From assembly GCA_965242925.1 (NCBI GenBank), contig CBDEUM010000014.1, positions 448,001 to 512,000 of the forward strand: a stretch of 64,000 nt of DNA, in the 5' to 3' direction. Positions 1 to 64,000 of the stretch are shown here, piece after piece (the first letter of the stretch is position 1; each line of letters starts with the position of its first letter). The stretch is from Roseibacillus sp. (GTDB lineage Bacteria; Verrucomicrobiota; Verrucomicrobiia; Verrucomicrobiales; Akkermansiaceae). Position numbers and translations under genes: made by a program. Below the pieces are notes generated by a model that ran no database searches, was not told the DNA's origin, and worked only from the letters and a program-made list of their open reading frames with translations.

Positions 1-354
1 CTCGGCTCCATCAGTCTCCTCCTCCTGCTCTTCACCCTGCCCTCCTCCATCGCCCTCATGGTCTACGCCCTCTGCACCCAGGAGGATCAGTACGCCTTCC
101 TGGGGTTATGCGGCATGTTCACCTCCCTGGTGTTCTCCATCTTCTCCAAGACCTTTGCCTCTTCCGCTCACTGCCCGCTCTGCCGCGGTCCCGTCCTCCG
201 CGGATCAGGCGCCCAGCGAAACCGACGCGCCAGACGCTCGCTCGGCAGCCATCGCCTCCGCGTCGCCCGCGATATCATCTTCACCAATTCCTTCGTCTGC
301 CCCTACTGCAACGAACAGACCCTCTGCATAGTCAGGGAACGGCGCCCGATGTAA
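1..354 (+). CDS. Hypothetical membrane protein with two CxxC motifs (5' partial)
   Basis: Frame is open from base 1; hydrophobic N-terminal segment followed by CPLC and CPYC (Zn-ribbon-like). Confidence 0.6.
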   Translation, partial: LGSISLLLLLFTLPSSIALMVYALCTQEDQYAFLGLCGMFTSLVFSIFSKTFASSAHCPLCRGPVLRGSGAQRNRRARRSLGSHRLRVARDIIFTNSFVCPYCNEQTLCIVRERRPM

Positions 355-423
355 CGACAGCGGCCCGCGGCCGAAACTGGCAACTCCTGCCCGCTGATCG
401 AAAGAACCCCGGGATATCCCAAT

Positions 424-981
424 CTACCAGTTGACTGCTACTTTCTGCTCAATTCCAGAGCCATCTGCGTATCTGACGTAGCCATGTTCGCGCCCGTGCT
501 CGTGCAGGCACTTGGTGACCTTCACATCATACGCACAGTATTCCGCGATCTTCATCAGAGGCTCGTTGCTCCCGGTGGTCTGGTGCTCTCGCCACCACTT
601 GAGGGCGTCCACCCCCACAGCGGACTTGCCGGTCCCAAGGGTGGCCGTGGCCACCTGCCCGAGCCCGATACGCCTGCCCAGGATCTCCTTCAAGTCAGCC
701 ATCAGATCGAGGTTCACCGTCCGCGAACCGAGATCCAGCACGGTATAACCTTCCAGCACACCGTAGTCGAAATGCAGGTGGTTGTAGCCCACAACCAGAT
801 CCGCCATGGTTAGAAGCTGAACGAGGTCCTCCAGTTCATCTTCCGGGTAGACGCGGTATTCCCCCGACTCGGCGCAGAAGGAACACCCTACCGAGACTCC
901 CATCTTTCCGAGGTTGGTAGCCCCACCGACGTCATTAAAGCTGCGTTGCGTTTCCAGATCGAAGTAAACCGTCCCGGCCAT
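424..981 (-). CDS. RNase H-like / DEDD 3'-5' exonuclease domain protein (YprB/RNase_H_2-like)
   Basis: Motifs YFDLET, VVGYNHLHFD and YCAYDV match the DEDD exonuclease motifs. Confidence 0.8.
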   Translation of the reverse strand: MAGTVYFDLETQRSFNDVGGATNLGKMGVSVGCSFCAESGEYRVYPEDELEDLVQLLTMADLVVGYNHLHFDYGVLEGYTVLDLGSRTVNLDLMADLKEILGRRIGLGQVATATLGTGKSAVGVDALKWWREHQTTGSNEPLMKIAEYCAYDVKVTKCLHEHGREHGYVRYADGSGIEQKVAVNW

Positions 982-1029
982 AAATATCTTGCCCGAGTAT
1001 TGAGACCGCTTCCGGGAGAGTCAACTCAC

Positions 1030-1797
1030 TCAGCCCTCAAGCTCGCGCACAATTTCCAGAATCTCGATAAAGGTCGGCCTCAGAACGACCGCGAGCAGCG
1101 TCAGGATAATGAGGAAAAACACCGTGAAGAGCAGAACGGGAAGAACAAGCGGGCCCACCACCCGCACCCTGGTCCTTGTCACGGTGTCCCACGGCGTCAC
1201 GTTGAAGCGCATGAGATACCAGATGCAGTAGACGTGACAGATCCCGGTCAGAAACGGATGCACCATGAGACCGAGTCCAACAATATAGGCTCGCAAAGAG
1301 CGCACCAGAGCTCCCTGCAGGGAAAGGGCCTGTTCCTCCGGCGTGACCACCCGGATCCCCAGGAGGAACTTGCCCGGAGTGGTCTTGGTGAGATGCAGAA
1401 TGGCAGCCTCGAGGAAGACGAAGGGCAGGAAGTAGAGGTAGAGAAACGAGCCCCCAGCCGCCTCAAGGAGATTCTGCCCGGTGAATCGGACCAGCGAGAA
1501 GACAAGAAGGAGATAGAGCGAGACATCAAACCACCGGGCAAAGAACCGCAGGAAAGGTAACGGCTGACTCGGCTGACTCGGCAGAGGCGGAGGAAGGACC
1601 TGGTGCAACTCCTCCCACGATTTCCCGAACTCCGCCCGGAAGGCGTCCATCTCCCGCAGCTTCACCCAGTCGCTCTGGTCCTTGTGCCACGCAAGTTCGT
1701 CCCCCGCAAGTTCACCGGCCTCAATACGGTCGCGGATCTGGTAGGTCTCAAACGGCCCCCGCTTTTCTCCCTCTTCAACAATCCAGATTTCCATCAC
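1030..1797 (-). CDS. RDD family membrane protein with N-terminal GYF_2 (DUF4339)-like domain
   Basis: N-terminal GPF...LAWHKDQSDWVKL; RFFARWFD and TPGKFLLGIRVV are RDD motifs. Confidence 0.8.
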   Translation of the reverse strand: MMEIWIVEEGEKRGPFETYQIRDRIEAGELAGDELAWHKDQSDWVKLREMDAFRAEFGKSWEELHQVLPPPLPSQPSQPLPFLRFFARWFDVSLYLLLVFSLVRFTGQNLLEAAGGSFLYLYFLPFVFLEAAILHLTKTTPGKFLLGIRVVTPEEQALSLQGALVRSLRAYIVGLGLMVHPFLTGICHVYCIWYLMRFNVTPWDTVTRTRVRVVGPLVLPVLLFTVFFLIILTLLAVVLRPTFIEILEIVRELEG

Positions 1798-1812
1798 GCA
1801 ACCTTTCAGTCC

Positions 1813-3426
1813 TCAGTAATTGCGGAGACAACGCGCAGGATCATGTCGCGAGGTAAGAAAGGCCGGGATCAGTGCCGCTACCACACACAGGAGAAAGGCT
1901 CCCGCTCCCACAATCATCACCTCCTGGGCGTTGATGTGGGCCGGCAGCCCATCGATCCCGTGAAAGTCCGCCGGGAAAATATCGAATCCCACCTGCTTGA
2001 GCAGTTCATATATGGGATCCCGGAAATGCACCACCAGGAGGCCAAGCCCCACACCCAGCAGGGAACCCATCAACCCGACGATCGATCCCTGCAAGGTAAA
2101 GACCCGAACCACCTGAAAAGGAGTGGCTCCCAGGGCCTTCATGACTCCGATCTCCTGCTTCTTCATGATGGTGATGGTGAAGATCACCGCCATGATGCAG
2201 AAGGCGGAGACCAGCACGATGAAGGAGAGGGCAAAGTACATCATCATGCGCTCGCGCGCGATGAGCTCTACCCAGCTCCGGTTCTGATCCTTCCAGCTCA
2301 ACACCGACCACGCGGAACCCAGGGCCTCCTCGAGCCGGGCCTGCACTGGTTCAACCTGGTAGGGATCATCCACCCGGACTCCCAGGGCCTCCACCCCGCC
2401 CTCCATGTTTTTCAGCTCCTGCCCGGTGGCGAGCGGAACGAAGACACCAGGATGCATCACGTGCTGACTGGTCTGGAAGACCCCCACCACTTCCAGTTCC
2501 CGGGGCAGGGCCACTTCCTTCATGCCACGCAACAACCGCCCATCCTCAATCTCCCGGTCCATCCTGTCGAGGATGTCGAATTGATCCAGCACCTTCTCCA
2601 CCGAACCCGGCTCAAGCAGAAACCGCGCTCCATCCCCGCTCTTCTTCCCTCCCTGGAAAATGACCAGGATCGTATTGAGCCCCTGGCGTTCGCTCTCCCG
2701 GATCTTCTCCTGGCGAATTGCATCGAGGGAATCGTAGATGCCCGCGAGGAGCTCCAGTTCGAAAGACTCCCTGGTATCCTCCACCGTCATCTTGTTGCGC
2801 AGATCCTTACGGATCTGCGCAAACATCCCGGCATGCTCCTTCGCAACGAGAGGCCGATCCGTGATCTTCCAGGCTTCCGCCAGCTGCTGCAGGTTGCGCG
2901 CGGAGTGGAGCAGGATCTTGTCTCCTACCACGATCCCGAACTGCCTGGCCGTCGACTCTGCCACCACCGCCTTCTCATCAAGTCCCATGTCCGCTGTGCC
3001 CCCCTTGAGGATCAGATCTTCCAGGGCTGCCATCTGGCGTGTGTTGGTGGTGTCGATTGCGCGGTACTCCACCGGATAGAAGAGGTCGAACCTCTCCAGG
3101 ATGGTAAAGTCCCGAAGCTGGGCGTAGGCCTCCTCCACGCCCTCCTCCTTCTCGACCTGCGCCTTGACCTCACGCCAGTCGTATATGAGCTGCTTCTCGC
3201 CCCCTTCCATCTTCTCGAGTTCGATATGGGGAGCGAAGCCCAGCAACCGACTCTTCACCTCCCGCTCGAATCCGGCCATCACTGCCAGAACCACGATGAG
3301 GACCATCACCCCCACTGCCACCCCCAGGAGACAAACCAGGGTAATGAGCGAGAAATGGGTCCGCTTCGGATTAAGATAGCGAAGCGCGAGCGTCAGGCTG
3401 AAGGACCGAAGTGCGATAAGGTTTAA
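1813..3426 (-). CDS. LolC/E (FtsX/MacB family) ABC transporter permease; start codon uncertain
   Basis: LALRYLNPKR...IVVLAVMAGF N-terminus, K(K)QEIGVMKALGA motif, C-terminal PA..ARHDPARCLR. Frame is open to 3426 but the first canonical start is at 3321. Confidence 0.85.
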   Translation of the reverse strand, partial: LNLIALRSFSLTLALRYLNPKRTHFSLITLVCLLGVAVGVMVLIVVLAVMAGFEREVKSRLLGFAPHIELEKMEGGEKQLIYDWREVKAQVEKEEGVEEAYAQLRDFTILERFDLFYPVEYRAIDTTNTRQMAALEDLILKGGTADMGLDEKAVVAESTARQFGIVVGDKILLHSARNLQQLAEAWKITDRPLVAKEHAGMFAQIRKDLRNKMTVEDTRESFELELLAGIYDSLDAIRQEKIRESERQGLNTILVIFQGGKKSGDGARFLLEPGSVEKVLDQFDILDRMDREIEDGRLLRGMKEVALPRELEVVGVFQTSQHVMHPGVFVPLATGQELKNMEGGVEALGVRVDDPYQVEPVQARLEEALGSAWSVLSWKDQNRSWVELIARERMMMYFALSFIVLVSAFCIMAVIFTITIMKKQEIGVMKALGATPFQVVRVFTLQGSIVGLMGSLLGVGLGLLVVHFRDPIYELLKQVGFDIFPADFHGIDGLPAHINAQEVMIVGAGAFLLCVVAALIPAFLTSRHDPARCLRNY

Positions 3427-3570
3427 CTACTGCTGGGTCACTGGCGTAGCAAGAGGCAATCCTCACGCAACCGGATAGGAAGCCCCGGGGAGGGTCCCGG
3501 AATTTGCGGAATCACCTCAAAGGCGATTCTTTCCTTGTCACTCGCTCCCGGCTTCCCGCTACTTACCTCA

Positions 3571-3945
3571 ATGATCAAGTTTCTCCACACCCGCATCCGA
3601 GTCTCCGATCCAGATGCCTCCATTGCCTTCTATCGGAGGCTCGGCTTCGAACTCGGAGAGCGCAAGGACTCCCCCCAGGGCAACAAGCTCGCCTTCCTCC
3701 ACCTCCCCGGAAACGAGCACTTCCTCGAGCTCACTTACTCGCCGGGCTTCGAGGTCAAATTTCCCGAGGACCTCATGCACACCTGCGTGGGCGTCCCCGA
3801 CATCATCGACTACTGTGACCGCCTTGAGAACGACGGCATCGAAATCTGGCCGGGCGGCTGGCGCGAGAAGTTCTCCTCCGGTGACCACAAGATGGCCTTT
3901 GTCACCGACCCGGACGGCTACGAAGTGGAGATTCTGGAGCGATAG
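3571..3945 (+). CDS. VOC family protein (lactoylglutathione lyase / glyoxalase I-like)
   Basis: FLHTRIRV, LELTY and AFVTDPDGYEVEI motifs. Confidence 0.85.
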   Translation: MIKFLHTRIRVSDPDASIAFYRRLGFELGERKDSPQGNKLAFLHLPGNEHFLELTYSPGFEVKFPEDLMHTCVGVPDIIDYCDRLENDGIEIWPGGWREKFSSGDHKMAFVTDPDGYEVEILER

Positions 3946-4000
3946 CTCCACCTTTGCGACCACCGGATCGGGATCTGCCAGCTCCCACTATCCCCGGCCC

Positions 4001-6037
4001 CTATTGTTCCCCTTTCTCCTCCTCTATTCTCTCCCGTAACTGCGGATAGCCCTCCAGGCCCGGATCCCGATCCAACAGATCTTCCGCCAGCGCTCTCGCT
4101 TCCCTTACAAGCTCGGTGTCGGCCAGGAAGTCGACAAAGCGCAGATCGCTCATGCCGCTCTGCGCCGTCCCGAGGACCTCCCCCGGTCCGCGCAGGACGA
4201 GATCTTCCTCCGCGATCTTGAACCCGTCCCCGGTCTCTTCCAGCACGCGGAGCTTCCGCAGGGCGTCTTCGCTCTTCCCGTCCGTTACCAGAATGCAGTA
4301 GCTCTGATGCTTTCCCCGCCCGATGCGACCCCGCAACTGGTGCAACTGGGCCAGCCCGAATCGCTCGGCATTGTAAATGACCATCATATTGGCATTGGGC
4401 ACATCCACGCCCACCTCCACCACCGTAGTGGCCACCAGGACCTGGATTTCGTTGTCTCGAAAGCGAGTCATGATCTCCTCCTTCTCCTCCGGCTTCAGTT
4501 GCCCATGCAGGAGGCCGACTTCGTAGTCCCCAAGCCTCTTCTGCCACTTCTCGAATTCGCCTGTCGCAGACGCTGCCTTCACCGCCCCACTTTCCTCCAC
4601 CAGGGGATACACCAGGTAGGCTTGCCTCCCCTTCCCGAGCTGTTCCTTGAGGAACCGGGTGACATCGGTGACTCTGGGCTTTTCCCGCACACCGGTGATG
4701 ATCCTGCCCCGACCCGCCGGCAACTCGTCCAGCACGGAGACATCGAGATCTCCGTAGATGGTTAGCGTCAGCGTGCGCGGAATGGGCGTGGCGGTCATGA
4801 CCAGCACATCCGGCATGATCCCCTGTTGGATAAGCCTTCCGCGCTGCGCGACCCCGAACTTGTGCTGCTCATCGATGATCACCAGGCCCAGGTCATGAAA
4901 GTCCACGCTGTCGTAAAGAAGGGCATGGGTGCCGATTACGATCTGCGGTTCACCCTCCAGATCGAGGTGATCACTCTCCTTCTTCGCTCCGGTTACCAGC
5001 GCAAGGCGAACATCGAGGACTGCCAGCCACTTCCGGAAGGTGAAGTAGTGCTGCTCGGCCAGGATCTGGGTCGGCGCCATCAGGGCGGCCTGGCTGCCCG
5101 ACTCCACGGCCAGGAGCATTGCGCACATGGCCACGAACGTCTTTCCCGAACCCACGTCACCCTGCAGGAGACGGTTCATGGGACGTTCACTGCGAAGATC
5201 CGCCGTAATCTCGTGCACACTGCGCTTCTGGGCCCCGGTCAGGTCGAAAGGAAGGCTCTCATAAAAGGCGCTGAGCAGTCCGGTCCTGCGACCCTGTACC
5301 CGCCCCGGATGCTCCAGATGCCGTCGGCGCCGCCACAGAACGTTCACCTGCAGGAGGAAGAACTCTTCCAGGGCAAAATAACGCCGGGCTTCATGGACCC
5401 GTTCCAATTCATCCGGAAAGTGCACGGTGCTCAACGCCTCACTGCGCGAGGGGCCCAACTCGATCCCATAGGGCCCTTCCACACTGGCGAGATCCAGTCG
5501 CGCCAGCGTCTCATGGAGCAATTCCCGCAGACGCCGCTGCGGGACACCCGTCACATTCCGGTAGATTGGAACGATCCGTTCAAGGTGGATGGAGGGCCCT
5601 CCGTCCGCCTGCACCACTTCAAACTCCGGGTGATCGACGAGGAGGCGTCCGCCGTGCTCCTTGGGCTTGCCATAGACCACCACCTCGTGCCCCACCGCCA
5701 CCATGCGGTGCACGTAAGGCATGTTGAACCAGCGACAGGTGATCTTGTTGGAGGCAAGAATGGTGTCCCCGCCTTCCTGGATCACGATTTCGTAAAACTG
5801 GCGCCGTCCTCCTAAGCGTTTCCGGGCCGAATCCACCACCGTGCCCTGCAGGCAGACTGCCTTTCCACTCGCCTGAGCCGGAAAGGCGTCGAAACGACGC
5901 CGGTCTTCGTAGCGCCGGGGAAACCAATGCAGAAGATCTTCGACGGTGTGGATCTCCCCCGCCGCGAGAGCCTGCGCCTCCTTGGAGGTAAATGGCTCCA
6001 GGGAAGAGAGAAGGAGGCTGCTGTTCCAGGCACTCAT
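4001..6037 (-). CDS. recG: ATP-dependent DNA helicase RecG
   Basis: FPRRYED, RLLQGDVGSGKT, DEQHKFGV, MTATPIPRTL, QLHQLRGRIGRG. Confidence 0.97.
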   Translation of the reverse strand: MSAWNSSLLLSSLEPFTSKEAQALAAGEIHTVEDLLHWFPRRYEDRRRFDAFPAQASGKAVCLQGTVVDSARKRLGGRRQFYEIVIQEGGDTILASNKITCRWFNMPYVHRMVAVGHEVVVYGKPKEHGGRLLVDHPEFEVVQADGGPSIHLERIVPIYRNVTGVPQRRLRELLHETLARLDLASVEGPYGIELGPSRSEALSTVHFPDELERVHEARRYFALEEFFLLQVNVLWRRRRHLEHPGRVQGRRTGLLSAFYESLPFDLTGAQKRSVHEITADLRSERPMNRLLQGDVGSGKTFVAMCAMLLAVESGSQAALMAPTQILAEQHYFTFRKWLAVLDVRLALVTGAKKESDHLDLEGEPQIVIGTHALLYDSVDFHDLGLVIIDEQHKFGVAQRGRLIQQGIMPDVLVMTATPIPRTLTLTIYGDLDVSVLDELPAGRGRIITGVREKPRVTDVTRFLKEQLGKGRQAYLVYPLVEESGAVKAASATGEFEKWQKRLGDYEVGLLHGQLKPEEKEEIMTRFRDNEIQVLVATTVVEVGVDVPNANMMVIYNAERFGLAQLHQLRGRIGRGKHQSYCILVTDGKSEDALRKLRVLEETGDGFKIAEEDLVLRGPGEVLGTAQSGMSDLRFVDFLADTELVREARALAEDLLDRDPGLEGYPQLRERIEEEKGEQ

Positions 6038-6099
6038 GAATCCTGCTCCACTCCCATTCTTCAATTCGGTAACAATCGCAAGGGTGCAACTGGCACGGC

Positions 6100-7794
6100 T
6101 TACTCCGCCGCCCGGATCTCCCTTACACTGATCTGCAGGGAAACCCGTCCCCGGAACTGGTTTCGATCAATGGTGAAGGCCACATCCCATGGGGGATCGG
6201 GGAGTTCCCGGTCGGCTGCTCCGAAATACATCGCGTCCCGCTCCTGGATTCCCTGCCGCAGGGAGAGCCGCAAGTGCCGATTCTTGAGGTGCCGCGGCGA
6301 CTCGGTAAGCCAGACCTCCCGCGACATGAACACCGGTTGCGGGTTTCCCGGTCCGAAAGGCTGCAAAAGTTCGTAGCTTTGCAGGAAATCCAGAGAGAGA
6401 TCCTTGAAGGGAACCTCCGCATCGATGTGGATTCGTGGCTTGCGGCCCTCCGCGGTGGTGTTGGTCAGGACATAGTCGCTGAAGGCCTGGCGAAACTCCT
6501 CCATCTTCGTTTCACACAGACTGATCCCCGCCGCCATGTGATGGCCGCCACCCGCTTCCAGAATCGACCCACAGGCAGCGATGGCTTCGACAAGGGAGAC
6601 GCCCTCGATGCTGCGACCACTCCCCTTGCCCATTCCTTCCCCATCAAAGGAAACCACAAAGGAGGGCCTGTGGTAGTAGCGCATGAGGCGGGAAGCAACG
6701 ATGCCGACTACTCCGGGATGCCAACGGCGCGATCCCACCACGATAACCGGATCCTTGTCCTCATCGAAGCTCTCCTCCAGTTGCTGCAGAGCCTCCTCGT
6801 ACATCTGCTGCTCGTGTTTCTGTCGCTGCCGGTTGTAGTCGTCCAGTTGCTCAACCAGTCTGGTGGCAACTTTCACGGAGTCCGTCATGAGGGCGGCAAG
6901 GGCATCATCGGGCGCATCCATGCGCCCAGCGGCGTTGATACGCGGCCCAATCCGGAATCCCACATCCCCACTGGTGGCGTGCCCGTTCATGCCGCTCACT
7001 TCCATGAGGGCACGCAACCCATGATTGGGAGTTTGCGGCAGCCGGCGCAATCCGTGGCGCACCAGGAGGCGGTTCTCCTCAACCAGAGGCACAAGGTCCG
7101 CAATCGTCGCCACCGCCACCAGGTCCAACCACTTCTTGAGATCCACCTCCTGGAGACGCCGAGTCTTGAGCAGGGCATGGGCCAGCTTGAAAACCACCCC
7201 GGCGGAACAGAGGTAGCCACAGTCGTCACCAAGCTTGGGGTTGACGACAGCTACTGCCGGGGGCCGCCCCACCAATCCGGGTTCGTGATGATCCGCTATG
7301 ATAACATCGATACCCTGTTCGGTCAGGCGCTTGATCTGGTCCCCGGAAGCTGTGCCACAATCAACCGTGATCAGAAGCGAAGGCCTGGGCCCGGCATCCA
7401 GGCAGCGATCGATGGCCGCGTCACTCAGTCCGTAACCCTCCCGACCGCGGATGGGGATAAAGGTCTGAGGGTCCAGGCCATAGGCCGCAAGAACATTGCG
7501 CAGGATGACAACCGAGGTGATCCCATCCACATCGTAGTCCCCGAAGATACAAATCCGCTCATTCTTATCGACTGCTTGCAGGATGCGCTGGACCGCGATG
7601 TCCATCTCGGGCAGCTCGAAGGGATCGCGTAAATCGCCCAGACGCGGACGCAGGAAGGTTTCCAGCTGATCCTCCGCGATGACGCCCCGCTGGGCCAGGA
7701 GGATTCGCAGGATAAAGGGCAGATCACGGTCACAACCGGTACCCGGCCGCACGCTCTCGGGCACTTTCTTTAAGATCCATTCCGTTTCCTGCAT
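6100..7794 (-). CDS. recJ: Single-stranded-DNA-specific exonuclease RecJ
   Basis: GDYDVDG, TVDCG, DHH, PRINAAGR, GGHHMAAG, PFGPGNPQP. Confidence 0.97.
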   Translation of the reverse strand: MQETEWILKKVPESVRPGTGCDRDLPFILRILLAQRGVIAEDQLETFLRPRLGDLRDPFELPEMDIAVQRILQAVDKNERICIFGDYDVDGITSVVILRNVLAAYGLDPQTFIPIRGREGYGLSDAAIDRCLDAGPRPSLLITVDCGTASGDQIKRLTEQGIDVIIADHHEPGLVGRPPAVAVVNPKLGDDCGYLCSAGVVFKLAHALLKTRRLQEVDLKKWLDLVAVATIADLVPLVEENRLLVRHGLRRLPQTPNHGLRALMEVSGMNGHATSGDVGFRIGPRINAAGRMDAPDDALAALMTDSVKVATRLVEQLDDYNRQRQKHEQQMYEEALQQLEESFDEDKDPVIVVGSRRWHPGVVGIVASRLMRYYHRPSFVVSFDGEGMGKGSGRSIEGVSLVEAIAACGSILEAGGGHHMAAGISLCETKMEEFRQAFSDYVLTNTTAEGRKPRIHIDAEVPFKDLSLDFLQSYELLQPFGPGNPQPVFMSREVWLTESPRHLKNRHLRLSLRQGIQERDAMYFGAADRELPDPPWDVAFTIDRNQFRGRVSLQISVREIRAAE

Positions 7795-7848
7795 CTTCCG
7801 ATCTCAGCTTTCGCTGTAAAGGGAAGGTAGGGATCAACCTCTGTGGGC

Positions 7849-9072
7849 TCAAGAACCTATGGGATCCACGATGAGCCGCTCTTCGGCCCAGTCCGACACC
7901 TCCCGCTGCCGCGGTTCGGCAATGTGGTCGATGAAACGATCCCAGACCCCCTGTCCCTCCAGGATCTCGACCTCGATCCGGAGGAAGTAGATGTCCACAT
8001 CGAGTTCGCTGGGCCGGGGAAAACGCACCGCATCCTTCTCGGTCGTAACGATCAATTCGATGTCGCGCTCGACACAACGGGTCATGAACCGGTCGATCTC
8101 GCGCTGGGTGAAAGGGTGATGGTCGGTAAAGGTACGATGAAACTCGACCTCGGCGCCGAGCTTTTGCAGCAGGTTCTCGAAACTCTCGGGCACCGCGATG
8201 GCGCTGATGGCCGCGATATACCTGCCCTGAAGCTCTTCAAGGGACAGCCGCTCGCCCCCAAAGACCCGTTCGAGGTAGTGCGGGGCATGGGTGGTCTGCA
8301 TGATCTCGGCGGTCGGGTTGTAGCTACGCAGACGGGAGAGAAGCCGCTCGTCGGTCGGGCCCTGGCACTTGGTGATCATGATGTGGCTGGCCCGGCAAAG
8401 ATTCCGGGCAGGCTCTCGCAGGGTGCCCCGGGGCAGAAGAGCCCGCGCCTGCGTCCCGAAGGGGGCGGTCTGGTCCACCAGGACGAGGTCGTACTCGTGA
8501 TCAAGCGCAAGATACTGCAGACCGTCGTCGAGCACGAGAGTGTCCGCTCCCAGCTCCCTTACGGCGAACCGCCCGCCATTCACCCGATCCTTGTCCACCA
8601 CCACCCGCACTCCCTCGAGATTCCTGGCCAGCATGTAAGGCTCGTCCCCGGCGTAAACGGCTTCCAGTAGCACCCCGCTGCCGTCGTTCACAATCTTGGG
8701 CAGGGCCTCGCATTCGGCCGGTCCGAGCTCCCCCCACTGCTGCGGCTCGTCGAGCTTCCGGCTCTTGTAACCGCGACTCAGGATGGCCACCCGTCGTCCC
8801 CGTTTGTGAAGGGCCCGGGCCAGCAGTTCCACCACCGGCGTCTTGCCCGTTCCCCCCACCGTAAGATTGCCTACACTGACCACCATGGTGCCCAACTGGA
8901 TCTGCTCCTTCCAGTGCTGGCGGTAGGCTTTGAGCCGGACCCTTACAATCCATCCATAGACATGGGAAAGCCCCCTGAACAAGACCCGGGTCAGCGCAGC
9001 CCCAAAGCCCCGGGCCCGCCCGAAAATCACATCGGACCCCCACTTTTCAACGTCTTCCGCGACCTGCCCCAC
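7849..9072 (-). CDS. lpxK: Tetraacyldisaccharide 4'-kinase
   Basis: [38 protein letters not shown]. Confidence 0.95.
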
Positions 9073-9174
9073 AAGCGTAGCCTAGCGGACCGGGTGAACG
9101 GTGTGAAAGTCGGAATGTGCGCCCATTCCATTTTCCCACCTTGCGACCTTCCGGCTCCGGGCTACGCTGCGAAC

Positions 9175-9957
9175 ATGCCCCGCCCTGACGGTCGCGAACC
9201 CGACCAGCTCCGCCCCGTTTCCTTCGTTCCAAACGTCGCTCCCCACGCTGCGGGTTCGGTCCTCGTCAGTTTCGGAAATACCCGGGTCATCTGCGCCGCC
9301 ACCGTGCAGGAGGATGTCCCCCGGTGGATGAAGGCCCAGGGCGTGCCGGGAGGCTGGGTCACCGCAGAATACAGCATGCTTCCCTACTCCACCCACGACC
9401 GGAAAACGCGGGATATCGCCCGGGGCAGGCTCGATGGCCGCTCGTCGGAAATTCAACGCCTGATCGGTCGCTCCCTGCGGGCCGTGACGGATCTCAAGAA
9501 ACTCGGCCCCCGGACGGTATGGGTCGATTGCGACGTCCTGCAAGCCGATGGGGGCACCCGCACTGCCTCCATTACCGGTGGCTGCGTGGCCCTCGCCATC
9601 GCGCTAAACGGCCTCATCGGAACCGGGGGGCTGACCGAGTTCCCGCTCACTCAGCTCGTGGCGGCGGTGAGTGCCGGGGTGTGGGAAGGCTCCCCCATCC
9701 TTGACCTGAACTATCCCGAAGACCGGGACGCAGCGGTCGACTTCAATGTCGTCATGACTGAAGACGACAACTTTGTTGAACTGCAGGGAAGCGGCGAGGA
9801 GAACATCTTCACCGGGGCCGAGATGGAGGCCATGCTGACACTCGCGCGGACAGGGATTGAGGAACTTGTCAGGAAACAAAGTGCCGCCATCCTGGCCGCC
9901 GGGCAACCGAGCGAAGAAGCGTCACCCGTTTTGGGTAGCTCCCTTAAGACTTCCTGA
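9175..9957 (+). CDS. rph: Ribonuclease PH
   Basis: RPDGR, GWVTAEYSMLP, EIQRLIGRSLR, DVLQADGGTRTASITG. Confidence 0.97.
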   Translation: MPRPDGREPDQLRPVSFVPNVAPHAAGSVLVSFGNTRVICAATVQEDVPRWMKAQGVPGGWVTAEYSMLPYSTHDRKTRDIARGRLDGRSSEIQRLIGRSLRAVTDLKKLGPRTVWVDCDVLQADGGTRTASITGGCVALAIALNGLIGTGGLTEFPLTQLVAAVSAGVWEGSPILDLNYPEDRDAAVDFNVVMTEDDNFVELQGSGEENIFTGAEMEAMLTLARTGIEELVRKQSAAILAAGQPSEEASPVLGSSLKTS

Positions 9958-10096
9958 CCTTTTTCCTCTTGTTCGGGAGGTCCTTGAAGTTAGGATCTAA
10001 TCAAGGGTGTGTACTCCAACGTGCCCACATACAAAACCGTGCCGCGTTCCAGTGTGGCACACATATAAACAACAGAACAACAACCCCGGATTCAAA

Positions 10097-10798
10097 ATGA
10101 ACATTGTAACAAGCAGCAGGCGCAAGGGCTTCACTCTCGTGGAACTTCTTGTGGTGATTGCGATCATCGTCGCCCTCGCCTCGATGGCAACCCCTCAGAT
10201 CTTCAAGGCTCTGAAGCGTGCGGCCGTCGCGGAAGCCGTTAATAACGCAAAACAAGTCAAACTGGCGCTGGATTCCTTCGCCACTGACTTTGACGGCCAG
10301 TATCCCAGCGACGACACCGCAGAGTACGTCTCGGAAGGTGGAACTGGAACGACCTACTCCAACGATTATTTCCGCCAGATGTTTCTCTCCGGAGATACAG
10401 AATCGGAGACGATTTTCTGGGTGAAGAACTCGGCTGTCGCGTCCAAGGGTGAGCCGGATAACAAGGTCAAGGAAGGCGGACGGGTCCAAGATGCCTTGGT
10501 CCTTGAGGAAGGTGACACCCACTGGGCCTATCTCACCGACCAGACCAACCTGGACACGGGCAGCCGCCCCCTCATTCTCGACGGATACAAGAAGGACACC
10601 TCCGAGTGGGATCCGGACACCTGGGACAACAAGGTGATCGTGCTGCGTATCGACGGAGCCTGTAAGACCATGCGCATGCGTAATTCCGATGGCAAGGTCC
10701 TGGACGGTTCCAAGAAAGACATCCTTTCTTCCCAGGCCGACGCATGGGACGGGGAAAGCCCCACGGACCTCCTGAAACAGCCTCAACCGGGCAGCTAG
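10097..10798 (+). CDS. Prepilin-type N-terminal cleavage/methylation domain protein (type II secretion / pilin-like)
   Basis: Class III signal RKG|FTLVELLVVIAII. Confidence 0.9.
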   Translation: MNIVTSSRRKGFTLVELLVVIAIIVALASMATPQIFKALKRAAVAEAVNNAKQVKLALDSFATDFDGQYPSDDTAEYVSEGGTGTTYSNDYFRQMFLSGDTESETIFWVKNSAVASKGEPDNKVKEGGRVQDALVLEEGDTHWAYLTDQTNLDTGSRPLILDGYKKDTSEWDPDTWDNKVIVLRIDGACKTMRMRNSDGKVLDGSKKDILSSQADAWDGESPTDLLKQPQPGS

Positions 10799-10824
10799 GG
10801 AGTATTTCGTCATCCCATCTGAAC

Positions 10825-10856
10825 AAAAGGCCGACGTTTGAACGTCGGCCTTTTTT
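10825..10856. terminator. Bidirectional intrinsic terminator
   Basis: AAAAGGCCGACGTT-TG-AACGTCGGCCTTTTTT between convergent genes. Confidence 0.85.
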
Positions 10857-10914
10857 CTTGGTCCGGCAGGGAAAACCGCGGCCCGGATCTCACAACCGTG
10901 CACCGCTCCCAACC

Positions 10915-12009
10915 TTAAAGCCCACGCTCCAGGACATCGAAGAAAACCTCGATGTATTTTTTCTCCCGCTCACGCAGCCCCTTGCGGTAGTCCCGGAGTC
11001 CGTCCCGTCGTTTGACGGCCTCCAGAGCGGCCAGGACTTCTTCGCGCGCCTCCTCAAAACCGCGCTCACGGGCGGTCTTCTTTTCCAACACCTCCAGGAT
11101 GTGCCATCCGATCTTGCTCCGGACGAGGACGGGCTTCCTGACCTCTGCTGAAAAAAGCACCTCCTGCAGACCAGCGGGAACACGCTCACGCCGCAGCCAG
11201 CCGAGATCACCCCCGCTGCCTCTGGTCCGGTCATCCTCGCTGAACCGCTGAGCCAGCCCGGCAAATTCCGCTCCCTTGGCCAGCTCGTGCAGGGTCTCCC
11301 GCAGACTCCTTCCCACCGCTTCGGCCGGCTCCGCCTCCAGATCCACCGTGGAGCGAAAGATGTGCCGTGCGCGCACCCGCTCCGGTTGCCCCAGGCGGTG
11401 CCTGTTTTCATCAAACCAGACTTTCGCCTCCTTCTCACTGACCTCGATCTCAATCATGTTCTCCAGATACTTTTCCTGCTGGATCCGGGCCGCGATGCGG
11501 TAACGCAGCTCCTTCTCGCTCCATCCCAGCTCCCCAAGGGACGCGAGGTAGGCCGATTCACCTGAAAACCGCCGCGTGAAGTGAGTCAGCTCGTCGTCGA
11601 TCTCCGCCTCTGACACAGGCACCTCCGACTGGCTGAAGCGCACTTTAAGTCGCAACAGGTGCAGGTCGATCAGTTCGTTGAGGGCCGCTCGGCGGAGAAG
11701 AAGCCGTTCTTCCCGCGGGATGCCCTCCAGGCGGCGCCCTGCCCGCCACAGGTTTTCCTCCACCCGGCGCTCCACCTGGGTGAGCAGGATCGGCTGGTAG
11801 TGAATCCGGGCCACAACGCCCTCACCCTTGGCGGCCTCGATCACGTCCGGGCTTTTTGGCGCCTTGCGCGCGAAGGATTTACGAAGGGGACCTCCGATGA
11901 GAAAGAGATCGACTGCGAGATACAGGATCACGATCGAGTACAACACCGCCCGCACCATGGCACCCTTGTCCACCATGGACCGGGTGGAAGCGGATACAGG
12001 CTCGGGCAC
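10915..12009 (-). CDS. Parvulin-type peptidylprolyl isomerase (PrsA/SurA-like foldase)
   Basis: N-terminal TM anchor; VRARHIF, FAGLAQRFSED, GGDLGW, SKIGWHIL. Confidence 0.9.
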   Translation of the reverse strand: MPEPVSASTRSMVDKGAMVRAVLYSIVILYLAVDLFLIGGPLRKSFARKAPKSPDVIEAAKGEGVVARIHYQPILLTQVERRVEENLWRAGRRLEGIPREERLLLRRAALNELIDLHLLRLKVRFSQSEVPVSEAEIDDELTHFTRRFSGESAYLASLGELGWSEKELRYRIAARIQQEKYLENMIEIEVSEKEAKVWFDENRHRLGQPERVRARHIFRSTVDLEAEPAEAVGRSLRETLHELAKGAEFAGLAQRFSEDDRTRGSGGDLGWLRRERVPAGLQEVLFSAEVRKPVLVRSKIGWHILEVLEKKTARERGFEEAREEVLAALEAVKRRDGLRDYRKGLREREKKYIEVFFDVLERGL

Positions 12010-12077
12010 GAGTCGAATTATCGCTGAAGGGTCACAAATTGCCGAGCGTCAAATCCCGGCCCAAGGCCCCGCCTCTC

Positions 12078-13343
12078 TCACGGGATAACCACCTTCGCGC
12101 CGGGCCGCACCAGGGAGGGAAAGCGGGCGGCGTCCCAGTTGGCAAGACGAATGCAGCCCGCACTGAGAGAACGCCCGATTGTTCGAGGACTGGCAGTGCC
12201 GTGGATTCCGATCCCGGACTTGGTCAGGCCCGACCACAGGATCCCGACCGGAACGTTGGGGCCGGGTGGAATCTGCAGAACCTTGCTCCGGTCCTTGCTC
12301 CGTACACCCGTCTCCAGAAGTTGCTTGTCGTAATACCAGCTCGGTAACTCGAAGCAGTTGGCCACCGCCCACTGCCCCCGGTGGGTATGCTGCACCCTGC
12401 CAGGAGTGATGGGGAACATGGCTATCAACTTCTGCGGTTCGAAATCTTCGCTCTTCTCTGCAACCACCACTGCTGCCCCTGGCACCACCGGCGCGGTGCC
12501 CTTCTCGTAGATGAAGAGATTGCGTCCCCTGGTATCGATCACCACCGTGCGAGCACTCAACGCCAGGTCCTCCCTGTGGGTGCGCCCCTCCGCCAGATTT
12601 TCGATCAGGAAGGGGGCGACGTTGGGCACCTTGAGGGCGCTGCGCGGCTTGATGCCGTTGGCTTCCCGTGTTCCGTTAAGCTCGATCAGGAAGGTCTCGG
12701 AGGTGTGGTAGCGCTCCGCCATGAACTCGAGATAGCTTCGGTAAGCCATGCGCTCCTCCCTGGCCTGCCGCGAGTAATCGCGGGGCAGGTTCGGGTTCAC
12801 CCACGCGACGGCGGAATCAGGCACGATGGCAATGGCGTAAGTCTCGCCCAGCGCCCGGTTTGCCTCCGAGATCAGCGCGACCCAGTCGTCGGGCATGCGG
12901 CCGACGCTGCGATTGCACGAATGGACGGCCTTGGTGGTGAACTTGCCGGGCTTGCCATCGATAAAGCCAGGGCCGAAGTGCTTCTGGTCGAGGTAAATCT
13001 GCAACCGTACCGTGGTCTCCACGTCCCTGGGCCTCGTCGCACGATCCCGCGCGGTTTCCACCCCGGCATCTGCCTTTGCGTCCCGGGCCTTGGCCCTGGC
13101 CAGATCCCCCTCATCGGAGATCTCAGCCTCAATCGCAACCGCCTTCCCGGGTTTCTCCTCGGCATCTGGACCCGGAACCCGGGAACCGTCGGAGTCAATA
13201 CCCTCGGCGGCAGAAGGGACCGCTTCCCCAGGCTGACCGGGAAGCCCGGGGTCCGGTAGGGAGCCTTCCGCCTGGCCCGGAACCGGAAGGCACAGCACGA
13301 GAAGGGCGGGCACGAAGAGAATCCCGCGAAAGGGGTGAACCAT
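12078..13343 (-). CDS. L,D-transpeptidase (YkuD family) with peptidoglycan-binding region
   Basis: Signal peptide; LQIYLDQKHFGPGFIDG; PPGPNVPVG...GIGIHGT...SAGCIRL. Start may be 13352. Confidence 0.88.
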   Translation of the reverse strand: MVHPFRGILFVPALLVLCLPVPGQAEGSLPDPGLPGQPGEAVPSAAEGIDSDGSRVPGPDAEEKPGKAVAIEAEISDEGDLARAKARDAKADAGVETARDRATRPRDVETTVRLQIYLDQKHFGPGFIDGKPGKFTTKAVHSCNRSVGRMPDDWVALISEANRALGETYAIAIVPDSAVAWVNPNLPRDYSRQAREERMAYRSYLEFMAERYHTSETFLIELNGTREANGIKPRSALKVPNVAPFLIENLAEGRTHREDLALSARTVVIDTRGRNLFIYEKGTAPVVPGAAVVVAEKSEDFEPQKLIAMFPITPGRVQHTHRGQWAVANCFELPSWYYDKQLLETGVRSKDRSKVLQIPPGPNVPVGILWSGLTKSGIGIHGTASPRTIGRSLSAGCIRLANWDAARFPSLVRPGAKVVIP

Positions 13344-13548
13344 GGTGATCATTGCAACACGAAGAACTGGTTTCGCGATGGCCAGTTTAGCCCTGTTCCT
13401 GACTTTTGCCAAGTCGCAGACTAGCCCCCACTCTTGCATGAGACGCATGAGGACAGGATTTGATCGAATATAATTTTCTCCTCTTCTGATCTGCGAGGCA
13501 GCGGAGGAATTGATCCGCCATTTGCGGAATTTTCCCACCAGGGGAGAG

Positions 13549-14847
13549 CTAGGCCCCCTCTACTTCCCCGATTCCCCGCAGGCGTCCCTCCGTCTCACTG
13601 TTCACCAGCGCTTCCACCAACACGTCATTCCCCTCGTAGACGGTCTCCAGCACCTTGGCTTCCGCATGCAGAAGGGAAATCAGGTCACCTCGATGCTGCG
13701 GGATCCGGTAGCGCCGTCGCGTCACCGCCTGCGACAGGTAATCGATGAAGGTGTGCTGCAGGGTATCGAGGCCCTCCCCGCTCCGCGCTGAGATTGATAC
13801 CGCCTCCGGAAACAGCGCCTGCAGAGCCTTGAGCCGCTGCGGATCCTCCAGCAGGTCAATCTTGTTCAGGACAGTGAGTACCGGTTTGTCCTTCGCTCCA
13901 AGTTCCCCCATCACTTCCAGGGTGGTGCCGCAAAGCCGCTCCAGTTCAGGTTCGCTGGCATCGAGGACATGCACCAGGAAGTCCGCCAGCACGGCTTCCT
14001 CCAGCGTGGCCTTGAAGGCCTCGACCAGGCGATGTGGCAGGTTGCGGACAAAGCCCACCGTATCGGTCAGGAGCAGTTCCTGCCCATCGGGCAGGTCAAT
14101 CCGCCGGGTGGTGGGATCCAGGGTGGCAAAGAGCATGTCCGCCTCCAGGACCTCTGATCCAGCGAGATGATTGAGGAGGGTCGATTTCCCGGAATTGGTG
14201 TAGCCCACGATAGCTGCATGCGGCGCCTCCGATTTCTGTCGTTCCTTCCGTTGAGTAGCGCGCTGCCTGCGCACCAACTGAAGGTCTGACTTTATGCGGT
14301 CGATGCGCTTCCGCGCCAGGCGGCGGTCGACCTCAATCTGCTGTTCACCCATTCCTCGGGCGGCCGCCGATCCCCCGGAACCCCCACCCCCTTCCCGATC
14401 GAGGTGGCCCCACATCCGTGCCATGCGCGGCAGCGCGTATTCCATGCGGGCCAGTTCAACCTGCAGCCGAGCCTCCCTGGTCTGCGCCCGCCGGGCAAAG
14501 ATATCGAGAATGACTTCCTCCCGGTCGATCACGGTCATGTCGGCCGCCTCTTCCCACTCACGTTGCTGGTTGGGAGCCAGCTCATTGTCAAAGACGATAC
14601 AGTCGCACCCCAGTTCCCGTGCATAGGCCGACACCTCCTCCGCCTTGCCCGTGCCACAGAGAAACTTCTTGTGCCTTTCCCGGGCCCGCACCAGTTGGGT
14701 GTCCACCACCCCGATGCCGAGCGTATCCACCAGTTCGCCCAGTTCGCCCAGCAGGCTGCGCGACTCCTCCTCCTCGCGCTTGTCGAAACAAATGCGCACG
14801 AGAAGAGCCTTTTCGACCATCTGCGGTCTGTCGCGCACCTCAAACAT
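13549..14847 (-). CDS. hflX: GTPase HflX
   Basis: ILDIFARRA, VGYTNSGKST, LFATLDPTTR, DTVGF, NKID. Confidence 0.97.
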   Translation of the reverse strand: MFEVRDRPQMVEKALLVRICFDKREEEESRSLLGELGELVDTLGIGVVDTQLVRARERHKKFLCGTGKAEEVSAYARELGCDCIVFDNELAPNQQREWEEAADMTVIDREEVILDIFARRAQTREARLQVELARMEYALPRMARMWGHLDREGGGGSGGSAAARGMGEQQIEVDRRLARKRIDRIKSDLQLVRRQRATQRKERQKSEAPHAAIVGYTNSGKSTLLNHLAGSEVLEADMLFATLDPTTRRIDLPDGQELLLTDTVGFVRNLPHRLVEAFKATLEEAVLADFLVHVLDASEPELERLCGTTLEVMGELGAKDKPVLTVLNKIDLLEDPQRLKALQALFPEAVSISARSGEGLDTLQHTFIDYLSQAVTRRRYRIPQHRGDLISLLHAEAKVLETVYEGNDVLVEALVNSETEGRLRGIGEVEGA

Positions 14848-15273
14848 GACAGTGACATGATACGCCTGTGGGTGCCCTATTCACGCCAAAAGACTCCGAA
14901 GCTGCCACCCGGAGAATCCTACCTCTCCAACATCCTGGACCAGGGCAACCCTCCCCTTCACCGGGAACCGGGCCCGTTCAGCTCCAATCGGCCGACGGGA
15001 TGGAGGCCCCAATCAACATCGGCATCGGGGCAACCAGCAGGGTTGCCAGGCAGAGATAGAAGAGTGCCCCTGTTTCAACGACCACGGTGCCAGTCAGTTC
15101 GACAATACGACACAGCTGCCTGTCCCCTGACAGTCAAACCGGCTCCCAGCGGGACGGGGACGTAAGGCCCCCTCCCCGCAGCAGTATGCCCGGCCCGATT
15201 CTGATTCTACTTGTGACTTGCCCGAATCCCCATTTCAGAGCACGTTCCCCGTCCCCGCGCGAGCAGGAACCAC

Positions 15274-16704
15274 ATGGGAAAGACCCTCTATCAGAAAATC
15301 TGGGACGCTCACACGGTGGGCTCCCTGGGCGACGGCCGCACCCAGCTCTTCATCGGGACACACCTCATCCACGAGGTAACCAGCCCCCAGGCCTTCGGAA
15401 TGATCCGTGATCTCGGACTGCAGGTGAAGTATCCCCACCGCACCTTTGCCACGGTGGATCACATCGTCCCCACTGTTGACCAGAACGCGCCGGCGGACCC
15501 GCTGGCGGCCGAGATGATGGACGCCCTGCGCAGGAATGCGGACGACTTTGGAGTGACCTACTTCGACCTGAGTTCCGGCAAGCAGGGCATCGTCCACGTG
15601 GTGGGACCAGAGCAGGGCATCACCCAGCCGGGCACAACGATTGCCTGCGGCGATTCCCACACCGCCACCCACGGGGCTTTCGGAGCCATCGCCTTCGGGA
15701 TCGGCACGACCCAGGTCCGCGACGTGCTGGCAACCCAGACTATTGCCATGGAAAGCCTCAAGGTCCGCCTCATCAAGGTCGACGGCCAGTTGAAACCCGG
15801 CGTCTACGCCAAGGATGTCGCCCTCGACATCATCCGCCGCCTCGGGGCCAACGGCGGAATCGGCTACGCCTACGAATACGGCGGATCGACCTTCGATAAC
15901 TTCTCCATGGAGGAGCGTATGACCGTCTGCAACATGTCCATCGAGGGCGGAGCCCGCTGCGGCTACGTCAACCCCGATGAAAAAACCTTCGCCTTTCTCA
16001 AGGGGCGCCCTTACGCCCCGGGAGAGGTCGAATGGGACGCCGCGGTCGAACGCTGGCAGTCCTTCGCCTCCGATCCCGATGCCGCCTACGATGACCTCAT
16101 CGAAATCGATGCCGCCGACATCGAACCCACCGTGACCTGGGGTGTCTCTCCGGACCAGGGAATCAGTATCAGCGAGACCATTCCCGACCCGGCGGAAGCT
16201 GGAAGTGAAGCCCTGCGCGCAAGCTATCAGGAGGCCCTGGACTACATGCAACTCCCGGGTGGCACTCCCATCAAAGGCGTGAAGATCGACGTGGCCTTCA
16301 TCGGCTCCTGCACCAACGGACGCCTGCGCGATTTCCGCGAAGCGGCCCACTTCCTGAAAGGCCACAGGGTGGCGCCGGGCGTGAAGGCCATTGCCGTTCC
16401 CGGCTCCCAGATCACCGCCGTGCAGTGCGAGCAGGAAGGCCTCGACAGGATCTTCGAGGAGGCCGGCTTCGAGTGGCGGGCCGCCGGCTGTTCCATGTGC
16501 CTGGCCATGAATCCCGACAAACTGGTGGGTGACCAGGTCTGCGCGTCCTCCTCCAACCGGAACTTCAAGGGGCGGCAGGGCTCTCCCATCGGCCGCACCC
16601 TCCTCATGTCCCCGGTCATGGTCTGTGCCGCCGCGGTGAAAGGCGAAGTGGCTGACGCCCGCGAAGTGTTCGAGGTGGACGGATCCGATTCCGCTGCAGC
16701 CTGA
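15274..16704 (+). CDS. leuC: 3-isopropylmalate dehydratase large subunit
   Basis: [40 protein letters not shown]. Confidence 0.98.
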
Positions 16705-16738
16705 CCGCATTCAACTTCTCTCCCACCCCTCCGACCAC

Positions 16739-17335
16739 GTGGCTCTCGACAAGATCATCTCCATCACCGGCACCGCGGTACACCTGCCCGGTGCCGACAT
16801 CGATACCGACCGCATCATCCCGGCCCGCTATCTGAAGTGCGTCACCTTCGACGATCTCGCTGACAAGCACTTCTACGACGTGCGCCATGACCCCGAGGGG
16901 AACGCTACCGGGCATCCCCTGGACGATCCGCGCTTCAAGGGTGCTTCCATCATGCTGAGTGGCCCCAACTTCGGCTGTGGATCGTCCCGCGAACACGCTC
17001 CCCAAGCCATCTATCGTTCCGGCTTCCGCGCCATTATTGCGGAATCATACGCCGAAATCTTCTTCGGGAACTCCACCACCCTCGGCATGCCCTGCCTCTC
17101 GGCTTCTCGCGAGGACATTGAGGTCCTGGGTGCCGCCATCGAGCAGGCTCCGGCAACCGCGGTCACCATCGATCTGAAGGCCATGACCGTGACCTTCGGC
17201 GCAACCACCTTTGCCATCACGATGCCGGAATCCGCCCGCCAGGCCCTGACCGCCGGCAGGTGGGATCCCATCCAGGAACTGCTGGACAGCGAAGAACGGA
17301 TCCGTGCGGTGGGGAAAACACTGCCCTACGTGTAA
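16739..17335 (+). CDS. leuD: 3-isopropylmalate dehydratase small subunit
   Basis: DIDTDRIIPA, NFGCGSSREHAP. Confidence 0.98.
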   Translation: MALDKIISITGTAVHLPGADIDTDRIIPARYLKCVTFDDLADKHFYDVRHDPEGNATGHPLDDPRFKGASIMLSGPNFGCGSSREHAPQAIYRSGFRAIIAESYAEIFFGNSTTLGMPCLSASREDIEVLGAAIEQAPATAVTIDLKAMTVTFGATTFAITMPESARQALTAGRWDPIQELLDSEERIRAVGKTLPYV

Positions 17336-17369
17336 CCCTCCGCTCCTTCCCAACGGGACGATCCAGAAG

Positions 17370-17398
17370 AAAAGGGCGGCACCGAAATACTGCCCTTC
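17370..17398. terminator. Probable terminator hairpin between convergent leuD and the coiled-coil gene
   Basis: Minus strand reads AAGGGCAGTAT-TTCG-GTGCCGCCCTTTT. Confidence 0.5.
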
Positions 17399-17423
17399 TG
17401 CGAGGCAATCCTTCCCCACGCAA

Positions 17424-18782
17424 TTAGTCTGCCCGCGCGGAGGCCGGGGGGGGCTCCCCTGACTCCCGGGAAAGGGCTCCGCCCTTCCGGCCCGCAGGCG
17501 GATCAGGTTTATCGCGGGACGCGTGAAGTTTGCGCAAATCGCCCTTGAGCTTGCGGATCTCCGCCGTTTTCCGGAAGAGGAGCTCTTCCAGTCCTCCCTT
17601 GGCCTTGTTCAGGAAGACCACTTCCCCCCTGGTCTTGTCGAGTTCGCCGGAAGCGATTTCCAGCTGTTTGCCGGTCTCCTGACGAGCCACCTCGGTCTTC
17701 TGACGAGCCGCCTCGGTCTCCTGACGAGCCACCTCGATCTCCTCCAGCTCCATCGCAAGCTGGGTCACGGTCTGCCTCGAAACCTCTGCCTCGGCGCGCA
17801 CACCGGCAATCTGTCCGCTGAGTTCCTCGGCCTCGGCCTCGGCTCGATCGCGCTCCAAGCGGGCCAGCATCCTGGCTTCCCCCGTCGCAACCTTCTCTGC
17901 CTGAAGGGCCTGGAGGCTCTCCCGGGCTTCCTGAAGATCCACCAGGGCCTGGTCCTGCATGCCTTTGGACCTCCCGAGCTGTTTCTTGAGAATCTCCACA
18001 TCCACCAGAGCCTTCATCTGAGCGGCCCTGGAGCTGCGCAGTTCATCACGCAACTCCACTGCCCCGTGGGCCTTGGCGGTTAAGTCCGCGATCCGAGCCT
18101 CCCCGTCCTTCCGGGTGCGGGCTGCTTCCAGGATTGTCTTCTGGCGGGCAATGAGAGCCATCTCCATTTCAGCCCCCAGCCGCTCCTCCCTCGCTTTCGA
18201 CTCCACAAGCTGCTCCTTCAGGTTGGCGCGCTCAATGGGGTCCTGGAGCTCCTGACGCACAAGAGCAATCTCGTCCTTCATGGTGCGGAACTCCTGCATC
18301 ACTTTTGCCATCTCAGCACGAAAATCGCGGATCTCCGCGGAGAGCCTTGGCCCCTCATTGGCCTGGCCCTCCAACGCGGCAGCCTGCGCCTTCCAGTCGG
18401 CGGCCTCCCGACGCGCCTTCTCCATCTCCTCCCGAAACACCTTCCTCTCTTTCAGCATCTCGTGATTTGCCATGGCAAGAGCACTTACCTCTCCCCGTGC
18501 CTGGTCGCGTTGCTCCGCCATGGTCTCCACCGCGCGCTGAGCCGCCATCAGGTTGGCGGCAATCCCTGCCAGGTCCTGGCGCAGGGTCTGCACCCGTGCA
18601 TCTTCGTCCTGATCCGCCACGATGGGGACAACCCCCGGATCCGGAGCAAGCTCCACCAGGGGCGGATCTTCAACGACCGCAATCGCGACAAGCGGGATGG
18701 GCATTTCAGTCTCAACAGACCCGATGACAATATCCGGTTGAACGAGGGACACCAGTGCTGGTGCAAGAAGCAGACTCTTCAT
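17424..18782 (-). CDS. Long coiled-coil hypothetical protein with N-terminal hydrophobic segment
   Basis: E/A/R/Q/K-rich heptad pattern over ~350 aa; MKSLLLAPALVSLV start. Confidence 0.75.
   Translation of the reverse strand: MKSLLLAPALVSLVQPDIVIGSVETEMPIPLVAIAVVEDPPLVELAPDPGVVPIVADQDEDARVQTLRQDLAGIAANLMAAQRAVETMAEQRDQARGEVSALAMANHEMLKERKVFREEMEKARREAADWKAQAAALEGQANEGPRLSAEIRDFRAEMAKVMQEFRTMKDEIALVRQELQDPIERANLKEQLVESKAREERLGAEMEMALIARQKTILEAARTRKDGEARIADLTAKAHGAVELRDELRSSRAAQMKALVDVEILKKQLGRSKGMQDQALVDLQEARESLQALQAEKVATGEARMLARLERDRAEAEAEELSGQIAGVRAEAEVSRQTVTQLAMELEEIEVARQETEAARQKTEVARQETGKQLEIASGELDKTRGEVVFLNKAKGGLEELLFRKTAEIRKLKGDLRKLHASRDKPDPPAGRKGGALSRESGEPPPASARAD
17672..17741. repeat. 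Imperfect 21-bp tandem repeat (about 3 copies) encoding the heptad EVARQET/EAARQKT/EVARQET
   Basis: Repeating unit ggtct(c/t)ctgacgagcc(a/g)cctc visible in the sequence. Confidence 0.8.
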
Positions 18783-18925
18783 GACGATGGAACAGAAACA
18801 GGGGTTGCTCTCCCATGATTTACCGTCAACCGCCACGGCTGCAAAGAATTTAATAAAGTAATCTTAACTAATTGAACCCAATCGCCCAGCCTTCGTTCGT
18901 TTTCAGCCACCTGCCCCGGGTCTCT

Positions 18926-19819
18926 TCACCCTGCAAAGTGATCCCAGCCCCCGGACAGGTCTGACTCTCCTCCAGTTGTTAGAGAACCGATGGGACTCAG
19001 GGAGAGTTTGGGAAACTGTTTCCGCCATGCACTCTCAAGTTGTTTTGCACGACGGGCCGACACCGCCAGCAGGAGTTCATAATCCTCCCCGTCACATAGC
19101 GCTTCTTCCCCCGTGATCCCGCGTGACCTGGGCACCGAGTCTTTCTCTAACAAAAATCCGCAACCGCTGGCGGAGGCCAGGCGGGGAAGATCGCGCGCCA
19201 GTCCGTCGGAAAGATCCATCATGGCATGCAGGGGACCATTCCGGACCAGCCAATTCGCTTCTACCAGACGCGGCATAAAGGTCAGATGACGACCCCGAAG
19301 GGATCCTCCCAGTCGTCCTGTCACGAACAGCACATCCCCGGGACGGCCTCCGCTGCGCAGGGTCACCTCCGACCTTTTTGCCGTTCCCGTGCCGGCCACT
19401 GAGATCATGGCGGGGGCGCCGGCCGGGACCGAGGAGGTCTCCCCTCCCACGATGCAGCAGTCAAAGGCGCGGGCACACTTGTTCATCCCGCGGTAGAGCT
19501 GCTCAACCCAGCGCATTTCGCAACTGCCGGGCAGCGCCAGGGTCACAAGAAGATGGCGCGGCCAGCCCCCCATGGCCGCAAAGTCACTGAGGGTGCGCGC
19601 AATCGCCTTCCAGCCCACCTTTCCCGGAGCAGCCTCCTCCAGGAAGTGCACCCCGCCTACCAGACAGTCGGTTTTCAGGAGTTCCACCTCTCCCCGGCCT
19701 CCCCCTTCTACCACCGCGCAGTCGTCCCCGGGACCGGTAAGAACCCCGGACCCAGCCTCCAGCAGGGTGGTGAGCCGGGCCACCACGGCCTCTTCACCAA
19801 AGGAGGATAAGTCCGGCAT
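18926..19819 (-). CDS. thiL: Thiamine-monophosphate kinase
   Basis: GPGDDCAV, LSDFAAMGG, GGET, MDLSDGL, GEDYELL. Confidence 0.95.
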   Translation of the reverse strand: MPDLSSFGEEAVVARLTTLLEAGSGVLTGPGDDCAVVEGGGRGEVELLKTDCLVGGVHFLEEAAPGKVGWKAIARTLSDFAAMGGWPRHLLVTLALPGSCEMRWVEQLYRGMNKCARAFDCCIVGGETSSVPAGAPAMISVAGTGTAKRSEVTLRSGGRPGDVLFVTGRLGGSLRGRHLTFMPRLVEANWLVRNGPLHAMMDLSDGLARDLPRLASASGCGFLLEKDSVPRSRGITGEEALCDGEDYELLLAVSARRAKQLESAWRKQFPKLSLSPIGSLTTGGESDLSGGWDHFAG

Positions 19820-20729
19820 TCTTTTCGAGCTCCTCGAGAAGCTCCGGGTTTAACTTGAGGATGAACTGGATCACGACAGTGGCGGCATTGAAGCAGAAGT
19901 GGATGGCAATGGGAGCCCAGAGGGACCCGGTGTACTCGTAGGCCAGAGCCAGGACGATTCCCAGGACAGTCAGGGGCAGAAGGGCAAGGAGGTTTCCGTG
20001 AACCGCCCCGAAGAGAAGCCCCGTGAAGATCACCGCAAACGGGATATTGGTGAAGCGTTTTACGGCCGCATAAATATAGCCGCGAAAGACCACCTCCTCG
20101 GCAAGGGGGGCTCCCACACAGGCCACCACGGCCACCAGCACGAGGACAAGCAGGTCCTCACTTTCCCCCAGGAGTTTGACCGTCTCCTGCTCCCCGTCGC
20201 CCTCCACAAAACTACTGATCCACTCGTTGTATCCCGTCCCGTCCAGAAAAACCATGAAGGCCCACATCATGAGAATGACCACGGGAGCAAAGACAACCTG
20301 CCACCACGTCCGTTGCCAGCGCAGCCCGAAGGCCTCCACCAGGTTCACCCGGCGAAAGAGGAGGACCACCACCAGCAGGATCTGCAGCCCCTGCAGGAAC
20401 AAGCCGAAAAGTAATCCAACCGAAAGACCCTCCATTTCGCCGAGCTCTCCGGTTTCCTCCCCCCTGCTTGAGAGCCACCAGGTCCCCGCATAGAAGCCAA
20501 AGAACAGGGAAATCCCCAGTAGGTCGACGAGACCAAATCCTCGAATGGGAACGCGTCCCCGGGGGAGGGGCGGAATCCTCCCCGGCCCGGGCTTTCGGAG
20601 CACGTCGGCGCGTCCGATGCGAATGCGGATTCCCCCGTGGCGCAGGGCATAACTGGGCACCGCCCAGAGGAAGAGCATCCCGGCACACAGGGCGAGAACC
20701 GTGTCGATGACTTGAACCTCGATGGTCAT
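19794..20729 (-). CDS. CPBP (CAAX/Abi) family intramembrane glutamic endopeptidase
   Basis: APLAEEVVFRG, FGAVH, SLWAPIAIHFCFN. Confidence 0.92.
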   Translation of the reverse strand: MTIEVQVIDTVLALCAGMLFLWAVPSYALRHGGIRIRIGRADVLRKPGPGRIPPLPRGRVPIRGFGLVDLLGISLFFGFYAGTWWLSSRGEETGELGEMEGLSVGLLFGLFLQGLQILLVVVLLFRRVNLVEAFGLRWQRTWWQVVFAPVVILMMWAFMVFLDGTGYNEWISSFVEGDGEQETVKLLGESEDLLVLVLVAVVACVGAPLAEEVVFRGYIYAAVKRFTNIPFAVIFTGLLFGAVHGNLLALLPLTVLGIVLALAYEYTGSLWAPIAIHFCFNAATVVIQFILKLNPELLEELEKNAGLILLW

Positions 20730-20936
20730 GAATCGCGTTGAGCGGAGCCTACGCAGCCGATGCCGCCTTGGCCAGCGGGGGTGCGCGGAAACTAATCAAT
20801 CTCCCGATTCTTCGGGGGAGGCAAAGGGTCCCCGGATCCCCCGCAACCAGAACTAAATGGGCGGGGACAAGGATCCGCGCAGAATACGCCCCTTCTTGAA
20901 GGGTCCCCCCTTCTGCTGGTGGGAGCTCTCCCATCA

Positions 20937-21353
20937 TCATTCAGCAGGTTGCCCGAAGGACGGAGGACCGCCCTGGGACGGTTCCTGATTGCGCATGAAG
21001 TCCGCCACCTGGGCAAAGAAGGCTTCCAGTTCGACGCGCACCTCCGGTGCCACCTCACATTCTCTCATGGCCTCCCCCATGATCTGAAGCCAGCGGTCCC
21101 GCTCCGCCACCCCGATCCGGAAGGGCCCGTGACGCATGCGGAGGCGGGGGTGACCCCGCTGGTCCGGGTAGCGGGAGTCTCCGCCCAGCCGGAAACACAA
21201 AAAGAGATAGAGGCGTTCCTCCGCCCCCGTCAGATCCTGGGCCGGGTACATCGGCCCCAGCAAGTCGTCCCCGGGGATCCGCCGATAGAAGGCCGCGACC
21301 AGCCGGCGCAAGCCCTCGTCTCCCATTTCCCTCCAGATTGCGGCTTCATCCAT
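20937..21353 (-). CDS. Group II truncated hemoglobin (trHbO-like)
   Basis: LVAAFY, GHPRLRMRH.PF.I...ERDRWL. Confidence 0.9.
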   Translation of the reverse strand: MDEAAIWREMGDEGLRRLVAAFYRRIPGDDLLGPMYPAQDLTGAEERLYLFLCFRLGGDSRYPDQRGHPRLRMRHGPFRIGVAERDRWLQIMGEAMRECEVAPEVRVELEAFFAQVADFMRNQEPSQGGPPSFGQPAE

Positions 21354-21455
21354 ACCTCGGAAAGGGGGCACTGATGGCTTTTCTTTTCATGAAATCAGGC
21401 ACATCTTCTTTACGAGAAGCGTTCTGCCCAGCGCTTTTTCACCTTTCCACGCACG

Positions 21456-24134
21456 ATGTCCTTCCCCCCACAGTTCGAGGCTCCCACCCCCGAGGAGCTT
21501 CATGAGCTCCTTCCCTCCTACGATGTCCTGGCTTTCATTGCAAAGGGGGGAATGGGGGCGGTCTACAAGGCGCACCAGAAGTCCCTGGAACGCAATGTGG
21601 CAATCAAGATCCTCCCGCGCGAGTTTGGCGAAGACATGGAGTTTCGCAAACGGTTCGAGGATGAGGCCAAGGCGATGGCCAAGCTGAACCACCCGAACCT
21701 TATCAGCGTCTACGACTTCGGTGAAGTCGACCACATGCTCTATATCGTGATGGAGTTCGTGGACGGCAAGTCCCTCCACCACTCCGCCCACGGCAAGGCC
21801 ATCGAACAAAAAGAGGTCGCCCGTCTGGTGACCGGAATCTGCGAGGGCCTCGCCCACGCCCACGAAGCGGGCATTCTCCACCGTGACATCAAACCCGCCA
21901 ATATCCTCCTGGATGGGAAAAAACGTTCTAAAATCGGAGACTTCGGTCTGGCCCGCTTCGCGGAGGAGAACGAGGGAGAAGGCATCATCTTCGGAACACC
22001 TGACTACACTGCCCCGGAGGTGACCAAGAACCCGGGCGCGGTCGATACCCGGTCCGATATTTTCTCCACCGGCGTCATTCTCTACGAACTCCTCACCGGC
22101 AAGCTCCCCGAGAAGAACTACGTGCCCGCCTCACAAATCGAGGATGTCGACCCACGCTTCGACAAGATCGTGCGCCGGGCCACTCACCCCTCACCCATGC
22201 TGCGCTTTGCGGACGGCGAAGCCATGGCCAAGGACCTGAAAGTGCTGCGTGACGCCCTCGACAAGCAGGTTCCCAGCATCATGGCCACCCCCCCTGCCAA
22301 GGTTGCCGCTCCGCCCCCCGGGCCAACTCCCGTCCCCCCCACCGCTCCCGTTCCTCTCACCGGCCCGGCAACCGGCCCGGCAACCATGGAGACCCCCCCA
22401 GTGGAGCCCGCGAATGCTCCCGCCGCTCCCGAAATCCAGATCAAGATCGGAACCAACTGGGACCTCCTGCGCAACCTTGTCATCATCGTCCTCCTGCTGG
22501 CCGCCATCTACGGGATGTACACCGTCTACCAGCAGCAGAAGAAAAAACTCAAGGACGACAAGTTAGTCCAGCAGCAGCGCGAGAATCAGGTCCAGCAGCA
22601 GGAGATTCAACGTTCGCTCAATGAGAAGAAGGCCCGCGAGAGGCGCGCCGCCCTCGAAGCATCCAAGCCGGAGCCTGCTCCCGTAATCCCGGAACCGGAG
22701 CCGGAAACCCCCATGGAAGCACTCGAGCGCCTGAAGCCTGCGCTCACCGCCGGGGAGCGCACCGATTACCCCCCCGGCACCCTCGTGCGCGGCACCAGCC
22801 ACTTCTTCTTTGTGGAAAACAAGCTCAGCTGGCCGCGGGCAGCCGCCTCCGCAGAAGAATACGGAGGACACCTCGCCACCTGCCTCAACGAGGGCGAACA
22901 GAATTGGCTCGCCTCCAAGACTCCCGGCAACACTACGATCTGGCTCGGGGGAGGCGCCACCGGGCGGACGGCTTGGGGCTGGGTTGACGGTTCGCCCTGG
23001 AACCTGCGTAAACCCTCCATCACCACCGGCAACTCCGCCACTCTGAGCGACCTGGGATCCATCCGCTCCCAGCCCGGTGGCAGGAAGTTCCCCTTCTTCA
23101 TCCAATGGCGCAATGACGGCACCAACCCCGGGAACCTGGAAGCCCAGATCACCCGCCTCAAGGCCACCCTAGAAACTCCCGATCCCATCTACCCTCCAGG
23201 GGTCCTCTCCTTTGAGAGCCGCCGCTATCTCGTGATCGAGAGACCGGCGACCTGGGAGGAGGCCAATACCATGGCCAAGGGCACCCACGGACACCTCGCT
23301 GTTCCCAGTGAACCCTCCGAGGGGGACTACCTCCATCGCCTGATCAGCTCCAACCTCGACGAAAATTCCGGAGCGTGGATCGGGGGGCGGCACAACGGTC
23401 GTTCCTGGACGTGGATCACCGGTGAGCCCTGGACCTTCGCCTCCTGGGCCCCCGATTCTCCCGACGGGACGAAAGAAGTCGATAGTGCCGTGCGGCTGGT
23501 GGCCGGGAAAAACGGAGGATGGGACGATGGGAATCCCCGCGACGACCAAGCGGCCGCGGCCTTTGTCATCGAATGGAGCGAGGACCGTGGCAGCACCAGG
23601 CCGGTGGCCATCACATCCGGGACGGGCGACTGGGCCAACCTGCGCGCAGCGACCCAGAAAAAGATCCAGATCCTCGAAGCCAGGTTCACCGAAAAGCTCC
23701 TGGAGAATGGCAAGAGCCTGAAGTGGGATCTCAACTTCTGGCACCGCGGCCTCCGGGACAACGACAAACGCACCTATGAGCCTGCCGTCAAGGGAGTCAA
23801 GGCGAAGGTAGGTCCCAATGGTTCCATCGCGATCCGGACGAATGAAATCAGCCGACTTCCCCTTCCGCCTCGCGGGCAGGATGTCGTCAGCAGTCACCTG
23901 CAGGCCCAGCAGAAACACAAGGACGATCTGCAAGCCCAGGCCAACTGGATTCGCATGGACTACGTCAAGAGCCTGCAGAGCAAAAAGGATGCCTCTGAGG
24001 ACGGGGGGAAAAGCAATGAAATGAGAGCCCTCCAGAACGAGATCGACGCCTGCGGCGAAAGCGGGCGAATCTTCCTCGAGCACCTTGGCTCCGGCATCCT
24101 CCGCAGCCTGGATTCTCCCAAGCAAGCCCCCTGA
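21456..24134 (+). CDS. Membrane Ser/Thr protein kinase with two C-type-lectin-like ectodomains
   Basis: GGMGAVY, VAIK, HRDIKPAN, DFG, GTPDYTAPE; Pro-rich linker; TM; GGHLA...IWLGG...WGWVDG and WIGG...WTWITGEPW lectin motifs. Confidence 0.9.
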   Translation: MSFPPQFEAPTPEELHELLPSYDVLAFIAKGGMGAVYKAHQKSLERNVAIKILPREFGEDMEFRKRFEDEAKAMAKLNHPNLISVYDFGEVDHMLYIVMEFVDGKSLHHSAHGKAIEQKEVARLVTGICEGLAHAHEAGILHRDIKPANILLDGKKRSKIGDFGLARFAEENEGEGIIFGTPDYTAPEVTKNPGAVDTRSDIFSTGVILYELLTGKLPEKNYVPASQIEDVDPRFDKIVRRATHPSPMLRFADGEAMAKDLKVLRDALDKQVPSIMATPPAKVAAPPPGPTPVPPTAPVPLTGPATGPATMETPPVEPANAPAAPEIQIKIGTNWDLLRNLVIIVLLLAAIYGMYTVYQQQKKKLKDDKLVQQQRENQVQQQEIQRSLNEKKARERRAALEASKPEPAPVIPEPEPETPMEALERLKPALTAGERTDYPPGTLVRGTSHFFFVENKLSWPRAAASAEEYGGHLATCLNEGEQNWLASKTPGNTTIWLGGGATGRTAWGWVDGSPWNLRKPSITTGNSATLSDLGSIRSQPGGRKFPFFIQWRNDGTNPGNLEAQITRLKATLETPDPIYPPGVLSFESRRYLVIERPATWEEANTMAKGTHGHLAVPSEPSEGDYLHRLISSNLDENSGAWIGGRHNGRSWTWITGEPWTFASWAPDSPDGTKEVDSAVRLVAGKNGGWDDGNPRDDQAAAAFVIEWSEDRGSTRPVAITSGTGDWANLRAATQKKIQILEARFTEKLLENGKSLKWDLNFWHRGLRDNDKRTYEPAVKGVKAKVGPNGSIAIRTNEISRLPLPPRGQDVVSSHLQAQQKHKDDLQAQANWIRMDYVKSLQSKKDASEDGGKSNEMRALQNEIDACGESGRIFLEHLGSGILRSLDSPKQAP

Positions 24135-24246
24135 GGCGCAAAAACACCCGGACGCGAACCCGGCCCTCGAAGCCGGGTTCCCGCGCTTGCGCATGCTCGC
24201 AATGAGGGGCATAATGCCGTGTTCATTCCCCTCCCAAGCATCCCCC

Positions 24247-26895
24247 ATGTCCCCTGATCTCGAATTCCGTGCTCCCAGTATCGAGGAGCTGCAGCCGCAC
24301 TTCCCGGCCTACGAGATCACTGCGTTCATCGCCCAGGGAGGAATGGGAGCCGTCTACGCTGCCCGGCAGGTCTCCCTCGATCGCCCGGTCGCAATCAAGA
24401 TTCTGCCGCGCCAGTTCGGCGCGGACCCGCAATTCCGGACCAGTTTCGAGTCGGAAGCCAAATCGATGGCCCGCCTCAACCATCCCAACCTGATTGGGGT
24501 CTACGACTTCGGAGATGCGGATGGGATGCTCTACATCATCATGGAGCTGGTAGAGGGAAAGTCCCTGTTCCATTCCGCCCACGGCAAGACCATCGACCAG
24601 GGGGAAGCGGCCCAGCTGGTGGCCGGCATTTCGCACGGACTGGCTCATGCTCACCAGCACGGCATCCTGCACCGTGACATCAAACCCGGCAATATCCTCC
24701 TCGGCCCGGAAGCCGTCCCGAAGATCGGGGACTTTGGATTGGCCCGCCCGGTGGGCGAAGGGCATAACCCGGATGAAATCGTGTGGGGAACCCCCGGCTA
24801 CAGCGCGCCGGAAGTGGTCAACAATCCCGGCGAGGTTGACCAGCGGGCGGATATCTTTGCGGTGGGCGTTCTCCTCTACGAACTGCTCACCGCCCAGGTT
24901 CCCACCGAGCCCTGGCAACCACCATCGGTGGTAGTCCAGTGCCGCCCGGAGTTCGACGCGATCATCCGCCGAGCGACGCATCCCTCCCGGGACATGCGCT
25001 ATGCGGACGCCGAGAAACTGGCCAAAGAACTCGATCAGCTTGGCGAAAAGATCAAGAAGCCGGCCCTGCGCCGCCCCAAGGCTCCCCCGCCCTCCACTCC
25101 CAGGCCGGGCATCTCCCCGATTGGCGTGCGCCCCACCACCCCGGCCCTCGCCCCCCCCGCGGCGACGTCTCAATCGATCCCGGTAGTCGGCATCCTCGTT
25201 GTCCTGGGTGTTCTCGGAGTGATCGGGTTCATCCTGCTTGGCTCCGGCAAGGGAAAGGACCGCAATGAGATGACCAGGCCCCTCGAGCAACCCCTCTCCC
25301 AGCCCAAGCCGAAGCCCTCCACCGTCAGGGAAACTCCGCAGAAAAAGAAGGAACCCCCTGCTCCCAAGCCCGCAGATCCGGAGCCTCCCAAGCCTGAATC
25401 CGTCGAAAGCACCAGCCAGGCCCTTGCCCGGCTCAAGGCCAGGCTGAAGGCGGGTGATTTGTCCGAGCTTCCCAAGGGAACCGCCAAGCGGGGGGATTCG
25501 CATTTTCTTCTCGTGACCGAGGCTCTCCCCTGGCAAGCGGCCTCGCACTTCGCAGAGGGCCACGGAGCGCAGCTGGCGGCCTTGCCGACCAAGGACGATC
25601 TCTCCTGGGCCGTTTCCGAGCTGAAAATCGGCAGCCCTGCTTGGATTGGTCTCTCGGACTCCGGGATGGAGGGAAAGTGGTACTGGGTCGATGGAGGGGC
25701 TCCCGGACAGGATCTCTGGGCGGCGGGCCAGCCCGACGAAAGCAACTCCACCGACGGCGGCCAGGACTACGCCGCGCTCCTTCCCGACCACTCGCTGGAC
25801 GACTTTGCCGCTTCGCGCAATCTCCCCTTCCTGCTGCAGTGGAGTAAGGGAGGCAATGAAGGGTCAATTGCCCGGCAACTTGAGCGGGTCGCCGCCTCCC
25901 TCAAGGCCAAGCAACCCGTCTTTCCTTCCGGAACGCAGAACATCAACGGTTCGCGCTTTCTGGTGGTTCCCGAATCAGCCTCCTGGGGGGATTCCCACAA
26001 TATGGCCCTGGCCGCCGGGGGACACCTCGCGGTTCCCTCCAACAACGCGGAAGCGACCTGGATCATCGAATTCATGCAGAAGTTACTGGGAGAAGGGGAC
26101 GGTTGCTGGATCGGAGGCAGCCAGAAGGGCGTAGCCACCCCCATCTGGACCTTCGTGACGGGCGAACGTTTCGATTTCGTTGCCTGGGCACCCGGGCAGC
26201 CCGGCGAGGGAACCGACTCCCGGAAATCCCTGCAACTCTGGCGGGGGGAAGACCGTGAGTTCGGCTACCGGAACGTGACGGGAGAGCCCATGGAGGCCAG
26301 TTACTTTCTCGTGGAATGGTCGGCTCCCTCCCGACGGAACATGCCGGGGGCCGGGGAAAAGAACCGGCCGGCTGGAGTCGAGGACTGGCTGGTCAAATTG
26401 CGCCAGCTCTTTCGCGACCAGGAAGAGGCTTCCCATGACCGCTGGAAGCGGCGCCACGACAAGAACCTCAAGGATTTTATCGACGAAATGGAAAGCGAGA
26501 CGAGCTCAGCCCGCCGCTTCAGCCGGGAGGCGGAGAGATTCATTGATGGCATCACCGACGGGATGAAGGAGAAAGGTGAGCTTCCCGCTGCCCTTGACTT
26601 GCCCAGATGGGTCAGAGGCGACCTCGAAAAGGAACACGAGAAGGCTCTCGACAAGCAGAATAAGATCTGGGCCGAATACGAAGCTGATTTTGAAAGCGCC
26701 CAGGAGCGCTACCGTGCCCAGGTCGGCAAAGAGGCCCGGCGCCGCCAGGCACAGGGAGACCGTGAGGGAGCGGCTTACCTCACCCGCGAGGTCACTGCGG
26801 CCGCCGAGAAGGCCTACTTTCTCGCCATTCTTGGCCGCGAATTCCCCGAAGTTCCTGAAGGGCTGGAGAAGGACCCGGGCGACGACGATCGGTGA
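24247..26895 (+). CDS. Second membrane Ser/Thr protein kinase with two C-type-lectin-like ectodomains (tandem paralog)
   Basis: Same architecture; HRDIKPGN, GTPGYSAPE; WIGLSD...WYWVDG...WAAGQPD. Confidence 0.9.
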   Translation: MSPDLEFRAPSIEELQPHFPAYEITAFIAQGGMGAVYAARQVSLDRPVAIKILPRQFGADPQFRTSFESEAKSMARLNHPNLIGVYDFGDADGMLYIIMELVEGKSLFHSAHGKTIDQGEAAQLVAGISHGLAHAHQHGILHRDIKPGNILLGPEAVPKIGDFGLARPVGEGHNPDEIVWGTPGYSAPEVVNNPGEVDQRADIFAVGVLLYELLTAQVPTEPWQPPSVVVQCRPEFDAIIRRATHPSRDMRYADAEKLAKELDQLGEKIKKPALRRPKAPPPSTPRPGISPIGVRPTTPALAPPAATSQSIPVVGILVVLGVLGVIGFILLGSGKGKDRNEMTRPLEQPLSQPKPKPSTVRETPQKKKEPPAPKPADPEPPKPESVESTSQALARLKARLKAGDLSELPKGTAKRGDSHFLLVTEALPWQAASHFAEGHGAQLAALPTKDDLSWAVSELKIGSPAWIGLSDSGMEGKWYWVDGGAPGQDLWAAGQPDESNSTDGGQDYAALLPDHSLDDFAASRNLPFLLQWSKGGNEGSIARQLERVAASLKAKQPVFPSGTQNINGSRFLVVPESASWGDSHNMALAAGGHLAVPSNNAEATWIIEFMQKLLGEGDGCWIGGSQKGVATPIWTFVTGERFDFVAWAPGQPGEGTDSRKSLQLWRGEDREFGYRNVTGEPMEASYFLVEWSAPSRRNMPGAGEKNRPAGVEDWLVKLRQLFRDQEEASHDRWKRRHDKNLKDFIDEMESETSSARRFSREAERFIDGITDGMKEKGELPAALDLPRWVRGDLEKEHEKALDKQNKIWAEYEADFESAQERYRAQVGKEARRRQAQGDREGAAYLTREVTAAAEKAYFLAILGREFPEVPEGLEKDPGDDDR

Positions 26896-27031
26896 GGCTG
26901 CCGATCCGCTCGCCGAGCGCCGCCAGAAGGAGGTGATCGATCCCTCTTCTCGTTCCCCGCCGGGGGCGATCTGGATTGCCGCAAGGCCAATGGACTGGCC
27001 AAGAGCTCTCCCAGCTCCCTAAGCTAACCCC

Positions 27032-30000
27032 GTGCCCCCTGCCAAGAAACGCACCGCTGCTTCTCCACATCGCCGCCGGACTGGGCCCCGGAAGGGGAAC
27101 CAGAAGGAGATGATCGTCGTCCGGGGCGCACGACAGAACAATCTCAAGGGGCTCGACCTCGATATCCCCCTCGGCAAGCTTACGGTGGTGACCGGACCTT
27201 CCGGCTCCGGCAAATCCTCCCTCGCCTTCCAGACCCTCTACGCGGAAGGCCAGCGACGCTACGTGGAGACCTTTTCCCCCTACGTCCGCCAGTTCTTCGA
27301 CCGCATGGACAAACCCGCGGTCGATCGCATCGAAGGCATCCCCCCCGCCATCGCCATCGAGCAGAAGAACAACGTGCGGACCACCCGCTCGACGGTAGGC
27401 ACCATCACCGAGATCAATGACTACCTCAAGCTGCTCTATGCGCGCTGTGCCCATGCCATAGACCCCTCCAACGGCGATCTCATCCGGCCCGACACCAGCG
27501 ACTCGATCTCGGCGTGGTGTTTCGAGAATCTTTCCGGCCGGCAGGCCCTGGTCCTCTTCCCTGTTCCCGTCCCCCCCGGGACCGAGCTGGAAGAGTTCTT
27601 CGTCTTCCTTCAGCAGCAGGGATACCTCCGCATCCACCTCAACGGCCGGGTGATCCGGACAGACACTCCGGAGGAGGCGGGATTTGCCCTCCTTCCTCCC
27701 CAGGTGCAGGTCATCCAGGATCGCATCAGGATCAGCAAGGGCAACCGGCAACGCCTCCTGGAGGCACTTGAGCGCTCCCTCGATCTGGGCAGAGGCGCCT
27801 GCAGCATCGCCGACTCGGAGAAAGGGAACCACCCCCATCCCTTCTCCACCAACTGGGCCAACCCCGTCACCGGGTTCACCGCCCGCCCTCCCACCCCTTC
27901 CCTCTTCACTTTCAATAACCCGGTGGGGGCCTGTCCTGATTGTCGCGGCTTCGGACGCGTCATCGGCATTGACCTCGCCAAGGCCATTCCCGATCGCCAC
28001 CGTTCCATTCACGAAGGCTGCGTGAAGCCTTTCCAGAGCGAGCGCGGGGAAGAGTGCCAGCGTGACCTTGAGCTGCACGGCGCGCGACGTGGCCTCGATC
28101 TTGACTGCCCCTTCTCCGACCTGAGGGAGGAGGAACAGAACTGGGTTCTCTACGGAGAGCGCGACAACCCGGAGGATGCATGGGAAAGCGACGAATGGTA
28201 TGGGGTGAAGGGATTCTTCGAGTGGATGGAGGGCCGTGCCTACAAAATGCATGTCCGTGTCTTTCTGAGCCGCTACCGCTCTTATACGACCTGTGGCAGC
28301 TGCCGTGGGGCACGCCTGCAACCCGAGGCCCTCTGCTTCCAGATCGACGGCTGCACCCTTCCCGATCTCTGGCGACATCCGGTCGCCCATCTTCACGAAT
28401 GGGTCCTTGAGCTGCCCCACGGGATTCACGGTCGAAGTTCCAGCACCGACCGGACGATCAATCTCATCCTCTCCGAAATCACCAACCGTCTGCGCTACCT
28501 CTGTGAAGTTGGACTCGGTTACCTTACCCTTGACCGTGCTACCCGCACGCTCTCCGGCGGCGAGATTGAGCGGGTTAATCTCACCAGCTGCCTCGGCGCG
28601 TCGCTCACCAATACTCTCTTTGTCCTCGACGAACCGACGGTCGGGCTGCACGCCCGCGACATCGGGGCGCTCGTCTCCGTCATGCAGGGCCTGCGCGACA
28701 AGGGCAATACTCTCCTGGTGGTCGAACATGAGGAAGCCGTCATGCGGGCCGCCGATCACCTGCTTGATCTCGGTCCGGGTGCGGGTGAACACGGAGGGGA
28801 AATCGTGGCCGCTCTCACGAGACGCCAGGCCTTCCATTCCGGGGCTCTCAAGACCTGCCCGCGGAGTTCCACCCTTCCCTACCTGCTGGGCCGGCAGTCA
28901 ATCCCCGTTCCTTCCGACCGTCGCACCCCCTCCGGTTACCTCAGGATCCGGGGTGCGTCCCGTCACAATCTCCTCAAGCTGAATGCCGACATCCCGCTCG
29001 GGGTCTTCGCCTGCGTGACAGGGGTCTCCGGCTCGGGCAAGTCGACCCTGGTCCACGATGTTCTCTATCAGAATCTGGCGGCGGTCCTCCACCTCGAGAG
29101 CCAGGACGAACCGGCACCCCTGCGCTCCCTTACCGGAACCGAGCAACTCGCGGCTGTAAAAATTGTGGACCAGAGTCCGCTTTCCCGCACGCCGCGCTCT
29201 ACCCCTGTCGTCTACCTGGGCGCCTTCGACCTCGTGCGGCAACTCTTCGCCGGGAGCCCCGATGGCCTGCTCGCCGCGGCAAAGCCGGGATACTTCTCCT
29301 TCAACTCCGGCGCAGGCCGCTGTGAGCGCTGCGGGGGCAACGGATTTGAGAAGGTCGAAATGCAGTTCCTCTCCGATCTTTATCTCACCTGCCCCGAATG
29401 CAGCGGTTCACGCTACAACCAATCCGCTCTCGGGATTCGCTTCGAAGACAAGACCATCGCGGAGGTCCTTTCCTTCACCGTGACGGAAGCGCTGTGTTTC
29501 TTTGGCCGGGGAGCGGCGGAGACTGCCAGGCGTGCGACCACCACCGAGGCCAGACTCAAGACCAGGATCCTTTCCGCCCTGCGACCACTTGAGGATCTTG
29601 GCCTCGGCTACCTTCGCCTTGGACAACCCCTCAACACCCTCTCCGGCGGGGAGGCCCAGCGACTCAAACTGTGCACCATCCTCATGCAGGCCCTCTCCCG
29701 CCGGGAGACGCAGGCCGAGCTTCTCATCCTCGACGAGCCCACCACCGGTCTGCACTTCGGTGACATCGAAAAACTCCTCGCCGTCTTCCAGCGCCTGGTC
29801 GACGCCGGCCATTCACTCCTTGTCATCGAGCACAACCTGGACGTCATCAAATGTGCCGATTACCTGATCGACGTCGGTCCTGGTGCCGGCGCAGACGGAG
29901 GAAGAATCATCGGCACCGGGACCCCCGAGGAGATCGTCACAACAGACACCGAGACGGCCCGCTACCTCGCCCCTCTCCTCAATCCCAACGACGTGAGCAT

Positions 30001-32662
30001 CCCCGGGCCGCCCGCCGGCAACCAGCTGGACGAGCACCCTTCCAGACTCGGGACGAGCATCGGAAATGCCATCCAGATTTCCGGTGCCCGCGAACACAAT
30101 CTGAAGAACATTGAAGTGACCATCCCCCGCGACAAGTTCGTGGTCGTCACCGGACTGAGTGGGAGTGGCAAGTCCACCCTGGCCTTTGACATCATCTTCG
30201 CCGAGGGACAACGGCGCTTCCTCGATTCGATGTCGCCCTACGCACGACAGTTCGCTGAGCAGCTGGAAAAGCCCGATATCGACCGCATTTCCGGCCTCCC
30301 GCCCACAGTTGCGATCGAGCAACGCATCTCACAGGGGGGCGGCAAGTCGACCGTCGCCACCGTTACGGAGGTCTACCACTTCCTGCGCCTGCTCTATGCC
30401 AAGCTGGGAACGCAGCACTGCCCCGAGTCCGGGGAGCCGGTGGTGCCGCAAACCGAGGACGCCATCGTGAACGTTATCCGGGGCCAGGTGAAGAAGGGTC
30501 CGATAGACATCCTCGCCCCCGTGGTCCGCGGCCGGAAGGGATTCCACACCGAGGTAGCCGCCTGGGCCGGACGCCAGGGCTACACCCGCCTTCTGGTCGA
30601 CAACCAGTGGAAGGAGGTAGAGGGCTTCCAGCGGTTGGAGCGCTTCAAGGAACACGATATCGATGTCCTCGTTCTCCACCTTTCAAAATCCACCATTCGG
30701 CTCTCGGGCCTCCGCGAAGCAGTGGCCAGGGCCCTGCAACTGGGAAAGGGCACCCTGCGGGTGCTCGATAGTGACAAGCACCTGTCCCCCTTCTCCAGGG
30801 CGCGGGTCAGTCCAGTCACCGGCCGTTCCTTCGAGGCTCCTGATCCTGCCCATTTTTCATTCAATTCACCCCGGGGCTGGTGCAGAACCTGCCGGGGCCA
30901 CGGAGAGACCGGCGGAACCCGCCACCGTTTCGACCGCCGGAACAACAAGCCCTACAACTCCGTCACGGAGGCTGAACTCGAGTTCGATCGCAAACTCGAC
31001 CGCGCGGACGAGGAGGAGCTCGTGATCTGTCCTGACTGCGGGGGCGCCCGACTCAATGAAGTGTCCCGGTCCATTCGAATCCAGGGCCGGGCCATTCAGG
31101 ATATCACTCTCCTTCCGGTAACGAAGGCCGCCGCCACGGTGCAGGATTTCAGGTTCACCGGACGGGAAGCCACCATCGCCCGCGACATTCTCCCCGAAAT
31201 CGCTCAACGCCTCCACTTCCTGGAAGAGGTGGGACTGGGCTACCTGCAGCTGGACCGCTCGGCCAAAACTCTCTCAGGCGGCGAGGCTCAGCGCATCCGT
31301 CTGGCCGCCCAGCTCGGATCCAATCTGCGGGGCGTTCTCTACGTTCTCGACGAACCCACCATTGGCCTGCACCCCCGCGACAACGACAAGCTCCTCAACA
31401 CCCTGGAAGCCCTCCGCGGCAAGGGGAATTCCCTCCTCGTGGTGGAGCATGACGATGAGACGATGGCGCGGGCCGACCATATCATCGACCTCGGCCCCGG
31501 AGCTGGACGACACGGCGGCGAGGTAATCGCTTCCGGACCGCTGGGGAAACTCAGGAAACTCAGGAAGTCCATTACCGGGCAAGCGCTGGCTCATCCCCTG
31601 GTCCATCCCGTCCGCGGGCAACGCCGCCCCCTCCCCAAGGCCGCCGCCAGGACGGGTTGGCTGCGAGTGAAGGGCTGCGCCCTCAACAACCTCAAAAACA
31701 TCGAAGTCCGAATTCCTCTCCAGCGCCTGACTGTCATCACCGGCATCTCAGGGTGCGGGAAATCCTCCCTCATGCGCGGCACGATCGCGGAGCTCTTCAA
31801 GCGCGGGGCCGAAAAAACCTGGAAGACCGCCTCCGGAGTCAAATCGATCCGGCACTGCTACGAGGTGGACCAATCACCCATTGGCAAGACCTCCCGCTCC
31901 TGCCCCGCCACCTACGTCAAGATCTTCGATGACATCCGCAAGCTCTTCGCCCAACTGCCGGAGGCGCGCCTGCGAGGATTCGAGGCCTCGCGTTTTTCCT
32001 TCAACAACTCGAGCGGACAATGCCCCGAGTGCAGGGGGAACGGCCGCATCAAGCTCGAGATGGACTTTCTCCCCTCCACCTGGACCCACTGCGATGGTTG
32101 CAACGGAAAACGCTACAATCCCGCCACTCTCGAGATTCGCTACAACGGTCGATCCATTGGAGACGTCCTGGCCATGACCATCGACGAGGCGGCGGAGTTT
32201 TTCTCCGCCCACGGCAAACTGCACCGCACGCTCTCCCTCCTGAAGGACACCGGTCTGGGCTACCTCCAGATCGGTCAGCCCAGTCCCACGCTCTCCGGTG
32301 GCGAAGCGCAGCGCATCAAACTCGTCACCGAACTCACCCGCGGACGCATCAGCAGGACTGCGGTAAAGACGAGGAAACCGCAGGCCAACCTCTACCTCAT
32401 CGAAGAGCCCTCCATCGGTCTCCACCTGGAGGATGTCAAGAAGCTCATTGACGTGCTCCACCGTCTGGTGGACGAGGGGCACACCGTGGTGGTGGTGGAG
32501 CACCACACCGGCATCATGGCGGAAGCGGACAACATGATCGACATGGGCCCGGAGGCAGGCGATGCAGGTGGCCGCATTGTGGCCCAGGGCCCCCCCGAGA
32601 AGATCCTCACGTCAAAGGTTTCACGCACCGCTCCCTTCCTTCGGAGTGCGCTGAAGTCCTGA
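27032..32662 (+). CDS. uvrA: Excinuclease ABC subunit A, double-length (two fused UvrA units)
   Basis: Four Walker A motifs ([32 protein letters not shown]), LSGGE signatures, Zn fingers; 1876 aa. Confidence 0.95.
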
Positions 32663-32799
32663 CCCTTTCCGCCAGCAGGATCAACTCATCTCATCAGATG
32701 AGGTCACCGACTTATCTTCTCCCCTCATCGGATGGCTTCGCTTCCCTCCCTGAAAGATTTACTTGCGCCCAGCGCATCACAGCCCATCTTCCCGCGGAC

Positions 32800-33267
32800 A
32801 TGAAAAAGTTCCTCCTTCCGCTGACTGCTGTAGCCTTGGCCACTGGTCTCACTCTTGCCGAGGAAAAGGCCGATCCCGCAAAGGCTGACGTCAAGGTCAC
32901 GATCACTGGCAATGACCTCATGAAGTACGACAAGACCGAGATCGAGGCCAAGACCGGACAGACCGTCGCCATCACCCTCAAGAATATCGGAGCCCTTCCC
33001 AAGGAGGCCATGGGCCACAACGTGGTGATCCTCAAACCCGGAACCGACATCATAAAGTTCGCCATCGGCGGCATCGCCAACAAGGCAGGTGGCTATCTTC
33101 CCACCGACGCTTCCCTCGCTGCCCAAATCATCGCCAACACCAAGATCCTCGGCCCCAAGGAAGAAGAAACCATCGTCTTCAAGGCTGACGCAGCCGGGGA
33201 CTATCCCTACCTGTGCACCTTTCCCGGACACTTCGGAGTCATGAAGGGAGTGATCAAGGTCAAGTAG
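32800..33267 (+). CDS. Azurin/plastocyanin-family blue copper protein
   Basis: Signal peptide; type-1 copper ligands MGHN and YLCTFPGHFGVM. Confidence 0.92.
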   Translation: MKKFLLPLTAVALATGLTLAEEKADPAKADVKVTITGNDLMKYDKTEIEAKTGQTVAITLKNIGALPKEAMGHNVVILKPGTDIIKFAIGGIANKAGGYLPTDASLAAQIIANTKILGPKEEETIVFKADAAGDYPYLCTFPGHFGVMKGVIKVK

Positions 33268-33287
33268 GCCTCTCTTTCCTGAAAAAC

Positions 33288-33315
33288 AAAGGCTACGCTT
33301 CCGCGTAGCCTTTTT
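33288..33315. terminator. Intrinsic terminator
   Basis: AAAGGCTACGC-TTCC-GCGTAGCCTTTTT downstream of the azurin gene. Confidence 0.8.
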
Positions 33316-33400
33316 GCTGCCATCTGGACCGGCCCTTTCAACCCCTCCACCACTTCCCGCAGTTAACGGGCACAGGCCTCCTCGCCCATATCGAATTTTC

Positions 33401-34147
33401 TCATTCCCCCGGAGGGCCGCCCGCAGGACCACCACTTCGAAGGGAGGTCTCGAAGCGCCGGGGCTCTCCCGTCAGTTCGGGCCGCTCCTCGAGGTAGGTC
33501 CAGGTGACATTCCCGTTCCTCACTCTCACGCTGCTACGGCTCATGGTCTGCGCATCCGACCGCAGCATCCTCGGAGTGAAGGGAGATGGATTGTCCTCGG
33601 TATCGGAATGATACAGCCCCAGCAGGTCGCTTCCCATGCGCTGGGCACAGCACAACTCCTGGAAACGACGACGGCGGGCGATCCTGACCTCGGCGTAGTG
33701 AAAAGAGGACGAGCAGAGCGGTAGCTCGGGAATGCGATCGACCGTCAGTTCCCTGCCGTTCCAGGTCCAGGACCGTTCTCCCACCGGATCGAAGCCTACT
33801 ATCCTGAAGGGCCACACTCCTTCCAGCTCTTCGAGGCGGAGCCGCTCCTCCACCGCGGGCACGTTCTCCAGCGCGGCCATCTCCATGACGACCTGACCCC
33901 GGCTCCGGGCCGGCATTATCCCTTCCGCTTCCTCATGCCAGCGATTGAGGAGACAGACCAGCAATCCCCGCTCATTGACCAGCATCCAGGTTCCCCCGCC
34001 ATCGGGATCGATCGGAGCAAGAAAAGAAACGCCTTCCCGCTCGCGCAATCGCGGAGGCTCGGCCATCGCTCGCGTCTTCCTTTCGTCGCGGTTAAAGTAG
34101 ACCTCGTAGGATCCCGCAGATTCCCGCCACCAAGTCAGGGTGCACAT
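33401..34147 (-). CDS. NRDE/TANGO2 family protein (Ntn-hydrolase-like)
   Basis: N-terminal MCT, FNRDE, APIDPDGGGTW, CLLN, SRG. Confidence 0.9.
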   Translation of the reverse strand: MCTLTWWRESAGSYEVYFNRDERKTRAMAEPPRLREREGVSFLAPIDPDGGGTWMLVNERGLLVCLLNRWHEEAEGIMPARSRGQVVMEMAALENVPAVEERLRLEELEGVWPFRIVGFDPVGERSWTWNGRELTVDRIPELPLCSSSFHYAEVRIARRRRFQELCCAQRMGSDLLGLYHSDTEDNPSPFTPRMLRSDAQTMSRSSVRVRNGNVTWTYLEERPELTGEPRRFETSLRSGGPAGGPPGE

Positions 34148-34350
34148 TCTTCCGGTTCCCCCTCCGCCTGCCACTTCTCGTTCTTGTCCTTCCCGACCGG
34201 GCAGCACTGAGCGCTCAGTCAGGTGGGAATCCCCGCGGCGGGCAGAATCCACAACTGCACGGCGAGGTAGAGCCCTGCCACCCCGAGCCCCAGGGCAAAC
34301 CCGCCCAAGGCGCTACCGGTCCTGGTGCTCTCTTCCTGTCTGGTCTTCAT
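34135..34350 (-). CDS. Small single-TM protein with an in-frame UGA (34219-34221); candidate selenoprotein
   Basis: MKTRQ...LAVQLWILPAAGIPT-UGA-LSAQCCPVGK...ECAP*. Without readthrough the ORF is 34219-34350. Confidence 0.5.
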
Positions 34351-34411
34351 CTTATCAGGGGTTGGCTTCCTCCCCGGTGTCGGTTCTCCTGGAGTTACCG
34401 CTGCCCTGCAG

Positions 34412-34440
34412 AGCATAAGCCGCTCTTTCCGCCATTTCAA
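34412..34440 (-). promoter_or_regulatory. Sigma70-type promoter for the small UGA ORF and NRDE gene
   Basis: TTGAAA-N17-TATGCT on the minus strand. Confidence 0.6.
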
Positions 34441-34649
34441 CCATCTCCATCCGCAAACCGGGTCGGTCCCATCCCGGAAGGCTGTCCGTTACCACATGCA
34501 ATTTCCCCGGATCGTCACCCCCGGAGCGAATCTCCCGTCCATCCGCCTTCATCCCGTCGCCGGAGGAAACAGACCGTTCGGCCAGTTCAGACAATTTGCC
34601 TTCCCTCTCTCATTGCCATCCTCCAACGCGCTCCCTAGCCTCACTTTTC

Positions 34650-35627
34650 ATGAAAAGACTCCCGGCCACACTTCTGTTTCTCGCCACCTTTTCGGCGCCT
34701 GCTGTGCTGGCCCAGCATCAGCACTTTGAGAACTTTGAATGGCGTGAACGCCTCACCGATCACTTTGCTCTTCGCGCCAAGAGCACCAACCACGATCCGG
34801 CCCGCAGATATGCCGAGAAAGTCTGGGACGAGTGTGTCCACGTCATGCCCGGACTTGAGGAGGACTTCAGCAAGAACAAATTCCGCACTCCCGGCGGCGC
34901 CTCGGGCGCGGATACCGCGCCCTATCGCTTTACAGTCTATCTCATCGGCTCGGGTCTCGATTACACCACCGTCCTCGAGCAGCAGCAGAGACGCAGCGGC
35001 TGGGATGCCAACCAGGTCCAGTCCTGCAGGATCACCCGTAACTACGGGGATCCACAGAATCGCTACCGGGTCCTCTGCAAGGCCGACCCCGAGAAATCAG
35101 CCGGGGGCGAAACTGATCTTACCCCTGTCTTCGTTCACGGCACCGCCGCCACCATTCTGGAAGGCCGGGGATTGACCGGAAACCTGCCCTTCTGGATGAC
35201 CGCGGGCTGGGGCTACTACGTCGAACACCGCATCTTCCGCCTCTGCCGGGTCCACTACATCGACTTCAAGACCTACTACGCGAACGAGAAGGCTGACTTC
35301 AAGCGGGGTGCCACGCTCGAACCGAACGAGGACTGGCCGGGTCCGTTGAAGAAAATGTGTAAAAAGGACATCCGGGAAACCCTCGATGCCGTCTGCAAGG
35401 CGGAAATCCTGACCCTCACCCCCAACCAGTCCGGCTACATCTTCGCCCTGACCTATTTCCTCGTCGGCAACGACGAAAACATCGCGAAGTACCGCAAGCT
35501 CGTCGAGCGTGCCCGCCAGGGAGAGACAATCACAAAAACCGTTCTTCTGGCCACCTACGGTTACGAGGACGACGCCGCGCTGGAAGCGGACTGGTACGAG
35601 TTCATGGAGAGCCGGCATTTCAAGTAA
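34650..35627 (+). CDS. Secreted hypothetical protein; gluzincin/DUF1570-like fold with degenerate metal motif
   Basis: Signal peptide; VFVHGTAA...LPFWMTAGWGYYVE resembles HExxH...PxWxxEGxAxYxE. Confidence 0.65.
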   Translation: MKRLPATLLFLATFSAPAVLAQHQHFENFEWRERLTDHFALRAKSTNHDPARRYAEKVWDECVHVMPGLEEDFSKNKFRTPGGASGADTAPYRFTVYLIGSGLDYTTVLEQQQRRSGWDANQVQSCRITRNYGDPQNRYRVLCKADPEKSAGGETDLTPVFVHGTAATILEGRGLTGNLPFWMTAGWGYYVEHRIFRLCRVHYIDFKTYYANEKADFKRGATLEPNEDWPGPLKKMCKKDIRETLDAVCKAEILTLTPNQSGYIFALTYFLVGNDENIAKYRKLVERARQGETITKTVLLATYGYEDDAALEADWYEFMESRHFK

Positions 35628-35629
35628 CC

Positions 35630-36520
35630 GTGCGCAGGTTCCCTTTTCCCGTCGTCCTGGCCCTCGTCTCGGCCCTGGCCCCTCCCGCGGCGCCGGGGCT
35701 CCCCGAGCCGGACTCAAAGGAATGGACCTACCTCGAAAATGAGTCATTCCGACTGGGTGTCCACCGTGCTTCGGGAGCCACCATCGGATATCTCTCCCGC
35801 CGGGAATCCACCGAAAACATTCTGAATCACTACGACCAGGGGCGCTTCATCCAGCAATCGTATTACGGCGACGCCGATGGCTCCCGGTGGAAGGGCAAGC
35901 CATGGCGCCTGAATCCCGTGCAGGGAGGGTCCTTCCAGGGGACCCGACCGAAACTGCTGGAGCTCACCTCAGGAAAAACCCACCTCTATAGCAGGTCCCT
36001 TCCCCTTCACTGGGCCACCGGACGACTTCTCCCTGAATTTGAGCTCGAGCAATGGATCAAGCTTCATCAGGCGCACATCCATCTTCGCTTCCGCATGACC
36101 TATCGAGGGGAACACACCCATGCGGCGCGCCACCAGGAACTTCCGGCGGTATTTGTCAACCCGACCTTCGGGGAACTTGTCTTTTATGGAGGCCGGGAGC
36201 CCTGGACCGGAAAGCCTCTTACGCGGGTGAACCCGGGACCCGGAAATGCCTATGCGGATCTCTCTGAACACTGGGCCGCCTATCTCAACAAGGATGGGTT
36301 TGGACTGGGGGTCTTCGTCCCCATCGCGAGGCGCATGACCTACTAACATTTCACGGGAGCCATGAATTCAAGTTGTTCCTACCTCGCCCCGATCAAGACC
36401 TTTGCCCTCAAGCCGGCCCTCCAGGTCGACTACGATGCCTACCTCTGCCTCGGATCCGCCTCCGAGATCCGTTCCCGCTTCACGGCCTTGCAGTCAGGGC
36501 GGCCCAACACCATCAGATAG
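35630..36520 (+). pseudogene. Secreted hypothetical protein interrupted by an in-frame TAA at 36344-36346
   Basis: Frame continues after the stop as HFTGAMNSSCSYLAPIKTFALKP...DYDAYLCLGSASEIRSRF with coding-like codon usage to TAG 36518-36520. Confidence 0.6.
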
Positions 36521-36563
36521 CCGTCGTTCTGCGCGCACCGGCCCTTCCAGAGGACACCCCTGC

Positions 36564-39500
36564 CTAGTAGTATTCCTGCAGCGGAGTCACCTTGAACTCG
36601 CGCCGCTGAAGGGAGCGAATGGCATTCACACTGGCCTCCGCCGCCGCAAGGTTCGTACAGTGGCTGACCTTGTTGGCCACCGCCGTGCTGCGGATGGCCA
36701 CTTCATCAGCCCGTGATTCATGGCTGCTCGGCGTATTCACGACGAATTGGATTTCCCCGTTCTTCATCATGTCCAGGACGTTCGGACGCCTGCGCTCGGC
36801 CAGCTTGTAGAGCCGCTTGGCAGGCACGCCGGCCTCTGCCAGTTTTCGGAAGGTTCCCCCGGTCGCATAGAGAGTGAACCCGGCCTCCACGAACTGGGAG
36901 GCAATAAGAGGGATCGTTTCCTTATCTCGATCGCTGACTGAAATGAAGACATTCCCCTCCATGGGCAGCGGATTGAACGCGCTTATCTGGCTCTTGGCAT
37001 AGGCCATCCCCAGATCCTCATCGATTCCCATCACCTCGCCGGTGGACTTCATCTCTGGTCCCAGAACGATGTCGATGCCCGGAAAACGGGGCCAGGGAAA
37101 GACCGCCTCCTTGACGTTGTAGTGAGAGGGAATGATCCGTCTGGTGAGCCCGAGATCCGGCAGCTTCTCTCCCACCATGATCTTGGCCGCCAGTTTAGCC
37201 AGGGGCACCCCGATGGCCTTTGAGACGAAGGGAACCGTCCGGGAGGCCCGGGGATTGACCTCAATCACGTAAAGCTCGCCATCCTTGACCGCGAACTGGA
37301 TGTTCATGAGTCCCCGTACTTCCAGTTCCCGCGCCAGGTTGATAGCGGCCTCTTCGATCTCTTTCTCGACTTTCTCCCCCAGACTGAAGGTGGGAATCAC
37401 GCAGGCGGAATCCCCCGAGTGCACCCCGGCGGGCTCGATGTGCTGCATGATCGCGCCTACCACCGTATTCTCGCCATCGGAGATACAATCGACGTCCACC
37501 TCGATGGCCCCGTCGAGGAAACGGTCCACCAGAACCGGGCGTTCCGGCGAGGCATCCACTGCTTCCCGCATGTAACGGCGCAGTTCGTCATCGTCGTATA
37601 CGATCATCATGGCACGTCCGCCCAGCACGAAGGACGGGCGCACGAGCACGGGATAACCGATCCTTCCCGCAATCCCGACCGCCTCATCTTCCGAGACCGC
37701 CGTTCCCGCCTCTGCCTGCTTCAGTCCGAGCCTGTCAAGCAGCGCGGAGAAGTGTTTGCGATCCTCCGCCAGTTCGATCGACTGCGGCGAGGTGCCGATG
37801 ATCGGCACGCCGTGACGCTCCAGATCGGCGGCGAGGTTGAGCGGGGTTTGCCCGCCAAACTGCACGATCACACCATCGGGTTTCTCCTGGTCGCAGATGT
37901 TGAGGACATCCTCCAGGGTAAGCGGCTCGAAGAAGAGCTTGTCGCTGGTGTCATAATCGGTGGAGACCGTCTCCGGATTTGAGTTCACCATGATGGTCTC
38001 ATAGCCCAGTTCCTTCAGGGCGAATGAGGCGTGCACGCAACAGTAGTCGAACTCGATCCCCTGGCCGATCCGGTTGGGCCCTCCCCCGAGAATCATGATT
38101 TTTTTCCGGTCCGACTCCTGGGCTTCGTTTTCGTCACCGTAGGTGGAGTAGTAGTAGGGCGTATAGGCCTCAAATTCAGCCGCACAGGTATCAACCAGCC
38201 GATAGGTCGGCAGGATTCCCACTCCCCTGCGTTTTTCCCGCACGGAATCTTCCGTTTCTCCGCGGGCGGTGGCGATCTGTTGATCCGAAAAGCCGAGCTT
38301 CTTGGCACGCCGCAGGTCGAGATCGGCAAGATTGGCCCCCTCGTCGGCGATTTCCTTGAGATGGGAGAGGAACCAGCGGTCGATCTGCGTCGACTCAAAC
38401 ACATCCTCCACGCTCCAGCCGTGCTCAAAGGCCGCCTTGATCCAGTAAATGCGCTCGCTGTTGGGCACATGCAGTTTCCGCTCGATGTCCTCCCGCGAGG
38501 GATCATCCGGATCCTTTCCGTCGTTGCCGAACCCGAACCGGCCGGTCTCCAGTGAGCGCAGGGCCTTCTGCATGCTCTCCTTGAACGTCCGCCCGATGCT
38601 CATGGCCTCGCCCACGGACTTCATCTGGGTGGTGAGCACGGGATCCGCGTTGGGGAACTTCTCGAACGTGAAACGGGGAATCTTGGTGACAACGTAGTCG
38701 ATGGTGGGTTCGAAGCTGGCCGGGGTTTTCCGCGTGATGTCATTGGGCAGTTCATCCAGGGTGTAACCCACCGCCAGCTTGGCGGCAATCTTGGCAATCG
38801 GAAACCCGGTGGCCTTGGAGGCCAGGGCCGAGGAACGCGACACCCGGGGATTCATCTCGATGACCACCACCCGCCCGTCCTCGGGATTCACCGCGAACTG
38901 GATGTTTGATCCACCGGTCTCCACCCCGATCTCCCGGATCACGGCGAATGATTGATCCCGCATGATCTGGAATTCGCGATCAGTCAGCGTCTGGGCGGGA
39001 GCCACCGTGATGGAATCCCCGGTGTGCACACCCATGGGATCCAGGTTCTCGATGGAACAGATGACCACGCAGTTGTCGGCGCGGTCACGCATGACCTCCA
39101 TCTCGAATTCCTTCCAGCCCAGCAGGCTCTCCTCGATCAGCACCTCCGTCACCGGAGAGAGGTCGAGTCCCCGTGCCACGATCGTTTCAAATTCCTCCTT
39201 GTTGTAAGCGATGCCGCCACCACTGCCTCCGAGGGTGTAGGCGGGACGGATGATGAGCGGGAAGTCTCCAATTTCTTCCGCCACCTTCCGGGCATCCTCC
39301 ATGGCGTGCACCACCCCGGACTGCGGCAGATCCAGACCTATCCTGAGCATGGCCTCCTTGAACAACAGGCGATCCTCTCCCTTCGCGATGGCATCGGCGT
39401 TGGCGCCGATCATGCGCACGTTGAGCTCCTTCAGCGTTCCATTGTGCCAGAGGTCCATGGACGCATTGAGAGCCGTCTGTCCTCCCAGGGTCGGCAGCAG

Positions 39501-39755
39501 GGCATCCGGTTCTTCCTTCTCGATGATCTTGCGGATGACCTCCGGGGTGATCGGTTCGATGTAGGTCCGATCCGCAAATTCCGGATCGGTCATGATGGTG
39601 GCCGGATTGGAATTCACCAGTACCACCTCGTATCCCTCTTCCCGCAGGGCCTTGCAGGCCTGCGTGCCGGAATAATCAAATTCACACCCCTGACCGATCA
39701 CAATCGGTCCTGATCCAATCAACAGGATTTTCTGTAGGCTCTCGTCCTTTGGCAT
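36564..39755 (-). CDS. carB: Carbamoyl-phosphate synthase large subunit
   Basis: [41 protein letters not shown]-terminal MGS domain. Confidence 0.98.
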
Positions 39756-39821
39756 TCGGCTTCGCTGGCCTAAACTTTCGTTTTACTGCCAAGCCCCCGG
39801 CCTGTGGTCAAGCCCGGCGGG

Positions 39822-39860
39822 AAAAAAAGAGACCCCCCCAACCCGAGTCCGCCTCTTTTT
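39822..39860 (-). terminator. Probable terminator of the atp operon
   Basis: Minus strand AAAAAGAGGC...GTCTCTTTTTTT hairpin with U tract. Confidence 0.5.
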
Positions 39861-39929
39861 CAAGGGGTTTGTGAGCAACCCGTCCCCCCCTGAAATCCCC
39901 TCCGGGGAGGGCAACTCGATCATCGGGCC

Positions 39930-40346
39930 CTAAATCTGTCGGCGCTTCCGCTTCAGCTTGAGCTGGGCCATCGACTTGCTGATGGCGGTCTGGAGAGCGG
40001 CCACTTCCTCCGCATTCTCACTGTGGTCGATATTGGAAAGGGATTCCTCGGCCCGCTTCATGGCCTCCTCAACCTTGGCCTCATCAATTTCGGCATCTGT
40101 CACCGCGAGATCGGTGAGGACGGTGACCTTCTCCTGGGTCACTTCCACAAAGCCCGCCCCGATGGCCAGTTCCTCGACCTTGCCATCTACGAGATAACGC
40201 AGTTCGCCGGGGTTGATCCCGGTCACCAGAGGCACGTGGCCCGGCAGGATTCCCAGCTCCCCTTCCGTCCCCGGCAGGTAGACGTTTTCGACTTGGCCCG
40301 AGAAGAACTTCTTCTCCGGAGTCACTATATCGAGAACCAGTGGCAT
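39930..40346 (-). CDS. atpC: ATP synthase F1 epsilon subunit
   Basis: LDIVTPE, GELGILPGHVPL; operon position. Confidence 0.96.
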   Translation of the reverse strand: MPLVLDIVTPEKKFFSGQVENVYLPGTEGELGILPGHVPLVTGINPGELRYLVDGKVEELAIGAGFVEVTQEKVTVLTDLAVTDAEIDEAKVEEAMKRAEESLSNIDHSENAEEVAALQTAISKSMAQLKLKRKRRQI

Positions 40347-40394
40347 TTCCTTATAATCGGTAGCTGAAAATTTATGACCGTCCCCACAGAGGGG

Positions 40395-42825
<2,431 letters not shown>

Positions 42826-42912
42826 TCTTCAGTTAACCGTGAGGGTCTGTTATCAGTTGGGTTGCCTGTCCTGTGATTTTCCCGGCAGGGTTCCCCTCCC
42901 GGCTTGATGTCC

Positions 42913-44445
42913 TCAACTCCAGGAAGCCTTGAAATCCTTGATGGCCGTCTCGAGGCCGCCCACCACGTCGTCGGTGAGAGCCTTTTCGTCGAGGATGAGC
43001 TGGAGGAGATCGGCCTTGCGGGTGGTCAGGAACTCCTCAAGCGCCTCCTGGCACTCCTTGATGCGCTTCACTTCCACGTCATCAAAGTAGCCGTTCTGCA
43101 TGGACCAGAGAATGGCGACCTCCAAATCGAGGCCCATCGGGCTGTACTGGTTCTGCTTGAAGAGTTCCACGATACGCTGGCCACGCTCGATCTTAGCCTT
43201 GGTGGCATCATCGAGGTCGGAGCCGAACTGCGCGAAAGCCTGCAACTCGCGAAACTGCGCGAGATCGAGCTTGGTCGTTCCGGAAACTTTCTTGATCGCC
43301 TTGGTCTGAGCGGCCGATCCCACCCGCGACACTGACAGACCCACTGAGATGGCAGGACGGATCCCCTGGTAGAAGAGGTCGGTCTCAAGGAAGATCTGGC
43401 CGTCCGTGATCGAGATCACGTTGGTTGGGATGTAGGCGGACACGTCCCCAGCCTGGGTCTCAATGATGGGCAGGGCGGTGATCGATCCCCCACCTTCCTT
43501 GTCGGAAAGACGAGCGGAGCGCTCGAGAAGACGGCTGTGCAAGTAGAAGACGTCGCCGGGGTAGGCCTCACGACCGGACGGGCGGCGAAGGATGAGCGAA
43601 ACCTGGCGGTAGGCCACGGCCTGCTTGGAAAGATCATCGTAAACGATCAGGACATCCTTGCCCTGGTCCATGAGATACTCCGCCATGGCGCAACCGGCGT
43701 AGGGCGCGAGGAACTGGTTGGCGGCGGAGTCGGAGGCAGCCGCCGCCACGATGATCGTGTTGTCCATGGCGTCGGCCTTCTCGAGGGTCGAGATCGTCCG
43801 TGCGATGTTGGACTGCTTCTGGCCGATCGCGACGTAGACGCAGTAGAGCGGCTTGTGATCCTTGAGCGTCCCTTCCTTCGCCGCCTTGTTCTGCTGCGCC
43901 TGCGAAATGATGGTGTCCACCGCGATGGTGGTCTTGCCGGTGGAGCGGTCACCGATGATGAGCTCGCGCTGGCCGCGCCCAATCGGGATCATGGCGTCGA
44001 TTGCCGCGATCCCGGTCTGCACCGGAACACTCACGGATTTCCGCTTGATGATGCCCGGCGCGATCTTCTCCACCGGATACTGAGTGTCGGACTCGATCTC
44101 GCCCTTGCCATCGACCGGGCGTCCCAGGGCGTCCACCACCCGACCGAGGAGTTTCTCCCCCACCGGCACCGAGAGGAGCTTGCCGGTGGTGTGGCACTCG
44201 TCGCCTTCCGCGATGTGCTGGGAATTACCGAGCATCACGACCCCGACTTCACCTTCCTCGAGGTTCAGCGCGAGTCCGAAAAGGTTGCCCGGAAACTCGA
44301 TCATTTCGTTGAGTTGGGCTTCGCTCAGTCCTTCGACCTTGGCGACGCCATCTCCGATTTCCCGCACGGTCCCCACGTTGGTCTTGGCGACCCCGGCGGA
44401 GACATTTGCGATTTCCTGTTCCAGTTCCTGAAGGATGTTGCTCAT
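42913..44445 (-). CDS. atpA: ATP synthase F1 alpha subunit
   Basis: [34 protein letters not shown]. Confidence 0.99.
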
Positions 44446-44491
44446 GGGAGGGAGGATTGAATTTGAAGGGGAAAGGGGTGGAGGAGAGTTA

Positions 44492-44884
44492 TTAGAAGGA
44501 GTTGGCGAGTCTATCGAGGCGGGTCTTCACGCTGCCGTCCCAGACGTCGTTGCCGACACGCACGCGCATCCCGCCGAGGAGGCCGGGATTGATCTTAAAT
44601 TCGAAGGAGAGGTCGTCGCCATACTTCTCGGCGAGACTGCCCTTCACCCGGTCCTGCGAGGCGGCATCGAGAACCTCGGCGCTTTCAACCAGGACCTGGC
44701 GCCGCTCCATTTCGAGGCGGGTCAGGCGCTTCAGTTCGTGCAGGATGGCCTGCCAGCCGCGGGGCTTCGCTTCCGCGACTTTCTTGAATACCGCGCGAAG
44801 CTTGTCATCAACCACGCGATCACCCTCCACGCACATGCGGAAGGCACGGCGGGCGGTGGTGGCAGCTTCGCGGGAAATTTTCAT
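44492..44884 (-). CDS. atpH: ATP synthase delta subunit (short form)
   Basis: [22 protein letters not shown]; position between atpF and atpA. Confidence 0.92.
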
Positions 44885-44902
44885 GCCGGTTTGCCTCGTT
44901 TC

Positions 44903-45463
44903 CTAGCTGTCGACCTCGGCGAGGGCTTCTTCATTGATGCGCTTCTGGTCCTCGTCGGTCAGGACCTTGCCGGTGACCTGGGCGGTGGTAGAGGCCACCA
45001 GGCGCCCGAATTCCTTCTTCAGGGCCGCATGCATCTTGTCGCGCTCGCTCTTCGCGGCCTCCTCGGCCTTGGCCAGGATGGCCCTCGCTTCCGCCGCCGC
45101 TTCCTGAGCCTTCTTGTCTCCGATGGCAACCGCGCTCTCCTTGGCCTCCTCCACCAGGCGCTTGGCACGCTCGTTGGCTTCCTGGATGGCCTCCTGGGTG
45201 CGCTTTTCGCTGGCTGCGATCTGCTCCTCCACCTCTGCGAGCTTGGCCTCCCCATCGGCGATCCGCTTGCGGCGCTGCTCAAGGAGGTTCATGACCGGTC
45301 CGTAGGCGAACTTCTTGAGGACGAGGCAGACGATGAGGAAATTGACCAACTGACAGAACAGGGTCCACCAGTGGATCTGGAAAGTCTTGGTGATGGTTTC
45401 GACTATGCCGCCGTCGGCAGCCTCGGTCTCTGCCGCGAGGATCAGGATGTTGTCGAAAGGCAT
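44903..45463 (-). CDS. atpF: ATP synthase F0 subunit b
   Basis: QLVNFLIVCLVLKKFAYGPV followed by a coiled coil. Confidence 0.95.
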   Translation of the reverse strand: MPFDNILILAAETEAADGGIVETITKTFQIHWWTLFCQLVNFLIVCLVLKKFAYGPVMNLLEQRRKRIADGEAKLAEVEEQIAASEKRTQEAIQEANERAKRLVEEAKESAVAIGDKKAQEAAAEARAILAKAEEAAKSERDKMHAALKKEFGRLVASTTAQVTGKVLTDEDQKRINEEALAEVDS

Positions 45464-45499
45464 GGTGGAAAAGGGATTGGGAACGAATGGTCGAGGGGA

Positions 45500-45528
45500 G
45501 AGGACGCTCCCGGGCGGGGAGCGTCCTC
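45500..45528. other. Strong 12-bp stem-loop between atpE and atpF
   Basis: GAGGACGCTCCC-GGGCG-GGGAGCGTCCTC, no U tract. Confidence 0.75.
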
Positions 45529-45537
45529 CTGAAACCC

Positions 45538-45786
45538 TCACTTCACAAGGAAGAGAGCGATGAAGATGATCCCCTCCGCCAGGGCGGCGAAGATGATCGC
45601 AATCGTCATGATCTGTCCCTGGGCCCCGGGATTACGGCCCACGGCTTCGGTGGCTTTCGCGCCAACCAGGCCCACGCCGATTCCGGCACCGGTACCTGCA
45701 AGGCCGACGTGAATCTTCCCTTCCATCGCGGCCAGGAGGTCGAAGATGAAAGGAACGCTCGCAAGGAGTTGCATCAGGCTGTCCAT
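45538..45786 (-). CDS. atpE: ATP synthase F0 subunit c
   Basis: GAGIGVG, GRNP loop, ALAEG carboxylate. Confidence 0.96.
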   Translation of the reverse strand: MDSLMQLLASVPFIFDLLAAMEGKIHVGLAGTGAGIGVGLVGAKATEAVGRNPGAQGQIMTIAIIFAALAEGIIFIALFLVK

Positions 45787-45864
45787 TGTTCTGTTTTGTT
45801 TGGTTTGTTGCTTCTTTCGCCGGCCTCCACGGGGGTCCATGGTCCGACCGGCAGGAGTATCTGT

Positions 45865-46842
45865 TCAGGAACTTGGTTCCGCGGAGTTTGTCCCGGCCGG
45901 GGCTTCGTCGTGATCGTGGGCCTCGTCGCCGTGATCCTCCTCGTGATGCTCACACATGAGCTTGGTGAACACCGCGCAGAGCAGCGCGAAGACCAGGGCC
46001 TGCACGAAGCCAACCAGCAGTTCCAGGAAGTAGAAGGGAAGGGCCGGGAGCCACTGGAGCCAGTCCGGCAGGTTGAACATGGTCATCAGGATCTCCAGCA
46101 TACTCTCCCCGGCATACACATTGCCATAGAGTCGGAACATGAGGGCGATGGGACGCACCGCGATGGAGAGCACCTCGATCAGGCCAACGAAGAGGAAGAG
46201 CCCCCCCATCAGGATCAACATGATGCCCCTGAATTTCCCCCCCTTGGGGGCGAAGATATGCTTGATGAAGTTGACCGGGCCGATCTCGGTGAAGGACCAG
46301 TAGAACCAGAGGAGGAAGAAGGTCAGCGCCATCGCCATGGTGAGGTTCAGGTCGGCATTGGCACCCCGGAAGAAGGGCCGGAACTTGTCGTGCGCATCGA
46401 CCCCTTCCCCGCTCAATTCAAACCCAACCGTTCCGACCCCCGGAATGAGTCCGGCCCAGTTGGAGAAGAGGATCAGGATGAAGGCGGTGGCCAGGAACCA
46501 GAAGGTCCGCCTGGCGAGGTGTTCCCCCATGATCCCGGTGAAGAAATTGATCAGGCTCTCCACCAGCCATTCCACGAAGTTCTGAAGTCTCCCAGGGACC
46601 AGTTGGATCTTCCTCGTCGCCAGCCAGGAGACCAGGATCAGCACCGCGGCCACCAGCCAGACCATCACCATCGAATTGGTAATCGGGATTCCCAGTGGCC
46701 GGACAATTTCCTCCGCACCTGGGGGAAGTGCTTCATGTCCCCCACCTGCAGCCATGGCGCTCCCGGCTCCCAGGATCAGGAAGGTCAGCAGGGCACCCAG
46801 TCGCAAAAACTGGAGAGCTAAAACACGTGATATCGACGGCAT
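45865..46842 (-). CDS. atpB: ATP synthase F0 subunit a
   Basis: PGRLQN, NADLNLT, RPIALMFRLYGNVYAGE, ELLVGFVQALVF. Confidence 0.97.
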   Translation of the reverse strand: MPSISRVLALQFLRLGALLTFLILGAGSAMAAGGGHEALPPGAEEIVRPLGIPITNSMVMVWLVAAVLILVSWLATRKIQLVPGRLQNFVEWLVESLINFFTGIMGEHLARRTFWFLATAFILILFSNWAGLIPGVGTVGFELSGEGVDAHDKFRPFFRGANADLNLTMAMALTFFLLWFYWSFTEIGPVNFIKHIFAPKGGKFRGIMLILMGGLFLFVGLIEVLSIAVRPIALMFRLYGNVYAGESMLEILMTMFNLPDWLQWLPALPFYFLELLVGFVQALVFALLCAVFTKLMCEHHEEDHGDEAHDHDEAPAGTNSAEPSS

Positions 46843-46897
46843 GCGAAACAGGGACGGAGACGCCTATAAAGGTGGCCCCTGAACCGGGCAAGATGAA

Positions 46898-46917
46898 TTT
46901 GTGAAATCATTCACAAA
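46898..46917. promoter_or_regulatory. Rex (NADH/NAD+ sensing repressor) operator-like palindrome
   Basis: TTTGTGAA-ATCA-TTCACAAA equals the Rex consensus TTGTGAA-N4-TTCACAA; lies next to a minus-strand TTGCCC-N17-TATAGG promoter candidate. Confidence 0.75.
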
Positions 46918-47386
46918 GTCGGGTTGCACCCGTTATCACAGGGGTCAAAGCGGACCGGAGGGGTCCCTGCGAGACCTTCACCAGGACCCTCTCGCCATCG
47001 CCTCTGGCAAGGCATGGAATTTCAGTTCCGGGGTTCCCGAACCTTCCGTCCGGGCACCACACGGCAGAAATCAACCGGGGGATTTCATGCCCCGAGCCTA
47101 AAGGGGCCGGACACGGCTAATCAAACAGGTGAGAGCAGGTCCAAACCCCGGGAGATCCGGGCCTGAGGACTCTCTCCTTAAATTCGTAATTAACTGGTAG
47201 TAAGCTCCTTGCAGTCCCCTAACAGAATCTAACAAATCGGAAACCCTTGTTTTATGGAGGTTTCCTGCCCCGTGCACTGGATCTTCAGAGGAGCAGAATC
47301 GACGTAAATCCCTGATATTACGGGGAATAACTAGGATGTGTTTTATCTTTACAAAATATCTCGCTAGCCCCAAAACTGTTAGTGCT

Positions 47387-47743
47387 ATGAATAAAGCTGA
47401 ACTGATCGAAGCCGTCCAAGGGTCCTTGGGCAAGGACGCCACCAAGCGCGCTGCTGAAGACTCGGTCGCTGCCGTCCTGGGTGCGATCGCCAACGGCGTT
47501 CGCACGGAGGGGAAAGTTCAATTGATTGGATTCGGGACATTTGCGGTGAAAAACCGCAAAGCCCGGATGGGCCGGAACCCCAAGACTGGCGAGCCCATGC
47601 ATATCGCGGCCTCAAGGTCGGTGGGCTTCAAGCCCTCCGCCCCCCTCAAGAGTTCGCTCGCTGCTCCGGTTGAGCCGGCACCCCCGGCCCCACCATCTGA
47701 CTTCGCGCCGCCTTCGGCCGAGCCGACGCCCCCGGGCCCCTGA
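47387..47743 (+). CDS. hup: HU family DNA-binding protein with Pro-rich C-terminal tail
   Basis: MNKAELIEAV, VQLIGFGTF, RMGRNPKTGE. Confidence 0.93.
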   Translation: MNKAELIEAVQGSLGKDATKRAAEDSVAAVLGAIANGVRTEGKVQLIGFGTFAVKNRKARMGRNPKTGEPMHIAASRSVGFKPSAPLKSSLAAPVEPAPPAPPSDFAPPSAEPTPPGP

Positions 47744-47771
47744 TTTCGAGCGTCCCCTGGAATCCTTACGC

Positions 47772-47801
47772 AAACCCGGCCCTCCCCCGGCCGGGTTTTT
47801 T
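47772..47801 (+). terminator. Intrinsic terminator between HU and the DUF2207 array
   Basis: AAACCCGGCC-loop-GGCCGGGTTTTTT. Confidence 0.8.
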
Positions 47802-47819
47802 GGGCTCCGGAGCCTTGCC

Positions 47820-49721
47820 CTACCAGCCACCGCCACCGCCGCCGCCCCCGCCGCCCCCGCCACCGGATCCTCCACCGCCCCCGCTGCCACCGGACGATGG
47901 TGCGGTGGCCGAGGAGGCGAGGGAGTCGGTGAAACTTCCGGACAGGTCGCTCATCATCCCGCTGATCCCCCCCGAACTGCCCGAGTAATAGCTCGGGCTG
48001 TAACTGCTGTCTCCCGGCGCTCCCACCGCCGCCTGCAAAATTCTATCGAACTTTTCCGCCCATTGCTGTTCGCATCCAAGGGCCAGGGCGTAGGGAAGAA
48101 AGCTCTCAAAAAGCTCCGGGGTCTTCTCCGGGTCTTTCCGGGGAGTATACAAGCTGAGCCGCTCCTCTTCCGCCACGCTCAGGTAGTGCCGGAACCCTTC
48201 AATCTGGTCCATCACCCATCGACCCAGGCCCGTCGGGGCCTTCATCCGGTGGATAAAGATAAGATTCAGCGCATACACAATCATGCAGAGGATGAGGGCT
48301 GGCGGCGTCAACCCCATTCCCCCAGTCCCCCACTGAGCAACTACGACAGCCACTGCCATCAAAATCATAGTCATTAGCATTATTACTACGCCCGCCTTTC
48401 CTCCCTGGCGATCTACGGGGTTGAGCATCGGCAGACATCCCATGAGCCCAGCCCCTCCCATAACTAGTCCTGTAACGAAATCGATCCCCAGGAGGAACAG
48501 AATGGTTCCCACCATCGAGAGGATGAGACCCGGGATACACCAGCCGAGGTTGAGCTTGAAATGCACTTTCCTCGCCTGGGAGGCGAGAAGCTTACGGTGC
48601 GCCTCGCGAGCTTCCCCGAAGCACACGTGATTTTCATCCGAGAGTTCCAACCATATATTCCCTTCCAAGAGCCTCCTCTTGAGCTGGGATTCGTCAGTGG
48701 TAAGCGCGCCCGGAAGAGGTGAGGCGCCTCCGGAGGGAGGTGGCGGAGGCTTGGGCGTTCCCCGTAACATATAAGTGTCTCCGCTCTTCCTGATGACCGC
48801 GACCCCCTTGGCCGCCAGCCCGATCACCCCGGCGCTGAAGCAGGTATCGTCATAGCCCATGCGATCAATGTAACGCACCGCGGAAGCCGAGAGTCCCTTG
48901 GGAGGCCCGTAGAGCGGGATAATGGTCCCCTTCGCCGGGTCCTTCCCCACCTTGATCCAGGCCACCAGATAGTAAACGAGGGCTCCCGCGAGCAGCAATA
49001 ACCCCCAGGCGGCCAGGGGATGATCCCGGAAGATCGATGCCCGGGCCTCCTCGTAGGCCCGCTCCTCCAGCAGGCCGGGAGGCCACTCCAACACCACCGT
49101 CAGGTTCTCCTTCGGCCCGAACGGCCGGGTGGCCTCGATGGTGGCCCCGGTCTCGGTCACCTCGGCCCTGTAGTCCTCACCCTGTGCGCCGCGCGTCCCG
49201 GTATAGCCCCAGACCTTGGTCCCCTTGATCCCCTCCGGCAACACCACCGTGGCGCCCACCTTGTCAGCGGGGAATTCCCACTCCGTGCCATTGACGTTCC
49301 AGTAAAGGGCGTCCCGCCCCTCCTCAAGGTAGAGTTGCCGCCCCGTGCGGTAGATGATCTCGTAGGTGTAGGAGCCGGGCTTGAGGATCACCCGAGGGTG
49401 CCCGATGCGGATCCGGATCCCCCCTTGGCCGATTTCCGACGTCTCGTAGTTCTCCTGCTTCCCATCCCGCGTCACCCGCAGCACCCTGAAGGGCTTCTTC
49501 GTTTTCAGCCCGAACTTGGTCGACTGCAGGCGCGGGATATCGCGGTAAATCCCCCGCTTGATCTCATGTCCCTCGGCCCGGACCGTGATGGTCTCGGTCA
49601 CCACCAGGTCCCCGCTCTTCTCCACCACGATGTGGCTGTGGAAGGACTCGATGCGTTCGGCCGCGAGGGCGAGCGGGGCTGCCAGGGCCAAAAGAACCAA
49701 GGCAGCAAGAAAGCGGAACAT
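47820..49721 (-). CDS. DUF2207 family membrane protein (copy A)
   Basis: Signal peptide; VTETI, GIYRDIP, LYWNVNGTEW, GKDP, KAPT.LG, LPYALALG, Gly-rich tail ending in W. Confidence 0.9.
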   Translation of the reverse strand: MFRFLAALVLLALAAPLALAAERIESFHSHIVVEKSGDLVVTETITVRAEGHEIKRGIYRDIPRLQSTKFGLKTKKPFRVLRVTRDGKQENYETSEIGQGGIRIRIGHPRVILKPGSYTYEIIYRTGRQLYLEEGRDALYWNVNGTEWEFPADKVGATVVLPEGIKGTKVWGYTGTRGAQGEDYRAEVTETGATIEATRPFGPKENLTVVLEWPPGLLEERAYEEARASIFRDHPLAAWGLLLLAGALVYYLVAWIKVGKDPAKGTIIPLYGPPKGLSASAVRYIDRMGYDDTCFSAGVIGLAAKGVAVIRKSGDTYMLRGTPKPPPPPSGGASPLPGALTTDESQLKRRLLEGNIWLELSDENHVCFGEAREAHRKLLASQARKVHFKLNLGWCIPGLILSMVGTILFLLGIDFVTGLVMGGAGLMGCLPMLNPVDRQGGKAGVVIMLMTMILMAVAVVVAQWGTGGMGLTPPALILCMIVYALNLIFIHRMKAPTGLGRWVMDQIEGFRHYLSVAEEERLSLYTPRKDPEKTPELFESFLPYALALGCEQQWAEKFDRILQAAVGAPGDSSYSPSYYSGSSGGISGMMSDLSGSFTDSLASSATAPSSGGSGGGGGSGGGGGGGGGGGGGW

Positions 49722-49764
49722 CCTGCCGCCTTTCTATCTTCCGCCATGCCAAAGGGCAATCTCC
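49722..49764. repeat. 43-bp inter-gene spacer repeat, copy 1
   Basis: cctgccgcctttctatcttccgccatgccaaagggcaatctcc. Confidence 0.95.
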
Positions 49765-52410
49765 CTACCAGCCGCCACCGCCGCCACCGCCGCCCCCACC
49801 ACCGGATCCTCCGCCGCCTCCGCCGCCTCCGCCGCCACCACCACCACCGGACGAGGGGGCGGTGGAGGAGGAGGAAAGGGAGCCGGTGAAACTGCCGGAG
49901 AGGCCGCTCATCATCCCACTCATCCCGGTCCTGCCACTTCCCTCTCCTGAACCGCCAGAGTAGAAGCTCGGGCTGTAGGCGTCCCCCGAAGGGTCAATTC
50001 CTGCTGCCCTCAGGACCTCATCGAATTGATCGGCCCACTGCTGTTCGCAATCCAGTGCCAGGGCATAGGGCAGGAACTCCTCAAAAAGATCGAGGGTCTT
50101 TTCCGGGGTCTCCGGGGGTGCATAAAGACGGAGCCGGTCCCCTTCCCCTACCCTGAGGTAATGCCGGAACCCCTCGATCTCATCCATCAACCGCCGGCCC
50201 AGACGCGTCGGGGCCTTGATCAGGAGGAAGAAAACGTGATTCAAAACCATGAAGAGGAGCCACAAGGCACTGGAAACAATTCCTATTCCCTCAAGCTCGG
50301 TCCCTTTTAAGGCGAATAGGAGCACCCCTACAAATAGGACGAAAATAACGTAGAACATTATCAGAGCTCGATTGAGGGAACCGGAGAACACTCGTCGGCA
50401 AAGCAACATGAGCGGAATCAACGCAACGAACGGAAAGACGAAACGCATTGCATCAGCCTTTCCAAAACTCAAAAAAAGGCACGCCCCGAGCGACAGGAGA
50501 AGCCCCGGCAGGAACCATCCAATGTTCCGTTTGAAGTGCACCTCCTTCACCTGGGCCGCGAGAGCCTTGCGATGCTCCTTGCGGGCCTTGCCAATAACCA
50601 CGTGGTTCGACCGGTGTAGTTCTAAAGACGCACTCAACTTGAACAACCGGCCCCGGAGAATAGCCTCGTCGAAAGGGAGGGGCTGCTTCCCCTTCGCCTT
50701 CTCAAGGTGTTTTCCACTTTTCCTGAGCCAATACTTGCTTTTCTTTTCAATCTTGAGCGCACCCCTGGCCCCCAGTCCGATCACCCCGGCACTGAAGCAC
50801 TTGGCATCATAGGCCATCTCCATGATGTAGCGTGCCGCAGCAGCCGAGAGCCCCTCGGGCGGCCCATAGCGGGGAATGATGGCCCCCTTTTGGGGATCCC
50901 TTCCCACCGCCAACCAGGCCAGCAGGAAGTAAAACCCCGCCAAGCCCAACAACAGGCCACTGATGACGACTTTCGGATGGTCCCGCCCCAGCGAAAATTC
51001 TGTATGCTTTTTAGCCTGCGCATCAAGCAGACCAGGCGGCCACTCCAGCACCACCGACAGGTTCTCTCGCCTCGACAGCACGCGGCTGGTTGCAATGGTG
51101 GCCCCGGTCTCCGTCCGGACGGCCTCATAGTCTTTGCCTTCCTCCCCTCTTCTTCCGGTATAACCCCACACCTTCGTCGGCTTGATCCCCTCCGGCAGCT
51201 CAACCGTCGCGCTTACCTTATCGGTCGCAAAGTCCCACTCCGTCCCATTAATATTCCAATAGAGGACCTCCCGCCCCTCCTCGAAGTAGAGTTGCCGCCC
51301 CGTGCGGTAGATGATCTCGTAAGTGTGCTCGCCATGAGCAAGGCGGACGTCCGGGCGACCAATACGGATGCGAATCCCCCCACTCCCGAGACCGATCCGG
51401 CTTACCTCGTAGTTCTCCTGCCTGAAAGAAGAAGACCTTTCAGGACCTTTCCGCCTCACCGAAAGAACCTCGAGAGGCTTTTTCTTTTTCAGTCTCAGGA
51501 AATGAGCCAGCTTGTCGTCCGGATCTGGGTCCCCCAGCAGGGGAATATCGCGGAAAATCCCCCGCTTGATCTTACGTCCCCCGGCCCGCACCTTGATGGT
51601 CTCGGTCACCAGCAGCTCTCCGCTCTTCTCCACCACGATCCGGCTGTCAAAGGAAAGGATCCGCTCGGCCACAGTCGGTCCCAGGCGGATGCCTCCCCGG
51701 GACGGGGAGGGCCGGGACTGCCGGCCTGTGCCCGCAACAATAACAAGGTGAAGCGAGTCCGAAAGGGCGGGTGGAATCTCCACCTTGAAGCTGAGGGCCT
51801 CCTCCCTCCCGAGAGCACGGGTAGTTTCAATAGTGATTCCTGACTCGGTATGAGTGGCCTCGTAGTCCCTTCCCTCGTCCTGCCGTGTCGAGCCCAGGGG
51901 CCCGGTCTGTCCTGAGATCCTGGCGCCCTCCCATGAAAATTCCCCGGGGAATTCCACCACCGCGCTCACCTTGTCAAAGGGTAAACTCCATCCGGTCCCG
52001 TTGATAGCTCTCGACAGGTAAGGCCGGTCTCCCGCGGTAAGGCCGGCATAGTGCCGGCTGACGCGATAGACCAGCACGTAGGTGTAGGTTCCCGGGGCCG
52101 GTGCTTCACGGGGGGATCCCAACCAGACCCGGGTCACTCCCAGGTCCTTGATCCCCTGGGCCTGCCAGAACCCCTTCTCCCCGTCCCGCTCGAATCGTAC
52201 CACCCTGCCATGCATCCCGGGAGGAATGTCCCGGTAGAGGTCCTCCTCACGCTTCTTTCCCTCAAACCTGACCCTGGTGGTCTCGGTCACCAGCAGGCTC
52301 CCGCTCTTTTCCACCACGATGTGGCTGTCAAAGGACAGGATGCGCTCGGCCGCGACGGAAGCCGGGGCTGCGAGGGCCAAAAGAACCAAGGCAGCAAGAA
52401 AGCGGGACAT
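49765..52410 (-). CDS. DUF2207 family membrane protein (copy B), duplicated N-terminal domain
   Basis: AERILSFDS.IVVEKSG.LLVTET occurs twice; same C-terminal motifs and Gly tail. Confidence 0.9.
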   Translation of the reverse strand: MSRFLAALVLLALAAPASVAAERILSFDSHIVVEKSGSLLVTETTRVRFEGKKREEDLYRDIPPGMHGRVVRFERDGEKGFWQAQGIKDLGVTRVWLGSPREAPAPGTYTYVLVYRVSRHYAGLTAGDRPYLSRAINGTGWSLPFDKVSAVVEFPGEFSWEGARISGQTGPLGSTRQDEGRDYEATHTESGITIETTRALGREEALSFKVEIPPALSDSLHLVIVAGTGRQSRPSPSRGGIRLGPTVAERILSFDSRIVVEKSGELLVTETIKVRAGGRKIKRGIFRDIPLLGDPDPDDKLAHFLRLKKKKPLEVLSVRRKGPERSSSFRQENYEVSRIGLGSGGIRIRIGRPDVRLAHGEHTYEIIYRTGRQLYFEEGREVLYWNINGTEWDFATDKVSATVELPEGIKPTKVWGYTGRRGEEGKDYEAVRTETGATIATSRVLSRRENLSVVLEWPPGLLDAQAKKHTEFSLGRDHPKVVISGLLLGLAGFYFLLAWLAVGRDPQKGAIIPRYGPPEGLSAAAARYIMEMAYDAKCFSAGVIGLGARGALKIEKKSKYWLRKSGKHLEKAKGKQPLPFDEAILRGRLFKLSASLELHRSNHVVIGKARKEHRKALAAQVKEVHFKRNIGWFLPGLLLSLGACLFLSFGKADAMRFVFPFVALIPLMLLCRRVFSGSLNRALIMFYVIFVLFVGVLLFALKGTELEGIGIVSSALWLLFMVLNHVFFLLIKAPTRLGRRLMDEIEGFRHYLRVGEGDRLRLYAPPETPEKTLDLFEEFLPYALALDCEQQWADQFDEVLRAAGIDPSGDAYSPSFYSGGSGEGSGRTGMSGMMSGLSGSFTGSLSSSSTAPSSGGGGGGGGGGGGGGSGGGGGGGGGGGW

Positions 52411-52453
52411 CCTGCCGCCTTTCTATCTTCCGCCCTGCCAAAGGGCAACCTCC
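52411..52453. repeat. 43-bp inter-gene spacer repeat, copy 2
   Basis: cctgccgcctttctatcttccgccctgccaaagggcaacctcc. Confidence 0.95.
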
Positions 52454-54439
52454 CTACCAGCCGCCACCGCCGCCGCCGCCACCGCCACCGCCGGATCCTC
52501 CCCCGCCGCCTCCGCCACCTCCTCCACCTCCTCCACCGCCGCCCGAAGGGGCGGTTGAAGAGGAGGAAAGGGAGCCGGTGAAACTGCCGGAGAGGCCGCT
52601 CATCATCCCACTCATCCCGGTCATGCCACTTCCCCCTCCTGAACCGCCAGAGTAGAAGCTCGGGCTGTAGGCGTCCCCCGAAGGGTCAATTCCTGCGGAC
52701 CTCAGGACCTCATCGAATTGATCGGCCCACTGCTGTTCGCAATCCAGCGCCAGGGCATAAGGCAGGAACTCCTCAAAAAGATCGAGGGTCTTTTCCGGAG
52801 TCTCCGGGGGTGCATAAAGGCGGAGCCGGTCCCCTTCTCCTACCCTGAGGTAATGCCGGAACCCCTCGATCTCATCCATCAGCCGCCGGCCCAGGCGCGT
52901 CGGAGCCTTGATCAGGAGGAAGAAAACGTGATTCAGGCCCGCGAAGAGGAGCCACAAGGCACTGGAAAGAATTCCCATCACCTCAAGCTCGGTCCCCTTG
53001 AACGCTGATAGGAACATCGCCATAAAGAGGACCACAGCAGCATAGAATATTATCATGGCTAGATTGAAAGACCCGGAGAACAAGGACCTCCAATATACCA
53101 GCGCAATGACCGGAAGGGACATAATGAACATCATGAACGGAAGGTTGAAAGACACTGCCTCCCACTTCCCAAGACTCCAAAAAAGGCACGCTCCGAGCGA
53201 CAGGAGAAGCCCCGGCAGGAACCATCCCATGTTCCGTTTGAAGTGAACGCCGTTCACCTGGGCCGCGAGAGCCTTGCGATGCTCCTTGCGGGCCTTGCCA
53301 ATAACCACGTGGTTCGGCTGGTGCAGTTCTAAAGACGCACTCAACTCGAACAACCGGGCCCGGAGAATAGCCTCGTCGGAAGGGAGGGACTGCTTCCCCT
53401 TCGCCTTCTCAAGGTGTTTTCCCCTTTTCCTGAGCCAATACTTGCTTTTCTTTTCGATCTTGAGCGCACCCCTGGCCCCCAGTCCGATCACTCCGGCACT
53501 GAAGCACTTGGCATCATAGGCCATCTCCATGATGTAGCGTACCGCAGCGGCCGAGAGCCCCTCGGGCGGCGCATAGCGGGGAATGATGGTCCCCTTTTGG
53601 GGATCCCTTCCCACCAACACCCAGGCCAGCAGGAAGTATAACCCTGCGAAGCCCAGCAACAGGCCGCTGATGACAACTTGCGGATGGTCCCGCCCCAGCG
53701 AAAATTCCGTATTCCTTTTAGCCTGCGCATCAAGCAGGCCAGGCGGCCACTCCAGCACCACCGTCAGGTTCTCTCTCCTCGACAGCACGCGGTTGGCTGA
53801 AATGGTGGCTCCGGTCTCCGTCAGGACAGCCTCATAGTCTTTGCCTTCCTCCCCTCTTCTTCCGGTATAACCCCACACCTTCGTCGGCTTGATCCCCTCC
53901 GGCAGCTCAACCGTCGCGCTCACCTGGTCAGCGGGAAAAGGCCACTCCGTGCCATTAATATTCCAATAGAGGACTTCCCGCCCCTCCTCGAAGTAAAGCT
54001 GCCGCCCCGTCCGATACACGATCTCATAGGTGTGCTCGCCATGAGCAAGGCGAACGTCCCGACGACCAATACGGATGCGAATCCCCCACCCCCCCCATTG
54101 CCCGATCCAGCTTACCTGATAGTTCTCCTCCCTGAGAGAAGAAGCCTCTTCAGGACCTTTCCGCCTCACCGAAAGAACCTCGAGAGGCTTTTTCTTTTTC
54201 AGTCTCAGAAGATGAGCCAGCTTGTCGTCCGGTTCCGGGTCCCCCAGCAGGGGAATATCGCGGAAGATCCCCCGCTTGATCTCACGTCCCCCGGCCCGCA
54301 CCTTGATGGTTTCGGTCACCAGCAGCTCTCCGCTCTTTTCCACCACGATGTGGCTGTCAAAGGAGAGGATGCGCTCGGCCGCCAGGGAAGCCGGGGCTGC
54401 GAGGGCCAAAAGAACCAAGGCAGCAAGAAAGCGGAACAT
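52454..54439 (-). CDS. DUF2207 family membrane protein (copy C)
   Basis: Near-identical to the second domain and C-terminus of copy B except in the TM segment. Confidence 0.9.
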   Translation of the reverse strand: MFRFLAALVLLALAAPASLAAERILSFDSHIVVEKSGELLVTETIKVRAGGREIKRGIFRDIPLLGDPEPDDKLAHLLRLKKKKPLEVLSVRRKGPEEASSLREENYQVSWIGQWGGWGIRIRIGRRDVRLAHGEHTYEIVYRTGRQLYFEEGREVLYWNINGTEWPFPADQVSATVELPEGIKPTKVWGYTGRRGEEGKDYEAVLTETGATISANRVLSRRENLTVVLEWPPGLLDAQAKRNTEFSLGRDHPQVVISGLLLGFAGLYFLLAWVLVGRDPQKGTIIPRYAPPEGLSAAAVRYIMEMAYDAKCFSAGVIGLGARGALKIEKKSKYWLRKRGKHLEKAKGKQSLPSDEAILRARLFELSASLELHQPNHVVIGKARKEHRKALAAQVNGVHFKRNMGWFLPGLLLSLGACLFWSLGKWEAVSFNLPFMMFIMSLPVIALVYWRSLFSGSFNLAMIIFYAAVVLFMAMFLSAFKGTELEVMGILSSALWLLFAGLNHVFFLLIKAPTRLGRRLMDEIEGFRHYLRVGEGDRLRLYAPPETPEKTLDLFEEFLPYALALDCEQQWADQFDEVLRSAGIDPSGDAYSPSFYSGGSGGGSGMTGMSGMMSGLSGSFTGSLSSSSTAPSGGGGGGGGGGGGGGGGSGGGGGGGGGGGW

Positions 54440-54482
54440 CCTGCCGCCTTTCTATCTTCCGCCCTGCCAAAGGGCAACCTCC
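54440..54482. repeat. 43-bp inter-gene spacer repeat, copy 3
   Basis: Identical to copy 2. Confidence 0.95.
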
Positions 54483-56577
54483 CTACCAGCCCCCGCCGCC
54501 GCCGCCGCCGCCACCACCGCCGGATCCTCCCCCGCCACCACCACCGCCACCGGACGACGGTGCGCTGGCCGAGGAGGAAAGGGAACCGGTGAAACTGCCT
54601 CCCAGGTCACTCATGGCCCCGCTCAGGCTCCCCGAGGAACCCGCGTCCGAGTAATAGCTCGGGCTGTAACTGCTGTCTCCCGGGGCAACCCCCGCCGCCT
54701 GCAGGACGTCATCGAACTTCTCCGCCCACTGCTGTTCGCATCCAAGGGCGAGGGCATAGGGCAGAAAGCGCTCGAAGAGCTCCGGGGTCTTTTCCGGCGG
54801 GTTCTCCAGGTTGAGCCGCTCCTCCTCCGCTACGCTCAGGTAACGCCGGAACCCTTCAACCTGGTCCCTCACCCGTTGGCCCAGGTTCGTTGGGGCCTTG
54901 ATCAGGTGATAGAATACCTGGTTCAGGACCACCGCATAGAGCACGGCCCCCCCGACCCAGAAACTGGAGAGAACCGTCACCCCGACAAAACAGAACCCCC
55001 AGATCCCGAGAAAGAGCAGCAGCAGGAACAATCCCCCACATCCCCAATCCTTCCCCCGCTGCACTACAGAGAGCGCCACCTTGCTCACGAGGTAAACCGA
55101 TGTGAGGCTCAGGAAGAGCAGGGCGTTCAAGGTCGCCGTTGAGGGACCGGTGGCCAGGAGAAACACGAGGCCTCCCAGCAGGGAGAGGAGGAGGCCCGGC
55201 ACCCACCAGGCAAGGTTCCTGATGAAATGCACCTTCTCCACCTGGGAGGCAAGGAGCCGCTTGTGGGCCTCGAGAGCCCCCCCGATCCGGGCGTGATTGG
55301 ACTGCTTGAGCCTGAGGGATCTCGCCCCGAAGGATCCCGCCCCGAACAGTTTCTTGTGGAGACCCGTCTCGTCGGCGGTGAGAGGCTCCCCCGGGGAATC
55401 CCCCGTCCCGCTCATGTGGTTGATCATCTTGGCCAGGGCCCCTTTCCCGATGCCCTTGACGCGCAGGACGTCCTTAACCTTTTCGTAGGGGCGGGCCTCC
55501 CGGATATCTTCCGCCCGCCGCATCGAGATCCCCTTGAAGGCCTCGAGTTCCTTGACCTCTCCCTCGTTGAGAAGCTCCAGCAGTTCTCTCTCCTGGGCAG
55601 GCGTACGCGTCTTGGGATGGAGGACATACACCTTTCCGTCCTTCTCGATCGTGGCCTGCCCCTTGGCCGCCAACCCGACCACCCCGGCACTGAAGCACTT
55701 CTTGTCGTGGCCCATCTGGTCAATGTAACGCACCGCGGCGGCCGAGAGCCCCTCGGGAGGGCCATAGAGCGGAATGATGGTCCCCTTCGCCGGGTCCTTC
55801 CCCACCTTGATCCAGGCCACCAGGTAGTAAACGAAGGCCCCCGCCAGCAACACCAACCCCAGGGCGGCCAGGGGATGATCCCGGAAGAGCGATACCCGGG
55901 CCTCCTCGTAGGCCCGCTCCTCCAGCAGGCCGGGAGGCCATTCCAGCACCACCGACAGGTTTTCCTTCGGCCCGAACGGCCGGGTGGCCTCGATGGTGGC
56001 CCCGGTCCCGGTCAACTCGGCCTTGTAGTCCTGGCCCTTTGCCCCCCGCTTCCCGGTATAACCCCAGACCTTCGTCCCCCTGATTCCCTCCGGCAACACC
56101 ACCGTGGCGCTCACCTTGCCAGCGGGAAATCCCCACTCCGTGCCATTCACGTTCCAGTAAAGGGCGTCCCGGCCCTCCTCGAAGTAGAGCTGCCGCCCGG
56201 TCCGGTAGATGATCTCGTAGGTGTAGAAGCCAGGCTTCAAGAATGCGGACCTGCGCCCGATACGGATCCGGATCCCCCCTTGGCCGATCTCCGACGTCCG
56301 GTATTTCTCCTTTTTCCCGTCGCGCGTCACCCGGAGCACCCTGAAGGGCTTCTTCGTTTTGAGCCCGAACTTGGTCGCCTGCAGGCGCGGGATGTCCCGA
56401 TAGATCCCCCGCTTGATCTGGACCCCCGCGGCCCGGACCCTGATGGTCTCGGTCACCACCAGCTCTCCACCCCGCTCCACCACGATGTGGCTGTGGAAGG
56501 ACTCGATGCGTTCGGCCGCGAGGGCGAGCCGGGGCTGCCAGGGCCAGAAGAACCAAGGCAGCAAGAAAGCGGAACAT
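54483..56577 (-). pseudogene. DUF2207 family membrane protein (copy D) with HhH insertion; frameshift in the signal peptide
   Basis: ATG at 56577 gives MFRFLAALVLLALAAP then goes out of frame; one extra C at 56529-56530 relative to copy A. The rest is open to 54483. Confidence 0.8.
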
Positions 56578-56620
56578 CCTGCCGCCTTTCTATCTTCCGC
56601 CCTGCCAAAGGGCAATCTCT
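56578..56620. repeat. 43-bp inter-gene spacer repeat, copy 4
   Basis: cctgccgcctttctatcttccgccctgccaaagggcaatctct. Confidence 0.95.
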
Positions 56621-59079
56621 CTACCAGCCGCCACCGCCGCCGCCGCCACCGCCACCGCCGGAGCCCCCGCCACCACCACCGCCGGAGGAAGGGGCCGAGG
56701 AGGAGGAGGCCAGCGAGGAGCTCAGCGAGCTCCCGATTGAGGACGCGAACGAGGATCCCAGTCCCGAGACCGAGCCGGTGTAGTAACTGGGGGTCCAGCC
56801 TGAACTGCCCGGGGACTGCCCTGCGGCGCGCAGGACGGCATCGAACTTTTGCGACCACTGCTGCTCACACCCGAGGGCCAGGGCGTAGGGCAGGAACTGC
56901 TCGAAGAGCTCCGGGGTCTTCTCCGGCGGGTTCTCCAGGTTGAGTCGTTCCTCTTCCGCCACGCTCAGGTAGTGCCGGAACCCTTCCACATGATCCAGGA
57001 CCTTGCGCCCGAGGGGGGTTGGCGCCTTGATCAGGTGATAGAAAATCAGGTTCAGCACCGCTGGGTAGAGGAGCGCCGTTCCCGCCCAAGGCCCGGAACC
57101 GAATACGACAAACACCGCCATACCAGCCCAGAGGAGGAACAGAGGAAGGCTCACTACTCCGTGAAGGATCGCAGACAACGTCCTGCCGTCCCGCCAGCGA
57201 GTCACCAGCTTCGAAAAGGAGAAGGAGCCCCACCAGGTTGATGCAACAGGAAAACAGGACCCAGTACCAGCCCCGTCTCCCAGGCTCCTACGGCGAGGCA
57301 GAGGACAAGGAATCCGACTGCCGTGATCAACACGCCCGGAAACCACCACCCCATGTTTCGTAGGAAGTGCGTCTTCCTAAGCTTGCGCGAGATCCTGAAC
57401 TCATGGGCCTTGCGAGCCCCCCTGATTTTCTTCCAGTTCTCATCCTCCAGGACGATTTTGCCGCTGCCCACCAGTTTATCGCAGAGGGCCCGCTCCTCAG
57501 GGGTGAGCGTGGAAGGCAGCGGGGGAGGGCCCCCGGAGGGCAGCGGGGGAGGCTTGGATCTCTTGCGAACCGTGTAGGTGCCTCCGCTCTCCTTGATGGT
57601 GACCACCCCCTTCGCGGCCAGGCCGAGGAGCCCGGCCGCCATGCAGGTCTCGTCGTATTTCATGCGGTCGAGATACCGCACCGCCCCGGGGGAATACCCG
57701 GCGGGAGGAGCGAACTGTGGAATGATCACCCCCTCCTTGGGATCCCTGCCCACCGCCACCCACGCGAGGAGGTAATACACCAGGGCCCCGGCGAAGAGCG
57801 CGAGGCTGAACACCACCCAGGGGTGGGCCTCCAGGAAGGAGTCTTCCTCGTAAGCGACGGGAGCCAGCCGTCCCGGCGGCCACTGGAGCTCCAGGGTCAG
57901 CTTCCCCCGCGCCTTTGTCGCGAACTTTGCTCCCCTCGGCGTGACCTCCGCCTGCGTCCCCGCTGGGACCCGGCCCAACGTGCCCTGGATCCCCTCCGGC
58001 AGTTCCACCGTGGCGCTGACCTTGTCCACTGGAAAGGTCCCTCCCCAGTCGCGCCCCTGCCATTTCAGCAGGTGGTTCAGTTTCCAACGGAGGACTTCCC
58101 GGTCCTTGAGGAGCAGGAGCTGCCGTCCCGTCCGGTAGGTGATCTCAACGGTGTGGACCCCCCACTCCACGAACTGCCCGGTATTCACTACCCCATCCCA
58201 GGAGGTATCTGAGTTGGCCTCCTTTCCGTTCAGCTTCACCTCCAGCACCTCCAGGGGCCTTTTCCTCTTCAAGCCCCACCGGACGTCTTTCTGGCGGGAA
58301 AACGGACGGAGGAACTGCCCCTCAAAGCGGGCCTCAATGCGTTCGGTGACCAGCAGGTCACCGCTTTTCTCGACCTTGATCAAACTGTCGAAGGACAGGA
58401 CCCGTTCGTGCTCGTAGGCCCGACGGTCCAGCAGCCCCGGCGGCCACTCCAGCATCACCGTCAGGTTCTCCTTCTCCCGGAACGGGCGGGTGGCCTCGAT
58501 GCTGGCCCCGGTCCCGGTCACCTCGGCGCTGTAGTCCTCGCCCTGTGCGCCGCGCCTCCCGGTGTAACCCCAGATCTTGGTCCCCTTGATGCCCTCCGGC
58601 AATTGCACCGTGGCGCTCACCTCGTCAATGGGGAATGGCCACTCCGTGCCATTGACGTTCCAGTAAAGGGCCTCCCGGCCCTCCTCGAGGTAGAGCTGCC
58701 GCCCGGTCCGGTAGGTGATCTCGTAGCTGTAGGTCCCGGGATCGAGGAACACCTTGGCGCGCCCGATGCGGATGCGGAGCCCATTCTTAATCCGTTCCCT
58801 CACGTAGTTTTCCTTCTTCCCGTCCCGCTTCACGGAGAGCACCGTAAAACGCTTCGTGGACCGCAGGCCCCCTTTGCCTTCCCGCTGGACAGGCAGGTCA
58901 CGGAAGATCCCCCGCTTGATCTCCTTCCCCTCGGCCCGGACCGTGATGGTCTCGGTCACCAGCAGGTCCCCGCTCTTCTCCACCACGATCTCGCTGTGCC
59001 AGGACAGGAAGCGCTCGTCCGCCAAGGCAACCGACGTGGCCAGGACCACGGAAACCAGGACAGCAGGAAGGCGGATCAT
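56621..59079 (-). pseudogene. DUF2207 family membrane protein (copy E), duplicated N-terminal domain; frameshift near 57210-57265
   Basis: ORF 57202-59079 holds the N-terminal domains up to the second TM; ORF 56621-57349 holds IKAPT...LPYALALG...Gly tail in another frame. Confidence 0.8.
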
Positions 59080-59144
59080 CCTTTCACCCTACGCAACCTC
59101 GCTCGCAAAACATCAATCTTTTCCCAGCCGCCGCGATTGGACCG

Positions 59145-60443
59145 TCAACACGACGCATTCAAGGCCTCATGGAAGCGTCCATTCACCTGCAGGGTGGATC
59201 CGGTTCCCGGCCCCGCAAGATCTCCCCCGAACCCGGGGGAAGGCGTTCCCGATTCCCGCCGGTTCGCCAGCACGGACTCGAATCGCTGGGACCAGTTCCC
59301 GGCGCACCCGAGGGCGACCGCATAGGGAAGAAGCTGGTCGTGATGCTCCGCGCTCATCTCCGGGGCGTAGACTTGAAACTTAGAATCCGACTTCCGTTCC
59401 CCACCCGTATACATCTGGAGACCTTCGATGTAGTCCTGCGCCATGCGCCCCTTCCGCGAGTAGCGCTTCAGGAGGTTTGCCCCACGAGCATTCAGCACGT
59501 AGCCGAACAGCATCCACCCGGCGACCCGCAAGAATCCTGCACCGGTATACAGATCGAGCGTCACTTTCACGAGCATGACCCCGAAGGCCACCCCGAGAAA
59601 ACCAAGGCCAAGACCGGGTTCCATGTCCCGTCGTCGCAGCATGATGACACTCCCGTGGAGAAAGAAGATCACCAGGGCCCAGAATAAAGCAACCATCCCC
59701 CCAAATACTGCCCTTACCAGCAACACCATCTCCGCCACGTTGCTGGCGATTCTACTTTCGAGCACCACAGGGTCCATGTTGAGAAGCCCCGCTCCGAAAA
59801 GGGAAATCAACACCCCGATCCAAACCCACCACCGGTTATGCGTCCGGTAGCCCTCGCCTCGTTTCAGTTGCTCGTCCAGCTGCCTCCGCAAGCCCGCTTC
59901 AGCCGCCCTTAAAAAGGTCATATGTTCGCTATGCCCCAGGGTGAGCCTCCCACGCGGCGCATCATTGAGACCCAGGCTGGGGACGTGAAACAGGGCGTTG
60001 TAGACGATCTCTTCATCCGGCAGGAGCTCTACGGTTCCCACTCCCCGGTCGTGAAGCAGAAAGGTGCTTCCATTCTGCTCGATGGTCACGACCCCCTTTC
60101 CCGCCAACCCCACCACCACCGTGGTAAAACACCCATCGTCATACCCGATCGGGCAATCCTCGATACTCCAGAGATAGCGCAGGGCGGCGGGGGAATATCC
60201 CGCCGGGGGTTCATGTTTCGGCCCCCCGGCCGCCTTGTGGCGATCCCAGCCCACCAGCAGCCAGGCCACAAGGTAGAACCCCATCGCGCCGAGGAGGATG
60301 ACCTCGCCCATGACGAAGGGGGAGTGTTCTCCCCAGAGGGACTCGAGTCCCCCGGGAAGAGCAGAAGCAGTTGTCCCCATGAGGCTCTCCGCCGGGTGAG
60401 CGGACGAAGCGGAAAGAACAGGGACAAACGGTAAACAGGACAT
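59145..60443 (-). CDS. Divergent DUF2207 protein, membrane/C-terminal half only (copy F)
   Basis: FYLVAWLLVGWD, PPAGYSPAALRYL, GLAGKGVVTIE, LLPYAVALG; no periplasmic N-terminal domain and no Gly-W tail. Confidence 0.75.
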   Translation of the reverse strand: MSCLPFVPVLSASSAHPAESLMGTTASALPGGLESLWGEHSPFVMGEVILLGAMGFYLVAWLLVGWDRHKAAGGPKHEPPAGYSPAALRYLWSIEDCPIGYDDGCFTTVVVGLAGKGVVTIEQNGSTFLLHDRGVGTVELLPDEEIVYNALFHVPSLGLNDAPRGRLTLGHSEHMTFLRAAEAGLRRQLDEQLKRGEGYRTHNRWWVWIGVLISLFGAGLLNMDPVVLESRIASNVAEMVLLVRAVFGGMVALFWALVIFFLHGSVIMLRRRDMEPGLGLGFLGVAFGVMLVKVTLDLYTGAGFLRVAGWMLFGYVLNARGANLLKRYSRKGRMAQDYIEGLQMYTGGERKSDSKFQVYAPEMSAEHHDQLLPYAVALGCAGNWSQRFESVLANRRESGTPSPGFGGDLAGPGTGSTLQVNGRFHEALNASC

Positions 60444-60463
60444 CGCTTCTCACTAATACGGTC

Positions 60464-61036
60464 TCATCCACCCTTCAGGGCCGTGGCAAGATCGGGGGGC
60501 AGGCGCTCACTGGCGGTTTCCACCTCGAAAAAATCCCCGACCTCAAAGCCAAACCGGCCTGCCACCAGGTTGGAGGGAAAGGACTCGATCGCGTTATTGA
60601 GATCGCGCACCGAGCCGTTGTAGTAGCGCCGGGCATACTGGATCTGATCCTCGATTTCGACCAGGTCCCCCATCAATCCGCGAAACGACTTGTCAGCCTT
60701 CAAGTCCGGATACGCCTCCGCCAGCGCCACGATTTTGCCCAGGTCCCGGCCCAGGACCTTCTCCGCTCCCCCCACTTCGCCTGCTCCCCTCGCAGCCTGG
60801 GCCTCCGTTCTCTCCCGCACCACCGCCTCCAGGAGCCCCCCCTCGTGACTCTGGTAGCCCTTGACGCATTCCACCAGGGCGGGGACGAGCTCGTGCCTCC
60901 GCTTGAGCTGCACCTCGATTCCGCTCCAGCCTTCCCGCATCTGGTTCCGGGCCTTCACCAGCTTGTTGTAAATCAGGATGACGGCGGCCACGAAGATGAC
61001 CACCGCCATGCCGAGGGAGATTAGAACGGTTTCCAT
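60464..61036 (-). CDS. lemA: LemA family protein
   Basis: YNKLV..RN, WSGIEVQLKRRHELVP, EAYPDLKA, ARRYYNGSVRDLN, FPSNLVA. Confidence 0.95.
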   Translation of the reverse strand: METVLISLGMAVVIFVAAVILIYNKLVKARNQMREGWSGIEVQLKRRHELVPALVECVKGYQSHEGGLLEAVVRERTEAQAARGAGEVGGAEKVLGRDLGKIVALAEAYPDLKADKSFRGLMGDLVEIEDQIQYARRYYNGSVRDLNNAIESFPSNLVAGRFGFEVGDFFEVETASERLPPDLATALKGG

Positions 61037-61066
61037 CCAAGCAGGAGGCCCAGTCTGCACCGCAAC

Positions 61067-61088
61067 TTTGGCATTTCGAAATGCCAAA
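61067..61088. promoter_or_regulatory. Perfect 22-bp palindrome in the divergent lemA/mlaE intergenic region
   Basis: TTTGGCATTTC-GAAATGCCAAA. Confidence 0.7.
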
Positions 61089-61107
61089 ATAGGATTTAAA
61101 CCTAGTC

Positions 61108-61905
61108 GTGGTCTATTTCCGCCTTCTCGGCCGACTCGCCCTGAGGTTCTTCCTCTACCTCGGCGAGCTGGCTGGCCTTATCGGGCAGGTCTGCGAATCG
61201 CTCCTGCGCGGTCGGAAGCGGTGGCGCCAGTTCTTTGAACAGATCGTGGAGATCGGTTACCGGTCCCAGATCGTGGTGGTCATCACCGGCGGGTTCACCG
61301 GCGCGGTCCTGGCCGTGCAGGCTCTTTTCCAGTTCGCCCTGGTCGACATGGAAACGATGGGGGGAGTGATCGTCAGCGTCGGGATGATGCGGGAGCTGGG
61401 ACCAACCATCACGGGACTGATGCTGGCCGGCCGGGTGGGTTCCTCCATGGCGGCTGAGATCGGCACCATGAAAGTGACCGAGCAGATCGACTCCCTCCGC
61501 TCCATGGGCGTGCATCCCATCGACTACCTCGTCACCCCCCGCCTGCTTGCCATGTCTGTCTCCATCCCGCTCCTGATCGCCCAGTCGATCGCCTTCGGGA
61601 TCATCGCCTCCTACATGGTCGGAGTCCACCTCTTCAAGGTCCCGGGATCCTACTGGAACTTCAACGTGGAACGCTTCACCGACGGGACCGACATCGCCAT
61701 CGCCATGATAAAGGGCCTCGTCTTCGGCCTGCTCATCGTGATCATCTCCTGCCACCAGGGGTTGCGAGCCCGAAACGGGGCGGTGGGAGTGGGCCGGGGC
61801 ACCACTGACGCGATGGTCTTCTCCTCGCTCGCCATCCTGATCTTTAACCTGTTGCTCACCATGCTCATGCAGCTCATCTTCCCGGTCGGCATGACCATGA
61901 CCTAG
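61108..61905 (+). CDS. mlaE: MlaE family ABC transporter permease
   Basis: RELGPTITGLMLAGRVGSSMAAEIGTMKVTEQIDSL, GAVGVGRGTT. Confidence 0.93.
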   Translation: MVYFRLLGRLALRFFLYLGELAGLIGQVCESLLRGRKRWRQFFEQIVEIGYRSQIVVVITGGFTGAVLAVQALFQFALVDMETMGGVIVSVGMMRELGPTITGLMLAGRVGSSMAAEIGTMKVTEQIDSLRSMGVHPIDYLVTPRLLAMSVSIPLLIAQSIAFGIIASYMVGVHLFKVPGSYWNFNVERFTDGTDIAIAMIKGLVFGLLIVIISCHQGLRARNGAVGVGRGTTDAMVFSSLAILIFNLLLTMLMQLIFPVGMTMT

Positions 61906-61996
61906 AATTTCCCCGCGAACTGCTCCGGAAACGGGAAATCCGGCCCGGTCCGCCGAATGGGGCGATCGGAATAATGGGCCGAATCCAAGCCGTGTT

Positions 61997-62025
61997 TTGA
62001 CAGGTTCTCCCTGCCGGGATACCTT
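61997..62025 (+). promoter_or_regulatory. Sigma70 promoter upstream of the msrB fusion
   Basis: TTGACA-N17-TACCTT, 10 nt before the ATG. Confidence 0.65.
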
Positions 62026-62035
62026 ATTCCACGAG

Positions 62036-63181
62036 ATGAAGAGTGCTTCCAGAATTGCCGCCGTGGCCCTCACCGCGAGCATGGCCGTCCTCCAGCTTTC
62101 CTGCGGCGATGCCAGTAGCGACGGCAAGGAGGGGGGCTCAACCAAGGAGAACCCTGCCCCCAAGGTCGAGAAGAAGGCCCCCGCCCAACCCCCCAAGCTC
62201 GGGAGCAAGTCCGAAGAAGAGAGGACGAAGATCCTCACCCCCGCAGAGGAGGCCGCGCCACCCGGGGACCTGGAAAGCCATGTCGTCGGTTACTGGGCTC
62301 CCGATGCCGAGGCCATAATGAAGGAAATGGAGGAGAAGTTTAAGGATTCCCCCGATGAACTGGCTGCCTCCAAGGCCATGAAGGCGCCCATGATTAACGC
62401 ATTGGCGTTCGAGATTCCTGAGAAGGGAACGATGGTCATGCACATGATGGGGGATTCCCGGAGCATGTCCTACACCGTCAAAACCGTCGATGAGGCAACG
62501 AAGACGCTCACCGTGGAAATCACCGGCCCCGATGGGGAAACCGAATCGGGGTCTATCATCATCGGGGAAGACAAGCTCAGGCTCTCGAGTGGGGATGAGG
62601 AGGAGGATGGTCTCTCCCTGGTTCGCATCGACGAGGTAGCCTTCAAGAAGCGCCAGGTGGTCCTGCCCAACATCCTCGACCTGCCCGAGGGGCCCGTCAA
62701 AAAACCAGCCACCGAAAAACCAGCCACCCCCAAACCCCCCAAGCTCGTGAGCAAGTCCGAAGAAGAATGGAAGAAGATCCTCACCCCCGAACAATTCGCA
62801 ATCCTGCGCAAGCACGGAACCGAGCGCCCCTGGGGCAGGGCCTACGATGAGTTCAAGAAGCAGGGCGAGGGCGCTTATCACTGTGCCGGGTGCAATGCGG
62901 AACTCTTCTCCTCCAAGGAGAAATTCGACGCCCGCTGCGGGTGGCCCTCCTTCTTCGACACTTCCAAGCACGAGAACATCAAGACCGTGCGTGACGCCTC
63001 CTTCGGAACCGTCCGGGTGGAGGTGAGATGCAATGTCTGCGATGGGCACCTCGGACACATTTTCACCGGAGAGGGCTACGACACGCCCACCGACCAGCGC
63101 TACTGCATCAACGGCGAGGTGCTGAAGTTCGTCCCCAAGGCTGCGGCCGGGAACGGTGCTTCCAAGGGGAAGGACAAGTAA
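62036..63181 (+). CDS. msrB: Lipoprotein: unknown domain fused to peptide-methionine (R)-S-oxide reductase MsrB
   Basis: Lipobox LQLSC; C-terminal GTERP, CAGC, GWPSF, CNVC.GHLGHIF, RYCING. Confidence 0.9.
   Translation: MKSASRIAAVALTASMAVLQLSCGDASSDGKEGGSTKENPAPKVEKKAPAQPPKLGSKSEEERTKILTPAEEAAPPGDLESHVVGYWAPDAEAIMKEMEEKFKDSPDELAASKAMKAPMINALAFEIPEKGTMVMHMMGDSRSMSYTVKTVDEATKTLTVEITGPDGETESGSIIIGEDKLRLSSGDEEEDGLSLVRIDEVAFKKRQVVLPNILDLPEGPVKKPATEKPATPKPPKLVSKSEEEWKKILTPEQFAILRKHGTERPWGRAYDEFKKQGEGAYHCAGCNAELFSSKEKFDARCGWPSFFDTSKHENIKTVRDASFGTVRVEVRCNVCDGHLGHIFTGEGYDTPTDQRYCINGEVLKFVPKAAAGNGASKGKDK
62187..62789 (+). repeat. 57-bp direct repeats at 62187-62243 and 62733-62789 (4 mismatches)
   Basis: Encode PPKLGSKSEEERTKILTP and PPKLVSKSEEEWKKILTP; offset 546 bp, in frame. 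Confidence 0.9.
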
Positions 63182-63199
63182 CCGTTTCCGGTCAACGGC

Positions 63200-63934
63200 A
63201 TGAGACCCGTGATGTGGAGAGTTCCCCTGCTGCTGTTCCTTGCTCTGACGACGCTGGCCTGTTCAGACCAGGCTGACGAGCGCATCCTGTCCTGGCACAG
63301 CAAGATCGTGGTGGAGAAGAGCGGGGACCTGGTGGTGACCGAGACCATCACGGTCCGGGCCGAGGGGAACCGGATCAAGCGGGGGATTTTCCGTGACATC
63401 CCGCGCCTGCGAGAGGGTCGGAAAGAAAAGAATCCCTTTGAAGTGCTCTCCGTTAAGCGGGACGGAAAGAAGGAGAACTACCGGACGGAGAAAATCGGCC
63501 AAGGCGGAATCCGCATCCGCATCGGACACGCCAAGGTGTTCCTCGACCCCGGGTCCTACACCTACGAGATCACCTATCGGACCGGGCGGCAGCTCTACTT
63601 TGAGGAGAAGCGGGATGCCCTCTACTGGAACGTCAATGGCACGGAGTGGGAATTCCCCGCTGACAAGGTGAGCGCCACGGTGGTGTTGCCGGAGGGCATC
63701 AAGGGGACCAAGGCCTGGAGCTATACCGGGACGCGCGGCGCACAGGGTGAGGACTACAGGGCCGAGGTGACGGAGACCGGGGCCACCATCGAGGCCACCC
63801 GGCCGTTCCGGGCCAGGGAGAATCTGACGGTGGTGCTGGAATGGCCCCCGGGACTGTTAGACGCCGCTGCCTACGAGAACCAGACGGGTCAGCGGGCCAA
63901 GGACGACCCCCCCTCCAAGGGACAGAAGCAGTAG
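63200..63934 (+). CDS. Stand-alone DUF2207 N-terminal domain, predicted lipoprotein (copy G)
   Basis: LTTLAC lipobox; ERILSWHS...LEWPPGLLD then a short polar tail; no TM or Gly tail. Confidence 0.85.
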   Translation: MRPVMWRVPLLLFLALTTLACSDQADERILSWHSKIVVEKSGDLVVTETITVRAEGNRIKRGIFRDIPRLREGRKEKNPFEVLSVKRDGKKENYRTEKIGQGGIRIRIGHAKVFLDPGSYTYEITYRTGRQLYFEEKRDALYWNVNGTEWEFPADKVSATVVLPEGIKGTKAWSYTGTRGAQGEDYRAEVTETGATIEATRPFRARENLTVVLEWPPGLLDAAAYENQTGQRAKDDPPSKGQKQ

Positions 63935-64000
63935 TCTTGGGGCCCCTTGCTGAGCTTGCTTGACGAGGCAATGGCCGCGCTACGGTTCCGCCCGGATACC

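Follow-up and report, generated by a model that had tools for sequence, protein, structure and literature searches.

A recombining array of DUF2207 genes behind lemA in a marine Verrucomicrobiota lineage, probably a repertoire of inner-membrane LemA partners varying mainly in a four-helix bundle

A stretch of 64,000 nucleotides from Roseibacillus sp. (the window) carries six tandem DUF2207 genes behind lemA, which we read as a recombining array and, probably, as a repertoire of LemA partners that are predicted to sit in the inner membrane and differ mainly in a four-helix bundle. The mode of array change is of a known kind; what is new is the gene family, the intramembrane position of the variable part and the interspecies pool of cassettes.

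Organisation of the locus

The source genome has 4.58 Mb in 42 contigs (90% complete), of which C14 contains the window, and contigs near-identical to the window originate from seawater and marine runs. An earlier interpretation made from the letters of the window, here called the sequence-only reading, had described lemA followed by six co-oriented DUF2207 genes over about 12.6 kb with a seventh on the opposite strand, and coordinates and profile matches bear this description out: genes g1 to g6 occupy positions 47820-60443 (12.6 kb) on the minus strand behind lemA, and gX lies on the plus strand past mlaE and msrB. The features are the following.

60464..61036, minus strand: lemA, single copy, head of the array (PF04011, E 5e-48)
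59145..60443, minus strand: g1, type A, DUF2207 membrane and C part without N domain and without Gly tail
56621..59079, minus strand: g2, type B, with two N domains and a broken frame near 57245
56578..56620, minus strand: junction spacer 1, 43 bp
54483..56577, minus strand: g3, type D, one N domain, frame broken near 56528
55422..55571, minus strand: helix-hairpin-helix-like insert in the predicted cytoplasmic domain of g3 (PF12836, E 4e-5)
54440..54482, minus strand: junction spacer 2, 43 bp
52454..54439, minus strand: g4, type E, recent sister of g5 minus the first N domain
52311..52489, minus strand: junction homology block 3, comprising the end of the Gly tail, the spacer (52411-52453), the signal peptide and the first N-domain codons
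49765..52410, minus strand: g5, type E, two N domains
49722..49764, minus strand: junction spacer 4, 43 bp
47820..49721, minus strand: g6, type S, one N domain, final gene of the array
48246..48548, minus strand: T segment of g6, predicted helices TM2-TM5, fastest-evolving module
61108..61905, plus strand: mlaE, conserved flank serving as control (PF02405)
61997..63181, plus strand: msrB (SelR) with N-terminal extension, flank (PF01641)
63200..63934, plus strand: gX, N domain only, after msrB

As in the widespread lemA-DUF2207 pair, lemA lies directly upstream on the same strand; its product has 190 aa from an ATG whose position is matched by 190-aa homologs, and a TTG at 61087 is also open. 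The profiles PF09972 (N domain) and PF20990 (C part) score above cut-off in g2-g6, in g2 over two frames, with the C profile only in g1 and the N profile only in gX. These matches confirm that genes carry 0 (g1), 1 (g3, g4, g6, gX) or 2 (g2, g5) N-terminal domains. The insert in g3 scores 23.9 bits against PF12836, below the Pfam cut-off of 27, and several homologs are annotated with the same insert.

The gX gene is full length at the same place in some relatives, and its N domain has recombination tracts in common with the array. The sequence-only reading was right about its strand but not in treating it as an inverted member of the array: because it is N-domain only and stands after msrB in relatives too, gX is an old, separately placed paralog.

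No DNA similar to the array was found elsewhere in the source genome, nor is any of the immediately neighbouring genes (lemA, mlaE, msrB, atp) a toxin gene; a search against Rfam gave no match, and a consensus scan of the 43-bp spacer found no promoter. Tandem repeats and paralog clusters are numerous elsewhere in the source genome as well.

Copy number in the genus and beyond

Among the 19 other genomes of the genus, PF09972 was matched in 16 and PF20990 in 17. A comparison of 20 regions gave nine genomes with complete arrays at the same mlaE-lemA...atp locus, holding 6 (the window), 5, 4, 4, 3, 3, 3, 1 and 1 copies; copies were counted only where the lemA-to-atp stretch is complete, the other arrays ending at contig ends. 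The paralog types are old, since trees of the M and C modules (quick trees) group the genes by type across species.

Outside the genus, among the matches listed, DUF2207 is a single ORF at 40 of 42 loci, the other two holding a fragmented gene and a pair of genes respectively, and a separate lemA stands beside DUF2207 at 35 of the 42, in agreement with the earlier statement that the pair usually holds a single DUF2207 gene. This usual pair (PF04011 with PF09972 and PF20990) shares its families and gene order with the present locus, but it normally has one DUF2207 gene with a conserved Trp motif in the membrane bundle, whereas up to six genes, mosaic and without the motif, are found here.

Junctions and haplotypes within the species

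Five of the genes are joined at four junctions of one build, in which a Gly-rich tail ends at TAG and a 43-bp spacer leads to the shared signal peptide, just as had been noted from the sequence. The junction repeat measures about 180 bp and spans the gene end and the intergenic region, and its spacer carries a small inverted repeat visible in the letters. The description of long blocks as near-identical, by contrast, was overstated, as the copies are 81-90% alike (g4/g5 89.5% over 2.1 kb, g6/gX 84.6%, g3/g6 80.9%, g2/gX 82.7%) and the longest exact block between window copies is 92 nt. Junction and signal peptide are homogenised within the window genome (G000) and within G012 and G014, and distinct in G001, G004 and G011.

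Scanning metagenome contigs for the junction motif gave nine loci on eight contigs, so that the haplotypes discussed here are assembled contigs selected by that motif, none of those compared spanning the whole array. Three of the loci, L056, L057 and L060, are 98.4-99.0% identical to the window in lemA and 99.1-99.7% in mlaE and likely represent the same species. Their gene orders are g1-g2-g3-g4-cut (L056), g1-g2*-g5-g6, hence without g3 and g4 (L057), and g1-g2*-g3-g5-cut, hence without g4 (L060). In L057 the upstream sequence is that of the first junction of L060 and the downstream sequence that of its second junction, with the switch falling within about 180 bp, in the interval of junction homology block 3, and the L057 junction has two private differences. 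The two junctions of L060 have 134 exact bases in common, and a single skip could therefore be an assembly collapse. Locus L053 has no counterpart of the type D gene present in G014, but it was left out of the deletion count, since a 603-nt exact repeat in G014 makes collapse possible there. The proposal of an expanding and contracting array thus stands, with 1-6 copies in the genus and with g4, or g3 and g4, missing in near-identical contigs.

Variation among the haplotypes is concentrated at the head of the array. Mean identity is 80-93% in g1 and g2 as against 96-99.7% in the flanks, about 25 kb of which served as within-species control, and it reaches 98-99% in g3-g5 where these are present; tiles below 95% number 17/25, 21/25 and 18/24 in g1 and g2 of three haplotypes as against 0/6, 2/37, 6/39 and 2/54 in flanks. 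The most variable gene is g2, while g1 is mosaic and differs strongly between haplotypes. The g6 membrane bundle exists as two alleles in the population. Run X10 has a divergent g6 membrane segment, and in run X9 one contig joins g6 to g3 sequence. Contig depth is low over g4 in X9 and X10, with a gap over g5 in X2, and uncovered parts were not counted; the raw-read runs X21 and X22 (56 and 19 reads) are too shallow for joints.

Mosaicism and exchange between species

The copies are mosaic, as the sequence-only reading had proposed: module trees (quick trees) conflict, PHI detects recombination and sequence painting reveals patches of 100-300 nt drawn from different paralogs or from other species. 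The PHI p value is 0.001 in each of three array sets, compared with 0.90 for mlaE, 0.07 for atpB and 0.006 for lemA. In tree tests, whose groups were named after the trees had been seen, type D forms a starred clade in the M tree, but the N tree rejects it (AU p 4e-5); N also rejects the pairing of g3 with gene 3 of G014 (p 0.003), and M the grouping of g3 with g6 (p 0.008). Between g3 and its G014 ortholog, dS is 0.02-0.09 in M, T and C and 0.60 in N.

Such similarity to G014 exceeds the genomic background, where median identity to the window genome is 74% (136 of 304 1-kb fragments aligned, from 20 regions of G014); over g1-g3, 7 of 12 500-nt tiles are 93-97% identical. Differing fourfold sites between these two genomes number 66 of 131 in mlaE and from 0/62 to 12/56 in the M, T and C modules of g1-g3. 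A like excess is seen between gene 4 of G014 and the one gene that G009 has, and for two genes in the comparison of G001 with G004. Interspecies exchange extends beyond the array, with 3 of the 136 background fragments 96-98% identical between G000 and G014 and patches of 98-100% identity in the atp operon of L054.

Protein architecture and predicted location

In the model of g6 (pLDDT 81.6) a signal helix leads into a beta-sandwich (22-214) and TM1; a soluble domain then precedes the remaining four membrane helices (392-492), and a further soluble part is followed by a disordered Gly tail, giving five predicted membrane helices in all. We infer a topology with the N domain in the periplasm and the M and C parts in the cytoplasm, which the basic residues fit under the positive-inside pattern (2.65 per segment in the TM3-TM4 loop versus 0.29 and 0.41). 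Verrucomicrobiota are cells with two membranes; given the signal peptide, the beta-sandwich and the five helices, the array proteins are predicted to reside in the inner membrane.

The N-domain model resembles 6c26 (ribophorin I/Ost1; Z 14.0, rmsd 2.9, 169 residues) and M1 peptidases (Z 11-12.6). This likeness to the lumenal domain of ribophorin I/Ost1 and the N-terminal domain of M1 aminopeptidases is one of fold and shows no function; identity is 11-18%, and the catalytic domain is absent here. The cytoplasmic domain weakly resembles GOLPH3/Vps74 (GPP34; Z 6.8-7.3, rmsd 4.5-5.1, 163-181 residues), whereas Foldseek gave no hit for it; beyond this weak match, the fold search with the C part returned only helical bundles of a generic kind. 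No solved structure related by sequence was found beyond Gly-tail noise, and the Atlas search returned only unnamed clusters, under 0.9.

Selection and the variable module

The T segment (TM2-5) has the highest omega of all modules in 6 of 6 paralog types, with values of 0.35-1.47 as against 0.12-0.33 for N, 0.15-0.30 for M and 0.05-0.27 for C; the controls mlaE, atpB and lemA lie at 0.025-0.085 (mlaE 0.025, atpB 0.077). Over the whole segment, T omega is significantly above 1 in none of the types, below 1 in three and indistinguishable from 1 in three. In a home-made M1a/M2a comparison, four of the six T sets, none of the four N sets and one of the two M sets (p 0.05) showed a positive class; once corrected for 12 tests, the signal held in types S and D only. 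This site model ignores recombination, which can inflate the result, and alignment error in gapped helices. The canonical motifs of the bundle, a Trp motif in TM3 and a Pro-Phe..Gly-Glu motif in TM4, were read from the consensus and hence defined after the fact. The Trp motif occurs in 49 of 59 more distant homologs and in 6 of 63 T segments, all six of the ancestral type; both motifs are absent from the five window T segments scored (g1, g3-g6) and also from g2 alleles of other contigs.

We lean, by a narrow preference, towards a selected repertoire of membrane-bundle variants. The main and serious rival is relaxed selection, that is, neutral birth-and-death of a dispensable gene in a duplication-prone, recombining lineage, with the junction repeat as a by-product and the bundle drifting; we regard it as unlikely overall. 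It would account for the many other tandem duplications in the genome, for the interspecies patches in the background and for the relatives with one copy, and it fits a T omega that does not exceed 1 overall as well as the faster evolution of every module in the array than in the ancestral single-copy type, where T is also the fastest module (0.22). It sits less well with paralog types that persist across species with open frames, with the low omega of N, M and C (0.05-0.33), with the positive class in T that survives correction in two types, and with the variability of g1 and g2 far above the flanks in three haplotypes.

The sequence-only reading had instead proposed a surface-diversification system, a repertoire of envelope receptors or sensors serving, for example, phage or predator evasion or ligand diversification. 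In the form weighed here, surface receptors would vary through their outward N domain and so escape phage adsorption or predators. Swapped N domains in variable number would suit such a role, and inner-membrane proteins can serve phages for DNA entry. However, dN/dS per module identifies TM2-5 as fastest, whereas the N domains are homogenised and under purifying selection, with a positive class in none of their four sets. Surface diversification is not supported, because the proteins are predicted to be inner-membrane, with five helices, and their fastest part is the four-helix bundle and not the outward domain; we consider it improbable.

Mechanism of array change

Very probably, RecA-type recombination at the junction repeat of about 180 bp adds and drops genes. 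In the simplest route, unequal crossing-over between junction blocks would move whole genes, while short conversion tracts from paralogs and incoming DNA may add the mosaicism. The source genome encodes RecA; reverse transcriptase (PF00078) and serine recombinase gave no match in this 90% complete genome, its three tyrosine recombinases lie on other contigs (C13, C30, C31), and no recombinase was found within the window. Two earlier statements, that the window holds neither recombinase nor reverse transcriptase and that homologous recombination without a dedicated enzyme is the default, are therefore sustained. Neither the linked site-specific recombinase of integrons and shufflons nor the reverse transcriptase gene of diversity-generating retroelements was found in what the 90% complete genome covers.

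Close precedents are the esaG (Staphylococcus aureus) and tipC (streptococcal) immunity arrays, in which, according to the portions of PMC9484751 consulted, block recombination alters copy number and makes chimeras within species. Like the present array, they consist of non-identical tandem paralogs with homology blocks over the gene end and intergenic region. The same source describes S. aureus lpl (nuSa-alpha island), whose copy number varies via recombination in a conserved block of ~130 nt, the unit spanning two neighbouring genes as in the DUF2207 array. The hallmarks of these arrays, a junction-spanning homology block together with copy-number change and chimeras, are found here in assembled contigs as opposed to long reads. 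There are also differences: esaG and tipC belong to Firmicutes and confer immunity to known T7SS toxins, whereas the present genes are DUF2207 genes behind lemA in Verrucomicrobiota, about 2 kb long and modular, with cassettes common to species about 74% alike; and lpl encodes surface lipoproteins with a central block, in contrast to polytopic proteins predicted for the inner membrane, whose main block lies at the junction.

Programmed integron- or shufflon-like cassettes, in which a site-specific recombinase would use the 43-bp spacer as its target, would explain the precise repeated junction with its small inverted repeat and the dropping of whole genes, but the recombinase inventory just given, crossovers at varied points of the block and also within the N domain, and a spacer sequence that differs among species make this explanation very improbable.

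It is just as improbable that the assembly of a mixed population created the array, or its variation, as an artefact, although the assembly does contain frame errors, the g4-g5 join occurs only in the window, no compared contig spans the array and the 603-nt repeat of G014 could account for the L053 skip: no exact repeat in the window exceeds 92 nt, independent contigs repeat the joins 1-2-3-4 (L056) and 5-6 (L057), arrays occur in many genomes of the genus, and L057 has its private junction differences. As to the frames, g2 has two extra bases near 57245 and g3 one near 56528, and both frames are broken. Of the 8 runs compared, 4 have contigs without the two bases near 57245, the remaining runs showing no sequence at that place, and L056, L057 and L060 do not have them either; that near 56528 is missing in 4 of 4 loci compared. 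Because other contigs are without the extra bases and 5 of 95 tested orthologs elsewhere in the same assembly show frame changes, both frameshifts are likely assembly errors.

Function and significance

Returning to the preferred reading of a repertoire of LemA partners, the link to LemA is drawn from gene order and from the reported role of LemA proteins in membrane remodelling (bioRxiv 10.64898/2026.10.21.759321, a preprint in whose main text, as far as available, '2207' is absent). The array proteins may work with LemA in envelope repair or remodelling, the TM2-5 bundle could be a recognition site inside the membrane, and its variants might be kept by meeting different membrane-acting agents such as toxins, phage entry proteins or lipids; any particular identity for the selecting agent is quite doubtful. 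The predicted complex of LemA with g6 scored 0.00, which speaks neither for nor against binding. In S. mutans, loss of the DUF2207 gene SMU.243 reduces stress tolerance (PMC10457818, in the part consulted), and the accessible text of PMC12631010 merely mentions the lemA-DUF2207 pair. The literature searched, with subscription journals mostly outside it, contains no report of such a DUF2207 array.

A more far-reaching proposal, speculative and in our view rather unlikely, is that a genus-wide, interspecies cassette pool feeds one LemA membrane-remodelling hub, each cassette contributing its own bundle for recognition inside the membrane. The junction repeat would be the exchange site, and the locus would form an expandable repertoire for surveillance or immunity at the inner membrane, directed at toxins that insert into membranes or at the entry machinery of phages.

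DUF2207 is a widespread and nearly unstudied family, and the locus described here places an esaG/lpl-like recombining array of its members in a marine Verrucomicrobiota lineage, with cassettes that cross species boundaries. The TM2-5 bundle is the part likely to carry specificity, and the locus offers natural alleles and chimeras with which this may be tested.

Junction spacers and gene-level variation

Across the genus, the spacers that join successive DUF2207 genes of the array frequently begin with TTG, as at 49722-49764 of the window and in other spacers, and many carry TA about 12-15 bases upstream of the ATG. This combined pattern could represent a candidate leaderless promoter for each cassette.

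Two features of individual paralog types are located as follows.

Window 55422-55571, minus strand: helix-hairpin-helix-like insert in the predicted cytoplasmic domain of g3, the type D gene of the array
L013 5422-7764 and L014 4199-6544: type A gene of the related genomes G001 and G011

The insert marks type D genes in relatives as well as g3. In both G001 and G011, the type A gene bears a C-terminal extension of about 300 residues, with an additional hydrophobic stretch and a repeat-like end. At two compared loci (L052 and L055), type B genes form a tandem pair, a duplication absent from the window.

Within the flank, msrB (61997-63181) has a long N-terminal extension in which a 67-bp sequence occurs twice, at 62177-62243 and again at 62723-62789; contig C42 contains a partial paralog of msrB. 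The adjoining seventh DUF2207 gene, gX (63200-63934, plus strand), is truncated, with the N domain alone remaining; its signal ends in a Cys, a candidate lipoprotein site, and relatives hold full-length forms or forms lacking the Cys at this position.

Paralogy and exchange beyond the array

Elsewhere in the genome, contigs C29, C30, C33 and C34 contain several further tandem-paralog clusters and long direct repeats, many cluster members being apparently secreted repeat proteins. A separate segment of G014 (L043 14001-20000) is 92-98% identical to part of contig C31 of the window's genome (G000) despite a 74% median background between the two genomes; the C31 copy shows several frame changes. 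Compared with the window, the atp operon of related lineages forms a patchwork of 73-100% identity (L054 1-7750; L055 1-5250), and interspecies recombination therefore reaches housekeeping genes here too.
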